Assembly: GCA_951406725.2 (NCBI GenBank) | Contig: OX597818.1 | Location: 129,332,001 to 129,396,000 of the forward strand | From: Octopus vulgaris | Lineage: Eukaryota | Direction: 5' to 3' | Length of the DNA stretch: 64,000 bases | Part shown: positions 1 to 64,000 of the stretch, one piece after another | How positions within the stretch are numbered: position 1 is the first letter of the stretch | How the letters are laid out: each line of letters starts with the position of its first letter | Notes under the pieces: generated by a model | Told to the model about the DNA's origin: nothing | The model's input: the letters and a program-made list of their open reading frames with translations, nothing else | Databases searched by the model: none | Program-made: the position numbers and the translations under genes

Positions 1-345
1 AACACAAACCACTTCCAGTGCTTGAAAATGATCACATCTCACTCCTCTGGAACATTCAAACTGACAGAAAGATAGATGCGAATAGGCCAGACATTATATT
101 GAAAGACTTCAGACAAAAATCATGCCTCATCATTGATATGACTATCCCAATCAATGTAAAATATCTGTCAAGGCTTCCCAAAAACTGAGCAAGTATCAAG
201 ATCTTGAAATAGAAATTGGCAAAATGTGGAACCTGAAGACTAAAACAACACCTGTTGTCACAGGTGCCCTTCTAACTTGTTGTTTCTTGAGGTCTCTGGG
301 TTAGACTAGGAGCCAACTTGTACAAATGCAAAGCAAAAGTCAAAC

Positions 346-347
<2 letters not shown>
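1..347 (+). mobile_element. 3' fragment of an R4/Dong-like non-LTR retrotransposon (restriction-like endonuclease domain, decayed)
   Basis: Manual translation gives LENDHISLLW..IQTDRKIDANRPDIILKDFRQKSCLIIDMTIP..KLSKYQDLEIEIGKMWNLKTKTTPVVTGAL, the RPD..D..K..KY RLE motif. A short 3' end then runs into (TAA)n at 348. Confidence 0.8.
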
Positions 348-410
<63 letters not shown>

Positions 411-437
411 GAAGAAGAAGAAGAAGAAGAAGAAGAA
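348..437. repeat. Compound (TAA)n(GAA)n microsatellite
   Basis: Directly visible. Confidence 0.95.
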
Positions 438-770
438 ACGTTTACTGCCATACCAGTGATCGTAGGAGCACTAGGAATGATCAAGAAGGGAACCGAAAAT
501 TATTTGAGAATGATCCCTGGCTTACCATCCCTGCAAGAAGTGCAAAAGATTGTCTTAACTGGTACATCATATGTATTGAGAAGAGCATTGTCAATGTGAG
601 AACTATTACTACCCATGTATTTTAATTTAACTTAAAAAAAAAAAAAGAACGAATTAGTGAGTTTAGTTTAATGGCCTACCAATGTATACCATGAGTTTCT
701 TTGCCCTAGGAGTCGAGAAGACACTCGGCAAGAAATGAAAGCAAATTTGAAAGAAGAAAAAAAAAAAAAA
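438..770 (+). mobile_element. 5'-truncated R4/Dong-like non-LTR 3' end (ORF C-terminus, 3' UTR, A-rich tail)
   Basis: Encodes IPVIVGALGMIKKGTENYLRMIPGLPSLQEVQKIVLTGTSYVLRRALSM*, a typical RLE-clade C-terminus. A closely similar copy lies at 60898-61247. Ends in polyA then TAA repeats. Confidence 0.8.
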
Positions 771-799
771 TAATAATGATAATAATAATAATAATGATT

Positions 800-890
800 T
801 CAAATTTTGGCACAAGACCAGCAATTTCAGGGGAGGGGGTTAAGTAGATTACATCTACCTCAGTGTTGAACTGGTCCTTATTCTATGTGC
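800..890 (-). mobile_element. SINE (Meta-domain type), 3' half, split by the gypsy insertion
   Basis: Joins with 6260-6345 to match the contiguous copy at 60160-60370. Confidence 0.6.
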
Positions 891-1148
891 TGTGATGAGA
901 GTCATGACGCCTCCTTGCGAGAGAGAGACTGGTCCGATTAAAGTATAAAGAGTAATGATTCAAGTGAGTTCAGAGTTCGGTGTTGAGTGAAGTTTGTGTT
1001 AGTTTGCAGTGATGTTGGAAGGTGTCAGTTGGTTAGTTCACAAGGAATATTGATTGTTGGTTCGTAAAGAGATTTGTTAGTTCGTTTCATTGTCGTTACT
1101 GTTGTCTGGTTATCTAATTTATTGTATGTAACAAATTATGTTACAACA
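891..1148 (+). repeat. 5' LTR
   Basis: tgtgatgagagtcatgac...aattatgttacaaca, a diverged direct repeat of 6013-6259. Confidence 0.9.
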
Positions 1149-1208
1149 TATGGTGTCAAGGGTTTCGAAGCTCAATAACAATTTGTTTGTGATACAACTT
1201 GTTAAATA

Positions 1209-1860
1209 ATGGATGACCTATTAGCTTCCATAGTACAGTGGCAAAAGCAACAACAAGCGCAGCAACAGGAAGGCAGTAGCAATGGTTATGGTAACAACTA
1301 CAACAACAGTTATTAGAGCTATATTCAAAGAAGTCCAAAAATGAGATATGTTTGTTTTCACCAGATGGCATTTTGAACTTGATTAATGAATTCAGTTTTA
1401 ACCCAGAGGAGGGTATACCTCTTGCATTGTACTACAGAAGGTATGGGGAAATTTTTAAGTAAAAATGCAAATCATGGTTGGATGAACGAAAATTGAGATG
1501 TTCAATCTATTAGGGCTTGAACATTTCTGTATTTTCATATTGCCCAAAAAACCCCAACGAAATTTGTTTCAAAGAAACAATAGAATTACTGTCTAACATA
1601 TTCGGTGATAAAACTTCTCTACTTAACACTTGAATGGAATGTTGGGATATAATGAAAAAGAGAATGATGATTTTATCACATATGTAGGAACAGTCAGCAG
1701 GATGTGTGAAAGTTTTAAACTCAAAGAACTTACGCCTGAGATGTTCAAGTGTCTTATTTTGATACAAGGCTTTAAAGCAAGCAAAGATACAGAAATTCGA
1801 GCAAGAATTCTTTAAATTGGAACAAACCAACTAAGGTCTAACCTTATAGTCCATGGTAGA
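1209..1860 (+). pseudogene. gypsy gag remnant
   Basis: Begins MDDLLASIVQWQKQQQ just after the PBS; fragments such as ENDDFITYVGTVSRMCESFKLKELTPEMFKCLILIQG. The protease region appears deleted. Confidence 0.65.
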
Positions 1861-1869
1861 AGAGCAAAG

Positions 1870-3754
1870 GATGCACTACCGACCCCAGAAGATATTTTTA
1901 CAAAACTAAACAGAAGAAAAATATTTTCAAAACTTGATCTCTCTGATGTATATCTACAAATCAAAGTAGATAAAAAAATATTCAAAGCTGTAAATGGTCA
2001 ACACGCACAGAAGTCTATACAAAGACAATAGACTACCTTTTGGACTGAAAGTAGCACCTGCTATATTTCAACAGGTGATGGAATGTTGGCAGACTGTCGA
2101 TTTGCCAGTCCTTACCTTGATGACATGTTAATTAAAAGTGAATCATGGAATGAGCATATAGAACACATGAAGTGTGTCTTTAAAAATATTAAAGATTATG
2201 GTTTCACACTTAGTGAAGAGAGTGTGAATTTCTTTTGCCTAAAATCAGATACCAAGGTCAAATCATAGATAAGAATGGAAGACGTCCTGACCCGTCGAGG
2301 GCAGACACAATCAAGAATATACCTCCTCCAATGAATATACCAACATTACAAGCTTTCCTTGGCCTAGTAAATTGCTATTCCAAATATACATAAATTCAAA
2401 GCACCATTAAATGATTTACTAAAAAAAGAAGTAAAATGGAATTGGTCAGTGAAGTGCCAAAATGCATTTGAAGACATAAAGAAAATACTAATTTCTTACT
2501 TGTCACTAGTGACTTTCAATCTTAAAATGGACATTGTTGTAGTGTATGATGCTCTGGAGTATGGAATGGGAGCAGTCTTGCTATACAAGTATAAAGATGG
2601 AAATATGAAGCCAATAGTTCATGCTTCATGTTCACTTATAGCAGCAGAAAAATAGTATAGTCAGATAGAGAAGGAGGCTCTATCGATTATTTTTGCCGTA
2701 AAAAAATTTCAAAAATTTCTACATGGTAGAAGACTTTTTTACAAACCAACCATCGACCATAGCTATCAATTTTTGGATCAAAAAAGGGATTGCTCACCCA
2801 TGCAGTGAACCAGCTACAATACTGGGGTACAATATTGCTGAACTATAATTTTACGATGCAGTATATTCCGCCAAAGAAAATTGGTCATGCAGACTGCTTA
2901 TCGAGGTTAATTCCCAAGAGCATGGAACCACTAGAAGAGACTGTGATAGCATCATTGCAGTCAGAAAATGAAGCAAGAAGTATTGTGTGTAATATAATCC
3001 AGGAACTTCCGGTGACAGTGGATGATATAAAAATGAAATCCTTAGAGGATAGTTACATAACGAGAATGAAAGAAACATTGGAAAATAAGCATAATGAAAA
3101 TACAAATTCAAATAATTCCTCACTATGCGACGATGTCTTAATGTATGCGCAGAGAGTAGTAGTACCAAGTACACTACAGAAAAGAGTATTGCAACAATTC
3201 CACTGTGGGCACCCGGGAATGTCCAGAATGAAAGCTTTAATGAGGAACTTTGTATATTGGCTGACTATGGACAAGGACATTGAGAAATTGTTGAAAGTAT
3301 GTAGTGGCTGCACATTGGCAACCAAAGCACCACCAGTAAAATACCAATCATAGCTGAAGACAGAGGCCATGGTCTAGGATACATCTTGACTATGCTGAAC
3401 CAGTGAACAGCGCATACTATCTAATCATTGTGGATAGCTATACAAAGTGGCCAGAGGTATGTAGTTGTAATAAATCCATAGCAAAGCTAACAATAAACTT
3501 CCTACTTGAGTTATTTGCTCAATATGGTGCTCCAGACATGTTAGTTTCAGATAATGGAACACAATTCACAAGATATGAATTAAGAAATTTCTGCAAAAAA
3601 CATGCCATAAAGCACATCTTTACCCCACCCTACCACTTGAGGTCAAATGGGCAGGTGGAAAGATTAGTCGATACATTCAAAAGAGCTCTAAGAAAAGCTA
3701 GGAACAAGCTGGATAATGATGAGGCACTAACAAAATTTTTGAGAGTATATAGAA
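1870..3754 (+). pseudogene. gypsy pol remnant: RT, RNase H, integrase
   Basis: FSKLDLSDVYLQ, RLPFGLKVAPAIFQ and YLDDMLI (RT); YDALEYGMGAVL, SQIEKEAL and IGHADCLSR (RNase H); H-x3-H..C-x2-C, IVDSYTKWPE, VSDNGTQF and SNGQVERLV (integrase). Confidence 0.93.
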
Positions 3755-5352
3755 CTAGCAGTATTGCCCAGCGTTGCTTGGGTTTGTTTCAACCCGCTGG
3801 AATTGGAATTTTTGAAAAGTAAAAAGTTTGCATTATGTAGCTTGTTATTCTCTTCAAGTGAACATTTTTGTGGTTGAAATACACCGAAAAGTGGCGACAC
3901 AGCAGTGAAAAAATCGTAAAAAATAGGGATTTTCATAGAAAAAAGCACCTTTTTGATGTAAATAATTTTTGGTGTTAACATGGTCCGATTTGAATTTTAT
4001 CTTCTACGGAAGGAAGAGCAACCCTTCTATCATACTCTCAATTTTGGTCAACTTGCGCCGTAGGGTCTCGGAGGAGATAGTGTTAGTTGAAGGCTACCAA
4101 ACCTGGTGCACACAGACAACTTCAGCTTTATATAGAGAGAGATAACACACACACATTAATACACATACATACACACACACACACATGTATGTATGTATAT
4201 ATGTACATCTGTCCACTTCTTGCCATATTTTTATCCTTCACTTCCTACACACACACACACACACACTCTCACACACACACACACACACACGCACGCACAC
4301 ACACACACCTTCTTAGCTTACAATTTTCTTTCAACAATTGACAACTGAAGTACGCTCACAAATTAATACTACAAAAACTTAGCGACAGAAAGTAAATTAA
4401 AAACCAATTTACCTTTTCTGTTGAGTTATCATTCTAATTCGACCGTCTGATTTCCTTAAATCCGTTTCTTTTCTTCAACTGAACTTAGTTCCTATCGTTT
4501 CTTAAAGTCCTTTGTGAAATCTAGGAGTGTTTATTTTTTGTTATTTCTCGAGAAAGTTTTATTTCCTGGACACTAAAAACTAACAGGAAGTAGACAACAG
4601 TCCCAATACAATGGTGCAATAGTGTAACTCATAATGTGAGCGGCTAGCATGTACTCACCATATGTCAGTGAATTGTTGCTGTGTTGCTGTGAATTGTGTT
4701 TGGTGCCTTTTTTACTAATAACAAACACACATGTGTGTGTGTGTGTGTTTGAGTGTTAGTATGTAGTTGTTTGAAACGTTTGTGTTTGTCACTGTCATAT
4801 ATGTATATGTTTGCGTGTCTATGTGTGTAAAGAGAAAGTAGGAGAAAGTGTGGTAATAGGCGGAGTAAAGCCTTTGAAGTGAGAGAGGGAAATCGTAAAA
4901 TATAGAGTTTTCTCGAATTTTTGCTTAACTGGGGGTCAAATTGAAAGAAATTTATATGCCATGACCGAATGGAATATACTTCGAAAAATCATAGGTAAAT
5001 TCCAATTGAAGAAATTGTGTGAGGAGTAAATCGTTATGTATTTATTTGTTTCTGTTTGCTCTGTATTTGAGTAGTGGTTTAAGGTACACTTGCAAAGAGA
5101 AAGTAGGAGAAACTGTGGTAATAGCAGGAGTGAAGCAGTTGAAATTAGAGAGGCAAATCGTAAAATATTTACTTTTCTCGAATTTTTGCTTAATTGGGGG
5201 TCAAATTGAAAAAACTTTTTATGCCATGACCCAATCGAATCTACTTCGAAAAATCATAGGGAAATTCCAATTGAAGAAATTCTATATTGTAGAATTGTAT
5301 TAAAAACGAACATGGTAACAGGCAGAGAAAATCTGCCTTTTATCATAAGAGA
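3755..5352 (-). mobile_element. Non-autonomous composite Helitron inserted in the gypsy integrase
   Basis: The minus strand starts TC (5352) and ends cccaagcaacgctgggcaatactgCTAG (hairpin plus CTAG, 3755). It sits at an A|T site with no TSD, and removing it restores integrase ..YR-ITQNPNTNSRKSSAELMF. Confidence 0.85.
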
Positions 5353-5830
5353 TAACACAAAATCCAAATACTAATTCAAGAAAGTCCTCAGCAGAGTTAA
5401 TGTTCATGTATAAAATAAAATTGATCTTCGATAAATTATTGCCAGGAAAGACAAAAAATACATTTGTAAAGGAAAGACAAAAAATACATTTGAAGGAAAT
5501 ACAAGAAATATTACAAGACATTTCGAAGTAGGAGATAAAGTTCATTTTAAAAATTACAATAATGGTAAAGAAGGTTGGGAGGATGGCTATGTAATCAAAA
5601 GATTAGATAATATGATGCATTCAATTAAAGGACAACATTGGGAACAAAAGAGACACCGTAACTAGTTAAAGATGAGACATATAGAAGAAGGAAGGGTAAT
5701 ACCAATGGAAGTCTTCTATGATATGTTTGAACTGTCAACACCAAGAGATATTGAACTCTGTTGAACTAGCTTCAGAAAACGAAAACAGACTGAATATCAG
5801 GAAGTATTACCCAAACAAAAAAGATATTAA
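5353..5830 (+). pseudogene. gypsy integrase C-terminal remnant
   Basis: ITQNPNTNSRKSSAELMF..IFDKLLPG continues the integrase frame interrupted at 3754. Confidence 0.8.
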
Positions 5831-6012
5831 ATTTTCAAAAAACAAAAAAACATTAACGTGCTAACAAGAATGTTTAGTACAATAAAAAGAAAAAGTGCTG
5901 TGTGCAACGAACAATACTACCTTAAAAGTCGGATAACAATTAAGATACAACAACTAAAAGAAAAGAAAATAGGGAGAGGTGCTGGAAAGAAAACAAATAA
6001 AAATAAAAGAAA

Positions 6013-6259
6013 TGTGATAAGAGTTATGACACCCCCTTGCAAGAGATAGACTGGTCCAAGTAAAGTATATATAGTAATGATCCGAGTTCAGAGTTGAGTG
6101 AAGTTTATGTTAGTTTGTAGGGAAGCCAGAAGGTGTCAGTTGGTTAGTTCACAAAGAATATTGATTGTTGGTTCATAAAGAGATTTGTTTGTTCATTGCA
6201 TTGCTGTTACTGTTTTCTGGTTATCTTATTTATTGTATGTACCAAATTATGTTACAACA
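6013..6259 (+). repeat. 3' LTR
   Basis: tgtgataagagttatgac...aattatgttacaaca. Confidence 0.9.
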
Positions 6260-6431
6260 TCATATTGACCCTGATGGGATAAAAGGCAAAGTTGACCTCG
6301 GTGGAAAATGCACTCAGATCATAAAGAGCCAGAAGAAAATACCACATGGTATCTAATGCAGGCATGAGGCTAGCAATTTTGAAGGGAGAGAATTAATCAA
6401 TGAGGATTCTAGTACTAGGACAAGGATAAAG

Positions 6432-6658
6432 ATCTTTCCTGAGCCATATAGACTCATCAGGCCAGTTTCCATGGTGCTTATATTCCTCTCTGGACAGGAT
6501 GCCGGTCCGTCACAGAATTACTCATTTTTGCCAGTTGAGTGAACTGGAGCAACTGGAGTATTGTTTTGCTCAAGAACACATGTCACCTGGTCCAGGAATC
6601 GAAACCACAACCTTACGATCATGTGTCCAACACCCTAACCACCAAGCCATGTACCTCC
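6432..6658 (-). mobile_element. tRNA-derived SINE (CORE-like body)
   Basis: Reverse-complement homology to 17544-17801. Confidence 0.7.
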
Positions 6659-7390
6659 TTTGATTCTAGCCTAACACATAATTTTATCAACATCAGAAAA
6701 ATGAAAAGGCAAATTTAGCTATGGTGGGACTTGAACTCATAAAATAAAGAAATGTAACTAAATACAACTAGGTATGCTGGTGATTATATGCTAAAAGATG
6801 ATGAAAGGCTGAATAATAGGGATGGAGAAGGTAGGATATGGTAGAAGCAATGTGGTTGGGTGGTTGGGTGTGGGTAGGTTTGGGTAGACTTATCTATGAA
6901 ATTTCTGTTTATTAAATGTGGAAGCAAAAATGGTGAAATGTTAATCATAGAATGCAGCTGCTAAAAGATCTTGGATGGAGATAGGTGCATGGTGATGATG
7001 GTAGTGGTGGTGGTGGTGGTTGTGAGAGGTGAGAAATGGGTTTGATGGAGAGAGAAAGGGACAACTAAGAGAAAGACTGAGAGGGAGTAAGGAGAGAAAG
7101 AGAAAGAGAGAGAGAGAGAGTGTATGTGTGTAAAAACGTATGAAGACTTGCAGAGTATACAGTAAGTTGTGTATCTGTATGTGAAACAGAAAGTGAAAGT
7201 GAATGAAAGAGTGCATGTAAGGAACAGAGGGGAGCAGGAGAGAGAGAGAGAAAGTTGAAAGGAGGGAAGTGAAAGTATATAAGAAAGAGAGAGTGGGCTT
7301 TAAATACATATGAAGATATATACTTGTAAAAAGATACATATATATATGTGTGTGTGTGTGTGTGCACGTATATGTGTATATATATCTATA

Positions 7391-7423
<33 letters not shown>

Positions 7424-7488
7424 GTATCAAATACACTTACACACAAACTTTACATCTTTTCTGTTTCTCAGCTTTATAAGTGAAAATA

Positions 7489-7528
<40 letters not shown>

Positions 7529-8125
7529 ACGTGTACGTCTGCCCATGAAAGTGTTTATCTGTCTGTATAAAGAGATAGGTAAAGAAAGTATGACAGAAAG
7601 AAGGTAGTGAGCAAGCGTGAAAACAAAAGAAGAGAGAGAAAGAGAAAAAGAGAGCGGTGGGAAGAGAAAAGGTTTTGGATACAAGTGAAGATATGGGTGT
7701 GACAGAAAATGAGTTTTCTTAGAGAAAGAGAGGAAAAAGTGCGTTTGCAAGAGGGAGTGCACAAGAAAGTGCTCAAGAACACAGAAAGGGAGGAAAAGTT
7801 AGATGTGTGTAATTATGTGTGTTTATGTATGTGTGTATTCAAATGTATGTAAGAGTGGTAGAAAAGGAGAGTGCATGAGTAACAGAGAAGAAAGAGATAA
7901 AGAGAAAGAGAGAGAGAGAAAAGACAGATAGAAAGAAGAGAGTCTGAAAATATGAAAGTAAACATGAGCTATCACTGGAAGACATGGAGAAAGTGCAAGA
8001 AAGATCAGTAAAGACAGAAAGAGTACAAAGGCTATAGATAAAATAAAGGTCATATACCCTTATATTTTTACATATTTCCTCTTTCTTTTACACACACATG
8101 TACACCTGCACATAATACGACATAT

Positions 8126-8435
8126 CTCTCTCTCACCCTTTTCAAGCCTAGCCAGGCTTATGGGCCTGGTTTCCCGGTTTCTGTGGCGTATGTGTTCCTC
8201 CCAGCTGGACGGGACGCCAGTCCATTGCAGTGTTACTCAAGAAACAGGAAGAGAGAGTGAGAGAAAGTTAGGGTGAAAGAGTACAACAGGGGTCGCCACC
8301 ACCCGCTGCCAGAGCCTTGTGGAGCTTTAGGTGTTTTTGCTCAATAAACACACACACAATGCCCGGTCTGGGGATCAAAACCATGATCCTCTGACCATGA
8401 GACTGCTACCCTAACCACTGAGCCAATGCACCTCC
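8126..8435 (-). mobile_element. tRNA-derived SINE (OR-like) with 12-bp TSD
   Basis: A-box (TGGCTCAGTGG) and B-box on the minus strand; TSD aatacgacatat / aatatgacatat at 8114-8125 and 8436-8447. Confidence 0.85.
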
Positions 8436-8631
8436 AATATGACATATAGAAAGGCATATATGCACTGACAAACACACACATTTGGATTCGTGCATTTAGA
8501 CATAAAGATGCAGGTATAGTCTGTATGTTGTCACGTTCACTCTGCAACCACATGGTTTTTAGTTCAAACACAATGTGTGGTGCACTTTAAGCAAATATCT
8601 TCCCCTATAATCCCAAATTGACCAATACATA

Positions 8632-8960
8632 CATCATCATCATTTAACGTCTGTTTTCCATGCTGGCATGGGTTGGATGGTTTTGACCAAACCTGGCAAG
8701 ATGGAGAGCTGCACCAGGTCCCAGTTTGATATGTCTTGGTTTCTATGGTTGTACAGCCTTTCTAACACCAACTACTTTGCAGAGTGCGCTGGATGATATT
8801 TTAAGTGACACCAGCACAGGTGACTTTTATGCAGCCCAGTGTATGGGTGCTTTTTATGTGGAGCTGGCACTGAGTGCTTTTCACACAACACTGACACAAG
8901 TGCATTTTTATGTGGTATTGGCATGGATAACTTTTACATGGCACCAACACAAGTGCTCTT
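8632..8960 (-). mobile_element. Old RTE-LINE 3'-UTR fragment
   Basis: (CAT)n-tttaacgtctgttttccatgctggcatgggttgg end shared with the 11062 element. Confidence 0.7.
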
Positions 8961-11234
8961 TGTGTGGCATGGATGATCAACTTCATTATTGTTTCATGTC
9001 TGTTTTCAAAACTGGAAAAATTTGGACAGGTCATCATAGTCTTAAACAGTTCTTATTCAGGATCATTGTTCTACATGACAGATCGAGGGACTACGTCTTG
9101 CTCATGTGTTGTCAAATTTGGCATGATTTCTAGATGCAGGTGTGACTGTGTGATTTAGAAGCTTGCTTCCCAACCATGTGGTCATGAGTTCAATCCCACT
9201 GTGCAGTACCTTCTACTATAGTCTTGGGATGACCAAAGCCTTGTCAGTGAATTTGGGCAGATGGAAACTGGTTCTAAATATCTCTTCCCTCACAGATTAT
9301 AACTCATCATAGCATTTGGTAGAATATCACCTGATGAAATGGAGTGGTTACATAATAAGATGAAATTATGCAACATTATCTAATATGGTATAATAAAGAC
9401 ATATAATAATGTTTTTAAGTATCCATTCGTTTTTATTTATTATCTATCTATCTACCTTGTATGTGTGTGTGTGCGTGTGTGTGTGGATGTGTTGTATGTG
9501 TCTGTGTGTACCCTTGTCTAGACATCAGATGATGATTGTAAAGGAACATCACCATCATACAAGCAATGTTTCTTTCGAGTCTTCAATGAATAACATGTCT
9601 GGATATGATAATATATTACCTTGCTTGGAAACAGATGAGAGTTGGCAGCAAAAAGGACATCCAACGCTGGTAAATCTACCTCAGTAAATTCTGTCTGACT
9701 CATGCAAACTATGGAAAAGTAGACATTAAATAATGACGATGATGATACCCTTCATGACACCAACCCCTTTAGAAAGTGTACTAGACACATTTTATCTTGT
9801 CACTAGCACTAGAGACGTTGTAGTTTCCTTAACACAGGAGTAAAGGATCTTCTCAAATCTATATTCTCTCTCTACCCATTTAGCAATCACTTTACAGAAT
9901 CAACACAATTTCACTTACAAGGCACTGGTTAACTCAGCAACTTGGTAAATGATGCTTGTACAATATGCCTCACAGTAGGATTGAAGCTGGTATCTTGTAA
10001 TTGAGAAGCAGACTTCTTAATCCTTTGGCCATGGTGCATCCATATTTTAAGCACACACACACACACACGGACTGGGGATCTAATCCAGGTATACCCACTC
10101 TCATATACTTATGTAATAATATACATTAATGATGAAACACATAAACTAAGGACCATATTGTCTTGCTCTTATACCTGCACATACTCACACACTTACTCCC
10201 AGACTGACTGAGAGTCTAATCCATGTATACACACACACACTCACACACACAAATGCAATAGTATACATATAGAGATGAAACGCAAAAACATGCACATGCA
10301 TGCACACACACATGTATATGCTTGCACACACATATGTATATGCATGCACACACATACACATATATATGCATGCACACACACACACACACAATAAGGAGCA
10401 TACCCTGACACGGGAAATATGGATTGCATCCTCTCCTTCATTCCCTTTCTCTCTCATGTCACACACACACACACACACACACACAAGTGCACACACACAT
10501 ACGCACACATATGTGCATGCACGTACACACACATTACACACACCACACACACACGTACACGGAAAACATGAATATCATTTACCTAGTGATTCAACACAGG
10601 AAATTAAATAATAAATTCTTAGATATTTAATTTAAACTATTGAAATTGTTAAATAAAAAATACAAAAGGAGCCTATAGGTGGTTGTACAGTCTGCTAGAC
10701 ATAGTAGGCAAGTCCTTCTTTTGCTTTAAAAATCAATGAAAGGACACAGTAGTATAGTTTTAGATATATTATAAGAGAGGCCAGTCATAGCAGGAACACC
10801 TTTGATCATAAATCCATTTAATCAGGATTGGCCCCGGGGCTAAACTGCAACAAGAACAACAACAGGAAATTGATAATAAATTCTCAAATCTTTAATTGAA
10901 ACTGTTTAAAACCTTGAATTTGAAATATATTTAATTAAATATATATATATATATGTATGTATATATATATATATATATAAATATATATATATAAATATAT
11001 ATATATAAATATATATATATAAATATATATATATAAATATGTATATATAAATATATATATATCATCATCATCATCATCATCGTTTAACGTCCGCTTTCCA
11101 TGCTAGCATGGGTTGGACGGTTCAACTGGGGTCTGGGAAGCCCGAAGGCTGCACCAGGCCAGTCAGATGTGGCAGTGTTTCTACAGCTGGATGCCCTTCC
11201 TAACGCCAACCACTCCGAGAGTGTAGTGGGTGAT

Positions 11235-11700
11235 TTTATGTGCCACCGACACAGGTGCCAGACGAGGCTGGCAGACGGCCACGCTCGGATGGTGTTTTTT
11301 ATGTGCCACCGACACAGGTGCCAGACGAGGCTGGCAGACGGCCACGCTCGGATGGTGTTTTTTATGTGCCACCGACACAGGTGCCAGACGAGGCTGGCAG
11401 ACGGCCACGCTCGGATGGTGTTTTTTATGTGCCACCGACACAGGTGCCAGACGAGGCTGGCAGACGGCCACGCTCGGATGGTGTTTTTTATGTGCCACCG
11501 ACACAGGTGCCAGACGAGGCTGGCAGACGGCCACGCTCGGATGGTGTTTTCTTATGTGTCACCGACACAGGTGCCAGACGAGGCTGGCGGACGGCCACGC
11601 TCGGATGGTGTTTGTTACGTGCCCTCAGCACGGAGGCCAGTCATTGCGGTACTGGCTACGGTCACGTTCGGATGGTTTTCTTATGTGCCCCCGGCACTGG
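11235..11700. repeat. 63-bp GC-rich tandem repeat (VNTR) in the LINE 3' UTR, about 7 units
   Basis: Unit tatgtgccaccgacacaggtgccagacgaggctggcagacggccacgctcggatggtgttttt; five essentially identical units plus degenerate ones. Confidence 0.95.
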
Positions 11701-11873
11701 TACCACAAGGATACAAATTCCATTGATGTTCATCTATTTTGATTTGGTTCGATTTGATTTGATACGATTCGATTCTCACTTGCCTCAACAGGTCTTCACA
11801 AGTGTCACAAGAAGGAAGGTATGCACAGGTGGACTGACTACGTCCCAGGTAGGGGCCACGGATTATGGCTTCA

Positions 11874-14155
11874 CTAGTCTTGCCGGGTCTTCTCACGCAC
11901 AGCATACTTCCATAGGTCTCGGTCTCTAGTCATTTCCATGGTGAGACCTAACGTCCGAAGGTCGTGCTTCACCACCTCGTCCCAGGTTTTCCTGGGTCTA
12001 CCTCTTCCACGGGTTCCCTCAACTGCTAGGGATTGGCACTTTCTCACACACCTATCTTCATCCATTCTCGCCACATGACCATACCAGCGCAATCGTCTCT
12101 CTTGCACACAACAACTGATGCTTCTTAGGTACAACATTTCTCTCAAGGTACTAACGCTCTGTCGAGTAAGTACACTTACATTACACATCCATCGGAGCAT
12201 ACTGGCTTCATTCCTCACGAGCTTACGCATGTCCTCAGCAGTCACGGCCCATGTTTCACTGCCATGTAGCATAGCTGTTCGTACACATGCATCATACAGT
12301 CTGCCTTTTACTCTGAGCGAGAGGCCTTTAGTCACCAGCAGAGGTAAGAGCTCCCTAAACTTTGCCCAGGCTATTCTTATTCTAGCAGTTACACTTTCAG
12401 CGCACCCACCCCCACTACTGACTTGGTCACCTAGATAGCGGAAACTATCAACTACTTCTAGTTTTTCCCCCGGAAAGTGACAGAAGTTGTTTTCTGCAGA
12501 TTTTCGGAGGTCAATGCTCCAGAGCACCTGCCACATACAAAAACTATCTTCCCGGTTAGCCTACCTTTGACATTGCTGCACCTCTTATGTGTCCATAGCT
12601 TACACTGGGTACATCTTATAGAGTTTCTACCTACACCTTTTCTACAGATCGAGCAGGGCCATCTTCCTGATGATATTTGTGGGTTTTCTACCTTTCTACT
12701 TATTAGTACTTTGGTTTTAGCTAGGTTGACTCTAAGGCCCCTCGATTCTAAACCCTCCTTCCACACCTGGAACTTCTCCTCCAGTTCTGATAGTGACTCA
12801 GCGATTAGAGCGAGGTCGTCAGCATAGAGGAGCTCCCAGGGGCAACCTGTCTTGAATTCCTCCGTTATTGCCTGGAGGACTATGATAAATAGGAGGGGGC
12901 TGAGTACTGAACCCTGGTGGACCCCAACCTCTACTTTGAATTCTTCTGTGTACATGTTGCCAACTCTAACCTTACTTACGGCATCTCTGTACATGGCTTG
13001 CACAGCCCTCACCAGCCATTCATCTATCCCTAGTTTCCTCATTGACCACCAGATGAGGGATCGGGGGACCCTATCAAAGGCTTTCTCCATGTCAACGAAA
13101 GCCAGGTACAGGGGCTTATCCTTGGCTAGGTATTTCTCCTGCAGCTGCCTTACCAGGAATATAGCATCAGTGGTGCTTTTTCCTGGGACAAACCCAAACT
13201 GCATCTCATCTAAACTAACTCTCTCTCTAATTAATTGGGCTATGACCCTCTCCGTAACCTTCATTACCTGATCCAACAGCTTGATACCTCTGTAATTATT
13301 TGTATCCAGGGCATCACCTTTACCTTTGTAGCAGTTGACTAGTATGCTGCTACACCAGTCATTGGGTATGACTCCTTCGTGTATCACCTGGTTGACTATA
13401 CGGGTGACTAGGTTATAGCCGACACTGCCAGATATTTTGAGCATCTCTGCAGTAATTCCTGATGGGCCTGGGGCTTTCCCTGTCTTCATGCTTCTAATTG
13501 CCTTAGCTACCACGGAACTATCAACTCGGATAGCTGGTCCCTCTGTTGGGTCAACATTTGGCAGACTCTCTTTATCCCATTCATTTTCTTTATTCAGCAA
13601 ACTTCCATAGTGGCATCTCCAAACCTCTCTCTTTGCATCCTCATTTAGCGCAAGTGAACCATCATCCATGCGAACACACTTCTCTCCTACCACATCACGA
13701 TTCTCTCTCACACACTGTCTTGCAACACGAAATACCTCAAGTCTTTCATCCTCACGGCTCAGAACATTGGCAAATTTTTTCTTATCCGCTTCCCCTCTGG
13801 CTATATAAACCTGTCTCCTAGCTTCCCTTTTGGCTGTCTGATACAATTCCCTGCTACCACCGTTCTTCCAGTCCTTCCAAGCCTGTCTCTTTTGTCTAAT
13901 AGCCCCGTCAACCACCGTGTTCCACCACCATGTTACTCTGGGTCGAGATGGTACTTTGCTCCATCCACAGATCTGGTCAGTGGCTGTCAGCAGATTGTCC
14001 CGTAGGAATCTCCAGTTGTCTTCCACATTAAGTGAAGCTATACCCCCTTCTATTTCGTCAGAGGCTTCGAGTAGTATGTCTCTAAATCTCTGTCCATTTG
14101 CAGGATCTTTAAGTTTCCAGACCCTTCTCCTCCAAGCTGGTCTTCTTCTGGGCAA
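11874..14155 (-). pseudogene. LINE ORF2 (linker, RT with embedded PHD finger, C-terminus); one frameshift near 12470; endonuclease lost by truncation
   Basis: KAPGPSGI, NYRGIKLL, QFGFVPGKST, FVDMEKAFD, GVHQGSVLSPLLF, YADD, then in the second frame VVDSFRYLG..RRLRWYGHVARM..RGRGRPRKTW. Confidence 0.95.
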
Positions 14156-14170
14156 CCATTTAGTCCTGAT

Positions 14171-14240
<70 letters not shown>

Positions 14241-14454
14241 TGTATGTATGTATGTATGTATGTTTGTATATTTAATTAAATATATTAATTAAAATATATA
14301 CATATATATAAATATACATACATATATATATATATATATGGAATTCATATACATATATATATTTATATACACATATACACCCATACATATACATACAAAT
14401 ATGTATGCATGCATATACATACACATATAAATAGATGTGTATATATACACAAGT

Positions 14455-14728
14455 GGAAGCATGTGGCTGAGTGGTTAGAGTATTGCACTCATGATCATAA
14501 GATTGTGGTTTCAATTCTTGGACCAGTCACTGCGATGTGTTCTTGAGCTAAACAATTCATTTCCCATTGCTGCAGTCCATGCAGCTGGCAAAAATAAGTA
14601 ACCTTGCAATGGACCAGCATCTCATCGGTGGGGTAGAAAGTGTATATATATATATATATATATGCCACAGAGTTCAGGAAACTGGCTGTATGAGCTTATG
14701 GCTAGGAAGGACCTTCGATCCCCTTTTT
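14455..14728 (+). mobile_element. tRNA-derived SINE (CORE-like), decayed
   Basis: Homologous to 17544-17801. Confidence 0.7.
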
Positions 14729-14919
14729 CTATGTAAACATACATACATATATATATACATACATACATACATATATATATATAAATACATGTATGCACAT
14801 GCACACACACACACACATACAAATGTGAATATAAATGCTAAAGATGTTCAACTAAGCGTGGCTCTGTGGTAAAATGCTGTTTTCCAACTACATGGCCCTA
14901 GGTTCAGTCCCACTGGTGG

Positions 14920-15877
14920 TCCGCAAGGTTCTGAGCTGAAGATTGTAGCCTTATTGATAAAGAGCGATCAGGCAGACCATCCACTACAGATGATGACCAA
15001 ATCAAGTCATTAATTGAGATTAACCAACATTGCACAACCCAAGAAGTGGCAGAAAGCCTCAACCTATCAAAATCCGTCATTCATGAGCACCTGGTAAAGC
15101 TTGGGTACACAAATCGCTACGATGTTTGGGTACCACATGAGTTGAGTGAGAAGAATCTTTCTGATCACATTTCCATCTGTGATTTGCCTTATAAATGGAA
15201 TGAAAATACACCTCTTTAAAGCAAATTGTGACAGGTGATGAGAAATGGATTATCTACCAAAATGTTCAGAGAAAGTGATCCTGGAGTAAGTGACATGAGC
15301 CACCCTTAGCCACCCTGAAAGCAGGTTTTCACCCTAAAAAAGTCTTACTTTGTGTCTGGTGGGATTGGAAAGGAATTCTGTACTATTAGCTTCTACCAAG
15401 TAACCAGAAAATTAATTCTGAGAAATACTGCACACAACTGGATGGGTTAAAAGCAGCAATTCAAGAGAAATGTCCAGAATTGGCCAACAGCAAGGGTGTT
15501 GTTTTCCAACATGATAATGCAAGACCGCAAGTTTCTTTGAGAACCAGACAAAAATTGCTTCAGCTTGGTTGGGATGTGTTTCCCCATCCTCCATATTCAC
15601 CAGATATTGTTCCTTCGGATTTACACTTATTCAGGTCTCTTCAGAATAGTCTTAATGGTAAAAATTTCAATTCCTTGGATGAAGTAAAAAGATACTTTGA
15701 TGAATTCTTTGCCATGAAACCACATCAATTCTGGAAAGAGGGTATTTTCAAGTTAAAGGAAAGATGGAGATGCATTGTGAAACAAAATGGTTCATATTTG
15801 GTTGATTAAAAATGTAATGGCAAGTATTTATTGACCTTTTTCTTTCCTTTAAAAATTGGCACGAACTTTCTGGAAAC

Positions 15878-15882
<5 letters not shown>
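14920..15882 (+). mobile_element. Mariner (DD34D) transposon, 5'-truncated, pseudogenised transposase
   Basis: WVPHEL, IVTGDEKW, FQHDNARP and YSPDIVPSD motifs with internal stops; right TIR ..ggcacgaactttctggaaacctaa followed by TA. Confidence 0.93.
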
Positions 15883-15920
<38 letters not shown>

Positions 15921-16710
15921 TTATGTATGTATGCATGTATGTATACAATAGGCTTCCAAACAATTCTCATCCACCAAATTCACTTCATATCCATACTCGC
16001 TCTGACCATAAACTTGTCCAAGGTGCTGTGCACTGGGACTGAACTCAAAACCATATGATTGCAAATTGACATCATAACCACACAGTCATGCCTGCAGTCT
16101 TTCTTTATTTTCCTTTCTGTTAGACGATCTATAAAAGAGTGATTTCAGAATCAAATAATAAATAAATAAAATAAATAGACAATGGTTTGTGAAACTTAAG
16201 ACTTGAGCAAGGGTCTAAATTACAAAATATTTTTGAATATGGCTGAAGGTTTGTTTCATTTAGGGTTATAATAATAAGTTTGGTCATCAGTAAAATTATT
16301 CAGTAATGAATAAAACATAACTACAACAAAACCACCGGTACCTCTTGCCACTGCCATCAACATCTCCACCACCATCACCACCACCTCCACCACCTCCAAC
16401 ACCATCACCAACAACAATACCTGCTGCTGCTGCTGCTACTACTACTACTACTACTACAGCCATCACTACCATCACTGTTAATACTGCTTGTGCTAATACA
16501 TTCAGGGAAACAAGATTAACTTTCCTATCCACATTATCTCTTGTGACTATTATATATATACATATATATATGCGTGTGTGTGTGTGTGTCTATGCACAAA
16601 TATATAAACATATATGCACATACAGATACACACATACACACATATATTTATGTGTATGTGTGTGCATACATGCATACAAGAATGTATGCATATATATACA
16701 TACAAGAGTG

Positions 16711-16754
<44 letters not shown>

Positions 16755-17543
16755 TATGAAATGTGCTCTTATATGTACAGACATAAAACATGATGCACAT
16801 TCATAATGACAATTATATATATATATATATATATACAGATTTAGTATTAAATGATTATGATTATAATGATTATGATGATGATGATGATGATTCACTGATT
16901 CACACACCATGCATGCATACTGCCACACACATGTAAATGCATGCATGTTTGAATACAAGTGACAGTTGGAATTAAATTTAAAGAAACAAGTTGGTGTGAA
17001 GGAATTAGTTTAGAAAGTTCCTCAATTTGTAAAAAAAAACAAAAAAAAAACAACAAATAAAAAAGCAAGACAAAAAAAACCCCAAAGTGCTAGTCTTCAT
17101 TGGTGCCAAGCTGGTGCCATTAGTCTAACATTGCATGATGGCTAGAGGCTGATGGGTGGGGTAGGGGGGGTAGGATGAGCTGATAATTTATTCAGGCTGT
17201 TTAGTGTCTGTCTTCATTGATATGATATAATAGATCCCGTGTAAAATAATGCGTGTAGTGAGAGCTTTGAAATAACGGAGGGCAGGGTTGTACTGGTAGC
17301 TGGAATAGAGGGTCGAAAAGACATTATTAAGGTATATTGTATCTATATCTTGTTACTCGCTCCCGCTGTTTCTTCCTTCTCCCTTTGTTGGTGGTTTTGA
17401 GACTGGACTTTGCAGTAAAATCCCTATAAAAGTAACAGGGGTGGTGGGAAAGAAATGGTGAGGTGTAACATAAGACATGGATAGGATGGTTTGATAGCTT
17501 TGCAGATTTGCTGATTTTATTTAGTGTTTGTATGAAAATATGG

Positions 17544-17801
17544 AGTGGAGGCACGTGGCTTAGTGGTTAGGGTGTCGGCATCATGATCGTGAGATTGTGG
17601 TTTCGATTCCTGGACCAGGCGACGCGTTGTGTTCTTGAGCAAAACCCTTCATTTCACATTGCTCCAGTCCACTCAGCTGGCAAAAATGAGTAATGCTGCG
17701 ATGGACTGGCGTCCCATGCAGCTGGGGAACACATATGCCACAGAAACCGGAAAACCAGGCTCAAGAGCCTGGCTAGGCTTTAAAAAGGGCGCATTTTATT
17801 T
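17544..17801 (+). mobile_element. tRNA-derived SINE (OR-like, CORE-like body) with 13-bp TSD
   Basis: TGGCTTAGTGG A-box and GGTTTCGATTCC B-box; TSD tatgaaaatatgg at 17531-17543 and 17802-17814. Confidence 0.88.
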
Positions 17802-18534
17802 TATGAAAATATGGGGTAGGGGAGCATTTTTAATTTATATTCTTTCTCTCTTCTTCACACACACACAAACACACTCTCTCTCTGTGTCTGTCTCTCCATC
17901 ACTAAACTTTGCAAAGACTGCTTCACCACTACACTGCAGAAACCCCTAACATCTTTCAAGAAAGGTAGATAGATTGATAAATAGTTATATAAATAAACAA
18001 AAAAGGGAGATAAACAACAATAGGATAATAAGGGTATTTACATGGAAAGCTGCATATTCAAATGAACATACGTTTGCAGAGGTAATTACATCAAAGAAGT
18101 GATTGAGGAGGGAGACCATGTTCCGATATAATATAGTGAGTGACTCACAAAACAAGTCACAAGGTACATCCTCTACTTCTTTTGTAAAGAATTCCACCAT
18201 CAACTACATACCAGGAGATATTATAGGGCATATTCTCAGCTTTAAAGTGGAGGGTTTTCTTGAGCAGTTAATTCATTGAATTACTCAATGAGTTAGCTTG
18301 TAAGTGGCTGAGTATTCTACAAAAACTTATACTCTTAACATAATTCTCAGGCTAGATTATTGTGGCAATTCATTTCATCTGGTGGGATTCAGTGGTTTCC
18401 AACTGTCAAATTTCACTTACAAAGCTACAATTATCCCAAGGCTATAATAAAAAAAAAACTCTTGCTTAAGAGACCATGCAATGGGATCAAACCCAGGATC
18501 TCATGATTGTAAGGTGAACTTCTTCACCAGTTGA

Positions 18535-18615
18535 AGCTCTGATGAAGCTATTGAGGGACACAAAAGCACTCAACTATGAGTGCATTGCAACTCATAGCAG
18601 AAACAGCTGTAAGCT
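18535..18615 (+). ncRNA. Putative minimal type-I hammerhead ribozyme
   Basis: agct-CTGATGA-a[gctattgag..ctcatagc]a-GAAA-cagctg-TA-agct: complete catalytic core, extended stem II, palindromic stem III, GUA cleavage triplet. Confidence 0.7.
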
Positions 18616-19306
18616 AATGAAGTTCATTAGATAATTTCATGTTCCTTTGTCATTTTAATTGCTTATTACTGCCCTCTACTTGACTGACACTTTGTTCTGA
18701 AGTATATGTATATTGAGTTCTAATGCCAGGTTATTAGTATCACTATGCCTAAGTGAAATAATAAAATATATATGCGTATGTGTGCATGTGTTCTTGAGTG
18801 TATACTTTAACCAGCTTATATGGATGGAAGCATGTGTGTGTACAACGATATAATTGTACGTTAATGAATCTGATCCCTTCCTTGGAAAAGGAAGAAGTTG
18901 TTCAGTGTTAATTGAACATAAAGTCCATTAAGCTTTAATTTGAAGAGATTTTATTAAGATTTAATTGAAATTCAGTCCCACTGAATATTAGTAGTTAAAA
19001 GTGTTTGTATGTAGTTGACAGATGGAATTTTAATTATCTCTTTAGGTGTAGTAGTTTGGATAAATGTTAACTCAACTTTTCTATTAGACTGCAAGTAAAT
19101 ACCCACAAAGTTTGGTTGCAACCTGAGTTAATCTAGCGCAACACTATTTGAAGGTACAATTGGGATGTTGAGTGTTCTTTAGGAGAAGATTCAAGCACCC
19201 AGCAAACTGAGTCTGCCTCTCATTCAAGGGTATTTCTCAAGGGTTTTAACAGCATCAAATCAAAATAAAAAGCTCTCAAAAACTGGCTTTGATCAAAATT
19301 AGAAAT

Positions 19307-19556
19307 CATCATCATCGTTTAACGTCCACTTTCCATGCTAGCATGGGTTGGACGATTTTGACTGAGGGCTGGCGAACCAGATAGTTGCACCAGTCTCCAA
19401 TCTTGATTTGGCAGAGTTTCTACAGCTGGATGCCCTTCCTAACGCCAACCACTCCGAGAGTGTAGTGTGTGCTTTTTACGTGCCACTGGCACAGGGGCCA
19501 GTCAGGCAGTACTGGCAACGACCTCGCTCAAATCCTTTTACACATGCCACCAGCAT
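19307..19556 (-). mobile_element. RTE-LINE 3'-UTR fragment
   Basis: Same 3' end as the 11062 element; possible TSD ttagaaat. Confidence 0.85.
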
Positions 19557-20919
19557 GTTTTAGAAATGTTTTATTTAATTAGGCATAATGATGGGATGGT
19601 ACACGTGTGGGTCAAACATTTATAGTATATTAGTGAGAAATTTCATGCCAATAGATCTCCTATAGCCAAGGATGTTTGGATACATAGAAAAAACCCCATT
19701 GTTCCTGATGAAAGACCAGTATCCTCTTGCAGGGCTATCTTGAGCTTTGTACAAAGTTAGTAACTGTTGGGAGCAAAATTATCTTTTGGTCCTGAAAAAT
19801 GAAGGGCTGGTCCTTGTGATAGATCTTCAGTGATGGTGAGGCATTGCATTACATCTTTGTACCACTGGAGGAGACAAAATTTGCATGTCTCTAGTGGAGA
19901 AGTGAGTCAATTAACCAAAGAAAGAGGCAAATTAATTTTATTATTTTAGGCTATCAGTAGTTTGTCCTTGTTATTATTCTTTAGGCCCAGTTTAACCTTT
20001 ATTAACAAGCTTCTAATCAAAGGTGTTCCAGGTATGACCATCTAAGCTTTTTGTATGTCAGGTGGACATAGACCACTAAATGCTTTGTTATTTAAGATGG
20101 TAGGGTGTGTGAAGTATGAAGGAGGTTTGACTGCTGTTTCTAGCAGATTAAGTGATGGTGTAGGAATGGTCTTGTTGGGTTGCTGCAGCATGAAGAAGAA
20201 GAAACAATGATAGCTGTAACAATAGCAGCAACAACAACAATAAGAGTAGGAAAAAAACTAATGAAAATAGGAAGAAGAGGAGGAGGAGGAGGAGAAGAAG
20301 CAGGTAGAGGAAGAAAGGAGAAGAAGAGGAAAAGGAGAGGAGGAGGCGAGAATGAAGAAAAAGAAGAAAAGAATGTTTAGCAGATGATGTAGAATAAGAA
20401 AAGAAACCTGTAATAGAGAAGAGAATAAGAAGTACAACAACAACAAGAATATTGAGAATAACAACAAGATCCTCAATAAGAGCAACAAGAATGCCCACCC
20501 AGACACACACACATATATGCATTCACACACACATATATGCATTCACACACTCGTGTGTGCTTTCTCTCTCTCTCTCACGTACTCACGCGCCACCCTGACA
20601 GTCATATTTTAAAGGAGTTAATGATTAAACAAAATAATTTTAAAACATATATCTTAAGTTCAACATTTAGAAGAAGAAAAAAAAACCTCCCAAAAAAAGT
20701 AAAAAAAAAATATTGAAAAGACGTTAAAAAAAATGAATGGAAAAAAAAACAATGTAGTTTTCAGTGAAAAACCCCAAAACAAAAAAATACAAAAAACAAA
20801 AACAAAAACTCATAGAAAACAAATAGAAAAATAAACAAACAAATAAACTAATCAATGGAGGTATTATTGGAAATACCCAAACACTAATGAAACACAATTA
20901 TAAGATCCTACCCACCACC

Positions 20920-21192
20920 GTCACCACCACCACCACCACCACCACAACTATCATCCCATTCAAAAGAAGAAACATTGTGGAGACAACCAGAAGAAACCCC
21001 TCCATACTACTAATAAAGACAACGATGGAGAAGATGATGATGATGATGATGGTGGTAGTAGTAGTAGTAGTAATAATAATAGTAATAATAATAATGTTAA
21101 TAATGACGATCATGATAATAATAATAATGATGATGATGATAATAATGATGATGATGATAATGATGATGATGATGATGTTGATGATAATAATG

Positions 21193-21234
<42 letters not shown>

Positions 21235-21279
21235 GTAATAATAATAATAATAATGATGATGATGATGATGATGATAATA

Positions 21280-21314
<35 letters not shown>

Positions 21315-21813
21315 AATGATGATGATGATAATAATAATATGATGATGATGATGATAATGATGATGATGATGATGATGATGATGATGGTGATGATGAAGAT
21401 GATGATGATAATAATAATAATAACCCTTTCTATTATAGGCACAAAATAATAACAACAACAACAATCTCAACAACAATAATGTAGTATTTTTTTTTATATA
21501 TTTGTTCATATGCTTGTTGTTTTTCATTAAAGGCATTGATAATAATGGTAAAATTGATAATCATGATGACAGTGTAACGATGATGATGATGATGATATGA
21601 TGATGATGAAGATAATAATAATATTGATGATGATGATGATATGATGATGATGATGATAATAATAATAATAATAATAATAATAATTATTATTATCATGGTG
21701 GTGATGATGATGAAAATAATATGAATGGTGATGATGAGAATGATAATGATAGTGATGATGATGGTAACAACAACAACAACAATAATAATAATAAGAATTA
21801 TTATTATTATTAC

Positions 21814-21862
<49 letters not shown>

Positions 21863-21875
21863 ATGATAATAATGC
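20920..21875. repeat. Long compound triplet microsatellite field (ACC/ATG/ATA/TTA)
   Basis: Directly visible. Confidence 0.95.
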
Positions 21876-21901
21876 TGACAGTGACTGACAACAAAAGGTT
21901 A

Positions 21902-22240
21902 AATGAGAGATTTTAGGATGCAATTAAGAAAAAATTTTTCTTGGTGGGGAGGTAAAAATTCATAAAGAAACATTATATATACATGTTATGTATATACATA
22001 CATACATACATACATACATACACACACACATTTTTTCTTCAAAAATTGTTTTTGGTTACCTTTTTTTTCTTATTATTTTTGCTATTTTTTCATGTTCATT
22101 TCTCTGTTGAATTAATTTGTTCAGGTAACAACAACAACAACAACAGACCCCCCCCCACACACACTTCTCTACACTCACCAAAGAATGGAATAGAATAAAA
22201 TAAAACACAGCACAAAAAATAAGAACAAGATAAATAAGAA
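21902..22240 (+). repeat. Locally duplicated segment, copy 1
   Basis: Near-identical to 23636-23954 apart from microsatellite lengths and a few substitutions. Confidence 0.9.
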
Positions 22241-22353
22241 AGACTGTATGATTATGTTTAACAAACATGTTAAAATATGTGTCTCAATGATGAGAAAAGT
22301 ATTTCGCTAGGTGACGGCATGGGTCGATAATAAGGTAGAAGGTGCTACAGTAG

Positions 22354-22655
22354 ATGGTGATGGTGGGGATGATGGCGGTGATGGTGGTGGTGGTGGTGAT
22401 GGCGGTGATGGTGGTGGTGGTGGTGATGGTGTTGGTGGTGGTGATGTCGGTGGTGATGGTGGTGATGGTGGTGGTGGTGGTGGTGATGGCGGTGATGGTG
22501 GCAGTGGTGGTGGTGATGGTGGTGTTAGTGGTGGTGATGGCGGTGATGGTGGTGGTGGTGATGGTGGCGGTGATGGTGGCGGTGATGGTGGTGATGGTGG
22601 TGATGGTGGTGATGGTGGTGGTGGTGGTGGTGATGGCGGTGGTGATAGTGGTGGG
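22354..22655. repeat. (GGT/GAT/GGC)n G-rich triplet tract
   Basis: Directly visible. Confidence 0.95.
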
Positions 22656-23635
22656 GGATTGCTTAGTTTTGATTGGTTGTTTACTAGATTTTTATTTTAC
22701 AGGAAAAAAGAAAAAAAAGAAAAAAATGGATGGTGATGGCAGTGGTGGGGGGAGTGGTGGGTGTTCAGGGGGGTGGTTTGTAAATTAGTGATTAGAGTAC
22801 CTGCCTTTCAATCTCCACGAAGAATTATCAATGATTATCATTGTCATGTATGTATGTTGTTGTTGCTGCTGTTATTGTTGTTTAGTACCAGATTGGACTG
22901 GATTGAGTGGTTCCATGGTCAAATAAATAATCAAAGATAACCCAGCTGTAACTGTCCCATCTCTTATTCATATTCAAAGAATATAAGGATTAGATTATAT
23001 CATTTAAAGATGGGCCAGTTTTAAAGACAGTCAGGTGTGATATATATATATATATATATCAAAATGGGATCTTTTCCTTTTGATGGACGGAATTTTCTAG
23101 TTAACTAAACAATTTGAAACTTTGTATACTGGTAGAATGTGCCAAAAGAAAACATTATTGTAAACAAAATTGAAAAAAAAATTGTAATTTGTAAGTTTAA
23201 CGTAGTTTAATTATTCGAATTTTAACCAATGAAATCGCAGCATTTGAGCTCAAATCATTTGCTGCGTCTAAAAACTCACACACACACATCTTATTCATCC
23301 TTCTCGCTCTTCTGTCTTCTACATGTGCTAGAAATAACAGCTATATCTCTTAAATCGATGAATTTCGTCGCCCAATAAAAATATTAACGATATTTTTTTA
23401 AATATTTTCTTTATTTTTTTTTACTGAAAAGGCTTCTCCCATGGTTTTGAAGGGCCAGAAACAACAAAAGCAAAACAATAATATGCCTAAAGCGGTCTAG
23501 AGTTTGCGCGTGGAGTGTGAGTCGTATTGTAAAAATTTGCGAAATATTTTTTCATAAAAGGATGCCCCAGCTTGTCGGAAGCTGTGATATAAATTGGGAA
23601 AAAAATCCTCGACACCAGTGCATAATTGGTACTTA

Positions 23636-23954
23636 ATGAGAGATTTTAGGATGCAATTAAGAAAAAATTTTTCTTGGTGGGGAGGTAAAAATTCATAAAG
23701 AAACATTATATGTACATGTTATGTATATACATACATACATACATACATATATAAATATATGCACACATTTTTTCTTCAAAAATTGTTTTTGGTTACCTTT
23801 TTTCCGATTGTTTTTGCTATTTTTTCATGTTCATTTCTCTGTTGAATTAATTTGTTCAGGTAACAACAACAGACCCCACCCTCTCTACACTCACCAAAGA
23901 ATGGAATAGAATAAAATAAAACACAGCACAAAAATAAGAACAAGATAAATAAGA
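23636..23954 (+). repeat. Locally duplicated segment, copy 2
   Basis: aatgagagattttaggatgc...caagataaataaga, fused directly to a truncated RTE LINE. Confidence 0.9.
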
Positions 23955-24245
23955 GGCTATGACCAAGACCTTTGGCATTATGTCATGCTTGAGTAGAAGA
24001 CCCATCAAACCGCACAAAATTAGTCATGGCAGATACTGGTGTCACATAAATGGTACCCATGCCAGTGGCATGTAAAAGCACCCATTACACTCTCAGAGTG
24101 GTTGGTGTTAGGAAGGTCATCCAGCTGTAGAAAACCATGCTAAATCAGACTGGAGCCTGGCACAGTCTTCCAGTGTGCCAGCCCAGTCAAACTGTCCAAC
24201 CCACACCAACATGGACAACGGATGTTAAATGATGATGATGATGAT
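23955..24245 (+). mobile_element. 5'-truncated RTE-LINE 3' end
   Basis: gaccaagacctttggcattatg matches the ORF end (DRDLW..); ends gatgttaaa(tga)n. Confidence 0.8.
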
Positions 24246-24859
24246 TTAAATATATGTATATATATATGAGTTATAAGGTAGTGAGATCAATTCCTGGATC
24301 ATGCAGCAAATTGTGTCCTTACTCCAGTCTACCAAACTGAAAATGAACAATGGGCAAGTACTAGTACAGCTCCCCCACCTCTCTCTCTTCCATCAGCTGT
24401 CATGCTCTGGAATTGCCAGAGTGTCAAAGAGTGAGAGAGTCAAGAGCGTGTCTGTGTCTGCTCCATGACTACATATACCAATTAGTTCAGAGAGTGTAGT
24501 GAGTGCAATTTATTGTGGCAACAGCACTAGAAATAGTGACAAATTCTTGACAAGATTAAAGGATCTTCTTGACCCCTATGACCCTGCCTGCTTACAACCC
24601 ACTTTACAGAGTATTCTGGGTGGATTTATAGTGACACCTATACTGGTAGGGTTGTCCCACCCACACACTTATATACACAAATGCACATACAAATAATAAC
24701 ACACCCATACACATATGTATATATAATACATACACATACACACATATGACAGGATCATGCTTATGTGTATTTGTCTTGCTTGGTATTTCAATGTTCTTCA
24801 GAAAAATAAAAAATCACAATTTTCAACATTATCGCCTCCCACAATTTAATCTTTAAAAA

Positions 24860-24913
<54 letters not shown>

Positions 24914-25052
24914 TATTATTATTATTACTATTATTATTATTGTATTATTATCATTATTACTATTATTATTATTATTACTATTATTATTATTATCATTTTT
25001 ATCATTATTATTATTATTATTATCATTATTATTACTATTATCATTATTATTA

Positions 25053-25095
<43 letters not shown>

Positions 25096-25899
25096 CATTT
25101 TTGTTGTTGTTATTGTGAGCAGTAGCAGAAGATCAGTAATAATATTTCTTGCTCAGTCACCCAAATTTAAATAGATTTAAATACAATTTAAAATTTCATT
25201 AAATTTATGGATAATAGTTTTCAAAAAATATAAAATATACCAAAATGATAAAAAGAAAAAAGATGTTGAAGCATTGTGTATATGTGTGTGTGTGTGTGTG
25301 CATGTGCATGTGCATGTTGTTTGTGTTGTGTGTGTATGTGCACATTTATATATCTATGAATACTTACAAATACGCACACATGTATATATTATGTATATAT
25401 ATATATATATATACATGCATACACATATACATACACATATTTACATACATACACACATATATATATATATACATATATGCATATATATATATACACATAT
25501 CTGGGCATTTATACAAATATACACAAACGCATGTATATGCACAAGCTCCCAAATACACATGCATATAAGCACATAAATCACATGCACACACCTATACAAT
25601 ACAAGCATACATACATACATGTGCATGTATGTATATGAGCAACCTCCATGTCACTTTGCTCTTATCAACTCTAAGTTTCAAGATTCCACCTTCCAGACTA
25701 AGGAACCCTACTGTCAACCCGCATCCTTCCGTCAAGTCCCACTCTCTATATTTGACATAGCACTTACCATCACATGGTCTGGAGTTCAGCCCTTTTGTGT
25801 GACACCTCCTTTAGCAATTGTTTTGTTTCTACAACAGTTTCAGGTGAGCAATGCCCTATGAGTGAATTTGGTACAAGGAAGCTACATGGAAGCCTGTCA

Positions 25900-25962
<63 letters not shown>

Positions 25963-26044
25963 GTGTATGTATATATATATATATATGTATATATATTTCA
26001 TTTCATCTTTCATTTCATTTAGTTTCAGCTCACGAGCTGTGGCC

Positions 26045-28215
26045 ACTCACTATGGTTTGTGTTTGAACAACACCTTATCTGTCTTGAACTACTACACAGT
26101 TTCCAATGCCACACTTTTGCTACCTCATCATTTTGCCACAACTTACATTGGTTTTGGGCATATGAAGGGCATTCATTCACAATAGGGGAAATGGTTTCAT
26201 CAAATCCATAACAAATTTGGCACTATGGAGACACTTGCTAATTTCTATGATTAGGAGATTTCTTGCCTTTCTGTCCAACTCCTTTAGTTCATCCTCTGTC
26301 CACTTCAGAATTCCAGCTCCATACTAAACCACTGAAACCGCACATGAGTTTATTGTTGCAATTATATTTCTGGCAGTGAACTTTAAATCCAATATCTTTC
26401 TCAATGGCTGCAGAAATGTCTTTTCTTACATATCACTATGCTTAATTCCATCAGCTTCAAGTATTCCTAGGTACCTGTATTTGGATTCAAGCTCACTTGC
26501 TTTCATCATATACTCATACTTTCTATTCTGATAAACTTTCACTGTCTCATCACCATCCCAGCACATTATAAAAGTCCAAATTCGGTCTGGATATCATGTG
26601 AGAAAATCCACGCAGAATGGACGAGGCTGTCCAGTTCTTTCCCCGTTTTTGCGAACACCTTCAAATCATCCACAAATAGCAGGTTATTAAGCTTTCCTTT
26701 GCCACTTTCCAGATCATATCCCAACTTTGTCTTCAGTAGTATTGCACTCAAAGGAATCGTCCCCAACACAAAGGTCAATGGGGACACACTGTTCTCCTAC
26801 AAGATTCCCCTCCTAATTTTCACATCTCCTAACACATGATTCTTTGATGTCAGTTCCCTTCTCTACTATTTCATACTGTTCCATAGCAGAAAGGCATCCC
26901 ATGTTTTCTGCTACTCCATACATTTCAATAGTTCTTGTTATTCAAGACGGTGGCATCATATTGGATGCTTTACAATAATCAATAATCAATCCACACCATG
27001 CTCAAATTTGTACAATTTCTCTTGCAGATTTTGCTTTTGTTCCTTAGGTTCCCTTTCGACATCCTTTCTGTCCAGTCAGTAGCAGCCCACTTTTTTTTAA
27101 AGTATCCTTACAATTTACCAGTCAAAACACCTGGCAGTAGTTTCCACATTAATGGAAGACATGCTATTGGTCATCATCATCATCATCATCATCATCATCG
27201 TTTAGCGTCCGCTTTCCATGCTGGCATGGGTTGGACGGTGCAACTGGGGTCTGGGAAGCCAGAAGGCTGCACCAGGCCCAGTCTGATCTGGCAATGTTCC
27301 TATGGCTGGATGCCCTTCCTAACGTCAACCACTCCATGAGTGTAGTGGGTGCTTTTTACGTGCCAGACGAGGCTGGCAAACGGCCACGAGCGGATGGTGC
27401 TATTTACGTGCCACTGGCACGGAGGCGAGGCGAGGCTGGCAATGGCCACGAGCGGATGGTGCTTTTTACGTGCCACTGGCACGGAAGCCAGTTGGGACGG
27501 CACTGGTAACGGCCACGTTCCAATGGTTCTCTTATGTCCCACGGGGACTGGTATCACAGCTACAATTTTCATTGATGTTGATCGATTTTGATTTTTGATA
27601 TTGATTTTGATTTTCAAAAGTTGGATACAATGTTACCCTTTTCAAGGTCCTTAACACAAAGCAATGTCTTTCTCTTTGTCATTCAGTTGGGCACTGAACC
27701 TTCCTGCAAGCATTTATTCAGCTGCTCTGCAATCCTTTCATTGATCCTTCACAGCTTCTTCATCACATATCCTTGGACACCATTTGGTCCTGGGCTCTTC
27801 CAATTTGGTATTATACTCACCTGTCTTTTTATCTTCTCTGTATTTATTTTTAAGTTGTTTTGACCTTGTATATTTCTTAACCTGTCTTGGATTTCATGTA
27901 GCCACTCTGCATTATCATTATGCTCCACAAGTTCATCCCAGATTCCCAATCAAAAGGCTCTGCTTTCATCTGCATCAGTTACCAACATCAGGTGTAATTG
28001 CCCATCTAATTCCTCAAACAGTTTTCTCTGATTAGCTTCAAACAATCTATTCTGTGCAAATTGTTTTCTTCTATAGTCACATCTTTCCAATTTTGCCTTG
28101 ATTGCTACTGCTCTTTGTTTCAATTCTTTCAATATTACATCATACCATTTATCTTTTACTCTATGTGTTCTTTCCAACCTTATTCTTAGGTTTCATACTG
28201 CAACTCCTCTATTTT
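26045..28215 (-). pseudogene. Decayed R4/Dong-like non-LTR reverse transcriptase, interrupted by an RTE 3' fragment
   Basis: KQFAQNRLFEANQRKLF, PNWKSPGPNGVQGY, PLTFVLGTIPLS, NNLLFVDDLKVFAK and FSHDIQTEFGL. Confidence 0.85.
27171..27615 (-). mobile_element. RTE-LINE 3'-UTR fragment with about 3 VNTR units
   Basis: Homologous to 11062-11760. Confidence 0.9.
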
Positions 28216-28249
28216 CAATTATTATTATTATTATATTATTATTATTATT

Positions 28250-28797
28250 GAGTGAAAGAGCAGTTCATGCCATCAAAGTGACACTGGGGTAAAATATACG
28301 AAGCCCAGTATACCCATCATGACTACCCATCTGATAAGGGTACACTAGGCACATGCATCACAACCATATGTGTGCGAAATGGTGATCTCATATCAAGATA
28401 AACAGCACATGACCTTGCAGGTGGGGCCCAGTTAGAATTTTCTTCAGGTCGAGTAACCCATCCTGCTCAAAAGGTCCCTGAATAAGGATTGTTTAAGGAT
28501 GTTGAACAAACCACCCATGTTTTCGAAGGTGAATTATTCAAACCCCAAAGAATCCCTCTCAACACATGGCTAAGATGCTCCCCCACTACTTCTGCTTGTG
28601 ATCGGAGATGCACATATCATCAGCCACTAAGGGACAAGCTCAACTGGTTAAGGTCAAACAACTGACAAGCAAATCTGTGGTATTGAGCAGAATATGTATT
28701 GTAGCCCATCTTTTATACCAAGACAAAACAATGTACATGATAACACTTCCAATCAGTTAAGATCAGAAGCCATGAGAGCCACTGCCTGGTACTGCAT
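28250..28797 (-). mobile_element. Non-coding retroposon fragment embedded in (TAA)n
   Basis: Reverse complement matches 60538-60741; both copies end ..ctcactc/ttcactc directly in TAA repeats. Confidence 0.7.
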
Positions 28798-28799
28798 CA

Positions 28800-28845
<46 letters not shown>

Positions 28846-29259
28846 TGATCTGACATTATTGTGAGCTGGCAGAATTGTTAAAGACACTGAGAAAAATGTT
28901 TGGTGGCATTCATTCCAGCTCTTTACATCCTGCCAGTGAATTATAAATCTCACCAAAGTCAAATCTGCTTTTCATGCTCCTGGGGTTGATAAAATAAAGT
29001 ACCCACCACATACTGGAATCATTATAATCAATTGTTTTCTCCGTCTCATACTAAGAAGTGGTTCAGCAAGCACTTGTTACTGTGAACAGCAAAAATAATT
29101 CACAAATCACACACTGCCGTTTTTTAAATTAAAAGAAAAGATGGGAAGGTCATGGCTGGAATAACATTAATTATAGAGCTGCTCAATCAAAAGGTTTGCT
29201 TGCATTAAACAACTACAATAATCCTGGTGGGTATCACAATTCCCAACAAAAAAACCCGA

Positions 29260-29317
29260 GCACCAGAATCATCATCACCACCATCATTATCATCACCACT
29301 AACATTATTTCTACATA

Positions 29318-29352
<35 letters not shown>

Positions 29353-30810
29353 CCACCACTACACGACCAGCATTAACACCACAACCACTGTCACCTTCAC
29401 CACTGACACTACCAGCAGCAGTAGCAGCAGCAGCACCACCACCACTACCACCATCACACAACCAGCATTAACACCACCATCACCACATCACCGTTAATGG
29501 CATCACTACCAATTTCATTATCACCATCAGGAACACCACCGGCATCAGCATCACCACCATCGTCATCAACAGCATCAGCATCCCCATTTTCATTATCCCC
29601 ACCACTAGCACTAACACCTACGCCATCAGCATAATGATCATCACCACAATTACTACCGCCTATGCCATCAACATCAAATCAAATACCACCACTAGTGTTA
29701 AGAATGTCACCCAAACCACCACCATAGCAACAACAGCATCATCATCATCATCATCGTCGTCGTCATCATTGTCGTTGTCATCATCATAATCATCATTATT
29801 GTTGTTGTTGCTGTTGTTGTTGTTGTTGTTGTTGTTGTTGTCATCATCGCCACTAATACGATGTCAACAACGTCAACAACAATATGGTAAAATAACTAAT
29901 GAATCTCTCCTTCTCATCTTTCTTCCTCATCCATTATATAACAACAACAACAACAACAACAACAACAACGGCAACAACAACAACAGGAATATCACCAACA
30001 CCAGTGCTACCATTAACGCAAACACTGCGACAACTGCAACCCCCAATACCACCAAACACCATCTCAGGCACTACCACAACCACTAGCATGAACATTACCA
30101 CCAACACCATCACAACCACCAAACTACCACCCCCCACCACCACCACGATCATCATCATCATCATCATCCACATCATCACTACCACCTCCAATACCACCAC
30201 TAATATGATAAAAGTATGCAACTTCACATTACGTCACCACCACCACCACCATCACTAGAGGCACTACCACAGCCACCAGCATTAACATCACCACTGACAC
30301 CATCATAACCACCAACACTATGACTACCTACACTACCACCACCACCACCATCACTAACACCATCACAACCACCGAAACTTCTACCACTACTACCACCACC
30401 ACAACCACTACCACCACTACTAGCATAAACATTGCCACCACCACCACCACTGCTGCCATCTTCATCCACACCATCACTACCACCTCCAATACCACCACTA
30501 AATATGATAAACTTCACATTACATCACCACCACCACCACCACCAACACCACCACCAGCTAGCATGACCAACATCAACACCATAAGGGCATAACAAACATC
30601 ACTACCACTACCCCCACCACTATCATCATCATCATCATCATCATCATCACCACCGCCTCCGACACCACCACTAATATACCAAACATAAACACCATCACAA
30701 CACAACATCCCCACCACCAACATGACTAACAATGACACGACTAACAGTAACATGATGACAACAACGACGACGACCACCACCGCCACCACCAACACCACCA
30801 ATACCCAGTC
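29260..30810. repeat. Degenerate (ACC/ATC/AAC)n low-complexity field with internal duplications
   Basis: The block catcactaccacctccaataccaccacta..tatgataaa..cttcacattac occurs at about 30170 and 30470. Confidence 0.85.
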
Positions 30811-31221
30811 AACCGCCACCTTCATTAAACGTACATGCAGCCAGCCTCTCATCCAGTTCCCTTCATCTGTGGTTTTTGCTCCATCAGTTGAACAAGTAAG
30901 TCTCTTTAAATGCTGTTGGATGTTCATGATACTTACAACAAAGGGCTCTTTAGAAAATATTGCATTTCAGCTCAAGGGAACTGCAAAGTAGCATTACAAG
31001 ACAAAAGAACTAATGTGCTGCCAGTTATACCTAGAGAGTCAGTTAAAATGGTTCCAGCTTACTTATAAGACAACAATATGCATGTGCGCATTTGTGTGTG
31101 TATGTGTGCATAGACACATTCATAGACATATATACATACACATTTTGCTTAGGCATTGTGAGGTAATGAGCCGATGTAGAAATCAGTATAGATATGCATC
31201 AGAAGAAAGTGTTAGGTGAGT

Positions 31222-31580
31222 ATAGGGTGATAATAAGAAAACGAGGTGATAAAAGAATAAAAGATTATCTTATGAGCTCCATTAGCTTGCAGCTGTTTCT
31301 GCCTTAAAATGCAACAGACTCATTCTTGAGTGCCTGAATAACATTTTATAGCTTCATCAGAGCCTTGAATATGAAGCAGACTTTATTTGGGAAAAGAATT
31401 GTATTTGTGATTACATACAAGGAAAGGCATTGCCAGCTTCATATTTGAGGCTCTGTTGAAGGTATAAGGTGTTATTCACTCAACTTTGAGTCCACTGCAT
31501 CTTATAGCAGGAACAGTTGTATTCTAATTAAGTTAATAACATAATCGTTCTTCCCTTTGTCATCTCGATTTCTCATCTGT
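31222..31580. mobile_element. Inverted pair of hammerhead-containing repeats (Penelope pLTR/retrozyme-like)
   Basis: Minus arm HHR motif at 31284-31364 and plus arm degenerate motif at 31449-31525; both homologous to 18535-18660. Confidence 0.65.
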
Positions 31581-32102
31581 GTGTGTATGCGTATGTGTGT
31601 GCGTGTGTGTGTATATATATAGTAAGAAAAGGTAAGTTGTAATGTAAAATATAAATATAAAATAAAAAAGGAAATGCACACAGTTTACATAGTTTTAATG
31701 TATTTTTTGATATATTTTATAAGTGAAAGAGTATTTGTGTTTGTTGACCGGTTTCACTTTCACTAATCATGACATTGAAATTATTGTAATTTCATATTTT
31801 CTTAAGAAGATTTTTGTCCATGCTGTGTATGGGAATTTCATTCACAGATTCCCATATTATGTCTGACATAGCAGATGCAGAAATACACATAGTGAAGTAT
31901 GCTGTATTTTGAACTCATAGTCAGCCTGAGGCTATATGAGACACTTGCCCAAGATGCCACAAGGTACTTTGTAGTGGGATTGAACCTGGAACCATCATCT
32001 AGGGTTTCCTTTCAAAGAACTGATGATGTAGGTACAAGAGATTCTCAGTCATTGATATTTAACCCTTTAACATTTACATTTCTTTGTCAAATGTATTGCT
32101 TA

Positions 32103-32316
32103 TTTACTCTTTTACTTGTTTCAGTCATTTGACTGCGGCCATGCTGGAGCACCGCCTTTAGTTGAGCAAATCGACCCTGGAACTTATTCTTGTAAGCCCA
32201 GTACTTATTCTATCGGTCTCTTTTGCCGAACCGCTAAGTGACGGGGATGTAAACACACCAGCATCGGTTGTCAAGCGATGTTGGGGGGACAAACACAGAC
32301 ACACAAACACACACAC

Positions 32317-32368
<52 letters not shown>

Positions 32369-32522
32369 GACAGGCTTCTTTCAGTTTCCGTCTACCAAAT
32401 CCACTCACAAGGCATTGGTCGGCCTGGGGCTATAGCGGAAGACACTTGCCCAAGATGCCACGCAGTGGGACTGAACCCGGAGCCATGTGGTTGGTTAGCT
32501 AGCTACTTACCACACAGCCACG
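32103..32522 (-). mobile_element. tRNA-derived SINE (family with internal (TA)n/(TG)n and GAGTAAA tail)
   Basis: tRNA-like head gtggctgtgtggtaag..gggttcagtccc; many copies in this window. Confidence 0.9.
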
Positions 32523-33350
32523 CATTATCTTGTAGCTTCAAGATTTCAATGGTGTGTTTGTATAAGGTTGGTGTTATGAAGGGCATCCAGCCATAGAAAC
32601 CATGCCTAAACAGACACAGAAGTATGGTGCAGATTTTTGCCTAGCCAGCTCCTGCCAAACCGGTCAACTTATGCCAGCATGGAAGGAGGATGTTAAATGA
32701 ACCAGTTTGTAGTGGAACCAGTGAAGGAACATTTACATGGTTGCTCAGTCTACTAGAAATAGCAGCCAAATTTCCAGGGATCACACAGATATACTGGAAA
32801 ATAAAGATGCTGATAACCCCATCACCCCAAAATAACGACAATGAAAAGATATACTGGTCATGGATGGAATACTTTTGCTCATAGAGCTGCTCTTTCAGTG
32901 CTGGCATGGAACTAAACAAAAACAACAACAATAATACAAACAACAATGTCAAATTTCTGGTTTATGGTTCTTTAGATCTAAGTCTACCTAAGTTCAGCTT
33001 AGTCTTTCATCTCTATATAAGTTGATGTAATAATAAGTATTGGCAATTTTAATGACTTCATGTATGAAATATATGAAAGATCCATTTATGGAAAAATCAT
33101 AAACATAAATGTAAGGAATGATGCAGGAATTTCCTCTACATATAGATTAGAACCAACAACATCCTTATATTCTGCCCCTCCTTAAGATCAATTTTATTTA
33201 ATCCTATCTGATTTATACCAGAAACCTCTACTATTCTCTTAAAAAAAATAGGCGGCATTTTATGGATACAAAAAGGGCTTGCTTTAACCCTTTTTTTACT
33301 TTATGTATATATCTATATATATATATAAACACATGCATATATATACATAC

Positions 33351-33382
<32 letters not shown>

Positions 33383-34504
33383 CATGTGCTTTAGGGCGGG
33401 AATATGAAAGAGAATTTCCTTATAGGGTTTGGTTAGGAGGTTGGTTATATCATGTATCAATTAATCAAACTTTTATTATCCTTTTTACATTTTTTTGCAT
33501 AAAGAATTCATGAGAAAAATTGGAAGTGTAAATAAAGGAATAAAGAAACGAGATACATCACAAATTATAAGCAGTAATTTTAAAAAGGAAATTGCAACAT
33601 TAAAATCAATGGATTTTAAAAATTCTTTTATAATTTTTATTCTATCATAAAATATATATATTTATTCTTTCATAATATATAATATATATATATACATATA
33701 TTTATTTATTTATTCTTTCACAATATATATATATATTTTTTAATAATCTTTTATTTGTTTCCATTATAATATAAAGTAAAACACTTCCTTTAAATCAGCC
33801 AGCTTATTAACCAAACAACAATGATTCAGAAATTTGGTAAATAAACATCATTTTTAAGGGTGTTTGTAAACTGTAGCTGCAATTTAAACAGCTGAAATTG
33901 ATTGCTTTCAAACAATTTGAAGAAACAAAACAAAGCCTACTTCTGTATACACACATAAACGCACAAAACGAAAATGCACTCCTACCCCGCCATCTCCCAC
34001 TCACACACACACACACTCTCACACCCGCCCACTCAAAGAATTAATCAGACAATGAGACAACAAAAATATGTAATCCTGTTTATGGAAACTGCTAATGAGG
34101 ATTTTCAGATGCCTTTAAAGAGTCATGCGATTAATTGAATTTGTTTTTGGATTCCACTGCTCAAATCTGATGGACCAAACCTTATTGGAGTAATTGGCAG
34201 AAGATGTGTTCAATATGTGCTTCAGTCAGTCAATTATCCTGTTTTTATTACTGGCATGTTCTTCTAAAATTTGGGATATCAAACAGGTGACATTCAGTGA
34301 CAGATTTCACCCTTTTGATACCAACCTGCCTGAGATTGCCTGTGGTTCTAAGATACAAGCTTTCTGTTTCAAAATGTTCTAATGTCCAAAGACTTCCACC
34401 AAAATTACATGTTAATATTTGCTCCAAACACCACCCTAACTATGACAATGTTATTTGACTAAATTCCTCATTTTAAAAATTAACTGAAACAAAAGTCAAT
34501 AATT

Positions 34505-34653
34505 AGCTGTGTGGTAAGAAGCTTGCTTACCAACCACATGGTTCTGGATTCAGTCTCATTACGTGGCACCTTGGGCAAGTGTCTGCTACTATAGCCTCAG
34601 GCCATCCAAAGCCTTGTGAGTGGATTTGGTAGACGGAAACTGATATAAGCCTG

Positions 34654-34691
<38 letters not shown>

Positions 34692-35200
34692 GACCGATAG
34701 AATAAGTACTAGGCTTACAAAGAATAAGTCCCGGGGTCGAGTTGCTCGATTAAAGGCGGTGCTCCAGCATGGCCGCAGTCAAATGACTGAAAAGAGTAAA
34801 AGAGTAAAAGAGTATATATATATTTACTTTTACTTGTTTCAGTCATTTGACTGCGGCCATGCTGGAGCACCACCTTTAGTCGAGCATATCGACCCTGGGA
34901 CTTATTCTTTGTAAGCCCAGTACTTATTCTATCAGTCTCTTTTGCCGAACCTTTAAGTGATGGCGATGTAAACACACCACCATCTGTTGTCAAGCAATAC
35001 TAGGGGGACAAACACAGACACATAAACATACACACACATATATATATATACATATATACGACAGGCTTCTTTCAGTTTCCGTCTACCAAATCCACTCACA
35101 AGGCCCGAGGCTATAGTAGAAGACACTTGCCCAAGATGCCACGTAGTGGGACTGAACCCGGAACCATGTGGTTGGTAAGCAAGCTACTTACCACACAGCC
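34505..35200. mobile_element. Tail-to-tail inverted pair of SINEs (34505-34812 +, 34823-35200 -)
   Basis: Same family as 32103; the two 3' ends are separated by only about 10 bp of (TA)n. Confidence 0.9.
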
Positions 35201-35335
35201 AGGGAAATGGAAAATTAATTTAAATTTTCACCTCCAGTGGCCTAACGTGTAAAAATTTAGTCCCAAAAGACTATGAATTAGTCATAATATATTGTGTACA
35301 TTTCCAAGAGTGGATTCCTTATGTGTTTAAATGTA

Positions 35336-35374
<39 letters not shown>

Positions 35375-35656
35375 TGTATGCATATGTGTCTTTGAGTCTG
35401 ATAATGATAATATTTTTTATTATAAGTGATCTTGACGTTCTTTTTACTTTACATAAAATATTCTTTACATTCTACTGTTGTTTTATTGCCAATTATTTAC
35501 GAGTACAATAAATTTTATAGGTAAAATATTTTCCTTGGAACGAATTGCGATTTATAACATTGTTACTATAGGAAATTATTGCTCTGCTTTATGAGTCTTC
35601 ACTTACGAGTGGTCTACAAACAAATTAACTCGTATATCAAGACATTTCTGTACATC

Positions 35657-35722
<66 letters not shown>

Positions 35723-35967
35723 CAGCAAAATTGTGAGGAAAAGCTAAGTATCATTTATTTAATCTGATGCTTTAAATATTTATTCTTTCAAATGCATTGC
35801 TTCACTAGAGACTTGTGTCAAATTATATATAGTTATTTGTTGAGCAATTCAGTGTGTTACATTTCATGTGAGATGAATTAAAATGTATTCTGTTGAGGTT
35901 ATGTGAGATTATTGTTATATGCATACACAAAAACAAATATATTCTTATATCAATAACAATATATTAA

Positions 35968-36445
35968 TATGAGGAGATATCCAAAAGTAAGTGGAAACAT
36001 TCTCTGTTGGACAAGTCCATTGTAGTTCAGGCTTCTGCCACTAGAAGCCACTTGATGCAATCTTCAGACTTCAGTCTGCTGACCGATGACAGCTTGTGAG
36101 GTCATACTGCCGCAAGGTGTGTCTTTATTTTGCATGTTTCTGTGAAATTCTGTTTTCTGCTGAGGAAAACAGTGATTGAAACAGTTGTCATACTTCAAAT
36201 AACTTACAAGGGCGCTGCCATGAGCAAAGCACAAGTTTATGAGTGGGTGAGTGGTTTTCACACTTCAGGAATGGTTACTTGTCCCTTGAAAACCAATCTT
36301 GTTCAGGGTGACTGTCAACCTCCCAGACAAATAAATACATCAAGAAAATTCATGAGCTGGTCTTGGAGGACCACCACTGAACAATTGGTGAACTTGTTGA
36401 TATGATTGGAGTGTCCTGGAGCATCTGCCAAGTAATTCTGAGCAA
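35968..36445 (+). mobile_element. Mariner-type transposon 5' fragment
   Basis: TIR-like gaggagatatccaaaagt after TA; VKFCFLLRKTVIETVVILQITYKGAAMSKAQVYEW is an N-terminal HTH. Confidence 0.8.
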
Positions 36446-36507
36446 GAAAAATTTGGTGTATCTTTAATTCCATGTTACACGTTTCCTTACAAGATAAGAA
36501 TTACATT

Positions 36508-36730
36508 ATTCTTTTACTTGTTTCAGTCATTTGACTGCAGCCTTGCTGGAGCGCCACCTTTAGTTGAGCAAGCAGAACCCAGAACTTATTCTTTGTAAGC
36601 CTAGTACTTATTCCATCAGTCTCTTTTGCTGAATTGCTAAGTTATAGAGACATAAACACACAAGCATCAGTTGTGAAGCAATGTTGGGAGCACAAACACA
36701 GACACACAAACATATAGATATAGATATACA

Positions 36731-36778
<48 letters not shown>

Positions 36779-37059
36779 TAAATTCATATAAATAAGGATA
36801 AGATCGTTATTTAAAATACTAATCTTATCAGGTGACTACCATGGGAATAAAAACCTCAAAGGTAATAATTAATTATTATAATTATAATTAAGGGTATCCA
36901 AGAGATACCACCACGCTTGAAATAGCAGTCAAAACCTGACTCTGACACCGCATTAAATGTGGTTGTGGTTTCAGAGTCAATTTTTGGCTGCTATTTCTAG
37001 CGTGGATGTATCTCTTAGGTACCCTTAATTATAATTTTATATGCATTTACATACATACA

Positions 37060-37091
<32 letters not shown>

Positions 37092-37243
37092 CGACAGGCT
37101 TCTTTCAGTTTTTGTCTACCAAATCCACTCAGAAGGCTTTGGTTGGCCTGAGGCTATAGCAGAAGACACCTGCCCAAGGTGCCGTGCAGTGGGACTGAAC
37201 CTGGAACCATGTGGTTGGTAAGCAAGCTACTTACCGCACAGCC
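36508..37243 (-). mobile_element. SINE (32103 family) with an insertion in its central (TA)n
   Basis: 3' half at 36508-36710 and 5' half at 37090-37243. Confidence 0.8.
36878..37037. repeat. About 160-bp palindrome (fold-back/MITE-like)
   Basis: attataattaagggtatccaagagatac..ccacgcttgaaatagcagtcaaaa..tgactctga / tcagagtca..ttttggctgctatttctagcgtgg..gtatctcttaggtacccttaattataat. Confidence 0.85.
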
Positions 37244-37524
37244 AGAATATAAATATTAATAATAATAATGATTACAAACAAACTGTGGCACAAGGCCAGC
37301 AATTTTAGGAGTGGGATGTTCAGTTGATTACACAAACTCCAGTGCTCAACTGGCATTTATTTTATGGACACTGAAAATATGTAAAGCAAAATCAACTACA
37401 ATGGAATTTGAACTCAGAAAGTAAAAGAAAGGAGGATGAAGTGTCACTAGCATTAGTGTGCGAATGATTCTGCCAGCTTGCTGCCTTAACAACAACAACA
37501 ACAACAAAAAATGTGTGTGAGATA

Positions 37525-38090
37525 TCATCATCATCATCATCATCATCGTTTAACGTCCGCTTTCCATGCTAGCATGGGTTGGACGGTTCAACCGGGGTCT
37601 GGGAAGCTAGAAGGCTGCACCAGGCCCAGTCTGATCTATCAGTGTTTCTACAGCTGGATGCCCTTCTTAATGCCAACCACTCCGTGAGTGTAGTGGGTGC
37701 TTTTTACGTGCCACCTGCACAGGTGCCAGACAAGGCTGGCAAACGGCCACAATCGGATGGTGCTTTTTACATGCCACCGGCACGGAGGCCAGGCGAGGCT
37801 GGCAAACGGCGATAATCGGATGGTGCTTTTTACATGCCACCGGCACGGGGACCAGACGAAGCTGGCAACGGCCACGGTCGGATGGTGCTTTTTACGTGCC
37901 ACTGGCATGGAGGCCAGGCGAGGCTGGCAATGGCCACGATCGGATGGTGCTTTTTACGTGTCACTGACACGGAGGCAGTCGGGGCGGCGCTGGCAATGGT
38001 CACGTTCGGATGGTTCTCTTATGTGCCACCGGCACTGGTATCACAGCTACAAATTCCATTGATGCTGACAGATTACAATTTTGATTTTCG
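37525..38090 (-). mobile_element. RTE-LINE 3'-UTR fragment with about 5 VNTR units
   Basis: Homologous to 11062-11760. Confidence 0.9.
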
Positions 38091-38450
38091 TAATCTGTCA
38101 ACATCAATGGAATATATTTGTTCATTTGTTGTACACCGGGTTTGCTAAGCTAGCATGGGTTACATAAATATATGGTGTTAAGGCATTTCATAGCTGCATG
38201 AACTTCCTGCTGCTAAACCTTATATATTTTACATTCCACCTATCTTTTGGTATCACAGAGCTGCCAAAAACTTTTATTGACACAGGAGTGACGACAGAGA
38301 ATGCTGGCTGTAGCTCAGCAATTTCATATGTTTGCAGAATGTAAACATTAACAGACACAGATTCAGAGGGACACAACCTAAAGCCAAGTGGTTGCATTGT
38401 GTGGTGTGTGTGTGTGTGTGTGAGTGTGTGTATGTGTGTATGTGTGTATG

Positions 38451-38508
<58 letters not shown>

Positions 38509-38890
38509 CACACACATACATATATATATATTTACAGCTATCCATCTATAAACACACGTACAAACACAGACACACACACCTCCTTTGTTACTTTTGCATT
38601 GTTTCTGTCTGTTGTTTTCTTTTATCTGTTTCACTCGTATATTGCTGTCCATTATTTTCAGTCCTTGTTTGTCCATCATCTCAGTTATATTTCCTATATT
38701 ACTGGCACAACCAGGGGTACAGTACCATAGAACTTACAGTCTTTAGATTTTAAATGCACTGAAACTGTGATGAGTCTGGACTCCATGGCTGATGAGAGGA
38801 TTTCCATGTTTATTTGCCCTTTGTCCTTTTCTGCTAATTATTTCTAGATTTTGTGCTGACTTTTTGTATATATATATATATATATATATA

Positions 38891-40093
38891 CAGGGGTTGG
38901 ACAAAATAATGGAAACATCTTAAAATGTCAAGCAAATATATTTTAATATGGAGTAGGACTGCCTTTGGCAGTAATTAAAGCTTGAATTCTATGAGGCATG
39001 GGCTTGTACAAAAAATGAATTGTTTCCAAAGGAATTTTTGTCCATTTTCCTTCTAAAACAGTCTCCAGTTCTTGTAGTAATGATGGTGGAAGATATCGAC
39101 TCATTACTTGTTTTTCTAAAATGCACCATAAATGTTCAATAATATTGAGATCTGGGGACTCTGGTGACCAAGTTAAGATATTCAACTCACTACAAAGATT
39201 GCGTTTCCCTCCGGAAACAGTTTCACAACCCTAGGATGAATTTGATCTGATAACATGCTTAAACAGTATTGACTATTAATTCTACCATGAAGGGAAACCA
39301 TTAAGCTGGTAGATTTCCAAGATATAGCCCCCCACCCCAACGATCATTACAGATCCTCCTCCATGTTTAACAATTGGAAGAAGACAGTCTGGGTCAAATG
39401 CTTAGTTTTGGCTGTCTCCACATGTATACTCAGCTGGTGGCTGGAAATAAAGTAAATGATGACTTGTTCAAGAAAATAACATTCTTTGACTCCTCTAGGG
39501 ACAAACTCTATAGATTTTTACTCCACTCTAAATGCTTTGCAATGTTTGATTTTGAAAGTAGTGGTTTTCTGATTGCAGCCTTCTCGTAAAATCTGGCTTT
39601 GTGCAGCTCTCGGCAAACAGTTTTTATGGAAACCAGGTTCTTGAAGTATTCATTGAGCTCTGCAGTGATATTGGGAACTGTACTTTTTTGATCCTTTCTA
39701 ACAATTTGCATAAGAGTCCAAAGGTCCCTATCTGAAAGTTTAGGTTTTCTTCTGGAGTTTTGTTTTGACGAGGAGGTTTTCCCCTCTTTCACAAAGGCTG
39801 TCATTACTTTCGAGACAGTACTTCTTGATACACCAAACATTTTGGCTGCTTTCATTACACTAGCGCCTGCCATACAAGCACCAACAATTTGACCTCTTTG
39901 AAAGTCTGATAGATCTGTCATTTTAATGAATTTTAATTATCTTTTTCTGATGATATCTGAGAAGAAACATATTAAGCAACACTAATAAGAAATCAGAAAG
40001 CATAAACATAATCAAGCTTTTGATGCTTTTATAGCTATGTCAACATTATGATGCTATGATGCTAGGTGTTTCCATTATTTTGTCCAACCACTG
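38891..40093 (-). mobile_element. Full-length decayed Tc1-like transposon
   Basis: TIRs caggggttggacaaaataatggaaaca / tgtttccattattttgtccaaccactg with TA on both sides; transposase MTDLSDFQRGQIVG...WSPESPDLNIIEHLW (39921 to 38943), frameshifted. Confidence 0.95.
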
Positions 40094-40359
40094 TATGTAT
40101 ATATATATGAATGAATATATATATATATATTGTTATATTTAGGAATGGTCATTTTGCCAGTTTAGCCAATAAAAACACATGCACTATATATTTGGTGTTA
40201 CTTTGCTTCAGCGTTATTTATTTTTTACATTAATTTTAATCTTATTTCGGCCAGAGTTCTTTTGTCACACTCCTGTGACCGCATCAGTGGTCCTTTGTTT
40301 TCTTCTTTGTGTCTCTCCTTACTAACCGTCAGCCATTTTGTATTTCAAATATATAAACA

Positions 40360-40396
<37 letters not shown>

Positions 40397-40529
40397 CACT
40401 AATATATTTTATACATAAATATATGGTTATATACAAACACACACATATATAAAAAGAGTATTGTCACCTGCTTGAAACCTTGTGACGAAGAAGTAAGATA
40501 GTAAAAATGGAAAGCTTACAATGTAAAAA

Positions 40530-40740
40530 AGGAATAAGTTTAATGGACTTTATATATTTTTGGCAAAAACACCCATCATCAGCCATAAACAGTCAAGATA
40601 TCTTGGTCTATTTAGATATTGGCCATGCTGGTTGTGGTTCAGATTTCAAAAATGTGATTCAGAAAAGTGGTGGTGCCACTACTTTTCTGATGGTGGGCCT
40701 TTGTGTCTGAAATATATAAAGGTTATTAATTTTATTTTCG
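40530..40740. mobile_element. Inverted repeat with degenerate hammerhead-like motifs in both arms
   Basis: Plus: cttttCTGATGGtgggc..gtctGAAAtataTAaagg. Minus: CTGATGAtgggtg..gccaAAAAtataTAaag. Central hairpin tcagaaaagtggtgg-tg-ccactacttttctga. Confidence 0.45.
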
Positions 40741-40856
40741 GCATTATGAGAAGCTACTCATCATTCCTATTTCCAATCTATATCCATATATATATATATA
40801 TATATATTTGTTTTCTAGTTTCAGCTCAGAGCTGCAGCCATGCTGATGCACCGCCG

Positions 40857-40913
<57 letters not shown>

Positions 40914-41033
40914 CACACATATTCATATATAAATATATATAAAATATGCATATATGTATATATATATATGTCCACATATTTATATATAAATATGCATGAC
41001 TATATATATATATATACATGCAAATATATATAC

Positions 41034-41096
<63 letters not shown>

Positions 41097-41164
41097 TGTA
41101 TATGCATTTATATATGTATACATATGAATATATGCATATGTATGTGTATGTGTGTATATGTATT

Positions 41165-41233
<69 letters not shown>

Positions 41234-41627
41234 GTGTGTATATATATATATATGTATGTATGTATATATATATATATACATATATCATTTATATATATAT
41301 ATATATATATGTGTGTATGTATGTATATATGTGTATGTATGTATATATATATATATATATATGATATGTGTATATCAGTACAAATGTTTGAAGGAGTGGG
41401 AATCACACCCATTGCCTTCCCCAAGACAACACCCCCCACTACCACCATAACCACCACAACATAACCATAAAGATAATAAAAAAAAAGACATGTACAAAAA
41501 TTACAAAGAAAAGAAGAGCTTATTGTTATGAATGGTCTCCATGGGGGAAAGAAGTGTTTGTATAATGCCTTGTCTATCTAAGAGATAAAGATTGGGAGAG
41601 ATGGGCGCTTGTAGTTAGGACGTGGAA

Positions 41628-41660
<33 letters not shown>

Positions 41661-42219
41661 ATGCAACAACAGAAAGAACAACAACATCACGCCCACCATC
41701 ATTCTGGACAAACCAGAGCCAGACAAAAGCTATACCCCCACCGCTGTTACTACCACGACCACCACAACTGACATTACCACCATGGACTTGGACAAACCAT
41801 CAACCCAGCTCCTAATCACCGCCGCCATGCGTCCACACACTAAATTTGCCCATTCACTCTGTATCTACCACCACCACCTCCACTACCACCGCCACCACGA
41901 CCACCGCTAATGCAGCCTCTGCCACCTCTATAACGGTAATTGCTGCCATCACCACCGCCGATACCATCAACAGCATGACTGCTGCAGCTTTGCTTATGAA
42001 TTGCCTCAGAAAATTAGAAATTACTGTCAAAACAGAAACTGCAGAAGGCAATATATAAAGTGATAACAGGAATAAAGGCACGGGGGATGGGCGGCCGTCT
42101 GAGTGTGTCTTGGGTATTGTATACATACATAGTTACATATATGTATAAACATGCACACATAAAATCTTGTGTATATATATATATGTGTGTGCGTGTCTAT
42201 AAAATGTCATATACATATA

Positions 42220-42450
42220 TATATATATATACAAATGTAAAATGACATATATATATATATATACAAATGTAAAATGACATATATATATATATATACAAAT
42301 GTAAAATGACATATATATATATATACAAATGTAAAATGACATATATATATATATATACAAATGTAAAATGACATATATATATATATATACAAATGTAAAA
42401 TGACATATATATATATGTGTGTGTGTGTGTATGTAAAATGACATATATAT
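42220..42450. repeat. Minisatellite: constant caaatgtaaaatgaca plus variable (TA)n, about 7 units
   Basis: Directly visible. Confidence 0.9.
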
Positions 42451-42785
42451 ATATATTAAATGTATATGTGTGTGTGTGTATGCATGTATAATGATATATA
42501 TATATATGTATGTAAAATTATATATTCTTATATATATATGTATATGAATGTATGTAAAATTATATATATGTATATATATATATGTATATGAATGTATGTA
42601 AAATTATGTATGTAAAATTATATATATATATACATATATGAATGTAAGTAAAATTATATATATGTATGTATATATATATATATATATACACATACACACC
42701 TATATGGAAATACTTATATGTATACACACGTACCTGTAAGTGTATTTCTGTGTATATACACACACGCAAATACCCATATATATGT

Positions 42786-42816
<31 letters not shown>

Positions 42817-42941
42817 TTATCTTACACATTGAGACTGGCATCCATCTCCACACCACTTCTAACCTATATCCCACTTTATCAGTTTATTTATTTCCTTTGA
42901 CAGTTTCTGTTTTGATAGGGATGTATCTATATCGGTTTAGG

Positions 42942-43010
<69 letters not shown>

Positions 43011-43012
43011 AC

Positions 43013-43345
43013 GTGGCTAGGTGATCTGAAGCTTGCTTCTCAATAACATGGGTCTGGTTTGAGTCCCTACTGTGTTCCTCCTCAGGCAAGTTTCTTCAGC
43101 TATAGCCCCAAGCTGACCGAGGCCTTATGAGTGGATTCTTTAGATGGAAACTGAAATATCATATATATATATATATATATACACACATATTGATATATCT
43201 CTGTGTTTGTGTGCTTGAATCCCATCACTGTTTGATAAAATAAGCACCAGGCTTTAAAAAAAAATGTACTGGGGTCAATGTGCTTGACTAAACCCTCCAA
43301 GTTTTGCTCCAGCATGGCCATAGTGCAGTTACTGAAAGAAGTAGA
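43013..43345 (+). mobile_element. Older SINE copy (32103 family)
   Basis: Diverged head and ctccagcatggcc tail. Confidence 0.7.
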
Positions 43346-43378
43346 AGATATATTTGTATGCACACACACACAGACAAA

Positions 43379-43560
43379 GATATATATGGCTGATTTATTG
43401 GATTACCCAGGGTTTCTTTTCTATAATGTGCTTAGCTTTACAGCATTGGCCTAAAGAGAGGGCAGAGGCCAACAGGTTTAGAGTCTGAAGAAATGCTGTA
43501 AAGCTAAGAGCTGTATGGACATGAAACCCAGGGTAACCCCATAAACTGGCCATATCTATC
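43379..43560. mobile_element. Inverted repeat with a hammerhead-like motif in the right arm
   Basis: Arms at 43379-43448 and 43492-43560; gagt-CTGAAGA-aatg..cat-GAAA-cccaggg-TA-accc. Confidence 0.55.
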
Positions 43561-43832
43561 TTTAACTATATACTCTACTACTCTATAACTTAGAGTGTGC
43601 TTCCTTTTTGGATTTATGATTTACTGATGTAGTAAGAGGAGCAAGAGCACATGCAAAAATGAAAAGGGTTGCTGAAGAGGTCACAGATGTGTGATGAAAG
43701 ATTTCCAGACAATGGATGTGAGTTGAAATTTTAAAAAAAGTAAGAACAGTAATAAACGAGTGAAGAACAAATATATAGTGCGTGTGTTTATTTGGCAAAA
43801 AATGACCATGCACCCTCCCACACACACATATA

Positions 43833-44668
43833 TCTATATATATAAAACTCAACTTGTGTGTCTGTGTGTGTATCCGTGTGTGTGTTTGTGTGTTAAACTT
43901 CCCGGCACATCTCCTCCTAGCCAACAAATCGTAGAACCACCAAAAATGGGTCACTTAAAGTTTAGGCGAATGAAAATTGAACTGCGCTATTTCTGTTCCG
44001 AAATTCATCTCGCAAGTGCAAAAATCGATAATGTGTTTGTTTAGGCCTTATCCCATGCATTGAATAGTGAACTTTACTCAGTCAGCTGTTTGATGTGAAC
44101 TGTGTTCACCACGCATGCAAGCATGCGTAAATTGCATGAAAAATAAAAAAATCAAGATATAAAAATGAATCGCCGTAAACATTGTAGAAATTCGGCAAAG
44201 AAATGAATTTTCGGGATGTTGCCTGGAGGGTTTTTTCGTATTAATCATTTGGAATTTGTGAACACATACCAATTGTTTTCATAACATTTTTAACGCTTTG
44301 AATTAAATGTGACCATTTTGCGTTGAGTCTGCAGTTTGAATCACTTTAACCAAATTTTAGCAGCCGGATTTTTGATCATCATGATACATCGCCAGCGACT
44401 CCCTGAAACTCTCCCCTGAAATTCCCGTTGAGAAATACTGATCTAAAAGAATAATTCAACAATGCAATTATTTGATCAGCAAAAATTTATGAAACGCTTC
44501 TACGTACTTCCTATTGAGGAAATGGAACACATAAGCGCAAAAATAGAGGGCATTAAATGCTTGATTTTAAAACCAAAATAATTGAATTTTGATTGAACTT
44601 CATCCAAGTTTAGCTTAATTCGCGTGTGCATAGAACGCATGAGCGCACAAGTCGGGGAATACTGCTAG
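43833..44668 (+). mobile_element. Non-autonomous Helitron
   Basis: A|TCtatatatataaaactcaacttgtg...aatactgCTAG|T; both ends resemble those of the 3755-4142 unit. Confidence 0.85.
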
Positions 44669-44840
44669 TATATATATATATATATATATATGTATAAAAA
44701 AATACAAACTGGGACAAGAACGCAAAACATTTAGAAGACGATACAAAAAACACGGATGGGACATTCGAAGCCTTCAATCTTCAGTCAAGAACCGGACCAT
44801 CCTTGCAATTTCGGCTGATTAATCTTGATTAATCCATATA

Positions 44841-45317
44841 TCATCATCATCATCATCATCATCGTTTAGCGTCCGTTTTCCATGCTAGCATGGGTTGGAC
44901 GGTTCTACTGGGGTCTGTGAAGCCAGAAGGCTTCATCAGGCCCAGTCAAATCTGGCAGTGTTTCTACGGCTGGATGCCCTTCCTAACGCCAACCACTCCG
45001 AGAGTGTAGTGGGTGCTTTTTACGTGCCACCCGCACAGGTGCCAGACAGAGCTGGCAAACGGCCACGAACGGATGGTGCTTTTTATGTGCCACCGGCACG
45101 AGGGCCAGGCGAGGCTGGAAACGGACACGAAACGGGGCGGTGCTGGCAACGGTCACGAAACGGAAGGTTCTCTTACATGCCACCGGCACTGGTAACACAT
45201 CTGCAATTTCCATTGATCGATTTCAATTCTGATCCTCACTTGCCTCAACGGGTCTTCACAAGTAGAGTTTCGACATGCCACCGGCACTGGTAACACATCT
45301 GCAATTTCCATTGATCG

Positions 45318-45323
<6 letters not shown>
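44841..45323 (-). mobile_element. RTE-LINE 3'-UTR fragment with a duplicated 50-bp block at its 5' junction
   Basis: Homologous to 11062-11800; 45175-45224 is repeated at 45273-45323. Confidence 0.9.
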
Positions 45324-45366
<43 letters not shown>

Positions 45367-45952
45367 ATGTGTGTGTGTATGTGTGTGTGTGTGTACATAC
45401 AAAGATATATATGTATCATTATCTTCATCACAATTTTAACATGCATTATCCTATGCTAATGTTTTTTTAAAGCAATAAGGGTGTAATTTCAGGGAAACTT
45501 GGCTGCTTTTTCTTGGTGAACAAGCAACCATAAAGAAGCATTCTCATGGGATCTAATAATGGTGGTGACAGTATTCAGCATTCCCTGTAATGATAATAGT
45601 GGTGATGGTGGTTTAGGTCGTATCAGTGTTACTGAGGTTAGTGTTTGGTGTGCTGTTGGATCTGATGGTGGCGGTAGTGGTGTTTGTAGTTGTTATTGTC
45701 ATATCATCATTGTAGTTGGTATTTAGTCTTAGTTCAACCATGATTGAACAAACCTATTACCAATGGTACTCCTGTCTTGACCATCCCATGTTTCTGTATA
45801 TGTACAACATAGTCCAACATGTTTGGCTTCATTTAAGACAAAGCATAAGGTGTTTCTTTGAGTGAATGCAGTTTTTATTTCTAGCAGGGCTCTGTTATGA
45901 TAGTGGTGTTGGATGAAGAAAGTGGTAGTGTTTGTATGAGTAGTAGTAAATG

Positions 45953-46250
45953 GCTCCCTTGATCATGGATGACCATGGGATTGCACCTAGAAATTACCCC
46001 TCCAAGACATGAGTCCGGGCAAAGGTTGTTTTATGGAAGTACAGCACACCACCAATGTTATCCAAGGAAAAGGCAAATGTTGATACAGCTTGGCTCCAGT
46101 GACATTGCAACTCATATCTACATCTGAGTGAACTGGAGCAATGTGAAATAAAGTGTCTTGCTGAAGAACGCAACACACAGCCCGGTCCAGAATTGAACTC
46201 ACTACTTCATAATTGTAAGTCTGACACTCTAACCAATGAGCCATGTGCCC
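45953..46250 (-). mobile_element. tRNA-derived SINE (CORE-like body, distinct tail)
   Basis: Head and body as in 56466-56778; different 3' tail. Confidence 0.7.
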
Positions 46251-46306
46251 TGACTTATGAGAAGTAGTGATAGTAGTGGTGTGGTTGTTATTGTGGTTGT
46301 CACTGT

Positions 46307-47092
46307 GTGAAGTACATGGCTTAATGGTTAGGGTATTCAGCTTACAATTGTAACATTGTGAGTTCAATTCTGAGCAGAACATTGTGTCCTTGAGCAAGAC
46401 ACTTTATTTCACATCGCTCCAGTCCACTCAGCTGGCAAAAATGAGTTGTACCTGTATTAATGGACAGCCATTTCACATTCTGTGTCACGCTAAAACTACC
46501 TGAGAACTACATTTAGGGTACACGAGGGGGCAGCCACCATGTATGTATGTATGTACACTATGATTCATTTTTAATACCATTAGTATTCATAAATAAGCAC
46601 ATGTGTGGCAAGTAGCTTGCTAACCAACCACATGGTTCCGGGTTCAGTCCCACTGCGTGGCATCTTGGGCAAGTGTCTTCTGCTATAGCCCCAGGCCAAC
46701 CAATGCCTTGTGAGTGGATTTGGTGGACGGAAACTGAAAGAAGCCTGTCGTATATATGTATATGTATGTGTATGTGTTTGTGTGTCTGTGTTTGTCCCCC
46801 TAGCATTGCTTGACAACCGATGCTGGTGTGTTTACATCCCCGTCACTTAGCGGTTCGGCAAAAGAGACCGATAGAATAAGTACTGGGCTTACAAAGAATA
46901 AGTCCCGGGCTCGATTTGCTCGACTAAAGGCAGTGCTCCAGCATGGCCGCAGTCAAATGACTGAAACAAGAAAAAGAGTAAAAGAGTAAGAGTGTCTGTG
47001 GAGTGCTCAGCCTCTTACACGTTAATTACATAAGCAGGCTCTTTCATTGATCGGATCAACTGGAACCCTCGCCATCATAACCGACAGAGTGC
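46307..47092 (+). mobile_element. SINE split by a chimeric insertion (46524-46992)
   Basis: The host reads ..gggtacacg|tgtctgtggagtgctcag.., which is contiguous at 50225-50250. Confidence 0.85.
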
Positions 47093-47940
47093 CTGTGTTA
47101 TTGTGTTGGTGGTGAAAAGGTCAGTAGTTATATAACTGACAGAGAATTGATGCTGCTTCCATAGTCCTGCTGATGTGGGCATCACCACACTACACAACAC
47201 CTCACAACAGAATATAACACCACACAATGCCACACACTTTATCAAGAAGTGTGATGGTGTTGGTGGTGGTGGTTGGGGCTGAAGTGTGGCATTCATATGG
47301 TGTGGTGGATGTGAGGAGATGTGTGGTTTTGGTGTGGTGCCACGGGTGGGGTAGCTGTATATATAGCGAGATGGGTGGAGCAGAAACAAAGGGGGTGAGC
47401 AAGTTGGTAATGTCATGGAATAAAGCCTTACATTTTGCAATTGATTTTATTTTTCAATTATCATCTATAAAAACACCATCTCCACCACTAAAAGAAACAC
47501 TGTCCTCAGACGTTTTCTCCTGGTTTATGTAACATATTATTATGTAATAATATCTATTATCTTGAAACTTTTGTAGTGCCCCAGCATGGCCACAGCCTCT
47601 GGCTGAAGCTGGTAATAGAATAAAAGACCACATGTATTCTTCTCTAATTCTAATTGTAGAACATTTCATTAAAAAATATCCATTTTCCTAGAAGTTCTGC
47701 GGAAACAAAGTTGGTGGGGCACATTTGTGTATGTAACAACATTTACATTTAATTATATAACTGCATGCTATATATAAACAAAGAATATACTTCTTTTGTT
47801 TGGTTTTCATCCAAAGAGTGACAATAATGTGAATGAGATGAGTTCAATTTTTCACTACATGTAAATGTAAATATAATAGTATTCACAATAATATTGTACT
47901 TATTTATGAATACTAATTGTATTAAAAATGAATCATAGTG

Positions 47941-48165
47941 TACATACATACATATATGGTGGCTGCCCCCTCGTTATCGGGTATGGCCATTGCACGAAGC
48001 TTAATCAATGTTGTTATCGTGCAATGCCTGTGCAAGAAGATTTTTTTTAAAAGTGAGTAAAGACTGTGCTCTGAGTCAATCCTACTCACTAAGCAACAGC
48101 AGCCGTAATCCGAAAAGAAGAACAAGTCAACATCAAAGGTAACCACTGAGTTACCTTCATACAGA
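47941..48165 (-). mobile_element. Probable retroposon 3' end with stem-loop and (TATG)n tail
   Basis: Hairpin cattgcacga..tcgtgcaatg, then ..gagggggcagccacc and a TATG repeat on the minus strand. Confidence 0.5.
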
Positions 48166-48442
48166 TTAAAGTTTATTGGCAGTATTTAGGTTGTATTTTT
48201 TCATTGCTTTATAAATGCACATTCTTTTAACATAAATGCATTTCACCTTATAGCGCTATTTTACATTTTCCATTATTGATGTTTCAGTTTCATTCATGTA
48301 TGTCTTGCCAGCATTCTTACCACATGCAGGCCATATGTATACGTATGAATTTACATTATAAGAATAGATCATAAATGATATTAAACCAGTGTAAAACATG
48401 CTCATTTAATGATAGTATCTTCACACTATTGTGTGTGTGTGT

Positions 48443-48670
48443 GCGAGCTGGCAGAATCTTTTGCATGCCGGGCGAAATGCTTAGTGGTATTTCGTCTGCG
48501 TTACGTTGTGAGTTCAAATTCCGCCGAGGTCGACTTTGCCTTTCATCCTTTCGGGGTCGATAAATTAAGTACCAGTTACGAACTGGGGTCGATGTAATCG
48601 ACTTAATACCTATGTCTGTCCTTGTTTGTTCCCTCTGTGTTTAGCCCCTTGTGGGTAATAAAGAAATAGG
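48443..48670 (+). mobile_element. SINE, Meta-domain type
   Basis: Core gcctttcatcctttcggggtcgataaattaagtaccag; B-box gagttcaaattcc; near-identical to 49320-49551. Confidence 0.85.
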
Positions 48671-48791
48671 TGTGTGTGTGTATGTTTGTGTATTGTTTAA
48701 TAAACAGAGTATATATTCTTTTATGAGCTACAAATAGTTTCATGTGATATGTCTGGTGCCTTCATGCAATCCTCAGTTTCATATATATATG

Positions 48792-49052
48792 CCAACCGCT
48801 CATCCTGGCGCAGCGCAATCACCGTGGGAGCAGGGACAGCCGAGGAGGGACGGATTCGGTCAGCGGAGCAGAAACGTCAGATGCATAAAGTCAGAGCCGC
48901 CTGCACCAGTAGCACTGCCCCTACCCACTTCTGCCCCACCTGTGGGAGGGGCTTCCTTGCCCGGATTGGCCTCACCAGCCACCTCCGGTCTCATGGCGGC
49001 AGTTCCATCAGATGATGTCAGTTGGTCATCTTCGAACCGAAGGACGAACATT
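48792..49052 (+). mobile_element. 3' end of a second RTE-type LINE with a C-terminal C2H2 finger
   Basis: WRSAITVG..KRQMHK..CPTCGRGFLARIGLTSHLRSH followed by a short 3' UTR; sits in (TA)n. Confidence 0.85.
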
Positions 49053-49319
49053 ATATATATATATAGTTTTTCTGCTGAAACTGAACCAAGTTTCACACTA
49101 CTTCAATCTTCAAGGTGTCCCCTGAAGATTGCAGTGATGAAACAAAATCTTAACCCCAGTTTCAATAAAAACCATATCCTGTACAAACATCCCTTTCTCA
49201 TTTGTTTGACATAAAACGTGTGTGTTTATGCATATGTATAAGGAGAGGGAGGGACAGAGAGACAGAAAGAGAGAGGGAAAGAGAGAGAGAGGAGGGGGAA
49301 GAGAGCGATTTAACAGAAA

Positions 49320-49551
49320 GGCGGCGAGCTGGCAGAAACGTTAGCACGCCGGGCGAAATGCTTAGTGGTATTTCGTCTGCGTTACGTTGTGAGTTCGAAT
49401 TCCGCCGAGGTCGACTTTGCCTTTCATCCTTTCGGGGTCGATAAATTAAGTACCAGTTACGCACTGGGGTCGATGTAATCGACTTAATACCTATGTCTGT
49501 CCTTGTTTGTCCCCTCTATGTTTAGCCCCTTGTGGGTAATAAAGAAATAGG
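49320..49551 (+). mobile_element. SINE, Meta-domain type
   Basis: As 48443-48670. Confidence 0.85.
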
Positions 49552-49953
49552 TATTAATTCATTTGCTTTTTCAGGTAATGAAGACTGCCCTGATCAACCT
49601 ACAGTGTTTTTCAAATTCTGTCTATAATGTTCCATATTTTCACATTCTTGGCAAGAGGGGGAGTCATTAGAGCATTGGACAAAATGCTTTATGGTGTTTC
49701 ATGCAGCTCTTTATATTTTGAGCTTAAATTCTGATTCCACAAAGATTAATTTTGCCTTTAATTTGTCTGGTGGTGGGGGTGGGGGTCAATAAAATAGAGT
49801 ACTAGTCAAACCCTGAGATTGATGGTACCATCTAGGCCTTACCCTCAAAATTGTTAACCTTGCACCTATATGAGACATCATCATCATCATCCTCATTGTT
49901 ATCATTAAATACCAGTTAAGTGGGGTTGATGTAATTGATTATCAACCACCTCC

Positions 49954-50342
49954 TGGGGAGGCGCAATGGCCCAGTGGTTAGGGCAGTGGACTCGCGGTCA
50001 TAGGATTGCGGTTTCGATTCCCAGACCGGGCATTATGAGTGTTTATTGAGCGAAAACACCTAAAGCTCCACGAGGCTCCGACAGGGGATGGTGGTGATCC
50101 CAGCTGTACTCTTTCACCACAACTTTCTCTCACTCTTACTTCCTGTTTCTGTTGTACCTGTATTTCAAAGGGCCGGCCTTGTCACTCTCTGTGTCACCCT
50201 GAATATCCCTGAGAACTACGTTAAGGGTACACGTGTCTGTGGAGTGCTCAGCCACTTACACGTTAATTTCACGAGCAGGCTGTTCTGTTGATTCGGATCA
50301 ACCGGAACCCTCGTCGTCGCAACCAACGGAGTGCTTCCATCC
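49954..50342 (+). mobile_element. Full-length tRNA-derived SINE flanked by 163-bp direct repeats
   Basis: A-box TGGCCCAGTGG and B-box GGTTTCGATTCC; direct repeats at 49791-49953 and 50343-50505. Confidence 0.92.
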
Positions 50343-50561
50343 AAAATAGAGTACTAGTCAAACCCTGAGATTGATGGTACCATCTAGGCCTTACCCTCAA
50401 AATTGTTAACCTTGCACCTATATGAGACATCATCATCATCATCCTCATTGTTATTATTAAATACCAGTTAAGTAGGGCTGATGTAATTGATTATCAACCG
50501 CCTCCAAAATTTCAGACCTTGTGCCTATAGTAAGAAAGAGTTATTATTACTATTATTGTTT

Positions 50562-51063
50562 TACTTCTCAGAGTGCTCAGTCTTGTTTGCTCTGGTTGAA
50601 TCTATGAGAGCGGACAGCAGCCTGTTGTTAGAGGTCTCGCAGGGTTTCTTTCCATTTGATATTTGGTTGTTAATTATGGTGGGAGATGTTTAACATCCAA
50701 GTACCAATCTAAAAATCCTAGTTGTCCTCATCTGCACAGTTTTGGGGGCTTGTTCTGCTCTCATGCCAATTCCAATTTCTGACATATTTCTCAAACTTGG
50801 TTGTTAGTGCTCCAAGTACCCCTACAACTACTGGAATGACAAGCACTCTCCTCACAGTCCACATTCTTGCAATTTCATCTTTTAGTAGTCCATACTTTTC
50901 AATCTTTTCTTATTCTTTGGCACATATGCATGCTTCCCCAGGTATTGCAAGATCTATAATCTTGGTTTCCTTTTTTCCTTCATCTACTACAACAATATCT
51001 GGTCTCTGAGCATTGATTAGGATGTCACAATTGGATTATAAAATCCCACAGTATCTTATATTC
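50562..51063 (-). mobile_element. R4/Dong-like RLE-domain 3' fragment (third family)
   Basis: Minus strand ..QRPDIVVVDEGKKETKIIDLAIPG..KIEKYGLLKDEIARMW..VIPVVVGVLG; the 3' end abuts a TAA-like tract. Confidence 0.8.
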
Positions 51064-51065
51064 AT

Positions 51066-51870
51066 TGCTCCTTCCACCACCACTGCTGCTTCCACCACCA
51101 CTGCTGCTTCCACCACCACTGCTGCTTCCACCACCACTGCTGCTTCCACCACTACTGCTGTTTCAACCACCACTGCTGCTTCCACCACTACTGCTGTTTC
51201 AACCACCACTGCTGCTTCCACCACTATTGCTGCTTCCACCACCACTGCTGCTTCCACCACCACTGGCTTCCACCACTGTTGCTGCTTCCACTGCAACTGC
51301 AGCTTCCACCACCACTGGCTTCCACCACTATTGCTGCTTCCACTACCACTGCTGCTTCCACCACCACTGCTGCTTCCACCACCACTGCTGCTTCCACCAC
51401 TATTGCTGCTTCCACTACCACTGCTGCTTCCACCACTATTGCTACTTCCACCACTGCTGCTTCCACCACCACTGCTGCTTCCACCACTATTGCTGCTTCC
51501 ACTACCACTGCTGCTTCCACTACCACTGCTGCTTCCACCACTATTGCTGCTTTCACCACCACTGCTACTTCCACTACCACTGCTACTTCCACTACCACTG
51601 CTGCTTCCACCACTATTGCTACTTCCACCACTGCTGCTTCCACCACCACTGCTGCTTCCACCACTATTGCTGCTTTCACCACCACTGCTGCTTCCACCAC
51701 TATTGCTACTTCCACTACCACTGCTACTTCCACCACCACTGCTGCTTCCACCACCACTGCTACTTCCACCACCACTGCTGCTTCCACCACCACTGCTGCT
51801 TCCACTACCACTGCTGCTTCCACCACTATTGCTGCTTTCCCCACCACTGCTGCTTCCACCACCACTGTTG
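51066..51870. repeat. 18-bp (some 15-bp) minisatellite ccaccactgctgcttcca, about 45 units
   Basis: Directly visible; it produces long ORFs in several frames on both strands. Confidence 0.95.
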
Positions 51871-53378
51871 CCCACTGCCACCACCACCACCACCACCTGA
51901 AAGCCTACTGATATCCCATTTTGAGCAGTTACATTTGTTGTCATCAGTCCTCTTCTTTTCCTTTTCCAACTGCAGACCATTGTTGGGTGTGGAAGCTGTT
52001 TTATAGCCAGTCATCACCATCATTCTCATCATCAGCTAATTTTTACTTATCCTTGGGGGTTTTTATTATTTTTTTTTTTGCCAGTGGTGCATGAGAATAA
52101 GAGGGAGGGGGTAGATTGGGTAAGAGTTGTCGGGTGTAGGGTAGAGGGAAAGGTAGAACAAGGTAGAAGCATGTGTATGTGAAATCGTGTAAGTATAAGT
52201 GTACAAGAAATTTTATAATTGTCATCATTGTTGTCACCATCATTACTATCAATGTAATGATGATGATAATGATGATGATCATCATCATCCTTTTCATCAC
52301 TCAATATCAACATCTGCTGCTTCCTCCTCTTCTTCCTCATCATCTTTATCATCTTTCTCCTTGTTTTCGTTGTCATCGTCATAATTCTCATCGTCGCTTT
52401 CAACACCAACATCATCGTCATGAACATCATTGATCATCATCAGCAGATATCAACTTTGAAGCAGAGGCGGCAGTGGTGGTTGGGGGAGGATGTGGCAGGT
52501 CAGAAACAAGGAGTAGGAGGAGTGAGTGGTGGTGGTGGCAGTACTGGGGACAGTGGCATTATGGGTGAGAGGAGCATCATGGAGTGGTAATGGGATGGGC
52601 AAATTGAGGGTAAATATAGAGGAAGTAGGGGTGAGAAAGTGGGAAATGATAATGTAAATTGTGTGATGATGAGGTTAACAGAGGGGGCATGGGAAGAGGA
52701 TAGGTAAAATGTGTACATAAGGATAATGGCGATGACGATGTTGGGGATAGTGATGCTAATGGTGATAATGGCAATGATGATAATAATGATGAGGGTGGTA
52801 GTGGTGGTGGTGATGACAATGATGACGATGATGATGATGATGATGATGATGGTGAGGACAATTGGTGATGATGATGATAATGATGACAATGATGATAACG
52901 ACGATAATGATCATAATGATGATGGTGGCAGTTGTGATGGTGATGGTAATGCTGATGATGGAGATGATGTTGGTAGTGATGATGATGATGATCGTTATGG
53001 CTGGCTGTGGTGGTGGTTATGCTGACGATGATGATGATGTTGACAATGGTTGTGGTATTGATGATGATGGTAATGATGATGATGGTAATGATGATGATGA
53101 TAATGATTGGGGCGTGGAGTGATGATGATGATGGTGGTAGTGATGATGTTGATAATGATGATAAAGATGACCATGTTCGTAAAGATGTGATTGATAATGA
53201 TGACACTGTTGATGATGTTGATGCACCATTCCCTACTTACAAATTAACAATGAAGGTAAGGGAAAGGTTACATGTATGTGTATGTATGTATGTGTATCAG
53301 TAAGTTTATATGTATACAAACACACACACACACACACACATATATATTCATTCACAGCTAGTTCACATATACACATGC

Positions 53379-53411
<33 letters not shown>

Positions 53412-53463
53412 AAGAGGGTGAGAGAGCTGGCTCATTGTGTGTATGTGTGTGTATATATATATA

Positions 53464-53539
<76 letters not shown>

Positions 53540-53570
53540 ATATATATATGTATAAATATATATATGTATG

Positions 53571-53670
<100 letters not shown>

Positions 53671-53768
53671 TGCATAAATATATACATACATATATCTGTG
53701 TCTGTATCCCTGTGTTTATATGAGCCAGCTGTGCATGTGTATGTGTATGTATTATGTATGTACGTATG

Positions 53769-53805
<37 letters not shown>

Positions 53806-54305
53806 GTATGTGTGTATCTACATACGTATGTATGTATATATGTATGTTCATATGCACGTGTATATGTGAGCATAAGTATACTTGATTGTAAGTAAATGAA
53901 AGTGAGTGCACGCATGCGTACATGCATGCATGCGTACGTGCATGTGGTCATTTGTCTAAAATGTGTGTAAATACAAAATCCAAAAGAAAAGAAGTAGGAA
54001 AAAGGGGTGGATAGGTGGGTAGGTAGATACGAAAGAAGGTGGTAAGTGGGTTGATCGGTGGGTAAGTGGGTAGGTGGACTGTGATAGTGGGTGGTGAGCA
54101 GTGAGTGGCAGACATGCAGAATACATGCTATATACCACCACAGTGCAACCGTTGCCCACAAACCCCTGCATCTAGGAAACCCCTGTGAGATTACAGAAAT
54201 AATTAACAATAGAATGAGGAAGCAAGGGTGAGAATAAGAGCAAGGCTAAAGGGAAAAGGGTCCAGAAAATTCTGTCAGAGATTTCAATTGTTATGGGTGT
54301 CTCTT

Positions 54306-54347
<42 letters not shown>

Positions 54348-55262
54348 CATTTATCTCTTGCTTTCTCTTCTTCGCTGTCCCCTTTTTTTCCTCAGTCTGC
54401 CAAGAAAGGGAGCCCTCCACTCACATTCTCTTTTCCATATTCCTTGTTAAGCAAAACAAACACAAGTGTGTCTGCATGCATCTATGTGCATTTGTGCATG
54501 CATTTGTGCATGCATTTGTGCATGCATGTGCTGGTGCGTATGCACATTCTTTTTTGTTCTTACTTGTTTTCTATTTTTACTCGTTTCAGTCATTTTGAAT
54601 GTGGCCATACTGGAGCACTGTCTTTATCTACGTAGGTGTGAGCGTGTGTGTATTTATTTGTGCTTCTATGTCTATTCTTATATGTATGTGCGATTTTATA
54701 TACAATTGCAAAGTGGGGAAGATGCCATGTACATGCATATAATAGGAACTACGACACTACACGACCATACTGTAGCACTGTCGCCACACACCCAAATGCT
54801 ACATTGTCTTGTAAAATGTTCTGTGGCATTTCTTTTGGCTTTTTACAATCTGATTTCAAATTCCATCGAGGCTGACTTTGCCCTTCTTTCTTTCGGGGGT
54901 TGATAAATTAAGTATCTGTCAAGCACTGGCATTGATGTAATCCCCCAAATTTCAGGCCTTGCGCTTATAGTAGAAAGGATTATTATTATTATTATTATAA
55001 TGCTATCCATCCACTGAGCCATAACATCACAATATTACCAAGTAACCATGTTAAGAACCATTCTACCAAATTACAATGCCTTCATACTACAATACCACCA
55101 CCAACAGTACAATCACCACCACCATCACCATCATCACCACTGTTGCTACCATCACCAGCACCACAATCACCAGCAGTAGCAGCAGCAGCACCACTACCAC
55201 CACCGCCAACAGTACAATCATCAACACCATCACCACCGTTGCTACCATCACCAGCACCACTT

Positions 55263-55293
<31 letters not shown>

Positions 55294-55309
55294 CGCACTG
55301 CCGCCGCCT

Positions 55310-55817
55310 TCTTCTTCTTCTTCTTCTTCTCCTTCTTCTTCTTCCAATCAGGACTCACGCCATTAGCCACAAAGAATAATTTCTAATTCGAGCCTACTCT
55401 AAGCTACTAAGAATGTGTGTGGCAACTTGAAGGTCCACCCACCACACGCGATGGACTGGCGGTTGCATGGGCATGAAAGCTATGTTGTTATCCTCATTCC
55501 GTAAACAGTGGCTTTTAACGGGTGGAGAGCTGAACCATCCTGGAGTACAGAGGATTCGCAATCTAGACTAGAGTCTGAAAGTTTTACCACACCATAGTGG
55601 GTTACACCATGGTTCCTTTGCTTTGTGGCAGAAGTAGGAAGAAAGAGTGAGAGAAAGTTGGGGTGAAAGAGTACAGCGGGTTTCACCCCGGCCGGAGCCT
55701 TGTGGTGCTTAGGTGCTTTTGCTCAATAAACTCTCACAATGCCTGGTCTGGGAATCGAAACTGCATTCTTACGAATGCGAATCCGCTGCCCTAACCACTG
55801 GGCCATTGCGCCTCCAC
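55310..55817 (-). mobile_element. tRNA-derived SINE with an alternative long 3' tail ending in (GAA)n
   Basis: Head and body match 49954-50145; downstream sequence is unrelated; 3' boundary inferred. Confidence 0.7.
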
Positions 55818-56041
55818 AGTGGTTGTTGCATTAAGTGCGCTGCCACCCCAATACCACCAAATTTCATACAAGGGTATAACAAAAGTTTTCCATTAAGATT
55901 TGTGGTTAAATTAATGAGTAAGGTTAATATACATAATGAATTTGCCATTTTTGATGGGTGTGCAATGCACACCTAGCATGAAATGTGGCTCAGGCAGGCT
56001 GCACTACTAGAAGAATTCAAGGCAATTTTTTTTTTATTTAA

Positions 56042-56262
56042 CCCTTTAGCGTTTAAACTAGCCATATCTTTACCAAATAGTTTACCTTTTTTTTGTTCAA
56101 ATCAGCCAGATCCTACCTCTCATACTTATCCTACAATGTTATTCTAGAAATAAGCAAATCCCACCATTGAAATCTTGAAGCACCAAAATAATGCAAGTTT
56201 AATTCAAAACAATGTCAGTAAATAAGTATTATATTTGATAGAGAAATCTGAATGCTAAAGGG
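56042..56262. mobile_element. piggyBac-type MITE
   Basis: TTAA|ccctttagcgttt...gaatgctaaaggg|TTAA. Confidence 0.85.
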
Positions 56263-56320
56263 TTAAGTGTACCATTCAGAAAGTCTTGGGAACTACAGTT
56301 TGCTCATGATTGTTCTCCAC

Positions 56321-56882
56321 CAGTAGTTTTCAACCAGAGTCCATTCGATCCTTGGGGGTCCTTATAAAAGTTCGTTGTTAAAATTTATCTTCAATAAGTT
56401 GGCTATATTTCTGCAAAACACAAAATATTTTAGTAATAATTTTTTTATAATTCCTATTAATATCTGGCACTCCATTGGTTATAACAATAAGGGTTTTAAT
56501 TGATCTGATCAACAGAACAGCCTGCTCATGAAATTAACATGCAAGTGGCTGAGTACTCCATAAACACTTGTACCCTTAATGTAAGTTCTCAGGGAGATTC
56601 AGTGTGACAAGGCTGGTCCTTTAGAATACAGGTACTACTCATTTTTGGTAGCTGAGTGGACTGAAGCAATGTGAAATAAAGTGTCTTGCTCAACGACACA
56701 ATGTGTCACCAGGAATTGAACTCACAACCTTATGATTATTAACTGAATACCTTAACCACTAAGCCACGTGCCTTCACAATAATATCTAATTATACAAATT
56801 AGATATAATGGCATTGAGGGCCCACCTGAGCAAGATAGGGATCAAAGCACTTCATAGGTAATAAAATGGCTGTGAAACATTG
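56321..56882. mobile_element. hAT (Charlie-like) MITE containing a nested SINE
   Basis: Left TIR cagtagttttcaacc; degenerate right TIR ggctgtgaaacattg; 8-bp TSD ttctccac / ttctacac. Confidence 0.7.
56466..56778 (-). mobile_element. tRNA-derived SINE nested in the hAT MITE
   Basis: TSD taatatct on both sides; homologous to 46307-47092. Confidence 0.8.
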
Positions 56883-57088
56883 TTCTACACAATCTCTTGA
56901 CCCGTTAGAGAAGTTAAATTCTCTAGTCTTACAATAAAGAATGTATTGGATGACATAGTAGTGTCTGGATTTCATGAATTGCTGGGGACCTGTCACAGCT
57001 GAAATAAAGGACTTCATGGGTCTGCTTGATTGGGATTGAGCTGGGACTAAACAGCAACAGTTGCAGAGGTCTCTTCTCCTTCGAGGTA

Positions 57089-57409
57089 TCATCCAGTCAG
57101 GCTGATTACCTGGGCCAACCTGACTTCCTCTCTCCATCTTGTCCGATCTTCCATTAATGTTTTTAGGTATTCAACTTGGCATCCAGCATCTTCTGTAAGC
57201 TGTTGTATATACATCTTCTGTGGTCTTCCAACCGCTGTGGTACCATAATTTGGTTTCCACAACAGCACATTGTTCACAAGTTCTTCTTCCCTTCTCCAGC
57301 AGTGGGCAGCAAACCTCACTCTACGCTCTTGTGTGATTGATGAGAGAGTTGGTACATTCCCATATAACCGTTGTTTTGTAGGGTGCTCCCCACAAGTGAT
57401 GTTGAGCAC
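57089..57409 (-). pseudogene. LINE ORF2 C-terminal fragment (RTE-group-like)
   Basis: LNITCGEHPTKQRLYG..ERRVRFAAHCWR..VLLWKP..GRPQKMY..MEDRTRWR. Confidence 0.8.
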
Positions 57410-58612
57410 TGCTCAACATTGTTGCAGTGGTAATGGTGATGATGATGATGATAACAAGAACAGCAACGATAGTTTAGAAGCTGATGGTGAGGTGGGATGG
57501 GCTTTTTCAGTTTCCATCTGCCAAATTCACTCACAAGGCTTTGGCCAGCCTGAGGCTATAGCAGAAGACACTTGCTCAAGATACGTGGACAGTTTGGGAC
57601 CAGAACTCGTCTGAACCATGTGGTTGGGAAAAAGCACCGACTACTTGGAGTGGTTGGTATTAGGAAGGGCATCCAGCCAAGGGGCTAACATTGCCAGATC
57701 AGACTGGGCAAACAAGGACAAAGAGATTAAGTCTTCCCAGACCCCAGTGAACGTCCAACCCATGGTAGCATGGAATTTATCGGACACTAAACGATGATGA
57801 TGATGAAAGTCAACCTCACAAGGTGGAATTTGAACTCAGAACGCAACGGCTATAGACAGAAATACTTGCTCACGATTTCGCATCGCAGTGTGCTAACGAT
57901 TCTGCCAGCTTGCCGCCTTCTAACCACACAGCCATGCCTGTGCCTGCACTATAACAACCAATGCAACCATATGTCACCAATACTCACAACAGCACCACTG
58001 CTCTGACAAGCCACCAATCTAACTATACTACAGCACTGACTACACCTCTACCCCCACAGTCCTACGTCACCACCATGCTACAACAACTAATGTCCCACCA
58101 TGACAGCACATCACTCTGTATCACAGTCCTGTACTACTTTGACCTGGGTTGGATGTCCCAACAAGCCAGGCTTGTTTGGCTGAGGCTGGTCTGTGCTGTT
58201 CCGAGTTGAACAGAACTGAGTTTGGTTGGGGAAGATATGTGAAAAATGAAATGAAAGTCTGATAAGGGAAAGTAGATGCCAGATCAATTCACAGCTAATA
58301 TTGACAGTATGTAAGGAGGGTAGCACTGAACATGTGAGAAGACCCTGATAGAGAAGTTAGATAGACAGATAGATTGACAGGGAGAGATAGGGAGATAGAG
58401 TAAGAGGGAGGGGAAGAAAATGGGAAGCAGGTTATATTTTTAGCACAGTTTGGTTTTTTTATTTTTCATGTTTGATATTTTAATCCTTTTTGGTTTCTTA
58501 CCATTTTTATCTTTCTTTGACGCAATTTTTATTGTTTTTCCTGTTCATTATTGCATTTCATTCTTCAATTTTCTCCAGTTGTTATTTTTCCCTCTTATTT
58601 TAAATTTGTCTG

Positions 58613-58677
<65 letters not shown>

Positions 58678-59081
58678 ATGTGTTTATCTATATGTGAGTA
58701 TCCGGGTGTGTGTGCACAGACACACATACACTCACACATACACATATATTTATATATATATATATATTTATATACACACATATATATAAATATATATTTA
58801 TATGTTCATATATATGTATAGTTGTATGTATATATATAGATATATGTATCTGCACATGTGTATATATGCAGATATACATGTATATATGTATGTGTTTATA
58901 AACAATTATATATATATATATATATATATATATGCATGTTTTATGTATACATATATATAAAATGTGTTTGTGTATATATATACACACACACATATATATA
59001 TAAAATTCATATATGAATAATTAAAAAATAAATGATATATATATATATATACACATATACATATTCATGTGTGTATGTATG

Positions 59082-59133
<52 letters not shown>

Positions 59134-59254
59134 TGCGTGTATATATATGTGTGTCTTTCTCATATTTTTTCTTTCTTTTGTTCCATTTTATATCCAGTTA
59201 CATCTCAGCTGTTTTATACACAATATAAACATAGACTTAAGCTCTGCACCATCA

Positions 59255-59297
<43 letters not shown>

Positions 59298-59674
59298 TTA
59301 TACATGCACATATTTACATGCACTGATTAATGGTTATAAACGCATGCACATATAAATTTATGCATAAACACAGACTTATGTATGTCAATACTCATAAAAA
59401 AAAAAATCACACATGCATACACATTGATATAGAAGATAGCAATTTACTCCTCCACCTCCTCACTCTATCTATGACATGCTATGCCCCGATTGTAGGTAGT
59501 GGGGATGGAGGGATACTGTTTATGCATCATGTCGGATAGCAGATGTGGTTATCACTATTGACTTGTATCTTGTATATCATCTTACAACAGCAAAAACAAA
59601 AACAAAAAAAAAAAAGAAAGAAAGTAAAAAAAGAAAGAAAACAAAAGGAAATGAGAAGGATGCTGCTGCAGATG

Positions 59675-59837
<163 letters not shown>

Positions 59838-60009
59838 TAATAATAGTGATGATAATAATAATAATGATAATGACAACAAATACAACATCATCATCCTTTA
59901 GCATCCTGGTCGGACAGAAGCTGGTCAGTTGGAGAGCTGTCCAGACTCCTCCATGTCTGTTTTGGCATGATTTCTACAGTTGAATGCCCTTCCTAATGCC
60001 AACCACTTT

Positions 60010-60080
<71 letters not shown>

Positions 60081-60108
60081 AATAATGATGATGATAATAA
60101 TAATAATA

Positions 60109-60152
<44 letters not shown>

Positions 60153-60159
60153 AATCCTT

Positions 60160-60370
60160 TCAACTGAAGGTACAAGGCCTGAAATTTTGAGGGAGGGGCC
60201 TTGTCGATTACATCGGTCCCAGTGTTGTTTCACGGGTACTTAATATATTGACCCCGAAAGGATGAAAGACAAAATTTAACTTGGTGGAATTTGATCACAG
60301 AATGTAAAGATGGACAAAATCCTGCTTAGTATTTCGCCTGGCATGCTAACAATTCTACCAGCTTTCCGCC
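60160..60370 (-). mobile_element. SINE, Meta-domain type
   Basis: Reverse complement of the 48443 family. Confidence 0.8.
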
Positions 60371-60371
60371 A

Positions 60372-60422
<51 letters not shown>

Positions 60423-60537
60423 TAAAAATAATAATAATAATAATGTGTAAAGTACTATCTGTTTATGGCCCTTGTTAAATCCACAACATCACAAGTTTGT
60501 GTTCTGTGTGACATCTTCAATAATGATGACAATAATA

Positions 60538-60741
60538 ATGGGCTACTCGAAGAAAGTTCTAACTGGGCCCCATCTGCAAGTTCATGCACTGTTTATCTTG
60601 ATATGAGATCATGTCACACATATATGGTTATGATGCATGTGCCTGGTGTATCCTTATTAGACAGGTAGTCATGGTGGGTAGATTGGGCTTCGTATATTTG
60701 TACCCCAGTGTCACTAGATGGCATGCACTACTTTCTCACTC
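60538..60741 (+). mobile_element. Truncated copy of the 28250-28797 element
   Basis: Sequence homology; ends in (TAA)n. Confidence 0.7.
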
Positions 60742-60788
<47 letters not shown>

Positions 60789-60793
60789 TGGTG

Positions 60794-61247
<454 letters not shown>

Positions 61248-61270
61248 TAATAATAATAATAATGATAATA

Positions 61271-61302
<32 letters not shown>

Positions 61303-62206
61303 GATGATGATGATGATGATGATAATAATAATAATAATAATAAAGTTAAGTTTGTCTCTTAGGGACAGCAAGGATTATCAGGAGGGTTCTAAACACTTGA
61401 AAACTGAAAAATTGTGGATACATAAGTTTACAGGTAGTAACCTGCTTTCAACATAATTCCTACCAGGAATAAATCCGAACCTGGGCCAAACTAAAATAAT
61501 AATAATAATAATAATAGACAATTGGAAGGGTGTGGTATGTAATAATACACAGGTTTGACATTGTTTATTGAAGTGAAGAATATTTCAGCAGTATATCCCT
61601 GTTCTTCAAATTTAAAAAAATGAGACTTGTATAATGAAACAAATGAGATACATACAGAAATGCAGACATGCAAAGATTTCAATTGGATTATTCTTAGATT
61701 ATTCCTTCTTAGACAAAAATAAAAAAAAATATCAAGTTTTGTTTGTTTGTAAATGATTAAACCAAGAAACAAAAAAAAACAAAACAAAAAATAAATAAAA
61801 AAGAGAATGTTAACCACAGCAACAACATCAGTAATAATAGCAATGTTAGCAGCAACTGATCGTTGGGATTCTTTTGGATTGGCTCAGTAGGGGAGATATA
61901 AGGATTTCTTACATTGGTGCAAAGCTATAAATCTATAAAAGACTATTGAAAAGGTTGCAAGATGCAAAAAAAAATTAGGAAAATAAAAATAAGAAATAAG
62001 TGGAAATTTTACCAGTGAGTGTGTTAAATTATAAGGCACAAAAAGAAAATTACTCTCCCCAGACACAACAGACTATAAAAGAAAAAAAACACAAGAAGGA
62101 ACAGCACTCATTGATCCCTGTGAAACTGTAAATAGGTCACGTGGGGGGATGTAGCCCACTGTGACAGTGGAAAATTGGTAAAGATGTTAGTGTGTATCTT
62201 TCCTTC

Positions 62207-62432
62207 TTTTATCTTTTACTTGTTTTAGTCATTAGACTGTGGCCATGCTGGGGCACTGCTTTGAACAATTTTAGTTGACTGCATCAACCCCAGTACTTAT
62301 TAAAAAAAATACTGGTACTTACTCTATCACTTTTTTTGTTGAATTGTTAAGTTCCGGAGATGTAAACACACCAACACCAGTTGAAAAACAGTAGGGGTAG
62401 GAGCACAAACATAGTCACAAAGACATACACAC

Positions 62433-62475
<43 letters not shown>

Positions 62476-62670
62476 GAGAATGGAGAATATATATATATAT
62501 ATATATATGATGAGCTTCTTTCAGTTTCCATCTTCCCAATCCATTTAAAAGGCTTTGGTCAGCCTGAGGCTGTAATGGAAGACACTTGCCCAAGGTGTCA
62601 TCCTGAGGGACTGAACTCAGAACCATGTGGTTGGGAAGCAAGCTTCTTACCACACAGCTACACCTGCACC
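62207..62670 (-). mobile_element. SINE (32103 family), older copy
   Basis: Head ggtgcaggtgtagctgtgtggtaagaagc on the minus strand; tail ccagcatggccacagtc. Confidence 0.8.
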
Positions 62671-64000
62671 TACAAAATTTTTCACATTATTTGTTCTATT
62701 TGACCTGATTCTCAGCAGATAGAGTTCAAATTGGTGTTTCTTGCTTTCTGGTTTGTGGAGTTGGGGGGTAATAAAAAATAGAAGTACCATTACTGAGCAG
62801 TGGACTAGCAGAACTGTCAAGGGGTCAGACAAGATGCTTGGCAGTGTCTGTTCTAGCTTTCTGTGTTCGGACATTAATGCCTGCATCAACACTTGTACAA
62901 AGTTGCAGTGGCCCCAGTCAGTGGCCTTTCCTTTGGATAAACAATGTTGATATGAGGGACAAAAGATTCGTATGCATGGGGAACTGCTTGTCTCCTACAC
63001 AAAATCTTACTCAAGCCTGACCAAACATGCAAATGCATGATCAACATTTGACCAACAAGGGCCGCACAAATCACTACTGTATGCAATGAATACTTTATAT
63101 ACTGTTTTGTAAAATGGCAAGTGTTTCATTAACTTACAATGTTGCATTTCAAAACCTATGACAGCTACAATGTCGACCCTTTAAATATGAGTGTTGTCAA
63201 TAAATGATTTGTCAAAACTCAGCTAAGAGATGGAAGTTGTCAAAATGTGATTATAATTCTCCTATTATTTGAAAATAACATAAAAATTAAATTTTAAAGA
63301 ATTAATTTTGTTTGTTATTTTTGTGGCCAGAGTGATGTGCACAAACATTAATTAGCATATAGAAAGGGTTAAAGACGAATGGTCTATGCTATGGTGATTT
63401 GTCTCGCGGATATTACATAAAATGGAGTTTTTAAGAGATGGCTCTCATAATAATGAGTTATGGCGCTCACATATAAATACAAATGACAAATGACAATTAT
63501 GTGTTTGGAAGATTCTAGAAACCATAAACATTTCTCAAGATGTCCTTCATTAGATTATCCATGAAATATACTTGGTAGTATGACATTCTGGCAAAGTTTT
63601 TGTGCTAGTAATGACATACAACAAAAGACCCACATTATTCATTCAGTTAATAATTCATATAACTATATATATATATATATATATATACATGCATGCTTAC
63701 ATATGTATCTATGCGTGTATATCATATATGTATATGTGTATGTATGTATGTACACACACACACATAGATTTACATATACATGCATACACACACATATATA
63801 TATATATGTGTGTGTATGTGTATATACCATATATATATATATTTATTATATAAGATGTATGCTAACATACACTACACATCTACATATACATCTATCTATC
63901 TATATTTATATATATATATATCTACAAACACACACATATACACAAACTTATATATTTAAACACACACACATATATACACACACACACACACACATATATA

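Follow-up and report, generated by a model that had tools for sequence, protein, structure and literature searches.

A hammerhead motif in a 5'-truncated 3' end of an old, likely Hydra-clade Penelope-like retroelement of Octopus vulgaris

The window analysed here is a stretch of 64,000 nucleotides of the Octopus vulgaris genome (contig OX597818.1, positions 129,332,001 to 129,396,000). With high confidence, the site at 18535-18615 is a genuine hammerhead motif, and it lies in what is left of an old, decayed and likely autonomous Penelope-like element (PLE) of the Hydra clade, namely its 3' end, truncated on the 5' side. The motif is predicted to cut only as a dimer, and the lone copy here is likely an inert relic. 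The assignment to the Hydra clade is likely, judging from motifs and similarity. An earlier note on this DNA had recognised a type-I, dimer-type hammerhead in a dispersed family with a Penelope connection, and both readings are borne out, the former by a descriptor search, the core letters and (for the dimer) folding, the latter by ORF remnants and the layout of the copies. Its proposal of a separate non-autonomous family or retrozyme is not supported, given that the copies have no fixed 5' end, are dispersed rather than arrayed and are joined to Hydra-type ORF remnants.

All the hammerhead parts that the note had named are present where it placed them (Table 1). In the window copy the type-I core is complete (C3 U4 G5 A6 N7 G8 A9, G12 A13 A14 A15.1 and U16.1 H17), and there are three helices whose ends meet in helix I, with 4 bp in helix I and 2 bp in helix III; at N10.1-N11.1, where a pair is expected, A-A stands instead. 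A strict type-I descriptor, one of the checks that had been proposed, finds this single site in the 64-kb window and 1 match per 200 dinucleotide-shuffled windows. The proposed search with hammerhead models came out empty, no hammerhead model being among the matches listed from Rfam scans of the window. The motif had been called intact, which is true of the core but not of outer stem II, where 6 of the 11 pairs of the family register survive and a shifted register rescues part; five of the 22 differences from the family majority (over 249 places) fall there. The element, whose end had been set at 18660, in fact reaches approximately 18773 and ends in an AT/TG microsatellite, and no target-site duplication of at least 6 nt was found at 18531-18773.

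Table 1. Positions of the hammerhead parts, the element that carries them and the second family copy within the window.
Feature	Position	Strand	Remark
Hammerhead stem I, 5' strand (AGCT)	18535..18538	+	
Core box C3-A9 (CTGATGA = CUGAUGA)	18539..18545	+	
A at position 10.1	18546..18546	+	mismatched with A18599
Long stem II	18547..18598	+	strands 18547-55 / 18591-98; outer helix partly decayed in window copy
Inner 7-bp hairpin within stem II	18566-72/18577-83	+	
A at position 11.1	18599..18599	+	
Core box G12-A15.1 (GAAA)	18600..18603	+	
Perfect 8-nt palindrome ACAGCTGT	18603..18610	+	2-bp stem III in monomer; predicted 8-bp intermolecular helix in dimer
GTA (GUA) triplet	18609..18611	+	predicted cut after 18611, from hammerhead consensus
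Stem I, 3' strand (AGCT)	18612..18615	+	
5'-truncated 3' end of old, likely Hydra-clade Penelope-like retroelement (pLTR remnant + tail)	18531..18773	+	~245 bp
Remaining pLTR to first preferred 3' terminus (~18665)	18616..18665	+	
Optional ~107-nt tail to second preferred 3' terminus	18666..18773	+	
Second family copy, with tail	31106..31386	-	both extra As; cleavage triplet GCA, core broken
Inverted, tail-less piece at 5' end of second copy (Penelope-type inverted 5' segment)	31429..31578	+	

According to the folding predictions, the active form is favoured only as a dimer. In the monomer, stem III has a probability of 0.0 and the fold with an active core makes up approximately 0.15% of the ensemble, and self-cleavage of the window copy as a monomer is predicted to be weak; for the dimer, the minimum-energy structure is a double hammerhead in which helix III has 8 bp, at -53.9 kcal/mol compared with -45.0 kcal/mol for a pair of separate monomers. 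This result agrees with the absence of monomer activity and the low dimer activity reported for such motifs (Cervera and de la Pena, 2014; PMC4209133). The window copy is solitary, and dimerisation in cis is therefore unavailable to it. Stem covariation within the family, another of the proposed checks, was not above shuffles in 25 core-picked copies, in which the core is fixed by the selection of rows, and the RNAalifold consensus of these 25 copies prefers a fold other than the hammerhead. Across Hydra relatives, the helices differ in their letters but remain paired.

PLEs are described as having 5'-truncated copies, inverted pieces at the 5' end and a tail at only one of the two ends, and the copies of this family show these hallmarks, with a tail of ~107 nt that is usually at one end. 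In 29 copies picked by their core, the extension upstream of the motif is continuous from 0 to at least 326 nt, and the 3' ends lie at ~18665 (17 copies), at ~18773 (11 copies) or between the two (one copy). An inverted 5' piece is present in six of these 29, four of the six having the tail at one end only, and in 10 of 29 BLAST-picked copies, none of them with a full tail. The family is dispersed and not tandem (a second forward piece is close by at only one of 58 loci, L014), and the 3' flanks, read by eye, are mostly TA, CA or TAA repeats, which corresponds to insertion into (TA)n-type microsatellites. An optional tail has been traced elsewhere to two internal start sites of reverse transcription (Frangieh et al., 2024; PMC11167929). 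In a young Hydra-clade relative, a tail of ~75 nt repeats the start of the next unit. The tail end of many copies of the present family (18753-18773) has an ATG followed by an open AAT-rich run, and by analogy with the young family this ATG may mark where the ORF of the next unit begins.

The link to a coding parent comes from ORF remnants. Over at least 600-800 nt upstream of the motif, the copies have a common sequence that is non-coding and rich in microsatellites, and queries moved stepwise upstream reduce the candidates from 3,107 to 875, 28 and 19. At locus L096, the C-terminus of an endonuclease lies between an inverted and a forward copy of this upstream sequence. The DNA of the L096 ORF led to 17 other loci, four of which carry the hammerhead element, inverted and directly upstream in L174, L175 and L176 and forward, 1.7 kb downstream, in L166; the remaining 13 have no hammerhead piece within the 9.9 kb fetched. 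A further 20 loci were chosen for similarity of protein or ORF; the inverted piece is present in L272 and L275, and L287 has one in forward orientation, 4.4 kb upstream. When the loci of another family ('Y') are left out, 2 of 16 protein-picked loci (L272 and L275) are linked. L103, which was picked by upstream sequence, also abuts a Hydra-type ORF. As background, 49 loci chosen on account of other repeats gave 0 matches in 171,034 bases, and the link at 5 of 37 loci has a p of about 2e-5, calculated with an upper-bound density.

The remnants themselves are decayed, of RT-thumb and GIY-YIG type, with RKITWYNPP, CxCX5C, CxxC and LLNKR..E..CxH (the L174 remnant itself has CxCX5C), and they match an intact 727-aa protein of the same genome (41% over 73 aa, E 8e-14). 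This protein carries RWK, DKT, CxCX5C, CxxC and CxH, which are motifs of the Hydra clade (Craig et al., 2021; PMC8557442). An RT with a C-terminal GIY-YIG-type endonuclease (CxCX5C linker, CxxC, CxH) is found in the decayed remnants of the linked loci, none of which lies in the window; RWK and DKT are seen in the intact relative, the family's own ORF having been recovered from RT motif 7 and the thumb onward, without the N-terminus. A Neptune-type control protein matched none of the remnants, and Pfam gave no match for the remnants or for the intact 727-aa protein. In no single locus examined is there an unbroken run of ORF, 3' UTR and hammerhead: other insertions interrupt L096 and L166, and the ORF link mostly goes through inverted pieces. 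The host genome has a size of 2.8 Gb and is rich in microsatellites, in which Penelope-like families cluster; with this clustering, and three neighbouring ORFs of other families, neighbourhood alone can mislead. The GIY-YIG/RT ORFs beside family copies at L096 (+), L094 (both) and L108 were rejected as the parent, having their own 3' ends and belonging to other families, and the inverted family of L094 was discarded with the hammerhead element in 0 of its 30 loci. L096:4249-5379 and L094 represent a Neptune-type PLE family (GIY-YIG); at its 3' end stands a hammerhead-like motif distinct from the one described here, with ACCGGT as its palindrome. Another family of Neptune type has 2,772 candidates of ~90% identity.

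A DNA search of the genome gave 3,107 first-look candidates, the best 40 of which are 79-86% identical over 18531-18773. The exact 32-letter core pattern has 68 matches in the genome and none in the control, and the product of the per-site majority frequencies over the 32 letters, estimated from 65 copies not picked by their core after removal of 8 duplicate loci, is 2.7%; 68 exact matches at this rate imply about 2,500 copies, which places the family at roughly 2,500-3,100 copies. The median divergence from the majority is 13% (8.4% for the window copy), and a tree of 55 copies is star-like, with a median end branch of 0.11 and support for 2 of 52 inner branches. The family is therefore old, and neutral decay is enough to account for a copy with a perfect core: the core of the window copy survives because ~3% of copies still match by chance. 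The core sites other than U4 vary less than the background (33 vs 64 expected), which is read as selection on source elements plus some search bias; some copies may also have been under constraint.

Position U4 (18540 in the window) is C, giving CCGAUGA, in 17 of 47 unbiased matches, or about a third of copies. The proposal that the U4 of the window copy arose by CpG decay of C4 was rejected as a general case, the 47 unbiased matches having TG in 27 and CA in 2. C4 copies keep other CpGs more often (18/41 vs 27/107, p 0.045) and are not clustered on the tree, and symmetric CpG decay does not account for U4C. Two sequencing runs presumed to be of RNA gave only contigs of other family copies.

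A different origin for the family would be a non-autonomous, non-coding retroelement, similar to a retrozyme or a SINE, that is copied in trans by a Penelope-like enzyme, with the Hydra ORF remnants as mere neighbours or products of template switching. Nearly all copies are indeed non-coding, 13 of the 29 BLAST-picked ones reach no more than 5 nt beyond the motif on its upstream side, and retrozymes are reported to derive from pLTRs (bioRxiv 10.64898/2026.07.22.740005). The BLAST set, however, is biased by its short query, and in the core-picked copies the extension is continuous from 0 to at least 326 nt; tandem arrays are missing, L014 being the exception among the 58 loci, and the ORF link is far above the background. 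We consider this origin improbable.

The two remaining explanations concern the window copy itself and are weaker still. That selection has kept it as a host ribozyme cutting a local transcript is very improbable, even though all 32 of its motif letters equal the family majority, as in 0 of 60 other spanning copies, and contigs of two other organisms span the 5' junction of the insertion (X4, with 10 differences in 359 bases, and X6, with 4 in 355), so the insertion is shared. A complete core is, nevertheless, what chance alone predicts for ~2.7% of copies, and 68 have it; outer stem II is decayed and monomeric stem III is not predicted to form; the only other family copy in the window lies 12.5 kb away on the opposite strand and has lost U16.1 in its broken triplet; and no host-gene ORF is evident near the element. 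That an unrelated repeat resembles the hammerhead pattern by accident would accord with the silence of Rfam, the RNAalifold consensus and the lack of within-family covariation, yet it is barely credible in view of the rate in shuffled windows and of the same position, core and type of stem III in Hydra relatives and in File S2 of Craig et al. (2021; PMC8557442); one Hydra relative, L338, has the identical palindrome and GUA.

If the element is a truncated Hydra-clade PLE, its history can be proposed as follows. A tandem transcript of the source element would carry two hammerheads that pair by way of the 8-nt palindrome and cleave on the 3' side of GUA, probably slowly or with the assistance of the protein that the element encodes. 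The cut site is contained in every inserted copy, which means that the template was RNA that had not been cleaved. The RT-endonuclease of the element would nick AT or microsatellite DNA, and reverse transcription would begin at one of two internal sites of the uncleaved tandem transcript, which would account for the optional tail. Synthesis would stop early, in the window copy just past stem I, and in other copies a second, inverted cDNA piece would be joined at the 5' end.

The mismatch at 10.1/11.1 had been suspected to be a family trait, and this is confirmed: A stands in 63 of 65 and in 58 of 69 aligned copies, and both As are also found in the minus-strand copy at 31.3 kb. In a metagenome survey beside Hydra-type ORFs (55 of 77 loci), 46 distinct hammerheads have U-U (26), G-C (14), G-U (3), A-U (2) or C-A (1) at these positions and A-A in none. 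The Hydra locus L280 combines A-U with U4C, and a young Hydra-clade family of the same genome has A-A in 99 of the 100 matches listed, out of 3,741. In File S2, stem II of the Hydra hammerheads is flanked on both sides by an extra nucleotide; the two are mostly U-U, and no entry there has A-A (Craig et al., 2021; PMC8557442). A mispair of U-U at 10.1/11.1 is a known exception and is reported to be tolerated better than any other there (Perreault et al., 2011; PMC3088659), and A-A is thus expected to slow cleavage. A literature search for a published A10.1-A11.1 hammerhead or cephalopod PLE hammerhead found none beyond Craig et al. (2021); variant studies or supplements may cover A-A. Mismatches at 10.1/11.1 are common in Hydra hammerheads, and A-A would be the version found here. 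More tentatively, and with considerable doubt, its fixation in two distantly related Hydra-clade families might reflect selection for a brake, under which the RNA stays uncleaved and available for reverse transcription until cutting is triggered by a partner ribozyme or by the protein of the element; A-A would then be a third purine-purine pair extending the sheared G8-A13/A9-G12 stack, and U4C would serve the same end.

The young family (L268-L270, at C20:70.35 Mb, C8:36.04 Mb and C12:36.37 Mb) has intact 727-aa ORFs (99% identity) and occurs in both tandem and inverted arrangement. Its motif has 3,741 matches, many of which form inverted pairs at short distance. The hammerhead of this family is tiny, with a 2-bp stem II, a GNRA loop and A-A at 10.1/11.1. 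Hammerhead-like motifs with a palindromic stem III also lie near Hydra-type remnants at L271:317, L273:5314, L277, L280:5067 and L285:9213. In the window, at ~31700-31760 (-), the 3' end of another repeat with GAAAC-CGG-TC lies just upstream of the inverted piece and recurs in L108; it is possibly a further PLE hammerhead family. The window also contains an LTR-type integrase remnant, a LINE RT with a PHD-like finger and mariner/Tc1 transposase remnants (2763-3822, 12461-14275 (-), 15390-15806 and 39511-39936 (-)), as well as 63-bp tandem units that end an abundant dispersed repeat (11165-11715, 37633-37930 and 44949-45183), the body of which also begins at ~19305.

The locus itself is of little weight, a fossil fragment of a known class with a small variant. 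Tying a short repeat that looks unannotated to its parent retroelement aids repeat annotation, and the range at 10.1/11.1 among Hydra hammerheads (U-U, G-C, G-U, A-U, C-A) now includes A-A in octopus families. The young intact family offers a natural pair of ribozyme and protein with which to study the function of Penelope hammerheads and the question whether their activity is kept low by design.

The octopus family resembles the Hydra-clade PLEs described by Craig et al. (2021; PMC8557442) in its CxCX5C linker, CxxC and CxH, with no CCHH seen, in a sense type-I hammerhead near the 3' end with a stem III of the ACAG..CTGT type, in the extra nucleotide on each side of stem II, and in (TA)n-type targets, inverted 5' pieces and a tail at one end. 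It differs from the File S2 entries, mostly U-U or paired, in its A-A, and from the clade as described there in a stem II of ~52 nt with an inner hairpin, a perfect palindrome without spacer, and a 3' UTR of more than 1 kb with a tail of ~107 nt, compared with the quoted 30-40 bp; the hammerhead of Hydra-1_Obim in the same work is a different sequence. With the minimal PLE hammerheads of Cervera and de la Pena (2014; PMC4209133), whose activity is low even as dimers, it shares a long helix II, a short helix I, a palindromic helix III and an occurrence mostly as single dispersed copies from truncated PLEs, with opposite-strand pairs 100-700 bp apart; in those motifs a single additional nucleotide separates 9 from 10.1 and the next pair is G10.1-C11.1, whereas the octopus family has a second A before GAAA. 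Poseidon PAc of Anolis has two RT start sites that give an optional tail, and a hammerhead that is uncleaved in inserted copies and reported to be protein-assisted (Frangieh et al., 2024; PMC11167929); it belongs to another clade and its behaviour was shown in vitro, while that of the octopus element is inferred. The non-LTR retrozymes of metazoans have a similar type-I hammerhead with a weak helix III, and helix II of the axolotl HHR_Amex2 has a mismatched U-U at its base (Cervera and de la Pena, 2020; PMC7229834). Retrozymes, however, are tandem repeats of 150-450 bp expressed as circles, whereas the octopus family has no short tandem hammerhead repeats and no fixed unit length, and its copies are dispersed, 5'-truncated and linked to a coding ORF.

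Follow-up and report, generated by a model that had tools for sequence, protein, structure and literature searches.

A head-to-head pair of truncated hammerhead repeats in the Octopus vulgaris genome, most likely a dead Penelope-type insertion

Within the window analysed here, a 64,000-nucleotide stretch of Octopus vulgaris contig OX597818.1, positions 31142–31573 hold two shortened copies of one repeat, arranged head to head within a TA/TG microsatellite. The long arm, a 294-bp copy on the minus strand (31435→31142), abuts the 138-bp short arm on the plus strand (31436–31573) with a gap of 0 bp and no microhomology at the junction. Both were placed with nhmmer using a family profile built from related copies, and each is a 5'-truncated copy of a dispersed ~435-nt repeat that carries a type I hammerhead. 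The long arm covers model positions 158–452 (E 1.3e-74) and ends at a fixed 3' site, A, with an end motif that agrees with the A end of the family, while the short arm covers model positions 216–357 (E 5.5e-36) and ends at a second fixed 3' site, B. The ~94 bp that lie between sites B and A form a tail present in the long arm only (31142–31235, minus strand). A decayed TA/TG/CA microsatellite on the left (31070–31141) and a TG/TA microsatellite on the right (31574–31621) are probably the two halves of the target, judging from their sequence and, for the left half, from the flank statistics of the family.

An earlier note on this DNA had described inverted arms of about 150 bp around a 55-bp spacer at 31222–31580. 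The inverted homology is clear, as 31236–31376 (minus) and 31436–31573/6 (plus) align locally with a score of 157.5, compared to a mean of 45 and a maximum of 69.5 in 300 shuffles, and the homology claimed between both arms and a motif near 18.5 kb is equally well supported (scores of 180.5 and 148.5 versus shuffle maxima of 71.5 and 79). The dimensions required correction: the minus arm extends ~94 bp further, to 31142, making the element asymmetric (294 + 138 bp), and the supposed spacer (31378–31435, minus strand) is the 5' continuation of that arm, corresponding to model positions 158–215. The 18.5-kb copy (18531–18767, plus strand) is a solo copy from another subfamily of the same repeat that ends at site A and keeps all core nucleotides (CUGAUGA at 18539–18545, GAAA at 18600–18603), with a predicted cut after 18611. 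The two arms at 31142–31573 differ by 24%. The locus recurs in contigs of two related organisms, with 5–6 differences in 526 bases, and one contig from a related organism covers 31349–31475, crossing the junction, with 1 difference; the structure is therefore no assembly artefact and is not confined to this assembly.

The family motif is a type I hammerhead in which CUGAUGA follows helix I, GAAA follows a long branched helix II, and the cut site, GUA, comes after a palindromic helix III. Its helix II region is 54 nt long and contains an inner hairpin, with a predicted A·A opposition at the base, and helix I has a predicted 7-bp outer extension. In the minus arm the hammerhead occupies 31276–31377, with CUGAUGA at 31360–31354, GAAA at 31299–31296, a palindromic helix III, a GGCU/AGCU helix I and a predicted outer helix I. 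The motif letters previously quoted for both arms are present in the sequence, and the plus-arm core (31449–31525, plus strand) is decayed as had been noted: this ribozyme is predicted to be inactive because of A6→U, A13→G, and the loss of both the helix III palindrome and helix I. The minus-arm core, which had been read as CTGATGA..GAAA-CA, is also damaged, having a GCA cleavage triplet in place of the family's GUA (88% of 209 aligned arms carry the U). Hammerhead cleavage triplets follow the NUH rule. The change in question, U16.1→C at 31289, breaks the A15.1–U16.1 pair, because of which this ribozyme is likewise predicted to be inactive, and on sequence grounds both ribozymes of the locus are predicted to be dead. 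A transcript across the locus would form one extended hairpin (-160.8 kcal/mol, z -11.1), and in this model any transcript would have only one sense ribozyme, buried in a long duplex, and so would not release a ribozyme-bounded unit. We predict that this copy neither self-cleaves nor gives rise to a monomer or circle.

Elsewhere in the family the ribozyme is better preserved. Among 105 arms picked by similarity and not by pattern, 44 keep the three core elements and 31 keep the helices too, and the core positions are invariant between subfamilies except for U4/C4. Covariation offers weak support for the hammerhead helices: of 4 differences between subfamilies in the main helices, 3 exchange A-U and G-U and one, at position 248, breaks a pair, and double compensatory changes are absent. 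In the minimum free energy fold of the family core the 5' strand of helix I pairs with the helix III loop and the active fold is absent; folds of single copies gave z values of -2.1, -0.7 and -3.1. An Rfam search of the window returned 211 matches at E≤1, and the 150 listed include no hammerhead family, being microRNA and sRNA models on microsatellites that all fall below the gathering score. We also noted, by eye, splice-like signals at model positions 303–396 (~18609–18702), spanning end B, that comprise a GU at the cut site, a CURAC-like branch point and an AG ~94 nt further on; no joint matching them occurs among the 15 of 63 joints listed. Separately, an unrelated repeat at 44840–44945 (minus strand) combines CUGAUGA with a downstream GAAA in an unusual helix order (fold z -4.3), and may represent a rearranged-hammerhead family.

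The 2.8-Gb genome contains 912 exact matches to a 17-mer taken from the core, compared to 0 for the reversed control. As this 17-mer is present in exact form in 2 of 20 unselected partner arms and in 26 of 120 arms picked by similarity, we estimate that the family comprises ~4,000–9,000 arms. Individual copies diverge from the consensus of their own subfamily by 11–14%. The longest form, of ~435 nt, starts at a TA/TG tract and carries the hammerhead ~215–285 nt in; site B (model ~357–360) and site A (~452–461) are about 95–105 nt apart. Relative to the cleavage site, the 5' edge of the unit is ~285 nt upstream and the two 3' ends are ~52 and ~147 nt downstream. In the literature searched we found neither this family nor a tail of ~100 nt described, and the family may already be catalogued in a repeat library. 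The main text of PMC13282606 does not contain the words "hammerhead" or "ribozyme".

To describe how copies are arranged, we used the first 70 loci listed for the 17-mer (of 912), which were chosen regardless of layout and all lie on two contigs. The profile detected 68 of these, the other 2 giving no match: 38 are solo, 28 head-to-head, 2 same-strand only and 0 tail-to-tail. The earlier note had asked for a count of solo, tandem and inverted copies; the first and last of these are frequent, and tandem arrays were not seen, a same-strand second match occurring in 4 of the 68 loci (2 of them also head-to-head). The census yielded 29 pairs (one locus being counted twice), of which 8 have an end outside both classes. 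Twenty of the 21 classifiable pairs join a long A end to a short B end, with 1 B+B and 0 A+A, an excess of long+short pairs with p=1e-5 against the 50% ceiling expected under independent choice. A larger set of 166 non-redundant loci, biased in that it includes loci picked by likeness to the 31142–31573 pair, gave 39 A+B, 2 B+B and 0 A+A pairs and 16 with an unclassified end. A position weight matrix scan of the 38 solo loci for hidden short partner arms found one clear case (L170), the rest not being clearly separated from control windows. Flanks that are microsatellite-like, with alternating purines and pyrimidines, adjoin 36 of 85 3' ends; the corresponding counts are 4 of 38 for the 5' flanks of solo copies and 39 of 560 for distal windows.

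The position of the head-to-head junction differs at each locus. Microhomology of at least 4 nt is found at 5 of 32 junctions, against a rate of 2.9% in a simulation of 140 blunt joins (p 0.01–0.03), a modest excess over this null. The junctions of six loci (L025, L193, L197, L202, L216 and L225) sit on symmetry axes of helices or palindromes of the RNA itself, and some cDNA–cDNA joints may have been closed through the ribozyme's own helices.

As a positive control, we looked at autonomous Penelope-like elements in the same genome. Of the 150 GIY-YIG matches that were scored, from 6136 candidates, 16 lie in 781-aa frames that carry RT and GIY-YIG domains (the RT scores being just below the Pfam cut-off) and a cysteine linker resembling that described for Neptune and Nematis (PMC8557442); our label "Neptune-like" rests on this linker motif and not on a tree. 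These elements have a minimal hammerhead with a palindromic helix III near the 3' end, and terminate in (TA)n. A young element (L152:430–5672) contains two ORFs, of which one of ~346 aa lies upstream of the 781-aa RT/GIY-YIG frame. Its 3' UTR of ~1.1 kb contains internal repeats, and the element also has a U3-A8-type hammerhead, a tail of 40 nt and many near-identical copies. Among 100 listed of its 931 end matches, 29 are long, 70 short and 1 ambiguous, and all 9 head-to-head pairs identified by eye are long+short. A second Neptune-like family, with a CCGAAGA hammerhead core and a tail of about 30 nt, is represented by L156:1821–4983, a copy that is itself a long+short inverted insertion.

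The hammerhead repeats thus share their layout with autonomous elements of the same genome, which bears out the Penelope connection that had been proposed for the locus, as do the exclusively head-to-head pairs, the two fixed 3' ends, the microsatellite targets and the palindromic helix III. Published accounts point the same way. Inverted, 5'-truncated pLTRs with a tail on one side are typical of EN+ Penelope insertions (Craig et al. 2021, PMC8557442), and the family shares with them head-to-head truncated copies, a one-ended tail, TA-microsatellite targets and a pLTR hammerhead. It differs from that account in its tail of ~95–105 nt, against a published 30–40 bp that is a descriptive value, in the lack of any ORF or parent that we could find, and in a longer, branched helix II with a predicted A·A at its base. 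In 2014 Cervera and De la Peña (PMC4209133) had already described dual hammerhead motifs on opposite strands, separated by 100–700 bp. The minimal PLE hammerheads of that paper also follow the type I order, with a palindromic helix III that is small, a short helix I and an extra nucleotide 5' of helix II, whereas the 54-nt helix II region with its hairpin and the predicted 7-bp helix I extension are particular to the repeats here.

The closest mechanistic parallel is PAc, a Poseidon element of anole, for which Frangieh et al. 2024 (PMC11167929) describe nicking and extension of both target strands and two internal RT start sites that define the tail. Two start sites defining a tail, extension of both strands and an AT-rich target are common to both systems. 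In our family, by contrast, genomic pairs are almost always long+short, the start sites are much further apart, and no ORF begins in the hammerhead. The PAc start site did not differ between strands in vitro, and because of this strict long+short pairing is not predicted by that work; the pairing is already known qualitatively and was not seen in vitro. The pairing observed here (20 of 21 and 9 of 9) argues for coupled two-strand priming, unlike the published assay.

We consider it probable, with good confidence, that the locus is one Penelope-type insertion of a likely non-autonomous RNA into a TA/TG microsatellite. Under this scheme a Neptune-like RT/GIY-YIG protein acting in trans would nick both strands of the microsatellite, and reverse transcription would be primed at internal site A on one strand and at internal site B on the other. 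Both cDNAs would stop early and then be end-joined with little or no microhomology, so that the fold-back would arise at insertion from a single-orientation RNA of ~435 nt. The copy has likely decayed neutrally since. That both arms need an RNA template is indicated by the 39 A+B pairs of the larger set, in which each arm often holds sequence that its partner lacks: in 14 the short arm outreaches the long arm on the 5' side by 15 nt or more, and in 5 the long arm falls entirely within the tail, so neither was copied as DNA from its partner. Because the arms of this locus are no closer to each other than average (distance 0.244 versus 0.263, with 43% of other arms closer), a single event at 31142–31573 is assumed from the pattern of the family.

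The earlier note had stated that no RT or GIY-YIG ORF is present, and a tblastn search of the window found no match to a Penelope protein. Seven protein queries from autonomous elements gave no tblastn match in 191 family loci, nor within 6 kb upstream of 20 5'-complete copies (from ~30 such), and because of the latter result the family is likely non-autonomous. Our search for an autonomous Penelope with this pLTR also failed in 70 GIY-YIG/Neptune loci: no linked parent was found, the family profile being convincing in only 2, both separate neighbouring insertions. L243 and L249 were rejected as parents, being neighbouring independent insertions. In sum, neither walking 5', nor following the 3' continuation past end A, nor the GIY-YIG loci (150 of 6136 candidates scored) yielded a parent, and since no parent with this pLTR was found the partner protein is deduced from layout. 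We tentatively propose, at somewhat less than even confidence, a non-autonomous mini-Penelope family with two RT start sites ~100 nt apart that are strictly coupled, one per nicked strand. If this were true, a single, probably dimeric, Penelope complex would engage both RNA sites at once, and the 30–40 bp tail would not be a fixed geometric limit. The MRC1-type non-autonomous Penelope-like elements of Chlamydomonas are likewise ORF-less with PLE-type ends; they resemble the 3' end of an autonomous family and often form head-to-tail arrays, neither of which was found here (PMC8557442).

With the same insertion mechanism, the family could instead be no more than the pLTR, at the 3' end, of an autonomous Neptune element of some age, its long copies having been lost or interrupted by an internal microsatellite; we regard this as possible though rather unlikely. 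Other Neptune-like families here do have 3' UTRs of 0.7–1.1 kb with a hammerhead near the end, one has a microsatellite inside its 3' UTR (L242/L243), and copy number drops steeply 5'-ward, with 2008, 148 and 26 candidates for successive segments, a rough gradient obtained with different queries. Because 5' truncation is so steep, a rare long parent could be lost or missed. Against this, 5'-complete copies begin at the same TA/TG tract with nothing in common upstream, except for a single pair, separated by 70 kb within the same contig, that resembles a local duplication, and their upstream 6 kb holds no ORF remnant in the 20 copies searched. Nor does any copy run past end A, as no sequence is shared beyond it in 88 ends (duplicates included) or among 100 listed of 136 pattern matches.

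Inverted copies would also result from two insertions made independently, or from snap-back duplication of DNA at a later time. That both ends target the same microsatellites, that the arms here are 24% apart and that some junctions fall on helix axes of the RNA would fit such an origin, which for this locus we nevertheless judge very unlikely and which is refuted for the family as a whole by the absence of tail-to-tail pairs, the strict long+short pairing, the abutting junctions and the sequence often private to each arm. In addition, arms are nearer to their pair partner than to the arms of other pairs in 41 of 41 testable pairs (of 42), at 0.19 versus 0.26; gene conversion between arms could also be the source of this within-pair similarity, a point that counts against the one-insertion model.

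The earlier note had instead pictured a tiny ribozyme-bounded fold-back element, and a related view is that of a retrozyme moving through self-cleaved or circular RNA. The type I hammerhead and the arms that keep core and helices speak for it, as do divergent family pieces in contigs of three runs presumed to be RNA, contigs which show neither ends, strand nor level; no circular joint is present among 15 of 63 joints listed, which come from contigs of the presumed-RNA runs only. No RNA data set containing the sequence was listed, a result that speaks neither for nor against expression. Non-LTR retrozymes (PMC7229834; bioRxiv 10.64898/2026.07.22.740005) are likewise non-coding repeats with a type I hammerhead and a presumed dependence on Penelope proteins, but they are defined by tandem arrays yielding circular RNAs, whereas the copies here are solo or inverted and their ends lie away from the cleavage site. 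With the mobile unit being a single-orientation RNA, the junction different at each locus, the two ribozymes on opposite strands, where they would be sequestered, and both cores here broken, we find this origin highly improbable. Least credible of all, to a degree bordering on negligible, is a MITE or fold-back DNA transposon, the outcome against which the Penelope idea had been set: the locus is indeed an inverted repeat with no ORF, but the outer termini differ in sequence (A versus B), refuting matching terminal inverted repeats, the inner ends are variable, solo copies account for 38 of the 68 loci, copies show a gradient of 5' truncation, and the hammerhead core is constant between subfamilies except for U4/C4. 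No TSD is discernible, TSDs being unresolvable inside a microsatellite.

The 31142–31573 locus itself is a dead fossil, and most likely an ordinary, now dead Penelope-type footprint whose only unusual features are the ~100-nt tail and the apparent lack of a coding parent. Its tail stretches the known range, and the family makes a small quantitative contribution to the question of how Penelope elements insert.

The window contains several other repeats. A LINE-like fragment at 11874–14275 (minus strand) has a 605-aa frame with an RVT_1 domain (E 7.8e-32) followed by a weak PHD-finger match, and 2763–3822 (plus strand) holds integrase fragments of LTR-retrotransposon type (Integrase_H2C2, rve) in two frames. 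Fragments of Tc1/mariner transposases are found at 39508–39936 (minus strand) and 15390–15809 (plus strand). A 63-bp tandem repeat recurs at 11165–11715, 37633–37930 and 44949–45183, and an 18-bp tandem array occupies 50929–51900.
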